Shown: positions 1-49,511, numbered from the stretch's first letter. The stretch is DNA of 49,511 nucleotides from Candidatus Nanopelagicaceae bacterium (GCA_009691185.1 SHVD01000001.1:1-49511); one strand, 5' to 3'. Notes: generated from the sequence alone by a model not told the origin. Translations and numbers: made by a program.

Positions 1-617
1 AAAAATGATTCCAGTAAATAAGAACCTAATCTCACCGCGGGTGAAGCTAGTTCATTAGAGTTCATAGAGTTGGGTGTGTCACTTGGAGCATTCATTACAG
101 AAGTCGATCTAGTTCGCATAGTATTTTCAAAACTTAGAGTCTTACTAGGCGAAGTTGTTGGAATAACATGTGAAGTAGTTCTTGTTGATGCTATTGAAAT
201 AAATAATAAAATTGATCCAGTAATACTGGCTAAATTAGCTAAATCTAATAAAATTGAAGTGGCTGTAACAGGCCAAACGAAAGCACTTGTTGGTAGTATA
301 AAAGTGGACATCCGTCCCAAAGTCTTAAAAATACCTTCTGACCACCAACTCCAATGGAAGGCATAAAAAATACTGGCGATAATATTTAGCACAAAATAAG
401 ATCCAACAACCGCAAATAGTGGAACTTCAAACCTTAACAAAAGTGATAACACACCTGCGGCAACTAACAGAATTACACAAAGGGTGTTAAAGATCAAAGT
501 GTCGTCTAGTACTGAGGCGCCGTATTCATTAAATGCTAACACCATACTTATTACTACAAAAAATGCACTTACAAGAAATAAAATGCCCGATATTTTTTTA
601 AAGATTGACAATTTCAT
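1..617 (-). CDS. Membrane protein, probable RDD-family domain at its C-terminus (runs off the window edge)
   Basis: Hand translation: ATG at 617 with GGAGG upstream (621-626), open to position 1. Several hydrophobic helices, then LASPAVRLGSYLLE, which resembles the start of an RDD domain. Not in the ORF track because there is no stop in the window. Confidence 0.6.
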   Translation of the reverse strand, partial: MKLSIFKKISGILFLVSAFFVVISMVLAFNEYGASVLDDTLIFNTLCVILLVAAGVLSLLLRFEVPLFAVVGSYFVLNIIASIFYAFHWSWWSEGIFKTLGRMSTFILPTSAFVWPVTATSILLDLANLASITGSILLFISIASTRTTSHVIPTTSPSKTLSFENTMRTRSTSVMNAPSDTPNSMNSNELASPAVRLGSYLLESF

Positions 618-789
618 AAAGCCTCCACTGAGAGTAATTATGCATTTTTCTCCAAGTCAACGTACCAACTTGGAAGGTCTAATCTAGGTGGTTCAAAAGC
701 GGCAAGCCCTGGAGTAATTGATTTCGAACGAGCTCTTAATATATAAAGAGCACGCTCAGATTTAATAACCCTGGGTCAAATGCCCAACT

Positions 790-809
790 AATTCCTTTTA
801 AAAGGAATT
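790..809 (-). terminator. Perfect 20-bp palindrome just after the stop of 811-1005; possible terminator
   Basis: aattccttttaaaaggaatt. Confidence 0.4.
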
Positions 810-810
810 T

Positions 811-1005
811 TTATACTGAACAACTCATATCTGAACCACAACACATTGGAGATTTTATTTTTCCTTCACATTGTGGGCAGCGAGAGATTTGAACTTTACT
901 TCCATCTGCAAGAGCGAGGGAATCGTTAACAAGTGGTTTGTTGCACTTGGCACAACTCGCATTGACTGACATTTCGCACTTCGCACAAGAATAAGTAGCA
1001 ATCAT
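811..1005 (-). CDS. Small Cys-rich, probable metal-binding protein
   Basis: 64 aa with CAKC, CAKC, CPQC and CC motifs. Confidence 0.7.
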   Translation of the reverse strand: MIATYSCAKCEMSVNASCAKCNKPLVNDSLALADGSKVQISRCPQCEGKIKSPMCCGSDMSCSV

Positions 1006-1130
1006 TCTTCGTTTCCTAGTTCTACTATTAAATAAGCCAATTACTTGGCTTTATCTACTTAGAGCACAGAAAGAATATCAATTAGTAGGACAAAAAATCT
1101 AGTAAATAAAATTAATTTCTGCAATACTTA

Positions 1131-1280
1131 CTGTTGAAGGACAAGTTGGTAGAGCACGGTGACTCACTGAGAATGCGTAAGCAGGCTCTGTGAGGCTGTG
1201 TAGCAATGCTTGAGCGTGAGCGAGAGATTGCTATACGACTCTTAATCACCGGGTCGGGGGTTCGAGTCCCTCACAACCCA
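1131..1280 (+). pseudogene. Decayed tRNA-Lys(CTT) interrupted in the anticodon loop
   Basis: D-loop AGTTGGTAGAGC; anticodon arm GGTGA-CTCTTAA-TCACC split by an insertion; intact GGGGG-TTCGAGT-CCCTC-ACAACCCA. The 5' acceptor strand has decayed (CTGTTGA, only GTTG pairs). Confidence 0.8.
1161..1241 (+). mobile_element. 71-nt two-hairpin insertion flanked by a GACTC direct repeat (76 nt added in total)
   Basis: GACTC at 1161-1165 and 1237-1241; hairpins capped by GTAA and GTGA tetraloops. Confidence 0.55.
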
Positions 1281-1281
1281 C
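1257..1281 (+). repeat. 25-bp att-like core (tRNA-Lys 3' end), copy 1 of 5
   Basis: ggggttcgagtccctcacaacccac, identical at 2627, 3479, 4970 and 6585. Confidence 0.95.
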
Positions 1282-1326
1282 TTATATAAGTGAATCCGAG
1301 ATCTTTATACAAACCATGGATAAATA

Positions 1327-2463
1327 TTAACTTCGCGGAATTCCTAAAACTGGGCGTACCTCTTCAAACATTGTGTAAAAATCAGTTAATTCAACCCCAG
1401 TTGCAGTTTTAAATGAATCTGCAAAGTTCTTCTTCTTACCTAGATTCTTATAAACTTCCATGAATTTTTCGATTCCAACATTAGCTACTAAGAACTCAGT
1501 TGCGATCGCACCAATTCCGTATGGATCGATAGCGTCGGGGCTGCCAGTATTTTTTGTTGCTTCCGATAGTAGATGTGATTTAGTTGAAGGATGATTAGAA
1601 CGCATAACAGCAAATTCCCTGCCTTCAGTAGTATAACTAGCCCATCCTAAGTAACTTGCGGTTTGTAATCCTATAAAAGTTGCCGGACCTTCCCAAAACC
1701 ATTGTGGAGCTATTCCTAAGCCATCTGGACTTGGAACACCACCTGATATCCGCTCTTGAACAGCATGGAAAAACTCATGTCCAGCCATCTGCATCATTCC
1801 CAATTTATCATTCACTAGTAAGTTATTTCTTGTTACTACACCCGAGTTATAAGTATTAGTTGTCGAACCACCGAATCCCGGTGCTCCTTCAGCAAAAGCT
1901 CTGCCACGATCATTTTTTGCCTCATTTTCACTATAGCCATTTTCGATATAAGTTTTTTCCACCCATGCACGATCAATACCAATCACTTCTAAAAATGGTT
2001 TACTTAATTTTGGATAATCAAATGCCTTTGCGACTAGATTCGCTCCATCTTTAACCCAGCCGACTAAGGTTTGATCAGCACCATCTTGGGCAGCAATTTT
2101 AATTACAGTGTCTTTACTTCTAGTTACCGCCACATAGGCTTTAAATTTATCAGTTGCAGCGGTCACAACAGAAGATGAAGAGGTTGGTTTAACCCAACTG
2201 TATTTTTCCCAAAGCGTTGCATAATTAGCTGCGGTAGTTGGTGTAGTGGCAGGAGTTGGGTTTGAAGCAGCAACTGCTACGCCCTTGTTCCAAACTAACT
2301 TCTTTCCAGATTTAACACATGTATAGGTTTTGCTAGCGGCAACTGATTTAATACCTGCCTTAGAACAAGTACCTCCTACTTTGACTGCAGCATTAACAGG
2401 TATTAAAGGGAGGGATAAGAAAAGAGAAAGTATTGGTAAGAAAGCAATTAGCCTCTTATTCAT
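1327..2463 (-). CDS. Secreted Zn-metallopeptidase-like protein (gluzincin-type), cassette 1
   Basis: Start reassigned to MNKRLIAF (2463) by comparison with paralogs; signal peptide; HEFFH plus downstream WFWEG motif. Confidence 0.8.
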   Translation of the reverse strand: MNKRLIAFLPILSLFLSLPLIPVNAAVKVGGTCSKAGIKSVAASKTYTCVKSGKKLVWNKGVAVAASNPTPATTPTTAANYATLWEKYSWVKPTSSSSVVTAATDKFKAYVAVTRSKDTVIKIAAQDGADQTLVGWVKDGANLVAKAFDYPKLSKPFLEVIGIDRAWVEKTYIENGYSENEAKNDRGRAFAEGAPGFGGSTTNTYNSGVVTRNNLLVNDKLGMMQMAGHEFFHAVQERISGGVPSPDGLGIAPQWFWEGPATFIGLQTASYLGWASYTTEGREFAVMRSNHPSTKSHLLSEATKNTGSPDAIDPYGIGAIATEFLVANVGIEKFMEVYKNLGKKKNFADSFKTATGVELTDFYTMFEEVRPVLGIPRS

Positions 2464-2469
2464 CTTTAT

Positions 2470-2498
2470 ACCATAAACCTTATATTTAGTTAATACAA
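2470..2498 (-). promoter_or_regulatory. Sigma70-type promoter, leaderless
   Basis: TTGTAT-N17-TATGGT-N6-ATG, conserved in cassettes 3 and 4. Confidence 0.6.
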
Positions 2499-2517
2499 AG
2501 GGGGTAGCCCAATCTGA

Positions 2518-2651
2518 CCTAAATCTGTTCAAAATCTAGTAAATGTCAGACCACATCTCTACTATGGGAGATAGTTCAAGATCGGTTACATCAATATGTG
2601 GACCATGTGAGTACATAACCCCTATTGGGGTTCGAGTCCCTCACAACCCAC
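2518..2651 (+). repeat. 134-bp cassette-end module A (109-bp arm plus 25-bp tRNA core)
   Basis: cctaaatctgttc...ccctcacaacccac; here followed by CA, giving a CCA end. Confidence 0.95.
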
Positions 2652-2840
2652 CACAGTTTAAGCGTGAAAATTATCTGAATCTATTTAATTGTGCCTTGCT
2701 ATTAAGTTTATCTAACACTTGTCTAACACTCGCCATAGTTCGCAGTAGTCCGCTACGCATGATTACCTAATCAGCGCACACCAAAACACGCCTACAAATA
2801 AATTAACGCGGTCTCCCAGTCATCGCAGTGGGTGAAGTAA

Positions 2841-3299
2841 CTACTTACTTGGCGTAAGGCGCGGGAAAATTGCTGGAACCCGAGCTTTGTATTCGGCATA
2901 ACCTTTGTACTTTGCGCTCAGCATTACTTCTTCCCAACGCAATTTATATGTAAGTAAAATAACCAGGGCCAACCAAAGCAGGATCTGGCTCCAAACCCCG
3001 CTAGAAAGCACAAGTCCAAGGGTGGCTGCAAGTAAACCGGTATATATAGGGTGACGAACGAGGTTGTAGATCCCAGTTGTTACTAATTTGCTGTCTTGAT
3101 TTGGAACTGGATTAGCCGTTAGCGACTTACCTAGTCCACTAAATCCAATGAATATAATAATTACGCCTACTCCGATTAGGAATATCCCGGTAATCGTGGC
3201 CCAACTTTGCGCCTGGGTATCATCTGGAAAAATTACCAGCGCAATTATTAGCGCAAATTGAAGGGCTACTATCATTCGACCTTTTCGCAGATCATCCAC
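2841..3299 (-). CDS. Isoprenylcysteine carboxyl methyltransferase (ICMT/PEMT) family membrane protein, cassette 2
   Basis: LVTTGIYNLVRHPIY, EE and YKARVP motifs; start uncertain (GTG 3299 follows a TAAAAT -10; alternatives 3329 and 3275). Confidence 0.85.
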   Translation of the reverse strand: MDDLRKGRMIVALQFALIIALVIFPDDTQAQSWATITGIFLIGVGVIIIFIGFSGLGKSLTANPVPNQDSKLVTTGIYNLVRHPIYTGLLAATLGLVLSSGVWSQILLWLALVILLTYKLRWEEVMLSAKYKGYAEYKARVPAIFPRLTPSK

Positions 3300-3369
3300 T
3301 CTGCAAATTTTACTAGACTTTAATGACATTAACCTCTAGGTATGGGCAAACGCATCATGGCAAATCCAT

Positions 3370-3503
3370 CCTAAATCTGTTCAAAATCTAGTAAATGTCA
3401 GACCACATCCCTACTATGAGAGATAGTTCAAGATCGGTTACATCCATATGTGGACCATGTGAGTACATAACCCCTATTGGGGTTCGAGTCCCTCACAACC
3501 CAC
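3370..3503 (+). repeat. 134-bp cassette-end module B
   Basis: 3 mismatches to module A by hand count. Confidence 0.95.
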
Positions 3504-3513
3504 AGTCAATAAA

Positions 3514-4803
3514 TTAAGATTTAATTATTTCTACTGTATCTCCAGAATCATCTGATTTAGTAACTTTAATTGTTACACCTTCAGTAGTTACAGATTCACC
3601 TAATGCTCTAGGTGCCTTTAAATAACGAGGATCACTGCTTACATCAGATGGAAATACCTTTACCGGACCTTGACCAGATTGAATTGACGAGTCAACTACA
3701 TAAATTAACGCTCCAGATTTTGCGATATTTTTATCTATACCGATCGCTCTTCTGCTTTCAATTACAACAGCCTTGGTTCTAGATATTGGAATAATCACAG
3801 CTTTAACTCCACCAGAAGTTTGAACTGGTGAGATTAATTCAGTCGATTTAGCATCCTTTAAACACTTAATTTGAGAGTCAGCGATCCAACCTAAATTCCA
3901 TCTTTCAAATGCTAATAAACTTGGTGCATTGCTCTCGTAACTGCTTAAGCCCATATAACTAAACTCACCGGTGTATCTTAAACCATCATAACGATTGGCT
4001 GGATTGCTTTGCGTAAATGCATATAGATCTACCAACCCTAAGGTGTGAGAAACCTCGTGATCTAACCAGATTGATTTCCAATTATTTAGATCATATGCCG
4101 AAGTAGCACCATTAGAAATGTATTTACCATCAAGAGTTATTCCACTCTTTCTAATTGCTGAAAACGCAGGGCCGGAGTCTCCCACTCCCTTTGCATCTGG
4201 ATTAGCTAAAATAATTAAACTATCAGTCTTACTGAAATTAACATCAGCATCAGCTAATTTTGCTGCCTCAGTGATGTAGTCACGATGTTTATCAAATGTC
4301 CAACCACCTTTAACATAATTACTTGAGTTTTTACTCATGCGATACCACTTTAACTGTGGCTTGAATGTGTAACTTAACTTTCCATAAGACATCTCTTTAA
4401 ATACATCAGCAGCAGGGGATATCCGAGCAAATGCATCTGCAGGAGTCATAGTTGCTGGGGCATCTGGAAAATCAACCATTACAACAGTTGCAATTACATC
4501 TCCAGTTGATTTTAATCTTTCATCAATCCGTGGCCAGCCTCCGATCGATACATCACCTAGGCCATCAGCGACCGGTAATTTGCAATCAGCTAATAAATCA
4601 ACAGCTACTACTGCTTTGACACCCTTATCCCATACCAGCTTCTTGCCAGACTTTATGCATGTATAAGTCTTTCCGGATGCTACTGATGTTATTCCGGCAC
4701 TAGTGCATGCCCCACCTGCTTTAACGGCCGCATAAACTGGGAATAAAGGTAAGGATATTGAAAGAGAAAGTATTGTTAAGAAAGCAATTAGCCTCTTATT
4801 CAT
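3514..4803 (-). CDS. Secreted M6-family-like metalloprotease, cassette 3
   Basis: Shared signal peptide and N-domain; VDFPD and HEVSHTLGLVDLY motifs. Confidence 0.8.
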   Translation of the reverse strand: MNKRLIAFLTILSLSISLPLFPVYAAVKAGGACTSAGITSVASGKTYTCIKSGKKLVWDKGVKAVVAVDLLADCKLPVADGLGDVSIGGWPRIDERLKSTGDVIATVVMVDFPDAPATMTPADAFARISPAADVFKEMSYGKLSYTFKPQLKWYRMSKNSSNYVKGGWTFDKHRDYITEAAKLADADVNFSKTDSLIILANPDAKGVGDSGPAFSAIRKSGITLDGKYISNGATSAYDLNNWKSIWLDHEVSHTLGLVDLYAFTQSNPANRYDGLRYTGEFSYMGLSSYESNAPSLLAFERWNLGWIADSQIKCLKDAKSTELISPVQTSGGVKAVIIPISRTKAVVIESRRAIGIDKNIAKSGALIYVVDSSIQSGQGPVKVFPSDVSSDPRYLKAPRALGESVTTEGVTIKVTKSDDSGDTVEIIKS

Positions 4804-4809
4804 CTATAG

Positions 4810-4838
4810 ACCGTAAACCTTATATTTAGTTAATACAA
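4810..4838 (-). promoter_or_regulatory. Sigma70-type promoter, leaderless
   Basis: TTGTAT-N17-TACGGT-N6-ATG. Confidence 0.6.
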
Positions 4839-4860
4839 CGGGTTTAGCCCACCAATATGA

Positions 4861-4994
4861 CCTAAATCTGTTCAAAATCTAGTAAATGTCAGACCACATC
4901 TCTACTATGGGAGATAGTTCAAGATCGGTTACATCAACATGTGGACCATGTGAGTACATAACCCATATTGGGGTTCGAGTCCCTCACAACCCAC
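4861..4994 (+). repeat. 134-bp cassette-end module C
   Basis: 2 mismatches to module A by hand count. Confidence 0.95.
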
Positions 4995-5113
4995 TTATAT
5001 AAGTGAATCCGAGATCTTTATACAAAACATGGATGAATATTAACTTCGCGGAATTCCTAAAACTGGACGTACCTCTTCACAAATTGTATAAGAATCGGTT
5101 AATTCAACCCCAG
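4995..5113 (-). pseudogene. Duplicate of 1282-1400, including a remnant of the cassette-1 gene C-terminus
   Basis: 8 mismatches in 119 bp; encodes GVELTDSYTICEEVRPVLGIPRS* versus GVELTDFYTMFEEVRPVLGIPRS*. Confidence 0.85.
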
Positions 5114-5136
5114 AATGCTCTACTTCATGGCGATGG

Positions 5137-6417
5137 TCATGAGACACGACGATCTCCTTCTAAACTCCATTCAATATATGGTTTGACCTCGTTAAGAAAA
5201 TCCTCGACAGATAGTCCAAAAACTGTTTGGAATGCCTCTTTACTTGCAGCAACCCGCGCCAAATCTTTAGTTAAGTCTTTTGGGTTTAAACTATTGATCG
5301 CTACACTCCAAAAGCTCAACGTTCTCTCAAGACCATACTTGGCTAACAAATATTCATACATCACAGCACCTATCGAATAGTCTTCACCAGATGCATTAAA
5401 TTCTTCATAAGATTTCTTCCACGCCCCATTATTTGCACGTATAAATCCCCGTTTATCTTCACCATAATTTGTCCATATACCATCGGCAGTTAAGAGGTAG
5501 CTCATATATGTAGCCGAGCCTTCCACCATCCATAATGGACCTGTCACTTTAGGAAGTTTTACTGCCTCCTTGGAATCCAACTTGAAACTGGTGTAAATCC
5601 ATTGAATTGCATGGAAAGCTTCATGGATAAGGACGTCTCGTTCCAAATATTTTTCATCGCAATTCGACAGGGCGACCATGCCATATCCAGTACCTAAAAC
5701 AGAGAGGCCTGCGCCTGCGCCTCTATAGTTTGTATAGTCAGCTCCGCGTGCTGCATCAAGAATTAACCCACCCTCGGGTGTGGTTTCACACTTACTTGAG
5801 ACTTGATACATTTTTGAAATCATTAATACGTCCGAAGCTTTTTTTAATACTTGTTCACAAGCCCACTCTTTACTGCTCCCAAAAATATAGATATGTGCCT
5901 TACTATTATTTGGAATCATTGGTGAGTAATACTTCTTCATGATTTCAATCTGTTCAGAATAAAATTTGCGCTTGAGTTCAGTTGTTGTAGGATCCCAGTA
6001 TATTACGAATGGATTATGCACGCTCCCTTTTTGATTTAGAATCACATTCTTTGCAAGGGCTCCAATGAGAGGATAATCAGCGCTCTTAATTGGGTCAACG
6101 CTCTGAAATGGTGCAGCTTTCTTTTTAACTGGAGTTGGAGTTGGTGCAGCTTTCTTTTTAATTGGAGGGTCACAACGGTCAGTTGATACATCGTTTAACA
6201 TCCAAAGTAACCGCGTCCCCACAACTTTTGCACTTTTACCCACACCCTGAAGAATCTCGACTTTGGTACACGTATAGGACTTACCATCTTTTCCAACAGC
6301 TGTAATACCTGCCTTAGAACAAGTGCCTCCTGCTTTAACTTCAGCATTAGCAGGTATTAAAGGGAGGGACAGGAAAAGAGAAAGTATTGGTAAGAAAGTA
6401 ATTAGCTTCTTATTCAT
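5137..6417 (-). CDS. Secreted Zn-metallopeptidase-like protein (gluzincin-type), cassette 4
   Basis: Shared signal peptide; HEAFH plus WMVEG motif; duplicated KKKAAP linker. Confidence 0.8.
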   Translation of the reverse strand: MNKKLITFLPILSLFLSLPLIPANAEVKAGGTCSKAGITAVGKDGKSYTCTKVEILQGVGKSAKVVGTRLLWMLNDVSTDRCDPPIKKKAAPTPTPVKKKAAPFQSVDPIKSADYPLIGALAKNVILNQKGSVHNPFVIYWDPTTTELKRKFYSEQIEIMKKYYSPMIPNNSKAHIYIFGSSKEWACEQVLKKASDVLMISKMYQVSSKCETTPEGGLILDAARGADYTNYRGAGAGLSVLGTGYGMVALSNCDEKYLERDVLIHEAFHAIQWIYTSFKLDSKEAVKLPKVTGPLWMVEGSATYMSYLLTADGIWTNYGEDKRGFIRANNGAWKKSYEEFNASGEDYSIGAVMYEYLLAKYGLERTLSFWSVAINSLNPKDLTKDLARVAASKEAFQTVFGLSVEDFLNEVKPYIEWSLEGDRRVS

Positions 6418-6423
6418 CTGTAG

Positions 6424-6452
6424 ACCATAAACCTTATATTTAGTTAATACAA
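6424..6452 (-). promoter_or_regulatory. Sigma70-type promoter, leaderless
   Basis: TTGTAT-N17-TATGGT-N6-ATG. Confidence 0.6.
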
Positions 6453-6475
6453 CGGGTTGTAGCCCCCCTATATGA

Positions 6476-6609
6476 CCTAAATCTGTTCGATATCTAGTAA
6501 TTGTCAGACCCCATCCCTAATATGGGTTGTGGATCAAGATCGGTTACATCAATATGTGGACCATGAGAGTACATAACCCCTATTGGGGTTCGAGTCCCTC
6601 ACAACCCAC
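6476..6609 (+). repeat. 134-bp cassette-end module D (most diverged)
   Basis: 12 mismatches to module A, all in the arm; core identical. Confidence 0.9.
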
Positions 6610-6841
6610 GAACAGATTTTAAAGTACTCAATTTATGACCTACAACAGTTGTAGTTAGCTCTCCTGCCTTTATTAATCTTATTAAGGCTGCAGGATCCTG
6701 GGCTGAAGTCTTAAGGGTCAAAGATGATTTTGGTACTTTTAAATTACCGCCCCTGGCGATTTTAATAATTTTGCCACTTGCACTGCCCCCGCGATGATTC
6801 CAGGTGACAAGTGAGCCTACTCTCAATATTGATTTACTCAT
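6599..6841 (-). CDS. Small basic DUF2945/HVA1-like (Tudor-fold) protein
   Basis: VGSLVTWN..GG.A.GKI...DP...GHK.S.L pattern; stop codon lies inside the att core. Confidence 0.6.
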   Translation of the reverse strand: MSKSILRVGSLVTWNHRGGSASGKIIKIARGGNLKVPKSSLTLKTSAQDPAALIRLIKAGELTTTVVGHKLSTLKSVRGL

Positions 6842-6843
6842 AT

Positions 6844-8298
6844 TTATTCCTTTGCCAACAAATCTAATACCTGATCAACTCTACACGCCACTAACTTATC
6901 GTAATCAAGAGTTAACTCTTCAATTTTTTTCTGTTGGGCAGGATCAAAAATACGTGCAAGATTTCTCTGATACTTTTCTTTAAGAAGAGGTATCCCCTCT
7001 TCCCGCCTTCTCTTATGTCCTACCGGATACTCAACTACTACCTCATCCAACACTGTGCCATCACTTAATGTAATTGTCATTGCATTTGCAATCGATCTCT
7101 TTTGTGGATCATGGTAATCAGCTGAAAAATTCTTATCCTCTATGCAACTTATCTTTTCTCTTAACTGATCAATCCTAGGATCTGCTGCTACATCATCTTC
7201 ATAATCTCTGGCGGTTAACCTGCCAAAAATTAATGGAATTGCCACCATATATTGAATGGTGTGATCACGATCTGCTGGATTTTTAAGCTCACCTTTTTTA
7301 TCAATGATTCGAATACATGCCTCATGGGTTCTAATCTCAACCTTGGCAATATCATCAGAAGTTTTTCCAAGTGAGGCTAATTTTCTATTTAGAATCATCG
7401 CAGCCTCAACTGCGGTTTGGGCATGAAACTCAGCAGGGTATGAGATCTTAAATAAAATATTCTCCATTACATACTCACTGTATGGCCGCTGGAATACAAA
7501 TTTATTTCCCCTAAAGGATGAGTCATAAAAACCCCAACCCTTTGCCGTTAACGCAGTTGGATAACCCATCTCACCTGTTCTTGCAATTAATGCAAGCCGG
7601 ACTGCGCGGGAAGTAGCATCACCTGCCGCCCAAGATTTTCTAGAGCCGGCATTTGGAAAGTGTCGATATGTTCGAAGTGATTGACCATCAACCCAAGCAA
7701 GTGAGAGGGCAGCCAGTATTTGATCTCTACTTAATCCCATCATCTGCGCAACGACTGCAGTAGATGCCACCTTAACTAGCACCACATGATCAATCCCAAC
7801 CTTATTAAATGAGTTTTCAAGTGCAATACATCCTTGAATCTCATGGGCTTTAATCATTGCAGTGAAAAGATCACGCATTGTGAAATCACTCTTAGTTGCA
7901 AACTTTGGATTTCTATTTAACCAATCTGCCACTGCCAGAATTGCACCTAAATTATCTGATGGATGCCCCCATTCAGCAGCTAGCCAGGTGTCGTTGTAAT
8001 CAAGCCATCTAATGGCAGCTCCAATGTTAAAGGCTGCACTTACTGGATCTAGCTTGTAAGAAGTGCCAGGCACTCTTGCGCCATTTTCAATCTTTAAACC
8101 TTCAACTACCGGCCCTAATAATTTGGTGCAAGCCTCATACTCAAGTGCTTCTAATCCGCAACCAATTGTGTCAATAAAACAATGCCAAGCGGTTTCATAT
8201 GCAAGGGGGGAGTTAATCTCATAATTTAAAACATAATCTGTGATATCAATTATCTCTTGATCATATGGGGTATTAGATTTTGTGAAGTTTGAACTCAT
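6844..8298 (-). CDS. prpD: 2-methylcitrate dehydratase
   Basis: RWLDYNDTWLAAEWGHPSDN and FKISYPAEFHAQT motifs. Confidence 0.95.
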   Translation of the reverse strand: MSSNFTKSNTPYDQEIIDITDYVLNYEINSPLAYETAWHCFIDTIGCGLEALEYEACTKLLGPVVEGLKIENGARVPGTSYKLDPVSAAFNIGAAIRWLDYNDTWLAAEWGHPSDNLGAILAVADWLNRNPKFATKSDFTMRDLFTAMIKAHEIQGCIALENSFNKVGIDHVVLVKVASTAVVAQMMGLSRDQILAALSLAWVDGQSLRTYRHFPNAGSRKSWAAGDATSRAVRLALIARTGEMGYPTALTAKGWGFYDSSFRGNKFVFQRPYSEYVMENILFKISYPAEFHAQTAVEAAMILNRKLASLGKTSDDIAKVEIRTHEACIRIIDKKGELKNPADRDHTIQYMVAIPLIFGRLTARDYEDDVAADPRIDQLREKISCIEDKNFSADYHDPQKRSIANAMTITLSDGTVLDEVVVEYPVGHKRRREEGIPLLKEKYQRNLARIFDPAQQKKIEELTLDYDKLVACRVDQVLDLLAKE

Positions 8299-8303
8299 CT
8301 AAC

Positions 8304-9443
8304 TCACCCTCGCTTTTCAATTGGGACAAAGACCCGGTTTGGCTCACCTGTGTAATTGGCAGCAGGTCTAATAATCTTATTATCTACTCGCTGCTCCATC
8401 ACATGCCCACTCCAGCCAGTAAGGCGAGCGAAGATAAATATAGGTGTGAAGAAGGTGATAGGAATTCCCATTTGGTGATATGCAACAGCTGAAAACCAAT
8501 CCAGATTGGCAAACATCTTTTTCTCACTCATCATCACAGTTTCAATCCGATCTGCGATATCAAACAGCTTTGTGTCATTATTCTCAGCTGATAATGATTT
8601 AGCAATTGCTTTAATAATTGGATTTCTGGGATCTAAAGAGGTGTAAACCGGATGTCCAAAACCAATTACAACCTCCTTAGCAGCTAGACGTTTTTTAATA
8701 TCAAGTGCTGCCGCTTCCGGTGATTGATAACGTTGTTGAGTCTGAAGTGCTATTTCATTAGCACCACCATGTTTGGGACCACGCAGTGCCCCAATAGCGC
8801 CGGTAATTGATGAGTAAATATCAGAACCAGTACTAGCAATAACTCGGGCGGTGAAAGTGGAGGCATTAAACTCATGCTCGGCGTATAGAATAAGTGATGC
8901 TTGCATTGCTTTGACCCAAGATTGCTTTGGTTTTTCTTGTAAGAACAATTGCAAGAAGTGCTCTGCTACCCCATCAGCACCAGTGTTAGTTGAGATTTTT
9001 TTACCATAATGTGTGAAGTGATACCAATAAAGCAACGCTGATGGGGATGCTGCAATTAAGCGATTGGCAGCAGCCAGTGCGCTTTGCCCATCATGTTTTT
9101 CACTCTCAGGGTAGAAGCTAGCAAGGCTTGAAGTGGCAGTTCTAACCACATCCATCGGGTTAGCACTCTTTGGTAGATTTTCAAGGATGGTTTTAACTGC
9201 ATCTGGTAAATCTCGCAAGCTTGATAATTGCGCCTTGTAATCTGCTAATTGTATTTGAGTAGGCAGGTATCCATAGAGAATCAGATAGGAAACCTCTTCA
9301 AACTCACAATTTTGGGCTAAATCATTTATCTCATACCCACGGTAGCGCAGATCATTACCTGAGTGACCAACTGTTGATAGTGCGGTATCTCCTGCTACAA
9401 CTCCTGAGAGTGCAACTGATTTTTTTACTCTTACCTCACTCAT
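8304..9443 (-). CDS. prpC: 2-methylcitrate synthase
   Basis: [20 protein letters not shown] and GFGHPVY motifs; operon context. Confidence 0.95.
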
Positions 9444-9450
9444 TAGTTAA

Positions 9451-10323
9451 CTATTTATTGAATCTATCTAAGGATTTTTCATACTCATAGTAATTAATGC
9501 TTTTATATAACTCATCTCGAGTTTGCATCTTATCTACCACACCTTTTTGGGTGCCATTTGCTTTGATACTTTGATAAACCTCAAGTGCTGCCTTATTCAT
9601 CGCTCTAAAGGCAGAGAGCGGATAAAGCGCCATCGCTACCTTGGCACTTTTTAACTCCTGGGTGGTAAACATTGGAGTTAATCCAAACTCGGTGATATTT
9701 GCCAGGATTGGCACCCCAACCTCATCAGCAAATCTTTGATAGATCTTTAAATCATCAACAGCTTCGACAAATAACATCTGCGCCCCAGCCTTTACATAAG
9801 CCTTAGCGCGATCAATTGCTGCATCCACACCCTCTGATGCGAGCGCGTCAGTTCTTGCCATAATCACAAATGAGTTATCACCCTTGGCACTTACCGCAGC
9901 ACTTATTCGATCAACCATCTCCTGCTTTGAAACTAACTCTTTATTTGGCCGGTGGCCACATCTTTTAGCGCCAACCTGATCTTCAATATGAGCAGCTGCT
10001 GCTCCTGCTGCAATGAGGGAGGTAATAGTGCGGGTGATATTAAAGGCAGATGGACCAAAGCCGGTATCAATATCTACTAAGAGTGGCAGCTTGGTTACAT
10101 TAACAATTCTTCGCACATCAGTTAAAACATCCTCTAAATTAGTAATACCAAGATCTGGCACACCCAATGATCCTGCTGCTACCCCACCACCAGATAAATA
10201 GATCGCTTTATAGCCAGATTGCTCAGCCAGAAGTGCGTGGTTGGCATTTATGACCCCAACAATTTGCAATGGGGCTTCCTCTTTCACTGCTTTTCTAAAT
10301 AGATCCCCAGCTTGTGCTATCAC
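9451..10323 (-). CDS. prpB: 2-methylisocitrate lyase
   Basis: KRCGH catalytic motif, DIDTGFG; probable GTG start at 10323. Confidence 0.95.
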
Positions 10324-10419
10324 ATCTCTTAATCTATCACTTGCTGGAAAAAAACAATATTTGGCACTTTTTTCTACCTTAGTAATTGACATTTGGCGCA
10401 ACTTCGATAACTTAACTCC

Positions 10420-11772
10420 ATGCATGCAGTGGTAATTGGCGCAGGTGTGATTGGCTCATCAATTGCATTGCAATTAAGACGTCTTGGTCATGATGTCACA
10501 GTGGTGGAGCGCAACTCAGCAGCTGGTATGGGTTCAACCAGCGCGTCGAGTGCGGTGGTTAGATTTAATTACTCAACCTTTGACGCAGTTGCACTCTCCT
10601 GGGAGTCCTACTTTTTATGGAAAGAGTTTAAAGAGTTAATCGATGGCACAGATGGATACGCAAAGAATTCATTAAGTAATTCTCAAGAACATTACGCCCA
10701 CCTAGAAGATCGTGGTTATGTGATGTTGGATGTACCAGTACTTTCTAATGAAAAGACGATGGCCTTATTTGACCAAGCAGGAATTCCTTATGAAATCTGG
10801 GATTCAAAGCAACTAAAGATTGGCATGCCAGGAATAGATGCTGGTAGGTACTGGCCAAACAAACCAGTTAAGTCAGATGAGTTTTGGGATGAGGCAAATC
10901 AGGAGTTAGGCGCAATATTTTCTAAGCATGGCGGCTATGTCTCAGACCCCTTACTTGCTGCGCAAAACTTTGCGGTGGCAGCAAAGCGTGAGGGAGTTAA
11001 TTTTAAGTTTCGAAAAGTTGTGGTTGGTATTGAAAAGAATCTAGGAAGAGTTTCAGGTGTTGCGGTAAGTGATTTTGATTCCCAAAGTAAAAAGCCATTA
11101 GATACCGGCCATGAAGTAATTGCTGCTGATGTAGTGATTAATGTGGCAGGACCTTGGTCTACTTTGATAAATCAAATGGCAGGTGCTGGTAGTGATTTCA
11201 CTATAGAGTTAAAGCCACTTCGGGCTGAGGTGCACCAGATATCAACTCCAAAAGATATTTTGCCAGGTCCAATCATGGGAGATTTAGATCTTGGCACCTA
11301 TGTTAGATCTGGCCCTGGTGGAATCACTTTGGTGGGCGGAACAGAGCCAGAGTGTGATGAGCTTGAGTGGGTTACACCAGATAAGGTCGATGAGGTAAAC
11401 ATGACAAGAACTGTTGCGGTTTTTGAATCTCAAACATATCGATTTGCTAGAAGATTTCCAGCTGCGCAAATCCCGTCCACTCCAGTTGGTGTAGTTGGTG
11501 TTTATGATGTTTCATCTGATTGGACGCCAATCTATGACAAAACTGATGTGCCAGGGTTTTATGTGGCGATAGGAACTAGTGGAAATCAATTTAAAAACGC
11601 CCCTGGTGCTGGTTTAATCATGGCCCACTTAATTACCCAGGTGGAAAAAGGTGCTGATCATGACAGTGAGCCAGTGGTTTATCAATGCACGAAGAGTAAG
11701 AGTGTGATTAATTTAGGCACATTTTCTAGAAAGCGCGCCCGTAACTTAACTAGCGGAACGGTAATGGGTTAA
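10420..11772 (+). CDS. FAD-dependent oxidoreductase (DAO / sarcosine oxidase beta-like)
   Basis: GAGVIG dinucleotide-binding motif; [12 protein letters not shown] and [11 protein letters not shown]. Confidence 0.85.
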
Positions 11773-11787
11773 ACGGTAAAAAAAGTA

Positions 11788-12501
11788 TTAGTGACCTAGG
11801 TAGGCCTTAGTAACCTTGTCATCAGCACTTAACTCTTTTGCGCTACCACTGATCTTTACTTTGCCAGACTCTAAAACATAAGCACGATCTGCCACATCAA
11901 GGGCAGCGGTTGCATTTTGTTCAATCAACAAAATTGTTACACCTTGTTGGCGAATCTTCACAATAGTGTCAAAAATTAACTCAACCAATACCGGAGCAAG
12001 TCCCATTGATGGCTCATCAAGAAGTAATAGTTTTGGATCACCCATTAATGCTCGGCTGACGGCCAACATCTGCTGCTCACCACCTGACATGGTGCCAGCT
12101 CGTTGATCAATTCGCTCTTTTAATCGTGGAAATAGATCGAGCACCTTAGCCATATCAGCTGCAACCTCGCCCTTATTGTTTCTCAAGAATGCGCCCAACT
12201 CAAGATTTTCCTTAACTGTCATACGAGGAAAAATTCTTCTTCCTTCAGGTGCGTGGCAGATGCCCATGCCAACGATTTCATGCCCTGGCATGCCATCAAT
12301 TCGCTTGCCATTAAATGTAATCTCGCCAGATTTAGGTTTGATTAATCCTGAGATTGTTCGCAATGTGGTTGATTTACCAGCACCATTTGAACCAATTAAG
12401 GTGACAATCTCACCTTGGTTAACAGTGACTGAAACATCTTTAACTGCAATAATCTTGCCGTAGGCAACTTGAATATTTTTAACCTCTAACATCGCACTCA
12501 T
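11788..12501 (-). CDS. livF: Branched-chain amino acid ABC transporter ATPase
   Basis: GSNGAGKST, MSGGEQQML and LDEPSMGLAP. Confidence 0.92.
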   Translation of the reverse strand: MSAMLEVKNIQVAYGKIIAVKDVSVTVNQGEIVTLIGSNGAGKSTTLRTISGLIKPKSGEITFNGKRIDGMPGHEIVGMGICHAPEGRRIFPRMTVKENLELGAFLRNNKGEVAADMAKVLDLFPRLKERIDQRAGTMSGGEQQMLAVSRALMGDPKLLLLDEPSMGLAPVLVELIFDTIVKIRQQGVTILLIEQNATAALDVADRAYVLESGKVKISGSAKELSADDKVTKAYLGH

Positions 12502-13277
12502 TTTCTAGCCGCCTTAGGTTTACCAAGGTACGCCTCGATCACTCGTGGATTACTCTTTATCTCAGCTGGGGATCCTTCAGCGATCTTCTCGCCTTGATCA
12601 AGAACTGTGATTCGTTGCGAAACTGCCATAACCACCTTCATGTCATGTTCAATCAACATAACTGCGATATCGCGCTCTGCCACAAGTTTGTTGATGAAAT
12701 CAATAAATACCTGTGACTCTTGAGCGTTCATACCAGCAGTTGGCTCATCAAGTAATAAAACCTTTGGATTAAGAGCTAACGCTCTTGCAACCTCAAGCCG
12801 GCGTTGATCACCGTAGGAAAGATTTCTAGCAAACTCATGTGTCCATTTGCCAACACCTGCGAAATCTAGAATCTCTTGCGCTTTTGCTTCAGCTTCGCGC
12901 TCCTCTTTGCGTTGCCTTGGAGTTCTAAGAATTGTGGCGGTAATTCCTGACTTCAGATGTGAGTGCATAGCAACAAGTAGGTTCTCTTGCGCTGTCATCA
13001 AACCAAATAGACGGATATTTTGAAAGGTTCGAGCAATTCCAATTTCGGCAATCTTATGTGGTGGCAGATCGGTAATCTCTTTCCCACCATAAACAATTTT
13101 GCCTGCTGATGGCTTATATAGACCAGTTAAGACGTTAAAGAATGTTGTCTTACCAGCACCATTTGGACCAATAAGTGAAACAATGGATTTGTTTGGAATA
13201 TCAAAGGTCACATTGTTGACCGCTAGTAAGCCACCAAATTGAACTGAGATATTTTTTGCTTCTAATGCATTAGCCAT
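12498..13277 (-). CDS. livG: Branched-chain amino acid ABC transporter ATPase
   Basis: GPNGAGKTT, RTFQNIRLF and VIEAYLG. Confidence 0.92.
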   Translation of the reverse strand: MANALEAKNISVQFGGLLAVNNVTFDIPNKSIVSLIGPNGAGKTTFFNVLTGLYKPSAGKIVYGGKEITDLPPHKIAEIGIARTFQNIRLFGLMTAQENLLVAMHSHLKSGITATILRTPRQRKEEREAEAKAQEILDFAGVGKWTHEFARNLSYGDQRRLEVARALALNPKVLLLDEPTAGMNAQESQVFIDFINKLVAERDIAVMLIEHDMKVVMAVSQRITVLDQGEKIAEGSPAEIKSNPRVIEAYLGKPKAARK

Positions 13278-13280
13278 GGG

Positions 13281-14468
13281 TTACTTACCCACTTTCTTCT
13301 TGGAGCTAGATGCATCTTCATCATCTAACTCACCCTCATGAAGCATTAACTTCAAGCGAGATTCAGGTAGTAAGCCCTCTCGCTTAAATAGCATCATCAA
13401 GATAAGTACTAAACCAAAGAGGAGGAAGGTGAAGGAGGCAAAATCTATATCAGTTCCAAAGCGATCGTTATACAACTGACCAAAGGCGGTTAAGCCATTT
13501 CCATTTACCCAGGAGAGAATAAATGCACCAAGGATTACTCCCCAAACATTTCCCATTCCGCCTAATACCACCATGGCAAGTAAGAAAATTGAGATCGTGA
13601 AGTTAAATCGCTCGGCATAAACACCATTTACGTGGGTAGCAAAGGCAACTCCACCTAGACCACCAGCAAAAGCACCTACCGCATATGCTGATAATTTAGT
13701 GCGCATCAATGGCACACCCATCATGGAGGCAGCAAGCTCATCCTCACGGATTGCAAGCCATGCTCTGCCAAGTCGGCCGCGGCGCAATCTTAGGGAGATG
13801 AAAACCATTACCGCAGTTAGAAATAAGAAGATTAATAGCTTCCAACCAAAATCAAATGGTCCTAGATTTTTAACACCTACTGGAATTGGATCAACCATCA
13901 CAATTCCCTTAGTTCCATTGGAGATGTTATAGCCAAAGAAGTTCTCGCCATTGAAAAATACCTGCGGGATAATCTCACCAAAACCAAGAGTTACCAAAGC
14001 TAGGTAATCACTCTTTAAGCGAAGTGTTGGTGCACCAATTAAGATTCCAAATAGTGCGCAGATAAAGCCACCGATAAGTAAAACCATCCAGAAGTTGATA
14101 TGAATACCGGGAGCCTCAGCTGGTACTGATCCTAGGAAGTTAATATTTAAGAAGTAGAAAAACTCTGACATAAACCAGCCAGCGCAGTAACCACCAATTG
14201 CCCAAAATGCTACATATCCAAGATCTAACAAACCGGCATAACCAACCACAATATTTAAGCCAAGGGCCATAATTATGTAAACGAGGGATTCATTTATCGC
14301 AGAAGGTGGCATCCACTGATAAATTGCATCATAGATACCAAGTGGTAATCCCTCCCAAGGTAGCAGGAATTGGTAGGTAATAAATAAAAGTACGCCAATT
14401 ATTGAGTAACCAGTAATCCATTTGCGATTTGATTTTGCTACATTACTTGGAGCTGTTGTTTTAGCCAT
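13281..14468 (-). CDS. livM: Branched-chain amino acid ABC permease
   Basis: GLNIVVGYAGLLDLGY and DYLALVTLGFGEI. Confidence 0.9.
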   Translation of the reverse strand: MAKTTAPSNVAKSNRKWITGYSIIGVLLFITYQFLLPWEGLPLGIYDAIYQWMPPSAINESLVYIIMALGLNIVVGYAGLLDLGYVAFWAIGGYCAGWFMSEFFYFLNINFLGSVPAEAPGIHINFWMVLLIGGFICALFGILIGAPTLRLKSDYLALVTLGFGEIIPQVFFNGENFFGYNISNGTKGIVMVDPIPVGVKNLGPFDFGWKLLIFLFLTAVMVFISLRLRRGRLGRAWLAIREDELAASMMGVPLMRTKLSAYAVGAFAGGLGGVAFATHVNGVYAERFNFTISIFLLAMVVLGGMGNVWGVILGAFILSWVNGNGLTAFGQLYNDRFGTDIDFASFTFLLFGLVLILMMLFKREGLLPESRLKLMLHEGELDDEDASSSKKKVGK

Positions 14469-14472
14469 CGCA

Positions 14473-15525
14473 CTACACCTTTTCCGTTACTGCTTTGCCA
14501 AGCAGACCGGCAGGTCTAAAAACTAAGATAATAATAAGAATTGTAAAGACAACACTTTGTGACCATTGCTGCCCAAAGGCGTATGGCAGACCATCATTTA
14601 ATCCTTGGATCAAACCAATTAACAATCCACCAACTACCGCACCCCAGAGATTTCCAATTCCACCTAAAACTGCGGAGGTGAATGCAATTAGACCAAGCTG
14701 GAAGCCAAGGTTATAACTAGTAGTACCAATTGATTGCTGATACAAAAGCCCAGCAGCACCTGCCATCGCTCCACCCAGGGCAAAGGTAAAGGCGATTGTC
14801 TTGTTAACATTAATTCCCATCAGAGTTGAGGCATCTTTATCTTGTGAGGTAGCCCGCATCGCTTTACCTTGCTTGGTATTAGTAACCAAATAGTTAAGTG
14901 CTAGTAGTAGTGGTAGGCCAATCAAAAATAGCCAAAGTGTAATCAAGCTTATGCGGATCTCACCGATGTAAATATCTCCACTAGGAATAACAGTTGGCCA
15001 CTGCCTTGGCGTTGATCCATTCCACTTTAATCCAATGAAGTTAAGTAAAAATGACATACCAACTGCTGTGATCAATGGGGCCAGACGTGGGGCCTTTCGC
15101 AACCTACGGTAAGCCAATCGTTCGATCAACACATTTACAACCGCGCCAAAGATCATCACCGCAACTAGGCAGGAAGCAAATGCCAACCAGCCTTTTGGAT
15201 TTGATTGATCTGCACCGATCCAATATGTGATAAAAAAGGATGAGAAGATGGCGCTGAGCATGAAGAGATCGCCATGTGCAAAGTTAATTAATTCAATAAT
15301 TCCATAAACGAGTGTGTAGCCAAGGGCGATTAATGCGTAGATCAAACCATTTCGTAGTCCTGAGATTGCCACCTGCACAAATTGCTCTGGTGCTTTTATC
15401 AAGTTAGCTAGCATCCAAACTGACATTAACAAGATAATTACTATCGCGCCACTCTGTTCAATGCGTTGGCGGCGGATTTGGCCAGGGGTGCCAGTAAATT
15501 TCTTTACATCAGTAGCTTTAGCCAA
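14473..15525 (-). CDS. livH: Branched-chain amino acid ABC permease
   Basis: YALIALGYTLVYGIIELINFAHG. Confidence 0.9.
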   Translation of the reverse strand: MAKATDVKKFTGTPGQIRRQRIEQSGAIVIILLMSVWMLANLIKAPEQFVQVAISGLRNGLIYALIALGYTLVYGIIELINFAHGDLFMLSAIFSSFFITYWIGADQSNPKGWLAFASCLVAVMIFGAVVNVLIERLAYRRLRKAPRLAPLITAVGMSFLLNFIGLKWNGSTPRQWPTVIPSGDIYIGEIRISLITLWLFLIGLPLLLALNYLVTNTKQGKAMRATSQDKDASTLMGINVNKTIAFTFALGGAMAGAAGLLYQQSIGTTSYNLGFQLGLIAFTSAVLGGIGNLWGAVVGGLLIGLIQGLNDGLPYAFGQQWSQSVVFTILIIILVFRPAGLLGKAVTEKV

Positions 15526-15625
15526 CTTTCAATCCCCTCCAGTAGTTCCCAGATTTTCAACAATACCGAATCATATATCAAAAATAACTAAAAAAATAAG
15601 AATATCAACTATCAGCCTTGGATAA

Positions 15626-15663
15626 AAATTTGGGTGATCACCCTAAAGTGATCACCCAAATTT
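15626..15663 (-). terminator. 16-bp perfect inverted repeat downstream of the substrate-binding protein gene (terminator or mRNA stabiliser)
   Basis: aaatttgggtgatcac-cctaaa-gtgatcacccaaattt. Confidence 0.75.
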
Positions 15664-15683
15664 ATATCTACTATCGAGATAAA

Positions 15684-16928
15684 TTACTTGACAGTTATCT
15701 TCTTTATGAAGGTCTCTGTCTTATCCTTAACGATCATAACCGTGATATCTCTTGACAAGATATCGCCATTTTTGTCGAATTTGATAGCGGTACCAACTAC
15801 TGACTTAGTTGCAGGGATATTTACTGTCTTCATTTTCTCAAAGATATCCTTGCGAGTTCCGTTTGAGCGAGAGATTGCATCAAGGATTGCTTGAACAGCT
15901 GCTGCACCGTAAACAGAGAATGAGCTAGTTGGAGCTTCACCGTATGTCAAAAGGTATGCATCTTGGAAATCCTCTGCAACGCCACCCTTAGGGAATTGAC
16001 TGATGTCAAGACCAGTGAATGAAAGGTAAGCACCTTCAGCCTCTGACAATGCCAAGAAGTCTGGGTAACCTGTGAAGCCGTCTGGCATCATCATTTTAAC
16101 GGCAGTGTTTGAACCTAGGTATTTAACCTTGTCCTTAACTAATTGACCACCGTTTAGATCAAAGATTCCGCCGATATAAAGCATGTCAGGGTTAAGTGCT
16201 TTGATCTTGGTAAATAAAGCTTCATAGTTTGTAGCCTTATCGTCCCAACCTTCACCAGCAACGCCATCAGAAAGAACTGTTAGTCCTTGCTTCTTTGCGT
16301 TTGTAGTAAATGATTGTGCAACACCTTGTCCGTAAGTTTGACGGTCGTTTAGAACATAAACCTTCTTAACTCCAAGTGAGGCTGCGAACTCTGCTGCTGC
16401 AGCGCCTTGGTTATCATCAGTTGTTACAACACGGTAGTAGTTACGCTTGCCTGTTGGATAATACTTCTCAGGCTCACCAGGATTCCATGGCTTTGTAAGA
16501 CCAGGGTTAGTGTTTGCGTTAGATACCATAATCATTGGACCCTTTGGATCCTGATTCAGGATTGGCACAATAATCTTTGCGCAACCTGAGTTATATGTAC
16601 CCATTACCGCAACTTCGTCGCGAGCTGCAACGTGTGCTTGTGCATTCTTTGCGCACTGAGCATCATCCCAAGAGCCTTTAGCGGCTGTTGAGTTGTCATA
16701 CTCACGGAATTTAATTATGAACTTACCAGCTTTGTTATTGCGTTGCTTTAATAGCAACTTAATAGCTTTGTTTGTTGATGCACTCTGATCAGCAGATCCA
16801 CCTTGTTTTGGAAGATCTGAAGAAATCCACAGAGTTGTAGCAGCAGATGATGAGCTTGTTACTAGTGTCAAGCTAACAGCTGCGGCTGCAAGAGCAACAA
16901 TCGCTACCTTTGCAGGGTTTTTCTTCAT
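15684..16928 (-). CDS. livK: Branched-chain amino acid ABC substrate-binding protein (LivJ/K family)
   Basis: Start at MKKNPAK with signal peptide and GGAAAGG RBS; GTYNSG, YGQG and FDKNGD motifs. Confidence 0.85.
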   Translation of the reverse strand: MKKNPAKVAIVALAAAAVSLTLVTSSSSAATTLWISSDLPKQGGSADQSASTNKAIKLLLKQRNNKAGKFIIKFREYDNSTAAKGSWDDAQCAKNAQAHVAARDEVAVMGTYNSGCAKIIVPILNQDPKGPMIMVSNANTNPGLTKPWNPGEPEKYYPTGKRNYYRVVTTDDNQGAAAAEFAASLGVKKVYVLNDRQTYGQGVAQSFTTNAKKQGLTVLSDGVAGEGWDDKATNYEALFTKIKALNPDMLYIGGIFDLNGGQLVKDKVKYLGSNTAVKMMMPDGFTGYPDFLALSEAEGAYLSFTGLDISQFPKGGVAEDFQDAYLLTYGEAPTSSFSVYGAAAVQAILDAISRSNGTRKDIFEKMKTVNIPATKSVVGTAIKFDKNGDILSRDITVMIVKDKTETFIKKITVK

Positions 16929-17092
16929 TGAGAGGTATACCTTTCCTAGGAGTTCGACATCACAGACCCATGTCTGCGATGCAGTTGGGTAAGGGTAGGG
17001 CATAGGGATAGGAATTGACCAATGGGAAGGTTCTGAGAATTAATGACTCTGAGCATATTTTGATCAGAAATTGCGAAAATCCAGCAAAATTA

Positions 17093-17108
17093 GTAACAAA
17101 TTCGTTAC
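17093..17108. promoter_or_regulatory. Putative GlnR-type box upstream of the liv operon
   Basis: GTAAC-N6-GTTAC, within the palindrome AGTAAC-N6-GTTACT. Confidence 0.4.
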
Positions 17109-17151
17109 TTAATAGACCTAGGCCAGGATCAAAACAACAGCGGGCCGGAGA

Positions 17152-18360
17152 TTAGATGTTGGCACGTGAGCTTGCACCAATTCGGCCAAAGTAAACCAGA
17201 GACAACATTGCACAAGATGCAATGACGAATGCAATTGTTATTGAGGTTAATTCAACAATCCAGGCAAGTACCAATCTTGAGATAAACATAATCACTGCAT
17301 TTATAAAACTTAGTTGTGCCACCGCTAATGCATTTTTGCCATTTGAAAATCGACCAGCGATTGAGAAAAATATTGGTGCAAGGGCAGAGCAACCAAGGCC
17401 AGCTAAAAAGAATCCAATAAAAGCTAGAGCAAAAGCTAAATTTCGAGAGGAATCTACCAACAGCAAGGAAGATGTTGCCATAGCAGTAAATCCAATGCCG
17501 CCAACTAATCCACCTGTCTTAATCCAAAACTGTTCACTTTGATGGTTAAGCGCCCAACCAATTGAGTAACGACCAACAATTAAACCAATCAGACAAGTTA
17601 GGTAACACAGTGTGGCAACAGAGCTATTCATTCCCAACTCCTCTTTACCAAAGAGAGTGGCCCAATCTGCGATTGTGAACTCCAAAACTGTTGCACAGAA
17701 AAATCCCAGACTTAAAAACCAATTAATCTTAAATTTAAATTGCGTGATAGAGGTGGCTTGGTAATCATCATCACTGGTGGGATTTTCTGCAAATGTTGGA
17801 GCTAATTTGTTAATGCAGATTTGAGTCAAGAGCCAAACCACCAACATCAAGATTGTAATGTGGGTGGCGATTGAAACTAAGTTTGAAATCAAAAATGCAA
17901 TAGCAGAGGTGCTCATCGCACCAACCGCCCAAGCACCATGAAGTTTAGGAACGATGACCGCCCCCACCTCATCTTGTCGATGCAGAGAGTGTCCACTAGT
18001 TGCAATGTGATAAATCGAAATTGAGGCGCCAGCTAGAATATTTAATATTAAGAAAAGTACTGGTGAGCTGGTGTGAACCAATCCGGTATAAACAATTGCC
18101 ACCGCAGTTGAGCCAATTTGCAGCGAGCGCTTGCTACCAATCCGATGCACAATCTGGCCGCCAATTAGTAGCATAATAATTGAACCAATTGAGGCACTGC
18201 CCAAAAGGGAGCCAAAGGTGCCATTATTAATATTTAGATTAGCTTTAAGATCTGGCGTTCTAGGAGCTAGCGACATAATTGCTATGCCAAATAAAAAGAA
18301 TATTAAACTTAAATATCTCTGCTCACTTTTTAAGTAGGTAGCTTTATTAAAACTTTTCAA
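17152..18360 (-). CDS. MFS transporter
   Basis: About 12 hydrophobic segments; HGAWAVGA motif. Confidence 0.8.
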   Translation of the reverse strand: MKSFNKATYLKSEQRYLSLIFFLFGIAIMSLAPRTPDLKANLNINNGTFGSLLGSASIGSIIMLLIGGQIVHRIGSKRSLQIGSTAVAIVYTGLVHTSSPVLFLILNILAGASISIYHIATSGHSLHRQDEVGAVIVPKLHGAWAVGAMSTSAIAFLISNLVSIATHITILMLVVWLLTQICINKLAPTFAENPTSDDDYQATSITQFKFKINWFLSLGFFCATVLEFTIADWATLFGKEELGMNSSVATLCYLTCLIGLIVGRYSIGWALNHQSEQFWIKTGGLVGGIGFTAMATSSLLLVDSSRNLAFALAFIGFFLAGLGCSALAPIFFSIAGRFSNGKNALAVAQLSFINAVIMFISRLVLAWIVELTSITIAFVIASCAMLSLVYFGRIGASSRANI

Positions 18361-19247
18361 AATAGCGCACTTGCCAATTGGCTTCTTGCTTTAACCAACC
18401 TAGGATCGGTGGGATCAACTAGATTAAATAAAGAGATCAGGTGTGCTTTCACCTTATCTCGATCATCACCGGAAAAGGATTTGACCGCTTTTATCAGCCG
18501 ATCAAAGGCGGCCTCATAATTTCCAGTTGCTATCTCAATATCAGCGCACATCATTTGGCTGGTCAGATCATCATCTTTGGCGTTTTTTAAAGTCAGTACT
18601 GGATCTAACCCATCAATTCTCAGCATCAAATTAACCTGTGCTAACCCAATTACCGCTACCTGCTCATTTGGTTTTCGCTTAAGCCAAGCCTCATATGAAA
18701 CTTTTGCTGCTTTGTAATCACCTTTCTCCATCCCCGCATAGGCAGCTGCTTCCTCTGGCTCCATTGGAATCTCAGTTGGCCCTTCAGGGGCGCTGCCAAC
18801 TCCTTTTTGGGATGCTAGTTCTAGTAACTTATTAATTACTAACCGCACCTGATCAGCTGGTGGAACAGATTCAAATAATGGCAGTAATTGCTCGCCAATA
18901 ATTGCGATGGCAACTGGCACTGATTTTATTTGTAACGCTTGGGCAACCTGTGGTTGGGCATCAATATCTACTACGCCAAGTAACCAAGCATTTTTATCTG
19001 CAATCTCAAGCTTTCCTAAGCTCTCTAAAATCTCCTTTGCCTGCGCACTCCTTGCCGACCAAGCGAGTAAAATAACTACAGACTCTTTGGATTTAGCAAC
19101 AAAATCAGATACTAAATTCTCTTGGGTAACTTGCTTGCCATGGGTTGGAGCAACTACATCCCCGGTTGGCTTTTTTAAAGTAGATAGATCAAAGGCATTT
19201 GCAAAGTTGGCACTTCCCATACCTGGAATTGGTTTATTTGTACTCAT
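18357..19247 (-). CDS. Thioredoxin-domain/TPR co-chaperone (YbbN/CnoX-like)
   Basis: Trx-like fold without CxxC; C-terminal ARSQLASALF. Confidence 0.85.
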   Translation of the reverse strand: MSTNKPIPGMGSANFANAFDLSTLKKPTGDVVAPTHGKQVTQENLVSDFVAKSKESVVILLAWSARSAQAKEILESLGKLEIADKNAWLLGVVDIDAQPQVAQALQIKSVPVAIAIIGEQLLPLFESVPPADQVRLVINKLLELASQKGVGSAPEGPTEIPMEPEEAAAYAGMEKGDYKAAKVSYEAWLKRKPNEQVAVIGLAQVNLMLRIDGLDPVLTLKNAKDDDLTSQMMCADIEIATGNYEAAFDRLIKAVKSFSGDDRDKVKAHLISLFNLVDPTDPRLVKARSQLASALF

Positions 19248-20473
19248 CGATTAATTACCACCCCTGAATCCATCCGATAAGGCAAAACCTTCTCAATATA
19301 ATCTGCAGTAGCAAAATCTAGCCCAACATCTTTTCCTAATTTTTCACCTAAGTACCAGCGGTTCTCTAATACCTCATGAAATAACTGTGCTGGCTCCACT
19401 CGGCCCTTTAAATTATCTGGCACTTGATTTACTACCCGCCTAAATACATCAGCGAGCCACTGCTTAACTACTACCGAATGTGAAGTGTGGGGGGCAAACT
19501 CTCTGGCTTTGTAACGATCATAGGAGGCAAGCAAACGCTTTGCCTGCAGCTCCTCTGTTTGTAATCCCATTAACCCATATAAACGATTGGCGTGATATCT
19601 GGCTGCAACTAACTTTGGTTGAAACCTAATTGATCCCTTATCCCCCGCGGTAGTTACCTCAACCTCCTCAACTGCAAAACCTAAATCCTGCAGTGATCTC
19701 ATTGCCCGCTCCACCGCCTGCCTATCTGATGCATCTAATATCTGTGGCTCTTTAAGCATCTTCCATAATCTTCGATACCTTTTTATTACACCATCTGATG
19801 CTCGCACCGGATCTATCTCCTTTGATAAGACCCCGGCAATAGCTAAATCCTCTAACTCTGCTGCCACATTAAAGTGCGTCAGCTCTAAATCATGCTCGCG
19901 CTGGCCATCACTTAAAGATTTATGAAACTCACCAGTTTCTGCGTCCACTAGATAGGCGGAAAAATCATTAGCATCTCTTCTAAATAAAGTATTTGATAAT
20001 GAGCAATCCCCCCACCAAAATCCAATCAAATGCATTCTCACCAAAAGTAAAGCGAGCGCGTTCGCCATATTTGAAATCTCAGTTGGTGTGACCGCACTGC
20101 TTAAGATCACTCGATAAGGCAGTGAGTAAGGTAGATATTTAGTAACTAAAGCAGCTGCTAACTCATTACCCTCTTTATCCAATCGCCCCTCAATTACCGC
20201 CACCGGCTCCACAACTGGTGCGGTGCGTTGATTTAGATCTCGAAGCAGGGTGTACTCCCGATTAGCAAACTCTGAAACTGTCTCCTTCACTGCAAAGATC
20301 TGGCTATTACTCCGTTTTTGATCTGATCGAATTAACCTGACTACATGCCGTGAAATACCACGCATTGAGGTGAGGACTTCATCCTCTGGCCAATTCTCTA
20401 GTGGTTGATCCCAAGGCAGATTTGCCAAGGTTGCAATCTCCTCACCTAATCCTTTGATTCGTAGCCCGCTCAT
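19244..20473 (-). CDS. DUF4032-domain kinase-like protein
   Basis: RGISRHVVR, WGDCSLSNTLFRRDA and LVDAETGE. Confidence 0.85.
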   Translation of the reverse strand: MSGLRIKGLGEEIATLANLPWDQPLENWPEDEVLTSMRGISRHVVRLIRSDQKRSNSQIFAVKETVSEFANREYTLLRDLNQRTAPVVEPVAVIEGRLDKEGNELAAALVTKYLPYSLPYRVILSSAVTPTEISNMANALALLLVRMHLIGFWWGDCSLSNTLFRRDANDFSAYLVDAETGEFHKSLSDGQREHDLELTHFNVAAELEDLAIAGVLSKEIDPVRASDGVIKRYRRLWKMLKEPQILDASDRQAVERAMRSLQDLGFAVEEVEVTTAGDKGSIRFQPKLVAARYHANRLYGLMGLQTEELQAKRLLASYDRYKAREFAPHTSHSVVVKQWLADVFRRVVNQVPDNLKGRVEPAQLFHEVLENRWYLGEKLGKDVGLDFATADYIEKVLPYRMDSGVVINR

Positions 20474-20551
20474 AGGCTTATTCTCTCTTATTTAACCTGC
20501 ACTCACTAATCAAATCCGCTTACTGATGGCAAAAGAGGTTAAAATTACTAA

Positions 20552-21694
20552 ATGGCTAGATTTAATAAACCAAAAATTAGTAGGAAATTAACTCCACTGC
20601 TTCGTCGTAAGGGTAGGAGCAATCTGGCGGAGGATTTTGGTGTTGCTGGCAAACCAGTTAACACTACCCACCCGTTTTACTTTGGTTTTATGGTCACAGT
20701 TGGTGCATTAATCGCATTAACCACACTTAGAGCATTAGCCTCAGCAAGTTCTGTATTTATCTTAATTATTATTTCAATATTCTTAGCAGCTGGTTTAAAT
20801 CCAGCAGTAATGTTTTTCCAAAATCGTGGCTTAAAGCGAGGGGCAGCGGTAGGTGCGGTTATGGCCTCAGTCTTGGCCTTTGTTGGCTTATTCATTGCCA
20901 TTGCAGCTCCGCCTTTAGTTGAACAAGGTAATCAACTACTTAATAACGCCCCACAATTAGTAAAAGATCTAAATAACAACGCCCTTATTAATGACTTGAA
21001 TATGAGATATGGAGTGATTACTTCCCTTGAAAGCAGAGTTGATTCAATTATTAAGGATGGCCAATTTGCGATCACCGCTTTTGGAGGCGTAATTGGGGTT
21101 GGAAAGGCTGTAGTAAGTGGCTTACTTTCAGCTTTTACCATCCTAGTTTTAACTCTTTACTTCCTAGCATCTCTGCCACAGGTAATAAAGATCAGCTTGC
21201 GATTTGTACCAGCAACTAGGCGCGATCGGGTATCAAAGCTAACCAATGCAATTATTAGCAGAGTTGGATCATTTGTTGGCGGCCAAGCAATCATCGCTGC
21301 CTTGGCTGCAGCCTTTATTTTGCTGATGGGCTTAACAATTGGCATGCCATACCCAGGACCTCTTGCCATGGTGGTCTTAGTTTGCGGCTTTATTCCGCTT
21401 ATTGGCCATTTTATTGGGATGACAGTTGTGACCCTAGTTAGCCTTACCGATTCATTAAGCACAGCAGTTATTGCACTAGTTGCTTACATAATCTACGTTC
21501 AAATTGAAAATTATGTAATCACACCAAGAATCATGCGTAAGTCTCTAGCGATTCCAGGACTGGTAACAATTATTGCAGCACTTCTTGGAGCATCCCTGCT
21601 CGGATTAGTTGGTGGGCTAATTGCGGTGCCAATTGCAGCCGCAATTCTTCTTATATTAGATGAGGTAGTTTTTCCAAGAGCTGATCAATCTTAA
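20552..21694 (+). CDS. AI-2E family transporter
   Basis: FIPLIG, QIENYVITPRIM and AVPIAA motifs. Confidence 0.88.
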   Translation: MARFNKPKISRKLTPLLRRKGRSNLAEDFGVAGKPVNTTHPFYFGFMVTVGALIALTTLRALASASSVFILIIISIFLAAGLNPAVMFFQNRGLKRGAAVGAVMASVLAFVGLFIAIAAPPLVEQGNQLLNNAPQLVKDLNNNALINDLNMRYGVITSLESRVDSIIKDGQFAITAFGGVIGVGKAVVSGLLSAFTILVLTLYFLASLPQVIKISLRFVPATRRDRVSKLTNAIISRVGSFVGGQAIIAALAAAFILLMGLTIGMPYPGPLAMVVLVCGFIPLIGHFIGMTVVTLVSLTDSLSTAVIALVAYIIYVQIENYVITPRIMRKSLAIPGLVTIIAALLGASLLGLVGGLIAVPIAAAILLILDEVVFPRADQS

Positions 21695-22401
21695 ACTTCA
21701 GTTGGTAGTGGCAATCTACTTGGTGCAATCACTTTAACAATCTCACTTAATACCAGGTGAACCATTGGTTCACCTACCAATAGATGCTTACCTCCTGCCA
21801 CATCAATCTGCCTTAAATTCTTAACTTTAGAAAACTTATCTCTTGCCGCCGCTGGCTTTAAGTAATCATCTAACTCTGGAATTAGCGCAGTAATTGTGCG
21901 TCCATCTTTTATCCAAAACTCTAAATCTTCATCTGTGGTAGATAACATCGGCGGGCTGAGCAGTATTAACTCTTTAATCCTTTTATCTCTGGCATATTGC
22001 AATGCCAGCTCTGTACCAAAGGACCAGCCAATTACATATAAATCTTTTATCTTTAATTGCTCAAAACAGTAATCAAGGGCTGCTAGAACATCTAACTTTT
22101 CAGATTTACCGCCGTCATACTCTCCCTCACTACTTCCAGCCTCACTTGCAGTTCCCCGAGTGTTAAATCTAATTATTTCAATGCCAGCAAGAGCGGGTAA
22201 TCGATTGGCAGCTTTCTTATATATATGTGAGTCCATCATTCCCCCACCTGATGGGTTGGGATGAAGCATTAGTAATGAGCCAGTTATTTCACCTAATGGG
22301 GTGGCAACCTCACCAATCAAATTTAGCCCATCACCAGTTTTAATCGTGATTTGTGTGCGCTGAGCGGGTAAAACAGTTGAAGGTCGGATTAACTCTGCCA
22401 T
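21691..22401 (-). CDS. Alpha/beta hydrolase
   Basis: HPNPSGGGMMD and GWSFG nucleophile elbow. Confidence 0.88.
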   Translation of the reverse strand: MAELIRPSTVLPAQRTQITIKTGDGLNLIGEVATPLGEITGSLLMLHPNPSGGGMMDSHIYKKAANRLPALAGIEIIRFNTRGTASEAGSSEGEYDGGKSEKLDVLAALDYCFEQLKIKDLYVIGWSFGTELALQYARDKRIKELILLSPPMLSTTDEDLEFWIKDGRTITALIPELDDYLKPAAARDKFSKVKNLRQIDVAGGKHLLVGEPMVHLVLSEIVKVIAPSRLPLPTEV

Positions 22402-22423
22402 AAAAAGAGTTTACTCTTACCTT

Positions 22424-23887
22424 ATGAACCTAGAAGCCACCTTTGAAAAGTGTGATCCAAAAACTGGTGAGGTAATTGCTAATTATAAAAACTTCACAGC
22501 GGATGAGGTATTTGCCCAAGTAAATCTTGCTCAAGCTGCAACTCTTCGCTGGCAGGAGTTTGGCGCTATCGCCCGAAAGCGCACCTTACTTAAATGGGCA
22601 TCTTATATAACCAAAAATCAAAAAGAGATCACTCAGTTAGTAGCAACTGAGTGTGGCAAACCATTAAGTGATGCCGCCTTAGAGGTTTCTATTGCAATTG
22701 ATCACCTTGCCTGGGCGGCAAAGCATGCCAAAGAGATTATGCAAAAACAAAATCGGCCAGCTGGTTTATTGATGTTTAATATGAAGGCGCAGGTGCAAAG
22801 ATCCCCACTTGGTGTTGTTGGCGTGATTGGTCCGTGGAATTATCCGATCTTTACTCCAATGGGCTCAATTGCTTATGCATTAGCTGCTGGAAATGCAGTT
22901 GTTTTCAAACCATCTGAGTTCACACCTGGTGTTGGTAAGTGGCTGGCAGATTCTTTTGCACTCATTGCACCATTTGAAGATATTTTCGCAACTGTGACTG
23001 GCTTGCCAGATACGGGCCGAGCATTAACTCAATCAAAGATTAATAAGCTCTCATTTACCGGCTCAACTAAAACTGCTAAAAAGGTTGCCGAAAGTTGCGC
23101 GCAATCAATGATTCCAGTCGTGCTGGAGTGTGGTGGTAAGGATCCTGTAATTGTGGCAGCAGATGCTGATATAAAACTTGCTGCTGAGTACACACTTTGG
23201 TCTGCCATGGCTAATGCTGGTCAATCTTGTATTGGGGCAGAAAGAGTTTATGTGGTGGAGTCAGTTGCTGATCAATTTATTGAAGAGATAAGTAAGATGG
23301 CAAAAAAGATTGAGGTTGGCAAAGATTATGGCCCGGCAACAATGCCATCACAGTTGCAGGTAATTCAATCCCACTTAGAAGATGCCAAGGCAAAGGGAGC
23401 TAAGTTTTTATTAGGGGGCGCCGATTCAGTGAAAGGTGCCTATGTTGAACCGGTAATTATGTTGGATGTGCCAGAGGATTCAACAGCGATGACGCAGGAG
23501 ACCTTTGGGCCAACCATTGCTATAAATAAGGTAACTAATACTGATGAAGCAATTAAGTTATCAAATGCCAGCTCTTATGGATTAGCTGCAGCGGTTTTTT
23601 CCAAGCGAGGTGGTGAAAAAATTGCTTCAAAGTTAGCTTGTGGCATGGTCTCCATAAATTCCGTTTTTTTATTTGCAGCAGTTGCATCTGTGCCATTTGG
23701 TGGAGTTAAAGATTCTGGCTATGGCCGTATTCATGGCGCTGAAGGTTTACTTGAGTACACCTACGCACGCACAGTAGTTAAAACTAGATTTATTATTCCA
23801 CTTAGATTTACTACCTTCAAGCGCACAAGAGTTTCAGAAAAAATCTTAACAACCTTGATTAAGCGCTTACACGGAAGAAAGAAGTAG
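22424..23887 (+). CDS. Aldehyde dehydrogenase
   Basis: PWNYP, FTGS, LECGGKD, NAGQSC and ETFGP. Confidence 0.92.
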   Translation: MNLEATFEKCDPKTGEVIANYKNFTADEVFAQVNLAQAATLRWQEFGAIARKRTLLKWASYITKNQKEITQLVATECGKPLSDAALEVSIAIDHLAWAAKHAKEIMQKQNRPAGLLMFNMKAQVQRSPLGVVGVIGPWNYPIFTPMGSIAYALAAGNAVVFKPSEFTPGVGKWLADSFALIAPFEDIFATVTGLPDTGRALTQSKINKLSFTGSTKTAKKVAESCAQSMIPVVLECGGKDPVIVAADADIKLAAEYTLWSAMANAGQSCIGAERVYVVESVADQFIEEISKMAKKIEVGKDYGPATMPSQLQVIQSHLEDAKAKGAKFLLGGADSVKGAYVEPVIMLDVPEDSTAMTQETFGPTIAINKVTNTDEAIKLSNASSYGLAAAVFSKRGGEKIASKLACGMVSINSVFLFAAVASVPFGGVKDSGYGRIHGAEGLLEYTYARTVVKTRFIIPLRFTTFKRTRVSEKILTTLIKRLHGRKK

Positions 23888-23889
23888 TA

Positions 23890-25038
23890 CTACAAACTCT
23901 TTGCAATCCGATCAATACCTTCAGTAATTAACTCTGGGCTTGTGCCAAAGTTAAGTCGGACAAAACTCTTATGTTTTGGTCCATATAAAACTCCACCATT
24001 TAATGCAACCTTTCCTTTTTCTAATATCCGAGCTGCTGGATCATCTCCTAAGCCAAGAGCGCTCATATCAAGCCAGGCTAGGTAGCCAAAATCTGGAATT
24101 CGATACTTAACTGCTGGTAATTTACTTTGAAGTAAATTGTTAAGTAGTTTCCTATTCTCATCCAAAGTAATCAGCAAACCATCTAACCAATTAACCGACT
24201 CTGCATAAGCTGCAGTTGATGCAACTGCGCCAAATAAGGATGCTCGCCAAGTTACTGCCAGTGGCATTTTGTTAATTCGCTCCTGCAGCGCACTTGATTG
24301 GGTAATAATTAATGCACACTTTAGTCCGGCCAAATTAAATGGCTTGCTAGCGCTGGTAATAATAATTCCAACCTCTTTCGCAACATCACTTACCGCTAAA
24401 AAGGGTATGAAAGTTTTTGCATCATAGGAGAGTGGGGCGTGGATCTCATCACTTAAAATCACTACTTGATAACGCTTTGCTAACTCAGCCAATGCGGTTA
24501 ATTGTTTCTTATCAAAGATAACTCCAACTGGATTGTGGGGGTGGCATAAAATATGAACTTTAACCCCACCCTTGTACTCTTTTTCAATCGCTGCTAAATC
24601 TAATTTGTAATTTAAATCTTCCTTAATAAGTGGAGTATCAACTGTGGTGGCATTAACCTCTAAAATCCAGCGCCAGATATTTTCATAAACTGGTGAGTTA
24701 AGCATTACCTTCTCGCCCGGCTTAATTAAGGTGCGCATGATCTCCACAATGCCAACGCCAACATCAGTTGCTATTCGCATTTGTTTGGTATCAACCTGCC
24801 AACCCCAACGAGATTGGGAGAATTTGGCAAAGGCATCAAATAACTCTGGGAATGGTCCGAGGTATCCTGTATCAGATCGCTCGACCATATCTAGTAAGGC
24901 AGCTTTTATAGCAGGAGCGGATGCAAAATCCATCTCAGCAACGGGTAGTGGCAGCACATCATTTGGAAATTGTCGCCACTTAACACTTTTACGTTTACGT
25001 AATTGATCAAGTGATAACGCTCGGACGGCATCGACCAT
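23890..25038 (-). CDS. MalY/PatB-family PLP-dependent C-S lyase (cystathionine beta-lyase)
   Basis: SVKW, VAEMDF, SDEIH and SASKPFNLAGL; start at MVDAV. Confidence 0.88.
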   Translation of the reverse strand: MVDAVRALSLDQLRKRKSVKWRQFPNDVLPLPVAEMDFASAPAIKAALLDMVERSDTGYLGPFPELFDAFAKFSQSRWGWQVDTKQMRIATDVGVGIVEIMRTLIKPGEKVMLNSPVYENIWRWILEVNATTVDTPLIKEDLNYKLDLAAIEKEYKGGVKVHILCHPHNPVGVIFDKKQLTALAELAKRYQVVILSDEIHAPLSYDAKTFIPFLAVSDVAKEVGIIITSASKPFNLAGLKCALIITQSSALQERINKMPLAVTWRASLFGAVASTAAYAESVNWLDGLLITLDENRKLLNNLLQSKLPAVKYRIPDFGYLAWLDMSALGLGDDPAARILEKGKVALNGGVLYGPKHKSFVRLNFGTSPELITEGIDRIAKSL

Positions 25039-25069
25039 AAGTGCAAGTATGCCACTTATTTTAAAAGAA

Positions 25070-25846
25070 TTAGTAGGTTGCTCGCCCGCCTGAAATATCA
25101 AAAGTAAAGCCAGTTGTAAATGAACAAGCCTTTGATCCCATAAATGCAATTATTTCTGCAACCTCACTTGGCTCACCCAATCGCCCAGCTGGAATCTTTG
25201 AAATCATATAATCCAATGTTTCTTTTGCAGTGTTTTTATTAATCGGAGTTGCAATTACCGCAGGGGCTAGGGAATTAATCGTGATGCCATCAACTGCCAC
25301 CTCTTTCGCAACACCTTTTACAAAACCAATTAAGCCAGCCTTTGCCGTGTTGTAGGGAGCCATCTTTGGATTGCCCTCTTTACCAGCGATCGATGCTACC
25401 TGGACAATCCGGCCATACTTTTGCTTTTTCATAATTGGCAACACTGCTTGGGTTAACCAGATTGCGCCAAATAAATTAACCTCAATTACTTTTTGATAAT
25501 CATTCCAAGTGATATCCTCGACAAATTTTCCGGTAGGTCCAGGATAACCTGCGCAATTTACTAACGCATCAATTCGTTTATGTTTATTGCCTAGAGTTGT
25601 AATTATCTCCATTACATTTTTTTGATTTGATATATCTAAAACTACAGATTCGGCAGCGGCGCCTGCTTTTGTAATCTGATCTACACACTCATCAATACCT
25701 GCTTGATTTAAATCAATACAGATTACCTTCGCCCCACGGGATGCAATTAATTGGGCGGCTGATCTACCGATTCCACTACCTGCGCCGGTGACAATTGCCA
25801 CCTGACCTGCGTAGGAGATCTCTTGGAAAGCGCTGTTGTTACTCAT
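25070..25846 (-). CDS. SDR-family oxidoreductase
   Basis: TGAGSGIG, YNTAK and FDISGGRATY. Confidence 0.9.
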   Translation of the reverse strand: MSNNSAFQEISYAGQVAIVTGAGSGIGRSAAQLIASRGAKVICIDLNQAGIDECVDQITKAGAAAESVVLDISNQKNVMEIITTLGNKHKRIDALVNCAGYPGPTGKFVEDITWNDYQKVIEVNLFGAIWLTQAVLPIMKKQKYGRIVQVASIAGKEGNPKMAPYNTAKAGLIGFVKGVAKEVAVDGITINSLAPAVIATPINKNTAKETLDYMISKIPAGRLGEPSEVAEIIAFMGSKACSFTTGFTFDISGGRATY

Positions 25847-25906
25847 TATTATCCGATTATACTTGGCTCATCCTTAAACTTAAAAAGTGATTTGAAATGG
25901 AGCATC

Positions 25907-26830
25907 ATGGCATCTTGGCCAAGCACGCGTGATCCCAAGGGCCCGATGAAGCGCTCAATTGGAATATTAAATAAGCAAAAAATTCAATCTCAAGATGCAG
26001 ATGGACTGCCTGAATCTAGCAAGAGATTTACCGATGGTAGCCGTTATAAAATTGAGATTCCGTCGGTGGAAGGCCCAGCTGCTTTTAAGACTGTTATTGA
26101 TGAGGCAAAAAAACATAAGCTAATAATTCATCGCATCTCCCAAGGCTCTGGAATCATGATGCAAACAGATGATGAGATTAAACAGATGGTTGCGCTAGGC
26201 AAAAAAGAGAAGATTGAGGTTTGCTTATTTGTCGGGCCTAGAGCCTCGTGGGATATTGGAAAACAAGTTTCGGCAACTGCTGGAGTGATCGCATCCCCAA
26301 CTCTTCGAGGAGGTGATCAGCTTCGATTTGCATTAGAGGATGTGATAAATGGTGTAAATCTTGGGCTTCGAAGTGTATTGGTTGGCGATCTTGGCTTACT
26401 CAAGGTTTTAGGGCAAGCTAAAATCAAAGGTGATTTGCCTAAGGAATTAATTCTTAAAACCTCAGTCGCATTGGTTTGTAATAATCCAGCAACGGCAGCA
26501 ATCCTTGAAGATCTTGGCGCCTCCACTCTAAATTTGGCGACAGACTTGTCTTTGCAACAAATTGCGGCCATTAGATCACAAGTTGACTTACCAGTTGATA
26601 TTTATGTTGAGGGACCAGATGATTTTGGTGGTGCGGTAAGACATTATGAAAGCCCTGACCTGGTAAGAGTTGCTGCTCCTATTTATTTAAAGTTCACTTT
26701 GCGAAACTCACCTGGTTTATATCCCTCTGGTGCTCACATTCAAGGATTAGTGGAGTCAACTGCTAGAGAGCGTGTGCGCCGGGCTGCAATTAGCAAAGCG
26801 ATTTTGGATAGGTATGGATTTAAGAAATAA
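25907..26830 (+). CDS. Uncharacterised TIM-barrel-like protein (U32 peptidase-like family)
   Basis: KRFTDG..Y.IEIPSVEGP and HRISQGSG motifs; start 25907 or 25946. Confidence 0.6.
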   Translation: MASWPSTRDPKGPMKRSIGILNKQKIQSQDADGLPESSKRFTDGSRYKIEIPSVEGPAAFKTVIDEAKKHKLIIHRISQGSGIMMQTDDEIKQMVALGKKEKIEVCLFVGPRASWDIGKQVSATAGVIASPTLRGGDQLRFALEDVINGVNLGLRSVLVGDLGLLKVLGQAKIKGDLPKELILKTSVALVCNNPATAAILEDLGASTLNLATDLSLQQIAAIRSQVDLPVDIYVEGPDDFGGAVRHYESPDLVRVAAPIYLKFTLRNSPGLYPSGAHIQGLVESTARERVRRAAISKAILDRYGFKK

Positions 26831-26831
26831 A

Positions 26832-27536
26832 ATGACAAATCCCACTTCGCTTAAGCTTTTAATCTTTGGGGGCACAGGTGTGTTGGGCCAGGCAATCGCA
26901 GCAAAGTTTAAATCTCATGGCTATGAAGTTACCTATGGTGTTCGAAAAGTAAGTAATCCTAAGGATCAGTTTCTGCTCCCAATTACTGACACACCAGTTC
27001 CAGATTTACTAAAAGGTCAATTATTTGATGCAATAATCTTCGCTCAGGGCGCTAATATCAATGATTCAGTAATAAATAATTCATTAGATAACCTAAACAA
27101 ACTATTTGAAGCAAATGTTAGTTTCATTACCGAGACCACGAAGTCACTTATCTTGCTTAACTTAATTAAACACAAGGCAAAGATGGTTGTCCTGAGCTCT
27201 TTTTGGGAGCAAGTGACTCGCCAAGAGAAGATGTCTTACACAATCACTAAGGCTGCAGTTGGTGGCTTGGTGAGATCAATGGCGGTTGATTTAGGGAATG
27301 CAAAAGGAGTATTAGTTAATGGGTTGCTGCCTGGAGTAGTTGATTCACCAATGGCACGAGGATTACTTAAGCCTGAGCAGATTGAAAATGTTGAATGGCA
27401 AACTCCTGGGCATAAAATGGTGGTGCCAAGTGATGTCGCAAATGCTGCATATCTGCTGGGTTGTGAAGATAACACTGCAATCTCGGGCCAATCTTTATTT
27501 GTTGATTACGGCTTCGCAATCGCCAGAGTACTTTAG
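26832..27536 (+). CDS. SDR-family oxidoreductase
   Basis: GGTGVLG, YTITK and ISGQSLFVDYG. Confidence 0.85.
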   Translation: MTNPTSLKLLIFGGTGVLGQAIAAKFKSHGYEVTYGVRKVSNPKDQFLLPITDTPVPDLLKGQLFDAIIFAQGANINDSVINNSLDNLNKLFEANVSFITETTKSLILLNLIKHKAKMVVLSSFWEQVTRQEKMSYTITKAAVGGLVRSMAVDLGNAKGVLVNGLLPGVVDSPMARGLLKPEQIENVEWQTPGHKMVVPSDVANAAYLLGCEDNTAISGQSLFVDYGFAIARVL

Positions 27537-27547
27537 GAAGATAATTT

Positions 27548-28537
27548 GTGAGTGTTGAACTCCTTAACAAAGATACTGTTGTTAAGTATCTGACTGATAA
27601 AAAAGTTATCTCTACCAGTGATAAAGCTGAGGTTGAGGTATTAACTGGTGGTGTATCAAATGTGGTACTAGCCATTACAACTGCAAACCAAAAACTAGTT
27701 TTAAAACAAGCATTAGCTGAGCTTGCTGTGACCGAAAAATGGCTTGCCGATCAGCGCCGGGCAATTGTAGAAGCAGATGCCATCAAATTATTTAATCAAT
27801 TAAGCCCGGACCAGGTACCAAAATTAATATTCTTAGATCCAGAGCGTTTTATTTTGGTGCTAGAGCGTGTGCCGGTTGGTAGCACAGTTTGGAAATCGGA
27901 CTTACTTGCTGGGGTTATTAACCCAGATGTAGGTGCTAGTTTAGGAAAGACTCTTGCCACCTGGCATAACTACGGTGAAGTTACCGCTTCAGCAAAGATT
28001 AAATTTATGGAAGATAAACTGTTTGAACAGCTTCGGATAGATCCCTTCTACCGATTTGTTGCTGCCAAAAACCCTCAAATTGAGGTGGCAATTAGAAAAC
28101 TTATTAATGAATTAGAGGGTGATAAAACGACGATTGTGCATGGCGATTTTTCACCAAAGAATATTATGGTTTCGATGCATGATCAGATTTATATTTTAGA
28201 TTTTGAAATCACGCACGTTGGCAATCCAGTCTTTGATCTAGCTTTTTTAATCGCGCATTTGCTCTGTAAATTTTTTAGAACTGAAGATCGCCTACACGCC
28301 AAGCTTCTAAGTACTACTGCAAATATCTTTACAACAGAGTATGCCAGGTTGAGGTCGATCTCACCCTCAGTGGCAAAACATACTGCGCTCATCGCCCTTG
28401 CTAGAGTTGAGGGTAAATCACCAGTAAATTACCTTGATCAAGTGCAACAAAAGAAATTGCAAAGCTTCACCAAAGCTGTTTTAGCAGATAGTTCAAAATT
28501 ATCAGTTGCAAATTTATTTGAGATGAGTGCTAAGTGA
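27548..28537 (+). CDS. APH/choline kinase-family phosphotransferase (methylthioribose kinase-like)
   Basis: GGVSN, VLKQAL, HGDFSPKN and LDFE. Confidence 0.85.
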   Translation: MSVELLNKDTVVKYLTDKKVISTSDKAEVEVLTGGVSNVVLAITTANQKLVLKQALAELAVTEKWLADQRRAIVEADAIKLFNQLSPDQVPKLIFLDPERFILVLERVPVGSTVWKSDLLAGVINPDVGASLGKTLATWHNYGEVTASAKIKFMEDKLFEQLRIDPFYRFVAAKNPQIEVAIRKLINELEGDKTTIVHGDFSPKNIMVSMHDQIYILDFEITHVGNPVFDLAFLIAHLLCKFFRTEDRLHAKLLSTTANIFTTEYARLRSISPSVAKHTALIALARVEGKSPVNYLDQVQQKKLQSFTKAVLADSSKLSVANLFEMSAK

Positions 28538-29805
28538 AAATTACCAAGGTTTTTGGTTATCAAGTTTTAGATTCAAGAGGTAGACCGACTGTTGCAGCAT
28601 CGATATCACTCACTGATGGATCAACGCACACCGCTAGGGTTCCCTCCGGTGCCTCAACTGGTTCTCATGAAGCTAAAGAGCTGCGTGATACGGGTAGTAA
28701 GTATGCTGAAAAGTTTTTTGCAGGTTCATCTGTTCAACTAGCTGTCGCCAATATCAATGAAAAAATCGCCCCGGTATTAGTTGAAGAGCAGATAAGTTTA
28801 AGTTCAGTAGATAATAGATTAAGTGAGTTAGATTCAAGTATTGATCACGCCCAGTTGGGTGCTAACGCCACGTTAGCGGTTTCCTTAGCCGCTTCCTTAG
28901 CTGATGCCCATGCACAAAATAAATCACTTGCACGATACTTCACTACCGAAAAACAACTTTCGATTCCAATGCCGATGGTTAATATTTTATCTGGTGGTGC
29001 TCATGCAAACCGGGCTATAGATATTCAAGATATTTTGATAATTCCAGTAGGTGCTAAATCATTCACTCAAGCACTTTCTTGGATTGTAGCAATCCGTGAG
29101 ATGGCAGCTAAGTTGGGCAAAGAATCCGGTGCGGTGACAAATCTAATTGCAGATGAAGGTGGTCTGGCAATTGCTTTTGATTCGGTGGAAAAGGCCTGCG
29201 AGTTTGTCTTAAGATCAATCGAGAAAGTCGGCCTTGTGGTTGGCACCCAGGTGGCGCTTGCTTTAGATGTAGCTGCAACTCAATTTTTTGATGGAAATAA
29301 ATATAATTTAGCAAGTATCAATAAAAGTTACGCACCTGATGAGTTTGTAAAATACATAAGTGACCTAACATCTAACCAGCCAATTATCTCAATTGAAGAT
29401 CCATTTGCAGAAGATGATTGGCAAAGTTGGCAGAAATTTTCTGAAATTGCACCTAAAAAACTTCAGATTATGGGTGATGATTTACTTACAACAAATCTAG
29501 ATCGCTTAAACCAAGCAATTGCTTCTAAGAGTGCTAATGCAATATTGATTAAGGCAAATCAAAATGGCCTAGTCACCTCCACTCTTAATGTCTTAAAACA
29601 AGCAAGGGCAAATAATTTTAATACTGTGGTTTCAGCAAGATCTGGTGAAAATGAGGATTCTTGGCTAGCTGATTTAGCGGTTGGCTGGAGTGCTGGGCAG
29701 ATTAAAGTTGGCTCAACTCATGGCTCTGAACGAAATGCCAAGTGGAATAGGTTACTTGAGCTTGAGGCGACTGAGGAGTGTAAGTTCTTAAATCCTTTTA
29801 ATTAA
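28534..29805 (+). CDS. Divergent enolase-family protein
   Basis: LDSRG.PT, PSGASTG, DEGG, GDDL and RSGE, with non-canonical DIQD and SARSGE. Confidence 0.85.
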   Translation: MKITKVFGYQVLDSRGRPTVAASISLTDGSTHTARVPSGASTGSHEAKELRDTGSKYAEKFFAGSSVQLAVANINEKIAPVLVEEQISLSSVDNRLSELDSSIDHAQLGANATLAVSLAASLADAHAQNKSLARYFTTEKQLSIPMPMVNILSGGAHANRAIDIQDILIIPVGAKSFTQALSWIVAIREMAAKLGKESGAVTNLIADEGGLAIAFDSVEKACEFVLRSIEKVGLVVGTQVALALDVAATQFFDGNKYNLASINKSYAPDEFVKYISDLTSNQPIISIEDPFAEDDWQSWQKFSEIAPKKLQIMGDDLLTTNLDRLNQAIASKSANAILIKANQNGLVTSTLNVLKQARANNFNTVVSARSGENEDSWLADLAVGWSAGQIKVGSTHGSERNAKWNRLLELEATEECKFLNPFN

Positions 29806-31529
29806 TGTGAATGACGTGGCACGTAATCGCCACTGCCACCAACTAAGAAATCAAGATCAGCCCCAAGATGTGCTTGCTGTACATGCTCGATATACATCTT
29901 GCTCCAACCCCGATCTGCTTTAGGCTTTGGCGCTACCCAAGCTGCTTTACGTTTTGCTAACTCCTCGGAGGAAATAAGTAAATTTAATTTACGATTTGGT
30001 ACATCAAGTTCAATCTCATCCCCATCTTGCACAAATGCAAGGGGCCCGCCAGCGGTTGATTCTGGAGAGACATGTAATACCACCGTGCCATATGCGGTCC
30101 CACTCATTCTGGCATCTGAAATTCTCACCATATCGGTGACGCCTTGATCCAGCATTTTCTTTGGCATCGGAAGATTTCCGACCTCAGGAAATCCTGGATA
30201 ACCCTTCGGACCAGAGTTTTTCAAAACCAAAATAGTATCGGCGGTAACTGGCAAATTTGGATCATCAGCTACCTTTAAGTACTCCTCAATCTCATTAAAG
30301 ACAAGTGCTTTACCCTTGTGTGTTAATAATTTTGGTGTGGCTGCTGAAACCTTAATAATTGCGCCATCTGGAGCGAGTGAGCCTTTAACCACCACAATTC
30401 CACCACCTGCTGCTTGAAATGGCTTACTTGCTGGAGTTATTACCTCTTTATTCCAATTTTCAGCACCTTCGATATTTTCCTTAACCGTTTTGCCAGTCAC
30501 AGTTATGTGATCAGTGTGGATTAGATTTGCAATCTCCTTCATCACAGTTGGTACACCACCTGCATCAAAAAACTCTTCCATTAGATATTTTCCACTTGGC
30601 ATCATATTTGCAATTACTGGAACATCTTTACCCAACTTATCAAAATCATCTAGGTTCAACGGAACTCCAACTCGACCAGCAATTGCTAACAAATGAACTA
30701 CTGCATTAGTTGAGCCACCAATAGCTGCCAAGATTTTAATCGCGTTTTCAAATGCTTTACGATTTAATATTTTTGAGAGCTTTAAATCCTCTTCTACCAT
30801 TTTCACAATTCGACGCCCAGATAAGGTGGCTAAAGTAAATTTACGTGAATCAACCGCTGGAATTGCAGCCGCCCCTGGTAATTGCACACCGAGAGCCTCA
30901 GTAACACATGCCATGGTTGAAGCAGTTCCCATCGTCATGCATGATCCTTGTGAACGTGCAGAGCATGATTCCATTGCCATAAACTCTTCAAAACTTATCT
31001 TGCCACTTCTAACCTGTTCACTGTATTTCCAAACTAAAGTTCCAGAGCCAACTGGTTGGCCTTGATATCTACCATTGAGCATCGGCCCACCAGTAATCAT
31101 CAGTGTTGGTAGGTCCACACTTGCTGCTCCCATTAATAATCCAGGTGGTGTCTTGTCGCAATTACCAAGTAATACAACGCCATCTAAAGGATGAGAGCGA
31201 ATTAACTCTTCAACCTCCATCGCCAACATATTGCGATATAACATTGTTGTGGGACGTTGTAATGATTCACTCAGTGACATCGCTGGAAATTCAAGTGGAA
31301 AACCACCTGCCTCCCATACTCCGCGCTTTACAGCTTGCGCAAGATCATCTAACGATCCATTGCAAGGATTTAACTCAGACCAAGTATTGGCAATACCAAT
31401 TACTGGTCTGCCATCAAATACATCAGGGGCATAACCTTGATTGCGAAGTCGCTCTCGGTGGATGTAGCCACCTTTATCTTTTAACCCAAACCAGTACTGG
31501 CTACGGCGATCAAATTTCTCTTCGCTCAC
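29802..31529 (-). CDS. IlvD/Edd-family sugar-acid dehydratase (L-arabinonate dehydratase-like)
   Basis: CDKT, CMTMGTASTM, GGSTNA and SDARMSGTAYG. Confidence 0.9.
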   Translation of the reverse strand: MSEEKFDRRSQYWFGLKDKGGYIHRERLRNQGYAPDVFDGRPVIGIANTWSELNPCNGSLDDLAQAVKRGVWEAGGFPLEFPAMSLSESLQRPTTMLYRNMLAMEVEELIRSHPLDGVVLLGNCDKTPPGLLMGAASVDLPTLMITGGPMLNGRYQGQPVGSGTLVWKYSEQVRSGKISFEEFMAMESCSARSQGSCMTMGTASTMACVTEALGVQLPGAAAIPAVDSRKFTLATLSGRRIVKMVEEDLKLSKILNRKAFENAIKILAAIGGSTNAVVHLLAIAGRVGVPLNLDDFDKLGKDVPVIANMMPSGKYLMEEFFDAGGVPTVMKEIANLIHTDHITVTGKTVKENIEGAENWNKEVITPASKPFQAAGGGIVVVKGSLAPDGAIIKVSAATPKLLTHKGKALVFNEIEEYLKVADDPNLPVTADTILVLKNSGPKGYPGFPEVGNLPMPKKMLDQGVTDMVRISDARMSGTAYGTVVLHVSPESTAGGPLAFVQDGDEIELDVPNRKLNLLISSEELAKRKAAWVAPKPKADRGWSKMYIEHVQQAHLGADLDFLVGGSGDYVPRHSH

Positions 31530-31642
31530 GCTCGCCTTTCTGGTCCACTTTCAACTCTCAAATATTGAGAAATCTCTATGTTAAGGTTTCACATTCTAGT
31601 TCAAAACCAGCAAAAATTCATATCAATGAAAGTGAAGGACAA

Positions 31643-32506
31643 ATGAGAATCGCACGCCTAGGTCTATTAAATAAAGAAAAGCCAGCAGTTCTTGTCTCAG
31701 ATACTGAGGCGGTATTTGTTGATGACTTAGTTGCAGATTTCAATCGAACTGAGTTAGAGAATGGTGCAATTGCGAAGATACAAAAAACAGATTTAACTAA
31801 GCGAAGCAAGGTAAAGATCGCAGATTTTAGAATTGGATCTCCCGTTGCCCGCCCCACTAAAGTTATTTGTGTTGGCTTGAATTACGCAAAACATGCAATT
31901 GAATCGGGAATGACCCCTCCACCTGAGCCAGTTATCTTTATGAAGGCACCTGACACAGTAATTGGTCCTAATGATGATGTGGTAGTTCCACCTAATTCAA
32001 CTAAAACTGATTATGAGGTTGAGTTGTGTGTAGTAATTGGAAAAAATGCACTTTACTTAAAATCACCAGAACAAGCAGCGGAGTTCATTCTTGGATACAC
32101 CATCTCACAAGATGTATCAGAACGTCACTGGCAGGTTGAACGCAGTGGTCAATGGGTAAAAGGTAAATCTTTTCCAACATTTAATCCCATGGGTCCTTGG
32201 ATTGTTACCCAAGATGAGCTTGCAAAAAATAATCTATCAGCTGACAACCTAGCGCTCTCATGCACTGTTGATGGTGAAGTAAGGCAAAATTCAAGAACAA
32301 GTGATTTGATATTCGGTATTAATCATTGCGTTTGGTACATCTCACAATTTATGGAATTAAAAGCTGGAGATGTAATAAACACTGGAACACCCGAGGGTGT
32401 GGGTATGGGATTTAAGCCTGAGAAATTTCTAAAAGGTGGGGAAAATATCATCACTACAATTGAAGGAATTGGTACAATTAAAAATAAGGTTATTAATTTT
32501 AAATAA
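31643..32506 (+). CDS. Fumarylacetoacetate hydrolase family protein
   Basis: CVGLNYAKH, DYEVEL and GDVINTGTPEGVG; start at MRIARLG with GAAGGA RBS. Confidence 0.9.
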   Translation: MRIARLGLLNKEKPAVLVSDTEAVFVDDLVADFNRTELENGAIAKIQKTDLTKRSKVKIADFRIGSPVARPTKVICVGLNYAKHAIESGMTPPPEPVIFMKAPDTVIGPNDDVVVPPNSTKTDYEVELCVVIGKNALYLKSPEQAAEFILGYTISQDVSERHWQVERSGQWVKGKSFPTFNPMGPWIVTQDELAKNNLSADNLALSCTVDGEVRQNSRTSDLIFGINHCVWYISQFMELKAGDVINTGTPEGVGMGFKPEKFLKGGENIITTIEGIGTIKNKVINFK

Positions 32507-34033
32507 TTAATTAATTACTTTATTACTTCGCACGCCATTAATTACCCGCTCAATTCCATAAGGATTACCATTTTGTAACTCTGCTGGTAATTGCTTATCG
32601 GGAAAGTTTTGATAAACCACTGGCCGAACAAAACGGTATACGGCATCTAAACCAACTGAGGTGGTATGGCTCGATGAGGCTGGCCACTGTCCACCATGGT
32701 TTTGAGCGGCGGTGACTGAGACTGAGGTGGGAAATCCATTCCAGATTACGCGCCCGGCAAGTTGAGAAAGTTGATTTACCAAACTTGTTACATCTTCATT
32801 ATTTCCCGCATGAATTGCTGATGCTAATTGCCCACTCATCGCCTTGGCAACTGCTAAGAATTGATCAAATGGTGCCCGAATGATTACTGAGGTTGGCCCA
32901 AAGTGCTCCTCCAATAAATTATCATGATTTTTTACATCTTGCCAATCCACTACAAAAATACTTGGAGTCACACCAAATCCCTCAGGATTATTCACTCCAG
33001 TAATTACCCGAACTGCTTTAGCTTTGCTGATTGAACTAATTGCATCGGTAAATCTAGTGGCAATACCTTTATTTAATAGCGGACCAACTTTTTGTCCTGA
33101 GATATAAGCTTGTACTTGTTCAATAAATTTATCTCCAACGGCATCATTTGGCACAACAATAATTCCAGGCTTGGTGCAAAACTGGCCAGAACCAAGAAGA
33201 GCTGAATCCATTGCAGCCTTTGCTAACTCCTCTGACTTTTCAGCTAAAGCTATTGGTGTAAAAAATACTGGATTCAATGATCCCATTTCGGCGTAAACAG
33301 GAATTGGAATTTCTCGCTCTTGCGATAACTTGATTAATAGCTTTCCAACTAATCCAGATCCAGTGAATCCAACCGCAGTAATCTCTGGCGCTTTTGCCAA
33401 CCAATGTGTGATTTCAGGATTTACACCCTGAACAAGGGTAAATATCTCTTTAGGTAATCCTTGTGAAGTGATCGCCTTGATTACCGCTTCATAAACCATC
33501 TGACAGGTATTTGGGTGTGATGGATGTGCTTTTACAACAACTGGGCAACCAGCCGCCAATGCAGATGCGGTGTCACCGCCAGCGACTGAGAAAGCAAGCG
33601 GGAAATTAGAGGCTGCAAATATTGCCACTACGCCGAGTGGTTGTTGAGATTTACGTAGATCAGGTCTTGCAACTGGCTGGTAATTTGCATCTGCTAAATC
33701 AATGATTGGTAGTAAGTGCGCCCCAGTTTTAACAAGATCTGCAAAGGCACGTATCTGAATGACTGTGCGCATTACCTCACCACTTACTCGAGCTAATGGC
33801 AGAGCTGTTTCTAAGTGAGATATTTCAGCCAGTTTTTCTCTTTGCACTTCAATTTCATTTGCAATCGCATTTAATAAGGCAGCTCTTTGGGTTGGATTTG
33901 TTGCAGCCATTTTGGATTTAACTTTTCCAGCAGATTTAATGGCGGCGCTGGTTTGGTCAAAATCCCATTCCGCTATCGAAGACCCGACGCTTTGACCCGT
34001 GGCTGGATTTACTGCGGTAAATGTCTTACTCAT
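32507..34033 (-). CDS. NADP-dependent aldehyde dehydrogenase (alpha-ketoglutarate semialdehyde dehydrogenase-like)
   Basis: ASNFPLAFSVAGGDTASALAAGCPV, AEMGSLNP and GQFCTKPG. Confidence 0.88.
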   Translation of the reverse strand: MSKTFTAVNPATGQSVGSSIAEWDFDQTSAAIKSAGKVKSKMAATNPTQRAALLNAIANEIEVQREKLAEISHLETALPLARVSGEVMRTVIQIRAFADLVKTGAHLLPIIDLADANYQPVARPDLRKSQQPLGVVAIFAASNFPLAFSVAGGDTASALAAGCPVVVKAHPSHPNTCQMVYEAVIKAITSQGLPKEIFTLVQGVNPEITHWLAKAPEITAVGFTGSGLVGKLLIKLSQEREIPIPVYAEMGSLNPVFFTPIALAEKSEELAKAAMDSALLGSGQFCTKPGIIVVPNDAVGDKFIEQVQAYISGQKVGPLLNKGIATRFTDAISSISKAKAVRVITGVNNPEGFGVTPSIFVVDWQDVKNHDNLLEEHFGPTSVIIRAPFDQFLAVAKAMSGQLASAIHAGNNEDVTSLVNQLSQLAGRVIWNGFPTSVSVTAAQNHGGQWPASSSHTTSVGLDAVYRFVRPVVYQNFPDKQLPAELQNGNPYGIERVINGVRSNKVIN

Positions 34034-34085
34034 TTGCCAACTATAACTAGAAAATTATAAATTAAATATTTCCTGCCTGATCATC

Positions 34086-34409
34086 TCAATATCTAGGAGC
34101 ATTACGTGTGCGCTCAACCTTTGGTTTTCGTAAATTTCGCTTACTCCAACAGATGTTATGCCAGTGCCTGCGCCCACTCTGATCATGTTCCAACCACGCC
34201 ACTGTGTGAGGGGTGGCCATTGGAATAATCTGATCACAGCCCGGACAGCGATATGGTTTATTTGAGGTTGAACCACTAATTTTTCTGACCACATAAATAC
34301 CGTCAGTGTGCTCTTCGATCGACTCATTTGAGGTTGTGATATCCCGCTCATCATCAGGGGCATCGACCCGTTTGCCCTTATTTTTTTGCTTCACTTTACG
34401 TGGACTCAC
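34086..34409 (-). CDS. Conserved actinobacterial small Zn-binding protein
   Basis: YRCPGCDQ..H.VAW..RRHWH..CW. Confidence 0.8.
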   Translation of the reverse strand: MSPRKVKQKNKGKRVDAPDDERDITTSNESIEEHTDGIYVVRKISGSTSNKPYRCPGCDQIIPMATPHTVAWLEHDQSGRRHWHNICWSKRNLRKPKVERTRNAPRY

Positions 34410-34466
34410 AGGATTATTCTCCCGAACAAATTAAGTTTTTATTACCAACTAAGGCAAGATGTCGCC

Positions 34467-35324
34467 ATGAGTAATGCCCCAGCAATTGAAGTACGTGGCT
34501 TGGTAAAGAATTACGGCAGCAAATCTGCAGTTGCAGGGATTGATCTGCGAGTTGAAAATGGTGAAATATTTGCTCTCCTAGGTCCAAACGGGGCTGGTAA
34601 AACTACAACAGTTGAAATCCTTGAGGGTTATCGAAATGCCACAGCTGGTGAGGTAAAGGTGCTGGGCTTTGACCCAGCGACAAAAGGTGAAGCTGGGCAA
34701 AGATGGCGCAATCGGATTGGAATTGTTTTGCAATCAACAAGTGATGCTGCAGATTTAAGTGTTTTAGAGACTATCTCGCACTTTGCAAATTACTATGAAA
34801 AGCCCCGGGATGTTAACCAAGTAATCAGTGAGGTCGGGTTAGAGGAAAAAATTGATTCAAAAGTTCGTGAATTATCTGGTGGCCAACGTCGTCGGCTAGA
34901 TGTTGCACTGGGAATTATTGGTTCCCCAGAATTAATTTTTTTAGATGAACCAACAACTGGATTTGATCCAGAGGCAAGAAGATCATTTTGGGATTTAATA
35001 AAACTCTTAAAATCTGAAGGTAGTACTATTTTGCTTACTACGCATTACTTGGATGAAGCCCAAGCACTTGCTGATCGCGTTGGCGTAATTAATAATGGAA
35101 GAATTATTGAAATCGCAACTCCGCAAACCCTCGGAGGTCGCAACAATGCCCCAGCTAAAGTTTGTTGGCTAGAAGATGGGGTAACAAAGGAAATTTTGAG
35201 TAAAGACCCAACGGCAGAGGTGGCCAAGTTAAGCCAGAGATTTAATGGCCAAATTCCTGAGCTTGAGGTTTTAAGGCCAAATCTTGAAGAGATTTATTTA
35301 AAAATGATTGGCGAGCTTAAATGA
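34467..35324 (+). CDS. ABC-2 exporter ATP-binding protein
   Basis: GPNGAGKTT, LSGGQ and DEPTTG. Confidence 0.92.
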   Translation: MSNAPAIEVRGLVKNYGSKSAVAGIDLRVENGEIFALLGPNGAGKTTTVEILEGYRNATAGEVKVLGFDPATKGEAGQRWRNRIGIVLQSTSDAADLSVLETISHFANYYEKPRDVNQVISEVGLEEKIDSKVRELSGGQRRRLDVALGIIGSPELIFLDEPTTGFDPEARRSFWDLIKLLKSEGSTILLTTHYLDEAQALADRVGVINNGRIIEIATPQTLGGRNNAPAKVCWLEDGVTKEILSKDPTAEVAKLSQRFNGQIPELEVLRPNLEEIYLKMIGELK

Positions 35325-36115
35325 ATCTAATCAATGAAACTATCAGAATTGGGCTGCTGCGATCTAAGTTAGAGTTGAAGCAATTCCTGCGCCAACGCGA
35401 GTCCTTGGTATTCACCTTATTTTTCCCAGTCATTTTGCTATTTATTTTTGGTTCCGTTTTTCAAGACACTATTGCCCCGGGAGTAACTTTTAGCCAATAT
35501 TTTGTTGCCGGCATGGTTGCATCTGGCTTAGTAAATACCGGATTTCAGCAACTGGCAATCACAATTCCCATGGAACGAGATGACGGAACATTAAAACGAT
35601 TACGTGGCACGCCAATGTCTGTTTCATCATATTTTATTGGTAAAGCTTTATTAGTTACTTTTTTGATGATTATTCAAACTGCGCTACTACTTTTTTTTGG
35701 TACCGCACTTTTTGGTTTGAATCTACCTACAGATGTAACCTCTTGGTGGACTTTTACCTGGCTAATAATTCTAGGCAGTGCTTGTTCTACCGTATTAGGA
35801 ATTGCCTTTTCGGTTGTGCCAAAAACTGGGCGGGGAGCTTCAGCGGTTGTTTCACCCATCGTCATAATTTTACAATTCTTTAGTGGTGTGTTTTTTGTCT
35901 TCACCTCACTGCCAACTTGGATGCAACAGTTTGCTGCGCTATTCCCACTTAAATGGCTGACTCAAGGGATGCGATCGGTGTTCTTGCCAGATGATTTTGC
36001 TTCCCAGGAGGTTGTAGGAAATTGGGAGATTGGCAGAACTGCCCTAGTTTTATCCATTTGGCTAATAGTTGGTGTCATTCTTGCTGTCAAAACATTTAAA
36101 TGGGGCAGAGAATGA
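35321..36115 (+). CDS. ABC-2 exporter permease
   Basis: ERDDGTLKRLRGTP; about 6 transmembrane segments. Confidence 0.9.
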   Translation: MNLINETIRIGLLRSKLELKQFLRQRESLVFTLFFPVILLFIFGSVFQDTIAPGVTFSQYFVAGMVASGLVNTGFQQLAITIPMERDDGTLKRLRGTPMSVSSYFIGKALLVTFLMIIQTALLLFFGTALFGLNLPTDVTSWWTFTWLIILGSACSTVLGIAFSVVPKTGRGASAVVSPIVIILQFFSGVFFVFTSLPTWMQQFAALFPLKWLTQGMRSVFLPDDFASQEVVGNWEIGRTALVLSIWLIVGVILAVKTFKWGRE

Positions 36116-36822
36116 AAATTAAATTAATTTTTACCTCATCAATAACAGCTGTATTGCTAGCCTCTACTGCATACGGTGTGACTCCCACACCAAAAGTAAG
36201 CCCTAAGCCAACCTCGACTAGCAAACCGGTGGCATCAAACTCTGCAACCGCATCACCAAAATCCTCCAGCACAACTAAGCCTTCAAAAAAACCAAGTAAA
36301 AAACCTACCAAAAAGAAGATAAAGAAAACTGCTACTCCAATTCCTTCACCACCACCTGAGTGGCCACCAGTTGGATTTACCACCAACAAAGGCATATACG
36401 CAAAGATTCCAAGTAGCAAAGAGCTATTAGGGCTTATTTCAGCAAAAGCTGGTTTAGCAGAGTTAGTTAAGAATTGTGAGTTAAACGCTTGTGGCGCAGT
36501 AATTGTTGCAGCTGATTACACCTGCAAGTGGTGGGAGATTAAATCTACGGTTTATGGAAATGATCCTACTGATCAGAGCAAAAAAATTGTGCTTGGAAAG
36601 CTACGGACCACATCAAAAGAGCTTGCACCTAAAGCCTACGCAAATATTATTTTAGCTAGCAGTGAACCTTTATTTAACCCTGCAGTTGTAGACCCAAATA
36701 CTGGTGAGACTATCCCTGGTGTACAGCGACCAGGAATTTCTGTTGGCGGAATTTCAGCAACTTGTCACAAATCCGGTTCAGTCGAGAGCACGACTACTAA
36801 CACTTATACCCCGGTAAAGTAA
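36112..36822 (+). CDS. Secreted hypothetical protein with Pro/Ser/Thr/Lys-rich linker
   Basis: Signal peptide, low-complexity linker, 4-Cys C-terminal domain. Confidence 0.75.
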   Translation: MKIKLIFTSSITAVLLASTAYGVTPTPKVSPKPTSTSKPVASNSATASPKSSSTTKPSKKPSKKPTKKKIKKTATPIPSPPPEWPPVGFTTNKGIYAKIPSSKELLGLISAKAGLAELVKNCELNACGAVIVAADYTCKWWEIKSTVYGNDPTDQSKKIVLGKLRTTSKELAPKAYANIILASSEPLFNPAVVDPNTGETIPGVQRPGISVGGISATCHKSGSVESTTTNTYTPVK

Positions 36823-36838
36823 GAAAAAAGGAATTAAA

Positions 36839-37159
36839 TTGCTAGGTGGAATCAACAATAGTTTGTTTTTAATCTCATTATCGGGCTTTCTAGTCGTCGC
36901 AGTACTGATTGTAATTTTGAAATGGGCCTTTTCAAGTAATAAATCCATAATTGAGAAAAACAAGAAGATAGGTGCGACCGATCAATATGGATTACTGAAA
37001 GTTGCCCATTCGCCAAAAAATCATATTGAGGGTGAAATGCTCCGGCAAAAACTACTTGAGGTTGGGATTAAAGCGACGTTGACACAAACCACGGAAGGTC
37101 CAAAAATATTAGTTTTTGAAAAAGATCTAAAAATTGCAAGGGCAACTTTAAATAGTTAG
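36839..37159 (+). CDS. Membrane-anchored hypothetical protein
   Basis: N-terminal transmembrane segment, DQYGLL motif; co-directional with the upstream genes. Confidence 0.7.
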   Translation: MLGGINNSLFLISLSGFLVVAVLIVILKWAFSSNKSIIEKNKKIGATDQYGLLKVAHSPKNHIEGEMLRQKLLEVGIKATLTQTTEGPKILVFEKDLKIARATLNS

Positions 37160-37731
37160 CGATTTGCTCCTGGAACCCACAATTGATCGCCAATATCCTT
37201 ATTCGCATAACGGGCTAACACAAATAATAAATCTGATAAGCGGTTTAAGTATTTCGCAGTTACTGGATTTACACCGCTGCCAAAAGAGTGAATCGCATGC
37301 CAAGTCGCTCGCTCTGCTCGCCGTGTTACTGTTCGAGCTACATGTAAAAGTGCTGCAGCCGGAGTACCAGATGGCAACACAAATGATCTAAGCGGTGATA
37401 AATTTTCATTGAATTTATCAATTTGTTTCTCGAGGTAATCAATCTGGGATTCTAAAACTCTAAGCGGTTCATGCTCTGGTTTATCGACCACTGGAGTGCA
37501 TAGATCAGCACCGACATCGAATAAGTCGTTTTGTACTCGGATTAGTAATGTTTTAATCTCTTCATCTTTCAGATTTCCCATGGCCAACACAACACCAATA
37601 GAAGAGTTTGCTTCATCAACGGTGGCATATGCCTCAAGGCGCGGATCATTTTTTGAGGTTCTGCTCATATCCCCAAGTGAGGTTGTGCCATCATCGCCAG
37701 TTTTTGTATAGATCCGGGTTAAGTTCACCAT
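37156..37731 (-). CDS. PduO-type cob(I)alamin adenosyltransferase
   Basis: [16 protein letters not shown] and [10 protein letters not shown]. Confidence 0.93.
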
Positions 37732-37768
37732 GACCTCACCCTACCTCAAGCAATTACAATGGGGAATT

Positions 37769-39025
37769 ATGGATCGGTTACGAGTAGTCGGGGGTGCCAG
37801 ATTATCTGGCACGGTTCGAGTTTCTGGAGCAAAAAACTCTGCTCTCAAATTAATGGCTGCCACACTACTTGCCCCTGGAAGATCTACCATCACTAATTTG
37901 CCAGCGATTGCTGATGTTGATTACATGGCTGAATTACTAACTCGATTGGGGTGCAAAGTTGAGGTGGATAATAGTCGCCATGAAGTAAATATTGATGTGC
38001 CAGAAAAATTAGGCCACCGTGCTGATTATGATTTAGTAAGAAAGATGCGAGCATCAATTAATGTTCTGGGTCCGTTGATTGCTAGAGAATTAATTGCTGA
38101 GGTTGCACTGCCAGGTGGTGATGCGATTGGATCGCGTGGACTTGATTACCACATTAATGGTCTTACAGATATGGGCGCAGATGTTAACTCTGAACATGGA
38201 TTTGTTATTGCAAAAGCTCCAAAAGGCTTAAGGGGGGCAAATATAGTTTTAGAGTTTCCAAGTGTTGGTGCTACTGAAAATATTATGACTGCTGCCACGC
38301 TAGCCAATGGAACAACCACAATTGAAAATGCAGCTCGTGAACCAGATGTGGTGGATTTGGGTGAATTTTTAATCTCAATGGGTGCAAAAATATCTGGTCT
38401 TGGCACGCATATGATTAAAATTGATGGCGTAAAAAAATTAAATCCAGCTACTCACGCAACTCTGGCAGATCGCATTGTGTCAGGAACCTGGGCATTTGCG
38501 GCTGCAATGACTAGAGGTGATATCACAATTGAAAATGGCCGTCCTGACCATCTGGAAATGCCGCTTGATAAATTAGTGGAAGCTGGCGCAGTCATTACCA
38601 CTACCAAAAATGGATTTAGGGTAAAGATGGATAAGCGGCCTATCGCAGTCGATGTAGCGACGCTTCCCTATCCTGGATTTCCAACAGATCTTCAGCCAAT
38701 GGTAATCACTTTGAATGCTATTGCCGATGGCACATCTTTAGTCACTGAAAATGTTTTCGAAGGTAGATTTATGTTTGTTAATGAACTACTTAGACTTGGA
38801 GCCAAGGTTCAAGTTGATGGTCATCACGCGGCAATCACTGGAATTGATCAATTATCTGCTGCTCCAGTTGCTGCTACTGATATTAGAGCAGGTGCTGGCT
38901 TAGTGTTGGCTGCCCTAGTAAGTGATGGGGTGACTATTATTGAGGATGCTTTCCATATCGATCGAGGGTATCCAGATTTTCCCTCACAACTACAGTCGTT
39001 AGGTGCAGATGTCAGCAGAGTTTAA
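37769..39025 (+). CDS. murA: UDP-N-acetylglucosamine 1-carboxyvinyltransferase
   Basis: [17 protein letters not shown] and DIRAGA. Confidence 0.96.
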
Positions 39026-39971
39026 TTTTCCAGACCGCAACTTAGCACTTGAGTTAGTGCGAGTTACTGAAACTGCAGCCGTTGCTGCCTCTGCCTGGGT
39101 AGGTAGGGGTGATAAAGATGCTGCTGATGGCGCAGCTGTTGCTGCAATGCGCAAGATGATTAATACCGTTGATATGAATGGTGTAATTGTTATTGGTGAG
39201 GGAGAAAAAGATAATGCACCAATGCTTCATAATGGTGAAAAGGTTGGAAATGGTAGTGGACCAAATTGTGATGTTGCAGTTGACCCAATTGACGGCACCA
39301 CATTAACTTCAAATGGGTTAAATGGCGCAGTTAGTGTGATTGCACTAGCTCCCCGTGGCACAATGTTTGATCCAAAGGGTGCTTTTTATATGAACAAAAT
39401 TGTGACTGGGCCTGAGGCAGCAGCTGTTATTGATATTACTGCTCCTGCTGGTGACAATGTTCGAAAGGTCGCAAAAGCAAAAGGCGTAGATGTAAGTGAC
39501 ATTACAGTTATTGTTTTGGATAGACCAAGGCACGCTGATTTACTGAAAGAGTTACGCAAAGCTGGAGCACGTATCAGATTAATTAAAGATGGCGATGTTG
39601 CTGCTGCAATTGAAACTACTCGGCTTGGTACTGGAATTGATATTTTGATGGGAATTGGTGGCACACCTGAAGGAGTAGTAACAGCGGCTGCTATGCGAGC
39701 TTTGGGTGGAGTAATTCAAGGTCAATTAGTACCGCAAAGTGAGAGTGAGAAATCATCAGCAAAAGATGCCGGCCATGACCTATCTAAAATTTACACAACA
39801 AATGATTTAGTTGCCTCTGATGATGTTTTCTTTTCTGCCACTGGAATTACAGATGGAGAGTTACTCAGAGGAGTTCGGCACACTGCGTTCGGTGCGATTA
39901 GTCATTCTTTGGTGGTAAGAGGCCACTCTAAAACTGTAAGAATTATTGAGACTGAGCACCGCTATAACTAA
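39009..39971 (+). CDS. glpX: Class II fructose-1,6-bisphosphatase
   Basis: [19 protein letters not shown] and GGTPEGV. Confidence 0.95.
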
Positions 39972-40225
39972 TTTTTAACTGCTTCTGCCTCACCTAAAAT
40001 TGAAACTCTATTTTTTGAAACTGAGATAAAACCACCGTTAATAACAAAATCATTTACTGAACCATCAGCAGCTTTAATTGATACCGTGCCATCGGCTAGT
40101 ACCCCAAGAAGTGGTGCGTGATCTGAAAGAATTCCAAGATCACCTTCGAGTGTGCGGGCTAAGACCATCTTTGCCTCACCGCTCCACACCCGCTTCTCTG
40201 GGGTAACAACCTCAACTTTTAACAT
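39968..40225 (-). CDS. atpC: ATP synthase epsilon subunit (short form)
   Basis: VVTPE and G.LGIL..HAP. Confidence 0.92.
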
Positions 40226-40228
40226 GGT

Positions 40229-42558
<2,330 letters not shown>

Positions 42559-42594
42559 TTGTTTACTCTCTTATCTCTTTGTTTTTCTTCTTAA

Positions 42595-44232
42595 TTACTT
42601 CTTTACCGCAGGCACTTGCCGAGTAATTTGCTCATTATCTTCACTAGATAATGCATCAGCTTTTTTCTCATTAACAACTGGAGCAACTGATGATTTAAAC
42701 TGTGTTTTAAATGCAGTAATTGCCTCAGTTAAGGCAGCAACGGTGTCATCTGATAATTCACGAGTAGTTGAGATGATCTCAAAGATTTGCTTGCGCTCAC
42801 GAGATATAAACTCTAAGAACTCACTTTCAAAGCGGCGAATATCAGCAACTGGAATTGAATCCATATTGCCAGTAGTTCCAGCCCAAATAGATGCTACTTG
42901 ACGTTCAACTGAAAAGGGTGAGTACTGACCTTGCTTCAGTAACTCAACCATTCGAGCACCACGCTCTAATTGTGATTTAGATGCTGCATCAAGATCAGAA
43001 CCAAAGGCAGCAAATGCCTCTAGCTCACGAAATTGGGCAAGATCAAGACGTAAGCGACCAGCGATCTTTTTCATCGCCTTAGTCTGAGCAGATCCACCAA
43101 CACGTGAAACAGAAATACCAACGTTGATCGCAGGACGAACACCTGCGTTAAACAAATCAGTCTCAAGGAAGCACTGACCATCGGTAATTGAGATTACGTT
43201 TGTTGGAATGAAAGCTGATACGTCATTACCTTTTGTTTCAATGATTGGAAGTCCTGTCATAGAACCGCCACCTAATTCATCAGATAACTTTGCGCACCTC
43301 TCTAGCAAACGAGAGTGTAAATAGAAAATATCTCCAGGATATGCCTCGCGGCCCGGTGGGCGACGCAGCAATAGCGATACAGAACGATAAGCCTCAGCTT
43401 GTTTTGATAGATCATCAAAAACAATTAATACATGTTGTCCCTTATACATCCAGTGCTGACCAATTGATGAGCCGGTGTATGGAGCTAAGTATTTAAATCC
43501 TGCAGGATCAGAGGCGGGAGCTGCCACAATAGTTGTGTAAGCCATCGCGCCAGCCTCTTCTAATGCGCCCTTAACCGATGCAATAGTTGAACCTTTTTGA
43601 CCAATTGCAACATAAATACATTTAACCTGCTTCTTTGGATCCCCACTCTTCCAGTTCTCCATTTGGTTAATAATTGTGTCAACTGCAATTGCTGTCTTAC
43701 CAGTTTGGCGATCACCAATAATTAATTGGCGCTGGCCTCGGCCGATTGCAGTCATCGAGTCAATTGCTTTAATACCAGTTTGCATTGGCTCTTTTACTGG
43801 TTGGCGCTGCACAACAGAGGGTGCTTGAATTTCAAGTGCTCGTGTTGCCTCCGCCTTAATCTCACCCTTACCATCAATAGGCCGACCTAATGCATCTACT
43901 ACTCGGCCCAGAAAACCATCGCCAACTGGAACAGAGAGAATCTCTCCAGTGCGACGAACAGTTGTTCCCTCTTCAATACCGGTGAACTCACCCAAAATAA
44001 CTACACCGATTTCGCGCACATCTAAGTTCAGCGCTAGTCCTAGTGTGCCGTTTTCAAACTTTAATAATTCATTTGTCATAGTAGATGGCAGACCAGAGAC
44101 GCGGGCGATACCATCACCTGCCTCAGTTACGCTGCCAATCTCATCTTTAACTGCAGCTCCTGGTTTGTATGCAGCGACATGTTTTGCCAGTGCATCCCGA
44201 ATCTCTTCGGGGCGGATTGTACCTTCAGCCAT
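42595..44232 (-). CDS. atpA: ATP synthase alpha subunit
   Basis: GDRQTGKT and [12 protein letters not shown]. Confidence 0.98.
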
Positions 44233-44255
44233 CTTTTCTCTTCTCTCTCTTTAAA

Positions 44256-44279
44256 TAACAGATACTTTCGTATCTGTTA
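44256..44279 (-). other. Intra-operon stem-loop between atpH and atpA
   Basis: taacagatac-tttc-gtatctgtta (GAAA loop on the coding strand). Confidence 0.55.
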
Positions 44280-44282
44280 AAA

Positions 44283-45113
44283 CTAACTTACGAGCGCTCT
44301 GCCCGCTTCTGCTAAACGATTAGAAATTGTGCCATCAATAACATCATCGGCGTATCTAATAGATATGCCACCTAAAACCTTTGGATCAATCTCAATATTT
44401 ACATGTACTTCTTTGCCCATTTGCTTAGTCAAAGCAGCTACTAACTTATTTCGTTGAACATCACTTAATACCACTGCGCTCTTTACATGGGCGACTAGGC
44501 GATCTCTACGAGTTGAAACATAATGCGAGTAAGTAGTAAGGGTGGAATCAATACTGCGACCGCGGCGTAGTACTACTACCCTGCGCAATAAATTAAGAGT
44601 TGAGGTTGCATACTTACCTTTAACAACCACTTCAAGCAGTGCAACCTTGCCGGCATCTGAGTCAGCAGAGGTATTAAGGGCTTGGCGAAGATCTGGATTG
44701 GCAACTAATACTCGAGTGAAATCAAATAGCTGATCCTCTAGCTTTTCTAACTCATTATTTTTTTCTGCAGCACTTGCCTCTGCCTCAACTGCAAGGCGCT
44801 CTATTGCATCTGCTAATTCAGCTGGATTAGACCAGCGAAGTGAGGATGCGCTAGCCATTAATGCTTGAGCTGGGGCGCCAATATTTTTACCAAATAGATT
44901 AGAGATTAACTCAGCCTTAGAGCTGGCATCCCGGGAGTTATCAGTAAGTGCTCTGCGAACTCCAACTGATGAGCTTAAAACAGTTAGTACTGTAAATAGA
45001 TCTGTTGCAAATTCAATAGCTGCTGGGTGAGATAAATCCTTTAATTTTGAATCTAGGGCAGCACGCAACGACAATAATGATTGTCTGCTGCTACCACCCA
45101 AAGTTTTCAACAT
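44283..45113 (-). CDS. atpH: ATP synthase delta subunit (long actinobacterial form)
   Basis: DPKVLGG...DDVIDGT; operon position. Confidence 0.93.
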   Translation of the reverse strand: MLKTLGGSSRQSLLSLRAALDSKLKDLSHPAAIEFATDLFTVLTVLSSSVGVRRALTDNSRDASSKAELISNLFGKNIGAPAQALMASASSLRWSNPAELADAIERLAVEAEASAAEKNNELEKLEDQLFDFTRVLVANPDLRQALNTSADSDAGKVALLEVVVKGKYATSTLNLLRRVVVLRRGRSIDSTLTTYSHYVSTRRDRLVAHVKSAVVLSDVQRNKLVAALTKQMGKEVHVNIEIDPKVLGGISIRYADDVIDGTISNRLAEAGRALVS

Positions 45114-45655
45114 TAATTACTCTTTTCTAAATCTGCCACAAATCGATCAACTATTCTTGATTGCCGTACCTGATCATCAAGTGCTTCACCAACAATCTTT
45201 GACGCAAGCTCAGTTGCAAGTGCACCAACCTCATTGCGAAGTGAAGTAATCGCCTGTTGGCGTTCGGCTTCAATTGATTGTTGCGCAGCAGCTGTAATAC
45301 GAGCAGCCTCTTCCTTTGCCTTCTCGCGCAGATCTTCAATAATTGCAGCACCTTGCACTCTTGACTCTTCTCTTATTTTTTGAGCCTCACTTTGTGCCTC
45401 TGCTAATTGCGTGGTGTATGTGCGCAATACTCGCTCTGCTTCAACTTGTGCTTTTTCAGCGCGCTCTAATCCACCTTCGATTGCATTTGTTCGCTCTTCA
45501 TATGCTTTTTCAAATTTTGGTACTACTTTAGTTTTGAGCACATAAAACAGGAGCGAGAATGCAATCAAGCCAACAATAATTTCAACTGGATTTGGAATTA
45601 CTGGGCTTGGTGCCTCTTCAGCCGCTAAATTAATCAGGTAATTTAACTTAATCAT
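45113..45655 (-). CDS. atpF: ATP synthase b subunit
   Basis: N-terminal transmembrane segment plus coiled coil; operon position. Confidence 0.93.
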   Translation of the reverse strand: MIKLNYLINLAAEEAPSPVIPNPVEIIVGLIAFSLLFYVLKTKVVPKFEKAYEERTNAIEGGLERAEKAQVEAERVLRTYTTQLAEAQSEAQKIREESRVQGAAIIEDLREKAKEEAARITAAAQQSIEAERQQAITSLRNEVGALATELASKIVGEALDDQVRQSRIVDRFVADLEKSN

Positions 45656-45686
45656 ATGATTTTTGAATTCACGTTAATTTAATTAA

Positions 45687-45893
45687 TTATTTCAGAACGA
45701 ATGCTAGAACCAGACCCAAAATTGCCAAAGCCTCAGCTAAAGCAAAGCCTAGGAAGGCCAGCGGTTGCAAGATGCTTCGAGCTTCAGGTTGGCGTGCTAC
45801 ACCATTGATGTAAGCAGCAAATATAAGGCCGGTGGCAATACCCGGTCCGATGGTTGATAGACCGAATCCAACTATGCCAAGTGTTCCTGTCAT
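45687..45893 (-). CDS. atpE: ATP synthase c subunit
   Basis: ARQPE loop, conserved Glu (ALAEAL); AAGGA RBS before ATG 45893. Confidence 0.95.
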
Positions 45894-45946
45894 TTCATAT
45901 TCCTTTCCGATATTGACCAAGCTTTTGCTTGGCCAAACTTATAGGT

Positions 45947-46729
45947 TTAGTGCTGATCCGCCAGAGCCCCTGCGATATATAGGGCTGATAACAGGGTAAA
46001 TATATAGGCTTGCAGGCATTGCACAAAAAATTCAAAAAAGGTAAATCCGAGGGAGAAACCAAAAGAAAAGACGCTGAAAAGCTGCATTATTAACTTGTCA
46101 TGGAGCATGTACTCCCCACCTAAAGTGAAGAGAATTAAGAGCAGGTGGCCAGCAAACATATTTCCAAATAACCGCATTGCTAGTGTTAATGGCCGAATTA
46201 AAAAGTATGTTGCCAATTCCAGCGGAGCTAAAATGACATACATAAATTTTGGAAGTCCTGGCATAAAACACATATCTTTTAAGTACTTAAATAATCCATG
46301 CTTACGGATTGCTACAAAATGATAAGTAAGGTAGACAAAGATTGTAATTGATACTGGAAAGCCAATTCTAGACATGGTAGGAAATTGAATAAGCGGAATT
46401 ATTCCGAAAATATTATTAGTTAATATAAAGGTAAAGATTGTGAAGAGGAATGGGACAAATCTCTGGAATTCAGATCCAATTACATCTTTGCCTATTTCAT
46501 TACGAACAAATCCATAGACCATTTCACCGGCAAACTGAATTTTGGATGGAACTACCAATGCTTTGCGGGATGAGGCGATGAAAAAAGTAGAAATAAGAAT
46601 TACAGAAAAGAAAACTAAAACAACAGGTTTGGTAGTTAATACTGAATCCCCAAATATGGATGGGAATACAAAGTCGCCGGCATCTGGGGCACGAAAACCA
46701 GGTCTAACAGCGCCTTCTAACAGGTTCAA
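45947..46729 (-). CDS. atpB: ATP synthase a subunit
   Basis: RLFGNMFAGH and LQAYIF. Confidence 0.96.
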   Translation of the reverse strand: MNLLEGAVRPGFRAPDAGDFVFPSIFGDSVLTTKPVVLVFFSVILISTFFIASSRKALVVPSKIQFAGEMVYGFVRNEIGKDVIGSEFQRFVPFLFTIFTFILTNNIFGIIPLIQFPTMSRIGFPVSITIFVYLTYHFVAIRKHGLFKYLKDMCFMPGLPKFMYVILAPLELATYFLIRPLTLAMRLFGNMFAGHLLLILFTLGGEYMLHDKLIMQLFSVFSFGFSLGFTFFEFFVQCLQAYIFTLLSALYIAGALADQH

Positions 46730-46822
46730 GCTATTCCATTTCTCTAAGACAACTACATTTTCAAGGAGAGATCCCGAGGGCTTAACTTATGGGTAAAGGG
46801 TACAAATCGCAAAGCGTTTGGG

Positions 46823-47032
46823 CTACTTGCCCAGGTTGCCTGGATCACTCCTTACATAGCGAACCCAGATCAAATAGATACTCAAAAATAGCCCTAGGAA
46901 AATTCCGATAAAAACAAATATCTGGGTCTTTAAAAAATTATCCAATAGCGCCCCCGCCGCTCCCCAAAATCCCATACCGGCGATTAGATAAGAGATGATG
47001 TTCCAAAAGGCGCCCTCATCTTTACTTGCCAT
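46823..47032 (-). CDS. AtpZ/AtpI-family small membrane protein, copy 2
   Basis: W.IISYLIAG..FWG..G..LD; two transmembrane segments. Confidence 0.8.
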   Translation of the reverse strand: MASKDEGAFWNIISYLIAGMGFWGAAGALLDNFLKTQIFVFIGIFLGLFLSIYLIWVRYVRSDPGNLGK

Positions 47033-47043
47033 TTAAATTACTT

Positions 47044-47268
47044 TTAATCCCGCCCAAAGCGCAGCCATACTAAATACACAGAGGCTGCTGCACCTAAAAA
47101 TAACCCGATCAAAAGGCAGTAGGTAGTTCCTAGCCACTGGTCAAAGCTCCAACCAATGCCACCCCAAATAAATAATCCAGCTAGAAGGTAACCAATAATC
47201 GACCAGAGTGCATTCTCTTCATTTTGAGAGTTTTTTGAATCATCTTCATTTGAATTATTAGGACTCAT
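47044..47268 (-). CDS. AtpZ/AtpI-family small membrane protein, copy 1
   Basis: WSIIGYLLAG..IWGGIGW..DQWLGT. Confidence 0.8.
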   Translation of the reverse strand: MSPNNSNEDDSKNSQNEENALWSIIGYLLAGLFIWGGIGWSFDQWLGTTYCLLIGLFLGAAASVYLVWLRFGRD

Positions 47269-47695
47269 AATTGATACCCTCCTTACTTGGTAGCGGTAAT
47301 TGAAGCCGTAACTTTAGAAAGCTACGAATCTCTCCAAATAACCATACAATGATAATCAAGATCGCAGATATGGCAAAACTCATCCGATCTACTGTGGCTG
47401 GATCGGTAAATTTGGTAACTAAAACAAGAAATGCACCCATAAGTATTACCTTTGTAAAGTAGGAGAACATTGCAAGAGCCATTGTTGCCATTGGATCCAA
47501 ATTACGTGATAGTCGGGCAACTAATAGATGCACACTAAAAAAGATAATTACGGTAACAGATGCAAGTAGGCCGCCAAGTAAGCCAGATCTACCTTTAGCA
47601 ATTGTCATTATAATTACTAAAATCACCGAAGCAATTACTGCTGGGCTAATTGCACCTTTCCACAACTTGGTATCACTATGGATCTTATCGGCCAC
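47258..47695 (-). CDS. AtpI-like four-transmembrane protein
   Basis: Four hydrophobic helices, SYFTK motif, position upstream of atpB; GTG start inferred. Confidence 0.7.
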   Translation of the reverse strand: MADKIHSDTKLWKGAISPAVIASVILVIIMTIAKGRSGLLGGLLASVTVIIFFSVHLLVARLSRNLDPMATMALAMFSYFTKVILMGAFLVLVTKFTDPATVDRMSFAISAILIIIVWLFGEIRSFLKLRLQLPLPSKEGINYES

Positions 47696-47696
47696 T

Positions 47697-48779
47697 TTAA
47701 ACCTCAACTTTTTTATGGTTAGTTTTTAATACTAAAAGTGAGATTAGAAAGATTATTAAGCCAGAGATAAGTGCAATCCAAATCGGCACAAATGCTGCAA
47801 TTACAGTAGAAAGAGCAAACATTGCAGTCCATAGATATAAAACTACGGTAGTTCGCTGCTGACTTAAACCCATCCGCATAATTCGATGGTGTATATGTTC
47901 ACGGTCTGCCGTAAAGGGTGATCGACCTGCTTTGACTCTTCTTAAGATAGCCATTACAAAATCAAGTAGTGGAATTGCGAGTATGGTAAATGGCAGAAGA
48001 AGTGGCAGCAGCGCAGAGCCTCCGTTTTCTTCAGTAATAGCGGAGGCATCTACCTGACCAGTAAGGGTGATAGCAGATGCACTGATTAGTAATCCTAAAA
48101 ACATGGCACCAGAATCTCCCATAAATATTTGCGCTGGATGAAAATTATGTGGCAAAAAGCCAAGGCACAGGCCGATAACCACCGCAGTAATAAGTGATGG
48201 GGCACCTGCGCGATTTAGTCCATTAATTACCGCAAGTAGATAGGAAAATGCAAAGAAAGATGCTGCACAAATCATCACAATTCCAGTGGCCAAGCCATCA
48301 AGCCCGTCAACGAAATTAATCGCATTTATTACTACCATGACAAACAAAACAGTTAGTACCTGACCAATATTTGTTGGCAAAGTAGTTATTCCATTTATTG
48401 GTAACCATAGTATTTGTACCCCGTATATCAACAATATTCCAGCGGCCAACGCTTGACCGGCAAATTTTGTAATTGGATCTAAATCAAACCGATCATCAAT
48501 CATGCCAAGAAATAAAATAAAAGTGCCACTTAAAAAAATACCAGTGGCATCACTGCCAAAAGACTTGTGGATTAATGGTAGATAATTAACAATTACCAAG
48601 GTAAGCGCCATTGCTAGCCACATTGCCAATCCTCCCCAGCGGGGAGTGGGTTGAAGGTGTATATCCCGGGCACGGATTGCAGTTACCGCGCCGGCCTTAA
48701 TCGCAAGATCTCTTACGATCGGGGTAATTAAATAGGTGATTAGTGCTGCAAGTAATATGGTTACTAAATACTCACGCAT
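47697..48779 (-). CDS. wecA: Polyprenyl-phosphate GlcNAc-1-phosphate transferase (WecA/Rfe, MraY family)
   Basis: NAINFVDGLDGLA, FMGDSGA and DREHIHHR. Confidence 0.88.
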   Translation of the reverse strand: MREYLVTILLAALITYLITPIVRDLAIKAGAVTAIRARDIHLQPTPRWGGLAMWLAMALTLVIVNYLPLIHKSFGSDATGIFLSGTFILFLGMIDDRFDLDPITKFAGQALAAGILLIYGVQILWLPINGITTLPTNIGQVLTVLFVMVVINAINFVDGLDGLATGIVMICAASFFAFSYLLAVINGLNRAGAPSLITAVVIGLCLGFLPHNFHPAQIFMGDSGAMFLGLLISASAITLTGQVDASAITEENGGSALLPLLLPFTILAIPLLDFVMAILRRVKAGRSPFTADREHIHHRIMRMGLSQQRTTVVLYLWTAMFALSTVIAAFVPIWIALISGLIIFLISLLVLKTNHKKVEV

Positions 48780-48791
48780 TGCTCTGGGTGA

Positions 48792-49511
48792 TTAATTTTT
48801 TGGTGCAGGATAGACCGGGAATTGATTAGTTAATTGATGAACTTCGGCTCTAATTGCCCTAGCTTTGCCTTCATTTTCACCCTCTTTTATAGCTCGTGCA
48901 ATAAATGATGCTATTTGTTTCATTTCATTTTTGCCCATACCTTGAGTTGTAGTTGCAGCTGTTCCAACTCTTATGCCGCTGGTAACTGCTGGGGTTTGCG
49001 GATCATATGGAATGGCATTTTTATTAAGGGTAATACCGGAGAGCCCACATCTTTCATCCGCAACCTTTCCAGTTACACCTGTAGAACGAATATCAATTAG
49101 AGCAAGATGAGTTTGAGTGCCACCAGAGACCGCACGCATTCCCTCATTTTCTAAACTCTTTGCAAGCTCTTGGCAATTTTCAATCACTTTTTTGGCGTAA
49201 CTTTGATATTCAGCTGTTGCACACTCTTTTAAAACAATTGCCTTGCCAGCAACTGCGCTCATAATTGGCCCACCTTGCATGCCTGGAAATATTGCTTTAT
49301 CAATGGCAGCTGCATGCTTTTCTTTCGACAAAATCATGCCACCTCTTGGACCGCGAAGTACCTTGTGGGTTGTAAATGAGACCACATCTGCATATGGCAC
49401 AGGCGATGGAATCGCTTTACCGGCAACTAAGCCAATAAAGTGAGCAGCATCCACCCACATAATTGCACCAACTTCATCACAAATCTGCCGAACTTTTTCA
49501 AAATCAATCAA
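48792..49511 (-). CDS. glyA: Serine hydroxymethyltransferase (3' part; 5' end outside the window)
   Basis: TTHKVLRGPRGG, FPGMQGGP and SGIRVGT. Confidence 0.96.
   Translation of the reverse strand: MIDFEKVRQICDEVGAIMWVDAAHFIGLVAGKAIPSPVPYADVVSFTTHKVLRGPRGGMILSKEKHAAAIDKAIFPGMQGGPIMSAVAGKAIVLKECATAEYQSYAKKVIENCQELAKSLENEGMRAVSGGTQTHLALIDIRSTGVTGKVADERCGLSGITLNKNAIPYDPQTPAVTSGIRVGTAATTTQGMGKNEMKQIASFIARAIKEGENEGKARAIRAEVHQLTNQFPVYPAPKN

Follow-up and report, generated by a model that had tools for sequence, protein, structure and literature searches.

Genomic islands delimited by tRNA repeats have already been published. Nanopelagicales are among the most abundant bacteria in lakes; to our knowledge, few mobile elements are known from them, and their tRNA-flanked islands have been described without a mechanism. 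Additive tRNA islands are known from Ca. Actinomarinales (PMC7771536), from the tRNA-Lys(ctt) of Methylopumilus (PMC10872708), and as GI2-4 of Planktophila (PMC12817590), and in these same or related lineages, too, repeats of a tRNA 3' end mark cassettes that vary between strains. The portions of these sources drawn on here describe the short tRNA repeat alone and name no conserved arm, cognate integrase, or promoter, and the word "integrase" occurs zero, one, and zero times, respectively, in their main texts. In the accretion of CIMEs with ICESt1 and ICESt3, as covered by the relevant part of the source (PMC5704250), integrase-less, deletion-derived units bearing the att ends of a related element likewise stand in tandem at one target.

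Here, we analyzed a stretch of 49,511 nucleotides (hereafter, the window) from Candidatus Nanopelagicaceae bacterium (GCA_009691185.1 SHVD01000001.1:1-49511), the assembly of which is 81% complete. The array it carries is probably a CIME-like additive island, in which non-autonomous cassettes were stacked at a tRNA-Lys(CTT) core by a helper integrase, IntA, acting in trans.

Architecture of the array and its cargo

An exact 25-mer of the tRNA-Lys T-arm/acceptor 3' end occurs five times on the plus strand, at 1257 (core copy 1, 1257–1281), 2627 (copy 2, 2627–2651), 3479, 4970, and 6585, delimiting four units of 1370, 852, 1491, and 1615 bp from core to core (n = 4), each with a single minus-strand gene. 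The initial annotation of four one-gene units between five identical cores was thus reproduced exactly in coordinates and lengths. Each unit is closed by a 134-bp module, and the four gap-free copies agree pairwise at 120–132 of 134 positions and with the first copy at 122–132, bearing out the indel-free 109-bp arm plus core at 91%–98% identity annotated earlier; arms without the core agree at 95–107 of 109 positions (BLAST E 1e-49 or better). Module 1 has a type A1 arm (2518–2626, plus strand), followed on the same strand by module 2 (3370–3503; arm 3370–3478, core 3479–3503), module 3 (4861–4994; arm 4861–4969, core 4970–4994), and module 4 (6476–6609; arm 6476–6584, core 6585–6609), the last a hybrid, of A2 type on the left and A1 type on the right. 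The module is the only part that unit 2, with its ICMT/PEMT-family methyltransferase gene (2841–3329, minus strand; family match), has in common with the other units, which upholds the sharp arm boundary described previously, except that the shared left edge lies about 10 bp left of 2518, reaching about 2508. As annotated, no integrase family was found among the ORFs of the array; PF00589 genes in the assembly (81% complete) are XerC- and XerD-like only, and PF07508 had no matches there.

The remaining units encode secreted peptidase-like proteins on the minus strand: a 378-aa HExxH metallopeptidase-like protein in unit 1 (1327–2463; weak flagellinolysin match, E 3e-7), a 429-aa M6-like metallopeptidase in unit 3 (3514–4803; TIGR03296, E 3e-30, 106 bits, below the cut-off of 110.8), and a 426-aa HExxH metallopeptidase-like protein in unit 4 (5137–6417; ORF and profile search). 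All three genes have a predicted leaderless promoter in common (TTGTAT-17-TATGGT-6-ATG in unit 1), in agreement with the proposal of minimal non-autonomous cassettes with their own promoters, and they share a signal-peptide and N-terminal region at 69%–78%. The start of unit 4 (4995–5113, plus strand; family D3, from sequence) is 94% like that of unit 1 and contains a remnant of the 3' end of the unit-1 gene, so that unit 4 is a mosaic. Left of the type-B end described below lies another unit, unit 0, of which the contig start leaves only the right-hand portion (1–1135, minus strand), with ORFs for a partial membrane protein (1–617) and a 64-aa zinc-ribbon protein (811–1005).

In three DNA runs, contig depth was lower for units 2–3 (e.g., 148, 136) than for unit 1 and the flank (184, 172), and about half for unit 0; because contig depth gives no share of cells, it was not counted as evidence.

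A second type of unit end at the left of the array

The first core had been annotated as the tRNA-Lys anchor of the array. ARAGORN, comparison with genome G021, and covariation instead identify 1136–1281 (plus strand) as a tRNA-Lys(CTT)-like unit end, here called type B, with no tRNA gene. It has the 3' half of the tRNA, is without the 5' acceptor strand, and carries in the anticodon loop a 76-nt two-hairpin insert (1166–1241), in which 15 of 39 pairs changed on both sides among 10 copies (matched by 0 of 500 shuffles). In G021, which has an intact tRNA-Lys(CTT), the sequence recurs 562 nt downstream of that gene. ARAGORN detected no tRNA in the window and no tRNA-Lys among the 28 tRNAs of the assembly, and Rfam had no match for the type-B end. 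A functional tRNA-Lys at 1131–1281 was ruled out, as a complete cloverleaf with a paired acceptor stem is missing, and so was an intron-containing tRNA, the insert ending without the constant G of a group I intron. Since 1136–1281 is a unit end, the array runs left past the contig start; its true tRNA-Lys is absent from the assembly, in which the left end is unassembled.

A second integrase family, IntB, would use the same tRNA-Lys and leave the type-B end at 1136–1281; among distant IntB homologues (39%–48%), tRNA adjacency is not of the same kind. A predicted −10 box, AATACT (1123–1128, plus strand), stands 7 nt ahead of the conserved GAAGGAY start, and in the type-B copies listed an xAnnnT hexamer was seen by eye 6–7 nt ahead of that start. 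Contigs from RNA libraries were deeper for cargo homologues and the B insert than for A arms, a hint at most, the libraries being unstranded and the signal possibly DNA.

Helper elements encoding a tyrosine integrase

The module is also the right end of helper units in relatives, which are rarer than cassettes and encode IntA, a tyrosine integrase of approximately 289 aa without an arm-binding domain. A candidate integrase thus lies in the helper units of relatives, consistent with the earlier proposal of junctions at the core and a recombinase outside the array. Of 301 family genomes, 10 encode a full-length IntA, which lies directly beside tRNA-Lys(CTT), Val(TAC), or Val(GAC) in nine of the ten. 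Six IntA elements, each found independently, have their right end in view; representing three tRNAs, all six close with a related arm, while the other four of the ten contigs end before it; window modules are identical to helper ends at 117–128 of 134 positions. Residues R119, K153, H211, R214, H237, and Y247 are conserved in 59 of 59 homologues, and an IntA model (pLDDT 85) aligns lengthwise to arm-domain-deleted Tn1549 and lambda integrases (a single-sequence fold with pLDDT 42 was set aside). Across nine helpers, integrase and arm diverged together (Mantel rho 0.65, p 0.002), a correlation that is non-significant with four near-identical helpers collapsed (rho 0.35, 61 of 720 permutations).

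Some helpers carry an HTH_36 or replication-initiator-like gene. Conjugation families were absent from the helper proteins scanned, as were capsid, portal, and terminase genes from the helper genes examined; IMG/VR contained no match for the arm, the B end, or IntA (three DNA patterns and the IntA protein), and a viral origin was accordingly set aside.

IntA was not found in this assembly (81% complete), two contigs of which (C17 and C44) begin with the core and the helper left end, without an integrase. Recognizable helper left ends occur in 3 of 56 integrase-less A-ended units and in none of the four window units, which means that matched attL/attR pairs are mostly missing. Locus L058 holds a unit equivalent to the helper of locus L061 without 2.4 kb that contain the integrase (89% identity over 4.4 kb) and is, judging by sequence, a deletion derivative of a helper; truncated pieces of IntA are present in three units. 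Since cassettes and helpers end in the same module, helpers likely mobilize the cassettes.

Variation of the array among relatives

When the arm was sought in metagenomes and relatives, as the initial annotation had suggested, the module was recovered from 98 stretches of metagenome and, within the family, from several genera, with copies at 94%–98% identity under three genus labels (G027, G048, and G057). A related arm pattern was found in 39 of 401 family genomes (2 hits for a reversed-pattern control). Among 74 complete tRNA-Lys units, a sample that the search pattern enriched for A1, 61 have A-type module ends; 43 of these 61 have one ORF of at least 100 aa, on the minus strand and facing the tRNA in 40 of the 43, and five contain a full-length IntA. 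Similarly, near-complete genomes have 15 A-type ends vs one with an intact IntA in its unit. Cargo is diverse (104 proteins in 71 families), and the same cargo is found with A1, A2, or A3 ends; homologues of unit 3 reside in tRNA-Val(TAC) arrays, and clear mosaics of arm subtypes account for 5 of 108 distinct modules, module 4 of the window included.

Past the last core, the chromosomal flank with an Hva1/TUDOR-like gene (6599–6841, minus strand) is shared with L085, where it follows one unit, with L068, where it follows another unit, and with G001, where it follows an IntB element; cassette number, order, and cargo, whose variation had been proposed as a test, therefore differ in relatives sharing this flank. 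A TMEM175 unit measures 910–911 bp from core to core at four loci, with 82%–94% identity and differing neighbors, and homologues of unit 1 are preceded variously by a tRNA, an A1 end, an unclassified end, or a B end. What precedes many units is either a complete tRNA or an end of unrelated type that has only 19–44 bp in common with the module. An altered left neighbor may also come from an unrelated insertion upstream.

Neither a circle nor an excision junction turned up: in the contigs of four DNA and four RNA runs no joint spans the module, a 134-bp repeat that these contigs cannot bridge, and 78 metagenome loci had no terminal repeats other than those of the array. A joint from 2464 to 1324, present in all four RNA runs, was rejected as a circle, since paralogues arranged head to tail, as in L049, explain it better.

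A PafBC-type promoter motif in the arm

Facing the core, each of the four window modules contains the strict motif TGTCAG-N10-TA-N3-T (2544–2565 in module 1, plus strand, 3396–3417, 4887–4908, and 6502–6523), which matches the published consensus of PafBC DNA-damage promoters, tGTCgg(N10)tA(N3)T (PMC8635444). The arm motif likely is a PafBC-activated DNA-damage promoter, a function predicted from sequence. Although picked out after the fact, it is strict in 87 of 129 distinct arm segments, loose in 13 more, and absent from 29, and across nine arm subfamilies six of seven motif columns are invariant vs 1 of 15 columns elsewhere (Fisher p 0.0006). The host encodes pafB/pafC with the DNA-contacting residues kept, and of 30 recA loci in the genus, 28 have the motif ahead of the gene; it stands ahead of dinB as well. 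Genome-wide, it is not enriched (10 strict hits, four of them in the array, vs 2–14 with shifted spacers); it was found with 2 of 19 repair/replication ORFs scanned, and its loose form also precedes some tRNA genes. No sigma-70 promoter or terminator was found in the module, and the plus strand of the helper left ends lacks the PafBC motif in all 10 IntA ends; a hairpin there could stop read-through into the integrase.

Proposed mechanism and alternative explanations

In the mechanism that we favor, the core of 19–25 bp would be the crossover region and the module the right end of the helper (attR arm). Cassettes would be former helpers that lost internal sequence, exchanged their cargo, and have since been kept and spread as fixed-length units. 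The absence of an arm-binding domain from IntA and the variable right flanks of empty tRNA sites suggest that any two cores would suffice as substrates, in which case cassettes would need no left arm. The arm promoter would face outward when integrated; once a helper has been excised as a circle, or where a helper lies next downstream, it would point at the integrase gene. Transfer between cells would probably proceed via transformation or via phage or vesicle carriage. Homologous recombination between arms contributes too; RecA-type exchange would add mosaic arms and shift cargo between Lys and Val arrays.

Alternatively, and in our judgment unlikely, the units are relic CIMEs: complete helpers entered and lost the integrase, leaving units that are immobile alone and spread with an adjacent helper or by island replacement. 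The deletion derivative at L058, the truncated IntA in three units, and the left arm missing from most units all fit this account, and three-step accretion is, in the part of PMC5704250 that treats it, an already published route. However, it is opposed by units of constant length at 82%–94% identity whose neighbors differ on either side, by the 43 of 61 units that have arrived at the same form, a single gene and an intact arm, and by the near-complete genomes, with their 15 A-type ends vs one that has an intact IntA in its unit. Less probable again is shuffling without an integrase, in which RecA would use the 134-bp modules and the gene starts that units have in common over 233 bp, transformed DNA would change the cassettes, and the integrase would merely have seeded the repeats. 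The host does have comEC and recA, and the mosaic unit 4, the mosaic arms (5 of 108 modules, including module 4), and the recurrence of the same cargo with A1, A2, and A3 ends and of unit-3 homologues in tRNA-Val(TAC) arrays speak for such exchange; yet the many units that adjoin a tRNA or an unrelated end have only 19–44 bp in common with the module, a homology insufficient for ordinary RecA exchange, and the retention of the promoter motif would go unexplained.

It is very improbable that a recombinase acts on a folded single strand, as at attC, the module forming a hairpin whose left flank stands in for the strand complementary to the tRNA 3' end. Although left flank plus core fold better than shuffles (of 1000) for A1 (2 and 4), the A3 top strand (19), and type C (11), the same does not hold for A2 (top strand, 706 of 1000; bottom strand, 41 of 1000), the module taken as a whole shows no unusual degree of structure (z −0.8 and −2.0), GTTRRRY/RYYYAAC boxes are absent from both strands of module 1, and IntA scores 29.6 bits on TIGR02249, with a cut-off of 265. 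The A1 module was also rejected as a structured RNA, its top strand folding no better than shuffles and having no Rfam match. Hardly credible, finally, is an origin in which one gene, flanks included, was simply duplicated in tandem and its copies diverged: it would account for the N-terminal region common to units 1, 3, and 4 (69%–78%), but arms are 87%–98% identical next to unrelated cargo of 71 families, and content and order differ in relatives with the same flank. The initial annotation had named fixed order and content in all relatives, an arm without any other cargo, and missing circles as signs of it; the arm turned up with different cargo and in varying order, and the explanation was rejected.

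Stacking by IntA in trans thus remains our preferred reading. Beyond it, we tentatively consider a stress-gated counterpart of the integron, possible although rather doubtful: a lake-wide pool of self-expressing one-gene cassettes in freshwater Nanopelagicales, whose shared end would be both docking site and PafBC promoter, with DNA damage triggering excision and capture given a helper, and with parallel IntA/type A and IntB/type B pairs at the same and other tRNAs. The preferred reading itself would account for the way in which secreted peptidases, channels, and enzymes are exchanged across genera as one-gene variants, and would add an example of a mobile element connected to PafBC instead of LexA. 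It assigns parts to the system: the module that serves for docking is defined, a cognate integrase goes with it, and a candidate switch would respond to DNA damage; we found no published account of helper-cassette pairing or of a PafBC-type promoter on such ends.

Comparison with known systems

The integron likeness first proposed stands for tandem one-gene cassettes, a conserved site closing each, and variable order, and recombination is possibly coupled to DNA damage in both, intI being under LexA control. It holds as an analogy only, because IntI, attC boxes, and promoterless cassettes fail: here there is no resident integrase (no IntI-family integrase in the assembly, with the left end of the array unassembled), genes carry promoters of their own and point toward the tRNA, and the site is a tRNA 3' end.

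Several systems share single features with the array, as far as the relevant parts of their sources go. The ssrA islands of Dehalococcoides likewise lie in tandem behind a tmRNA end, with a conserved motif ahead of every repeat and about half without an integration module, but they are multi-gene islands with a large serine integrase, a six-gene module, and a motif of only 15 bp (PMC3146451). Tycheposons of Prochlorococcus are transient elements whose tRNA-specific tyrosine integrases likewise give a streamlined genome its additive islands; they have their own integrase, often replication genes, and remnants without clear boundaries (bioRxiv 10.1101/2020.12.28.424599), whereas the window units are integrase-less and sharply bounded. 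Pcirc of ICEclc is likewise an outward promoter at one end that comes to lie before the integrase gene upon circularization, but is a strong promoter of a conjugative element (PMC5812530), whereas here it is of PafBC type and kept on integrase-less units. The annotated protein nearest to IntA in 50,697 phage records belongs to MulchRoom, a satellite phage of Streptomyces; this tyrosine integrase is likewise short (OQ784832; 31% identity over 258 aa; PMC10690885).

As in CIMEs, the units have no integrase or transfer genes and bear the right end of a related element. A helper left end (attL) is recognizable in 3 of 56 integrase-less units and at C17 and C44 but in none of the four window units; the core itself, present in all units, may be enough for an arm-less integrase. 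The units differ from CIMEs, as the source above presents them in part, in mostly being single genes with their own promoter that outnumber helpers, keep a fixed length across hosts, and mostly lack the left arm, and in having helpers without conjugation genes and with an arm-less integrase. As in additive islands, direct repeats of a tRNA 3' end separate gene blocks whose content and number differ from relative to relative at one locus. Both systems, accretion of CIMEs and additive islands at tRNAs, are closer precedents for this array than integrons.

Structure of the array

Exact copies of a 25-bp tRNA-Lys 3' end (the core) lie at 1257, 2627, 3479, 4970 and 6585 of the window, and a gap-free 109-bp arm precedes each of the last four (pairwise identity 95–107/109), as the initial annotation had stated; arm and core together make up a module. 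Its account of one gene per unit, all on the minus strand, with an ICMT-family methyltransferase gene in one unit, was likewise confirmed. The other three cargo genes encode secreted HExxH metallopeptidase-like proteins with an N-terminus common to all three, and a predicted leaderless promoter is common to three of the cargo genes. The claimed absence of an integrase held across the assembly (1.08 Mb, 81% complete), in which the only tyrosine recombinases were XerC- and XerD-like and no large serine recombinase was matched. The stretch is present in freshwater sequencing runs, and these, together with gene content, make a freshwater Nanopelagicales (acI) bacterium the most likely host. Contigs of several runs branch at 739–790, and contig C17 of the same assembly has a similar sequence close to its start. 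In the distal flank, an Hva1/TUDOR-like gene terminates within the last core (6599–6609), which thus supplies the gene's last codons.

The first core copy had been taken for part of a tRNA-Lys gene anchoring the array, a reading that we reject: ARAGORN found no tRNA gene there, and in 1136–1281 the 5' acceptor strand is missing and the anticodon loop is enlarged by 76 nt of inserted sequence. In another family genome (G021), where tRNA-Lys(CTT) is intact, this sequence forms the end of the 562-bp unit that follows the tRNA; it is a unit end, here called type B. Contig C4 of the assembly terminates in pst genes, which in relatives precede orn-ppa-tRNA-Lys, so the real tRNA-Lys and the proximal array fall in an assembly gap. 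Type-B ends, also seen at loci L017, L033, L076, L098, L113, L183 and L185–L187, are tRNA-like: their anticodon loop contains two hairpins of GNRA type, covariation is strong, and a -10-like box lies 6–7 nt ahead of a conserved start; they matched no Rfam family and were found in RNA-library contigs from four studies. Such an end is possibly an undescribed ~145-nt RNA, or a structured leader of the element carrying IntB, a second short integrase with 22% identity to IntA (see below). IntB opens B-ended units in G001, G304 and G339 and occurs as a fragment in G045, three of these four cases having been located via the B sequence; a relative sits at tRNA-Arg(TCT) in G047.

Units as exchangeable blocks

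A comparison among relatives, suggested with the initial annotation, showed that both cassette order and cargo vary, including at loci that share the window's distal flank: L085 with one unit, L068 with a different unit and G001 with an IntB element. Homologues of the first unit (88–92%) come after the tRNA, an A1 end, an unclassified end or a B end, and those of the third (87–91%) belong to arrays at tRNA-Val in G006 and G027. A TMEM175 unit measures 910–911 bp from core to core at four loci (82–94% identity) with differing neighbours, and a trypsin-like unit 1233–1249 bp, also at four loci; the order of the two genes is reversed between L259 and L126, where they form one fused unit. Since unit order, cargo and same-flank content vary in this way, simple tandem duplication is excluded. 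A new left neighbour is by itself no proof that a unit has moved, because an upstream insertion looks identical; better evidence comes from units that keep their length while the neighbours on both sides differ. Homologous exchange evidently reshapes units, given the subtype mosaics among distinct modules (5/108, including the module closing the window's last unit), the occurrence of the same cargo with different arms and the presence of comEC in the host. It fails, though, to account for the many units whose only link to an intact tRNA is the short core. No circle was seen in contigs of eight sequencing runs, which break at the repeat, and a search for a mobile vehicle gave no match in IMG/VR.

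End classes and distribution

A 22-nt arm pattern matched 98 metagenome stretches and no viral contig. Ends at tRNA-Lys fall into type A1, which is that of the window, types A2 and A3, whose left half is the same, types B and C, and plain duplications of 43 bp. Removal of 14 duplicate loci left 74 complete tRNA-Lys units, a set enriched in A1 by the search pattern, and A1–A3 ends close 61 of them (median 1485 bp); 43 of the 61 hold one ORF of at least 100 aa, facing the tRNA in 40. Cargo of this A1-enriched set comprises 104 proteins in 71 families. An arm-independent sample, the 76 genomes of the family with a completeness of 99% or more, had the core in 63, and its 29 secondary ends, tallied by hand, were 15 A-type, four B, six plain, three unclassified and one not fetched. 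Parallel arrays with a related arm occur at tRNA-Val(TAC), for example with three near-identical ends in G027.

Type-C ends (L073, L107, L178, L037, L270) pair with Lys and Val cores alike. Behind tRNA-Val(TAC) in L049 (G021) and L074, paralogous secreted proteins with a common N-terminal domain stand head-to-tail with no modules between them, and a unit in L175 (G141) is closed by a second, complete allele of tRNA-Lys(CTT), whose anticodon stem differs. The window's assembly also has a mini-array at tRNA-Arg(TCT) (C4 9737–11180; L312) of two integrase-less units of ~515 and ~837 bp, the second closing in a degenerate tRNA-Arg copy (start GAAGGAC) behind a PafBC-like motif.

An integrase associated with the arm

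IntA, a ~289-aa tyrosine integrase, opens 5/61 A-ended units. Searched independently of the arm, it was found full-length in 10/301 family genomes, in nine of them immediately after tRNA-Lys(CTT), Val(TAC) or Val(GAC), in the tenth after a Lys core. The proposal that an integrase tracks the module stands insofar as all six of the IntA-carrying elements (helpers) whose right end is visible have an A-family arm there, the other four contigs stopping short; window modules are identical to two helper ends at 117–128 of 134 positions. Mobilisation of the integrase-less units by IntA acting in trans is the probable reading. Counting against it, arm and integrase distances correlate over nine helpers but not after near-identical helpers are collapsed, and the helper left end is kept in only 3/56 integrase-less units and in none of the window's. 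The L058 unit equals the L061 helper minus its integrase part, and further cores in the assembly, at the starts of two contigs (C17 209–382, C44 400–558), are followed by a helper left end without integrase; large sugar and amino-acid metabolism blocks come next on both contigs, with an A3 arm on C44.

The catalytic residue set of IntA is complete and its predicted structure spans core-binding and catalytic domains only; published work shows that recombinases of a simple kind, with no arm domain, are capable of integrating mobile elements. A database search gave 792 relatives at E 1e-10 or better. Among 50,697 phage records, the nearest annotated relative is that of the satellite phage MulchRoom, at 31% identity, and L192, a Ca. 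Nanopelagicaceae record, holds a related integrase. Comparison with an integron-integrase profile (TIGR02249) led us to reject IntA as an integron integrase. A RimJ-like GNAT acetyltransferase gene is present in 9/9 complete helpers (L054, L060, L061, L074, L165–L168, L171), several of which also bear restriction-modification, HNH or zinc-finger nuclease, and HTH_36 genes.

A PafBC-type motif in the arm

Every window arm contains TGTCAG-N10-TA-N3-T on the plus strand, 62 bp ahead of the core, a motif spotted post hoc; the published PafBC consensus is tGTCgg(N10)tA(N3)T (PMC8635444, available text), and this promoter type reaches other Actinobacteria according to the part of a review available (PMC8223512). 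Host PafB and PafC genes adjoin tatC, and the proteins have K5, R8 and the R-R-K-R set at published spacing, offset by two. The motif also precedes dinB in the host and, at a fixed position, recA in 28/30 loci of the genus, a further hit on a truncated contig not being counted. Among 129 distinct arm segments, two of them mis-collected or mis-assigned, it was strict in 87, loose in 13 and absent in 29. In a comparison of nine arm subfamilies, nearly all its columns (6 of 7) stay unchanged, whereas the spacer drifts. Against this count its presence in only 2/19 repair or replication ORFs scanned; genome-wide enrichment was not found in the assembly. On balance, the arm motif is probably a working PafBC promoter. 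Its control of IntA is a more doubtful, tentative reading; in ICEclc an outward end promoter faces the integrase gene in the circle (PMC5812530, in the portion accessible), and a hairpin predicted at the helper left end may block read-through into the integrase.

Upstream of the ICMT gene (3307–3328, minus strand), TGTCA-N11-TAAAAT lies ahead of a possible leaderless GTG at 3299; it is similar to the arm motif but oppositely oriented. A strict PafBC-type motif also occurs in the right end of an unrelated large-integrase element at tRNA-Lys (L318 in G389, oriented 11451–11472).

Comparison with known systems

In the main texts of the mostly open literature, we found no conserved arm, cognate integrase or PafBC promoter described for tRNA-repeat islands. 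A DNA-damage-gated cassette system operated by a roaming integrase is a bolder overall reading, possible but less likely than not. The accessible portions of published accounts describe additive tRNA-repeat islands in Actinomarinales (PMC7771536), Methylopumilus (PMC10872708; also at tRNA-Lys(ctt), like the window array) and Planktophila (PMC12817590), integrase-less units stacked through accretion as CIMEs (PMC5704250), similar stacking proposed for Dehalococcoides (PMC3146451), and tycheposons as a precedent in streamlined genomes (bioRxiv 10.1101/2020.12.28.424599). The window array is real and mechanistically tractable, a variant form of such accretion at tRNA sites and not a class of its own.
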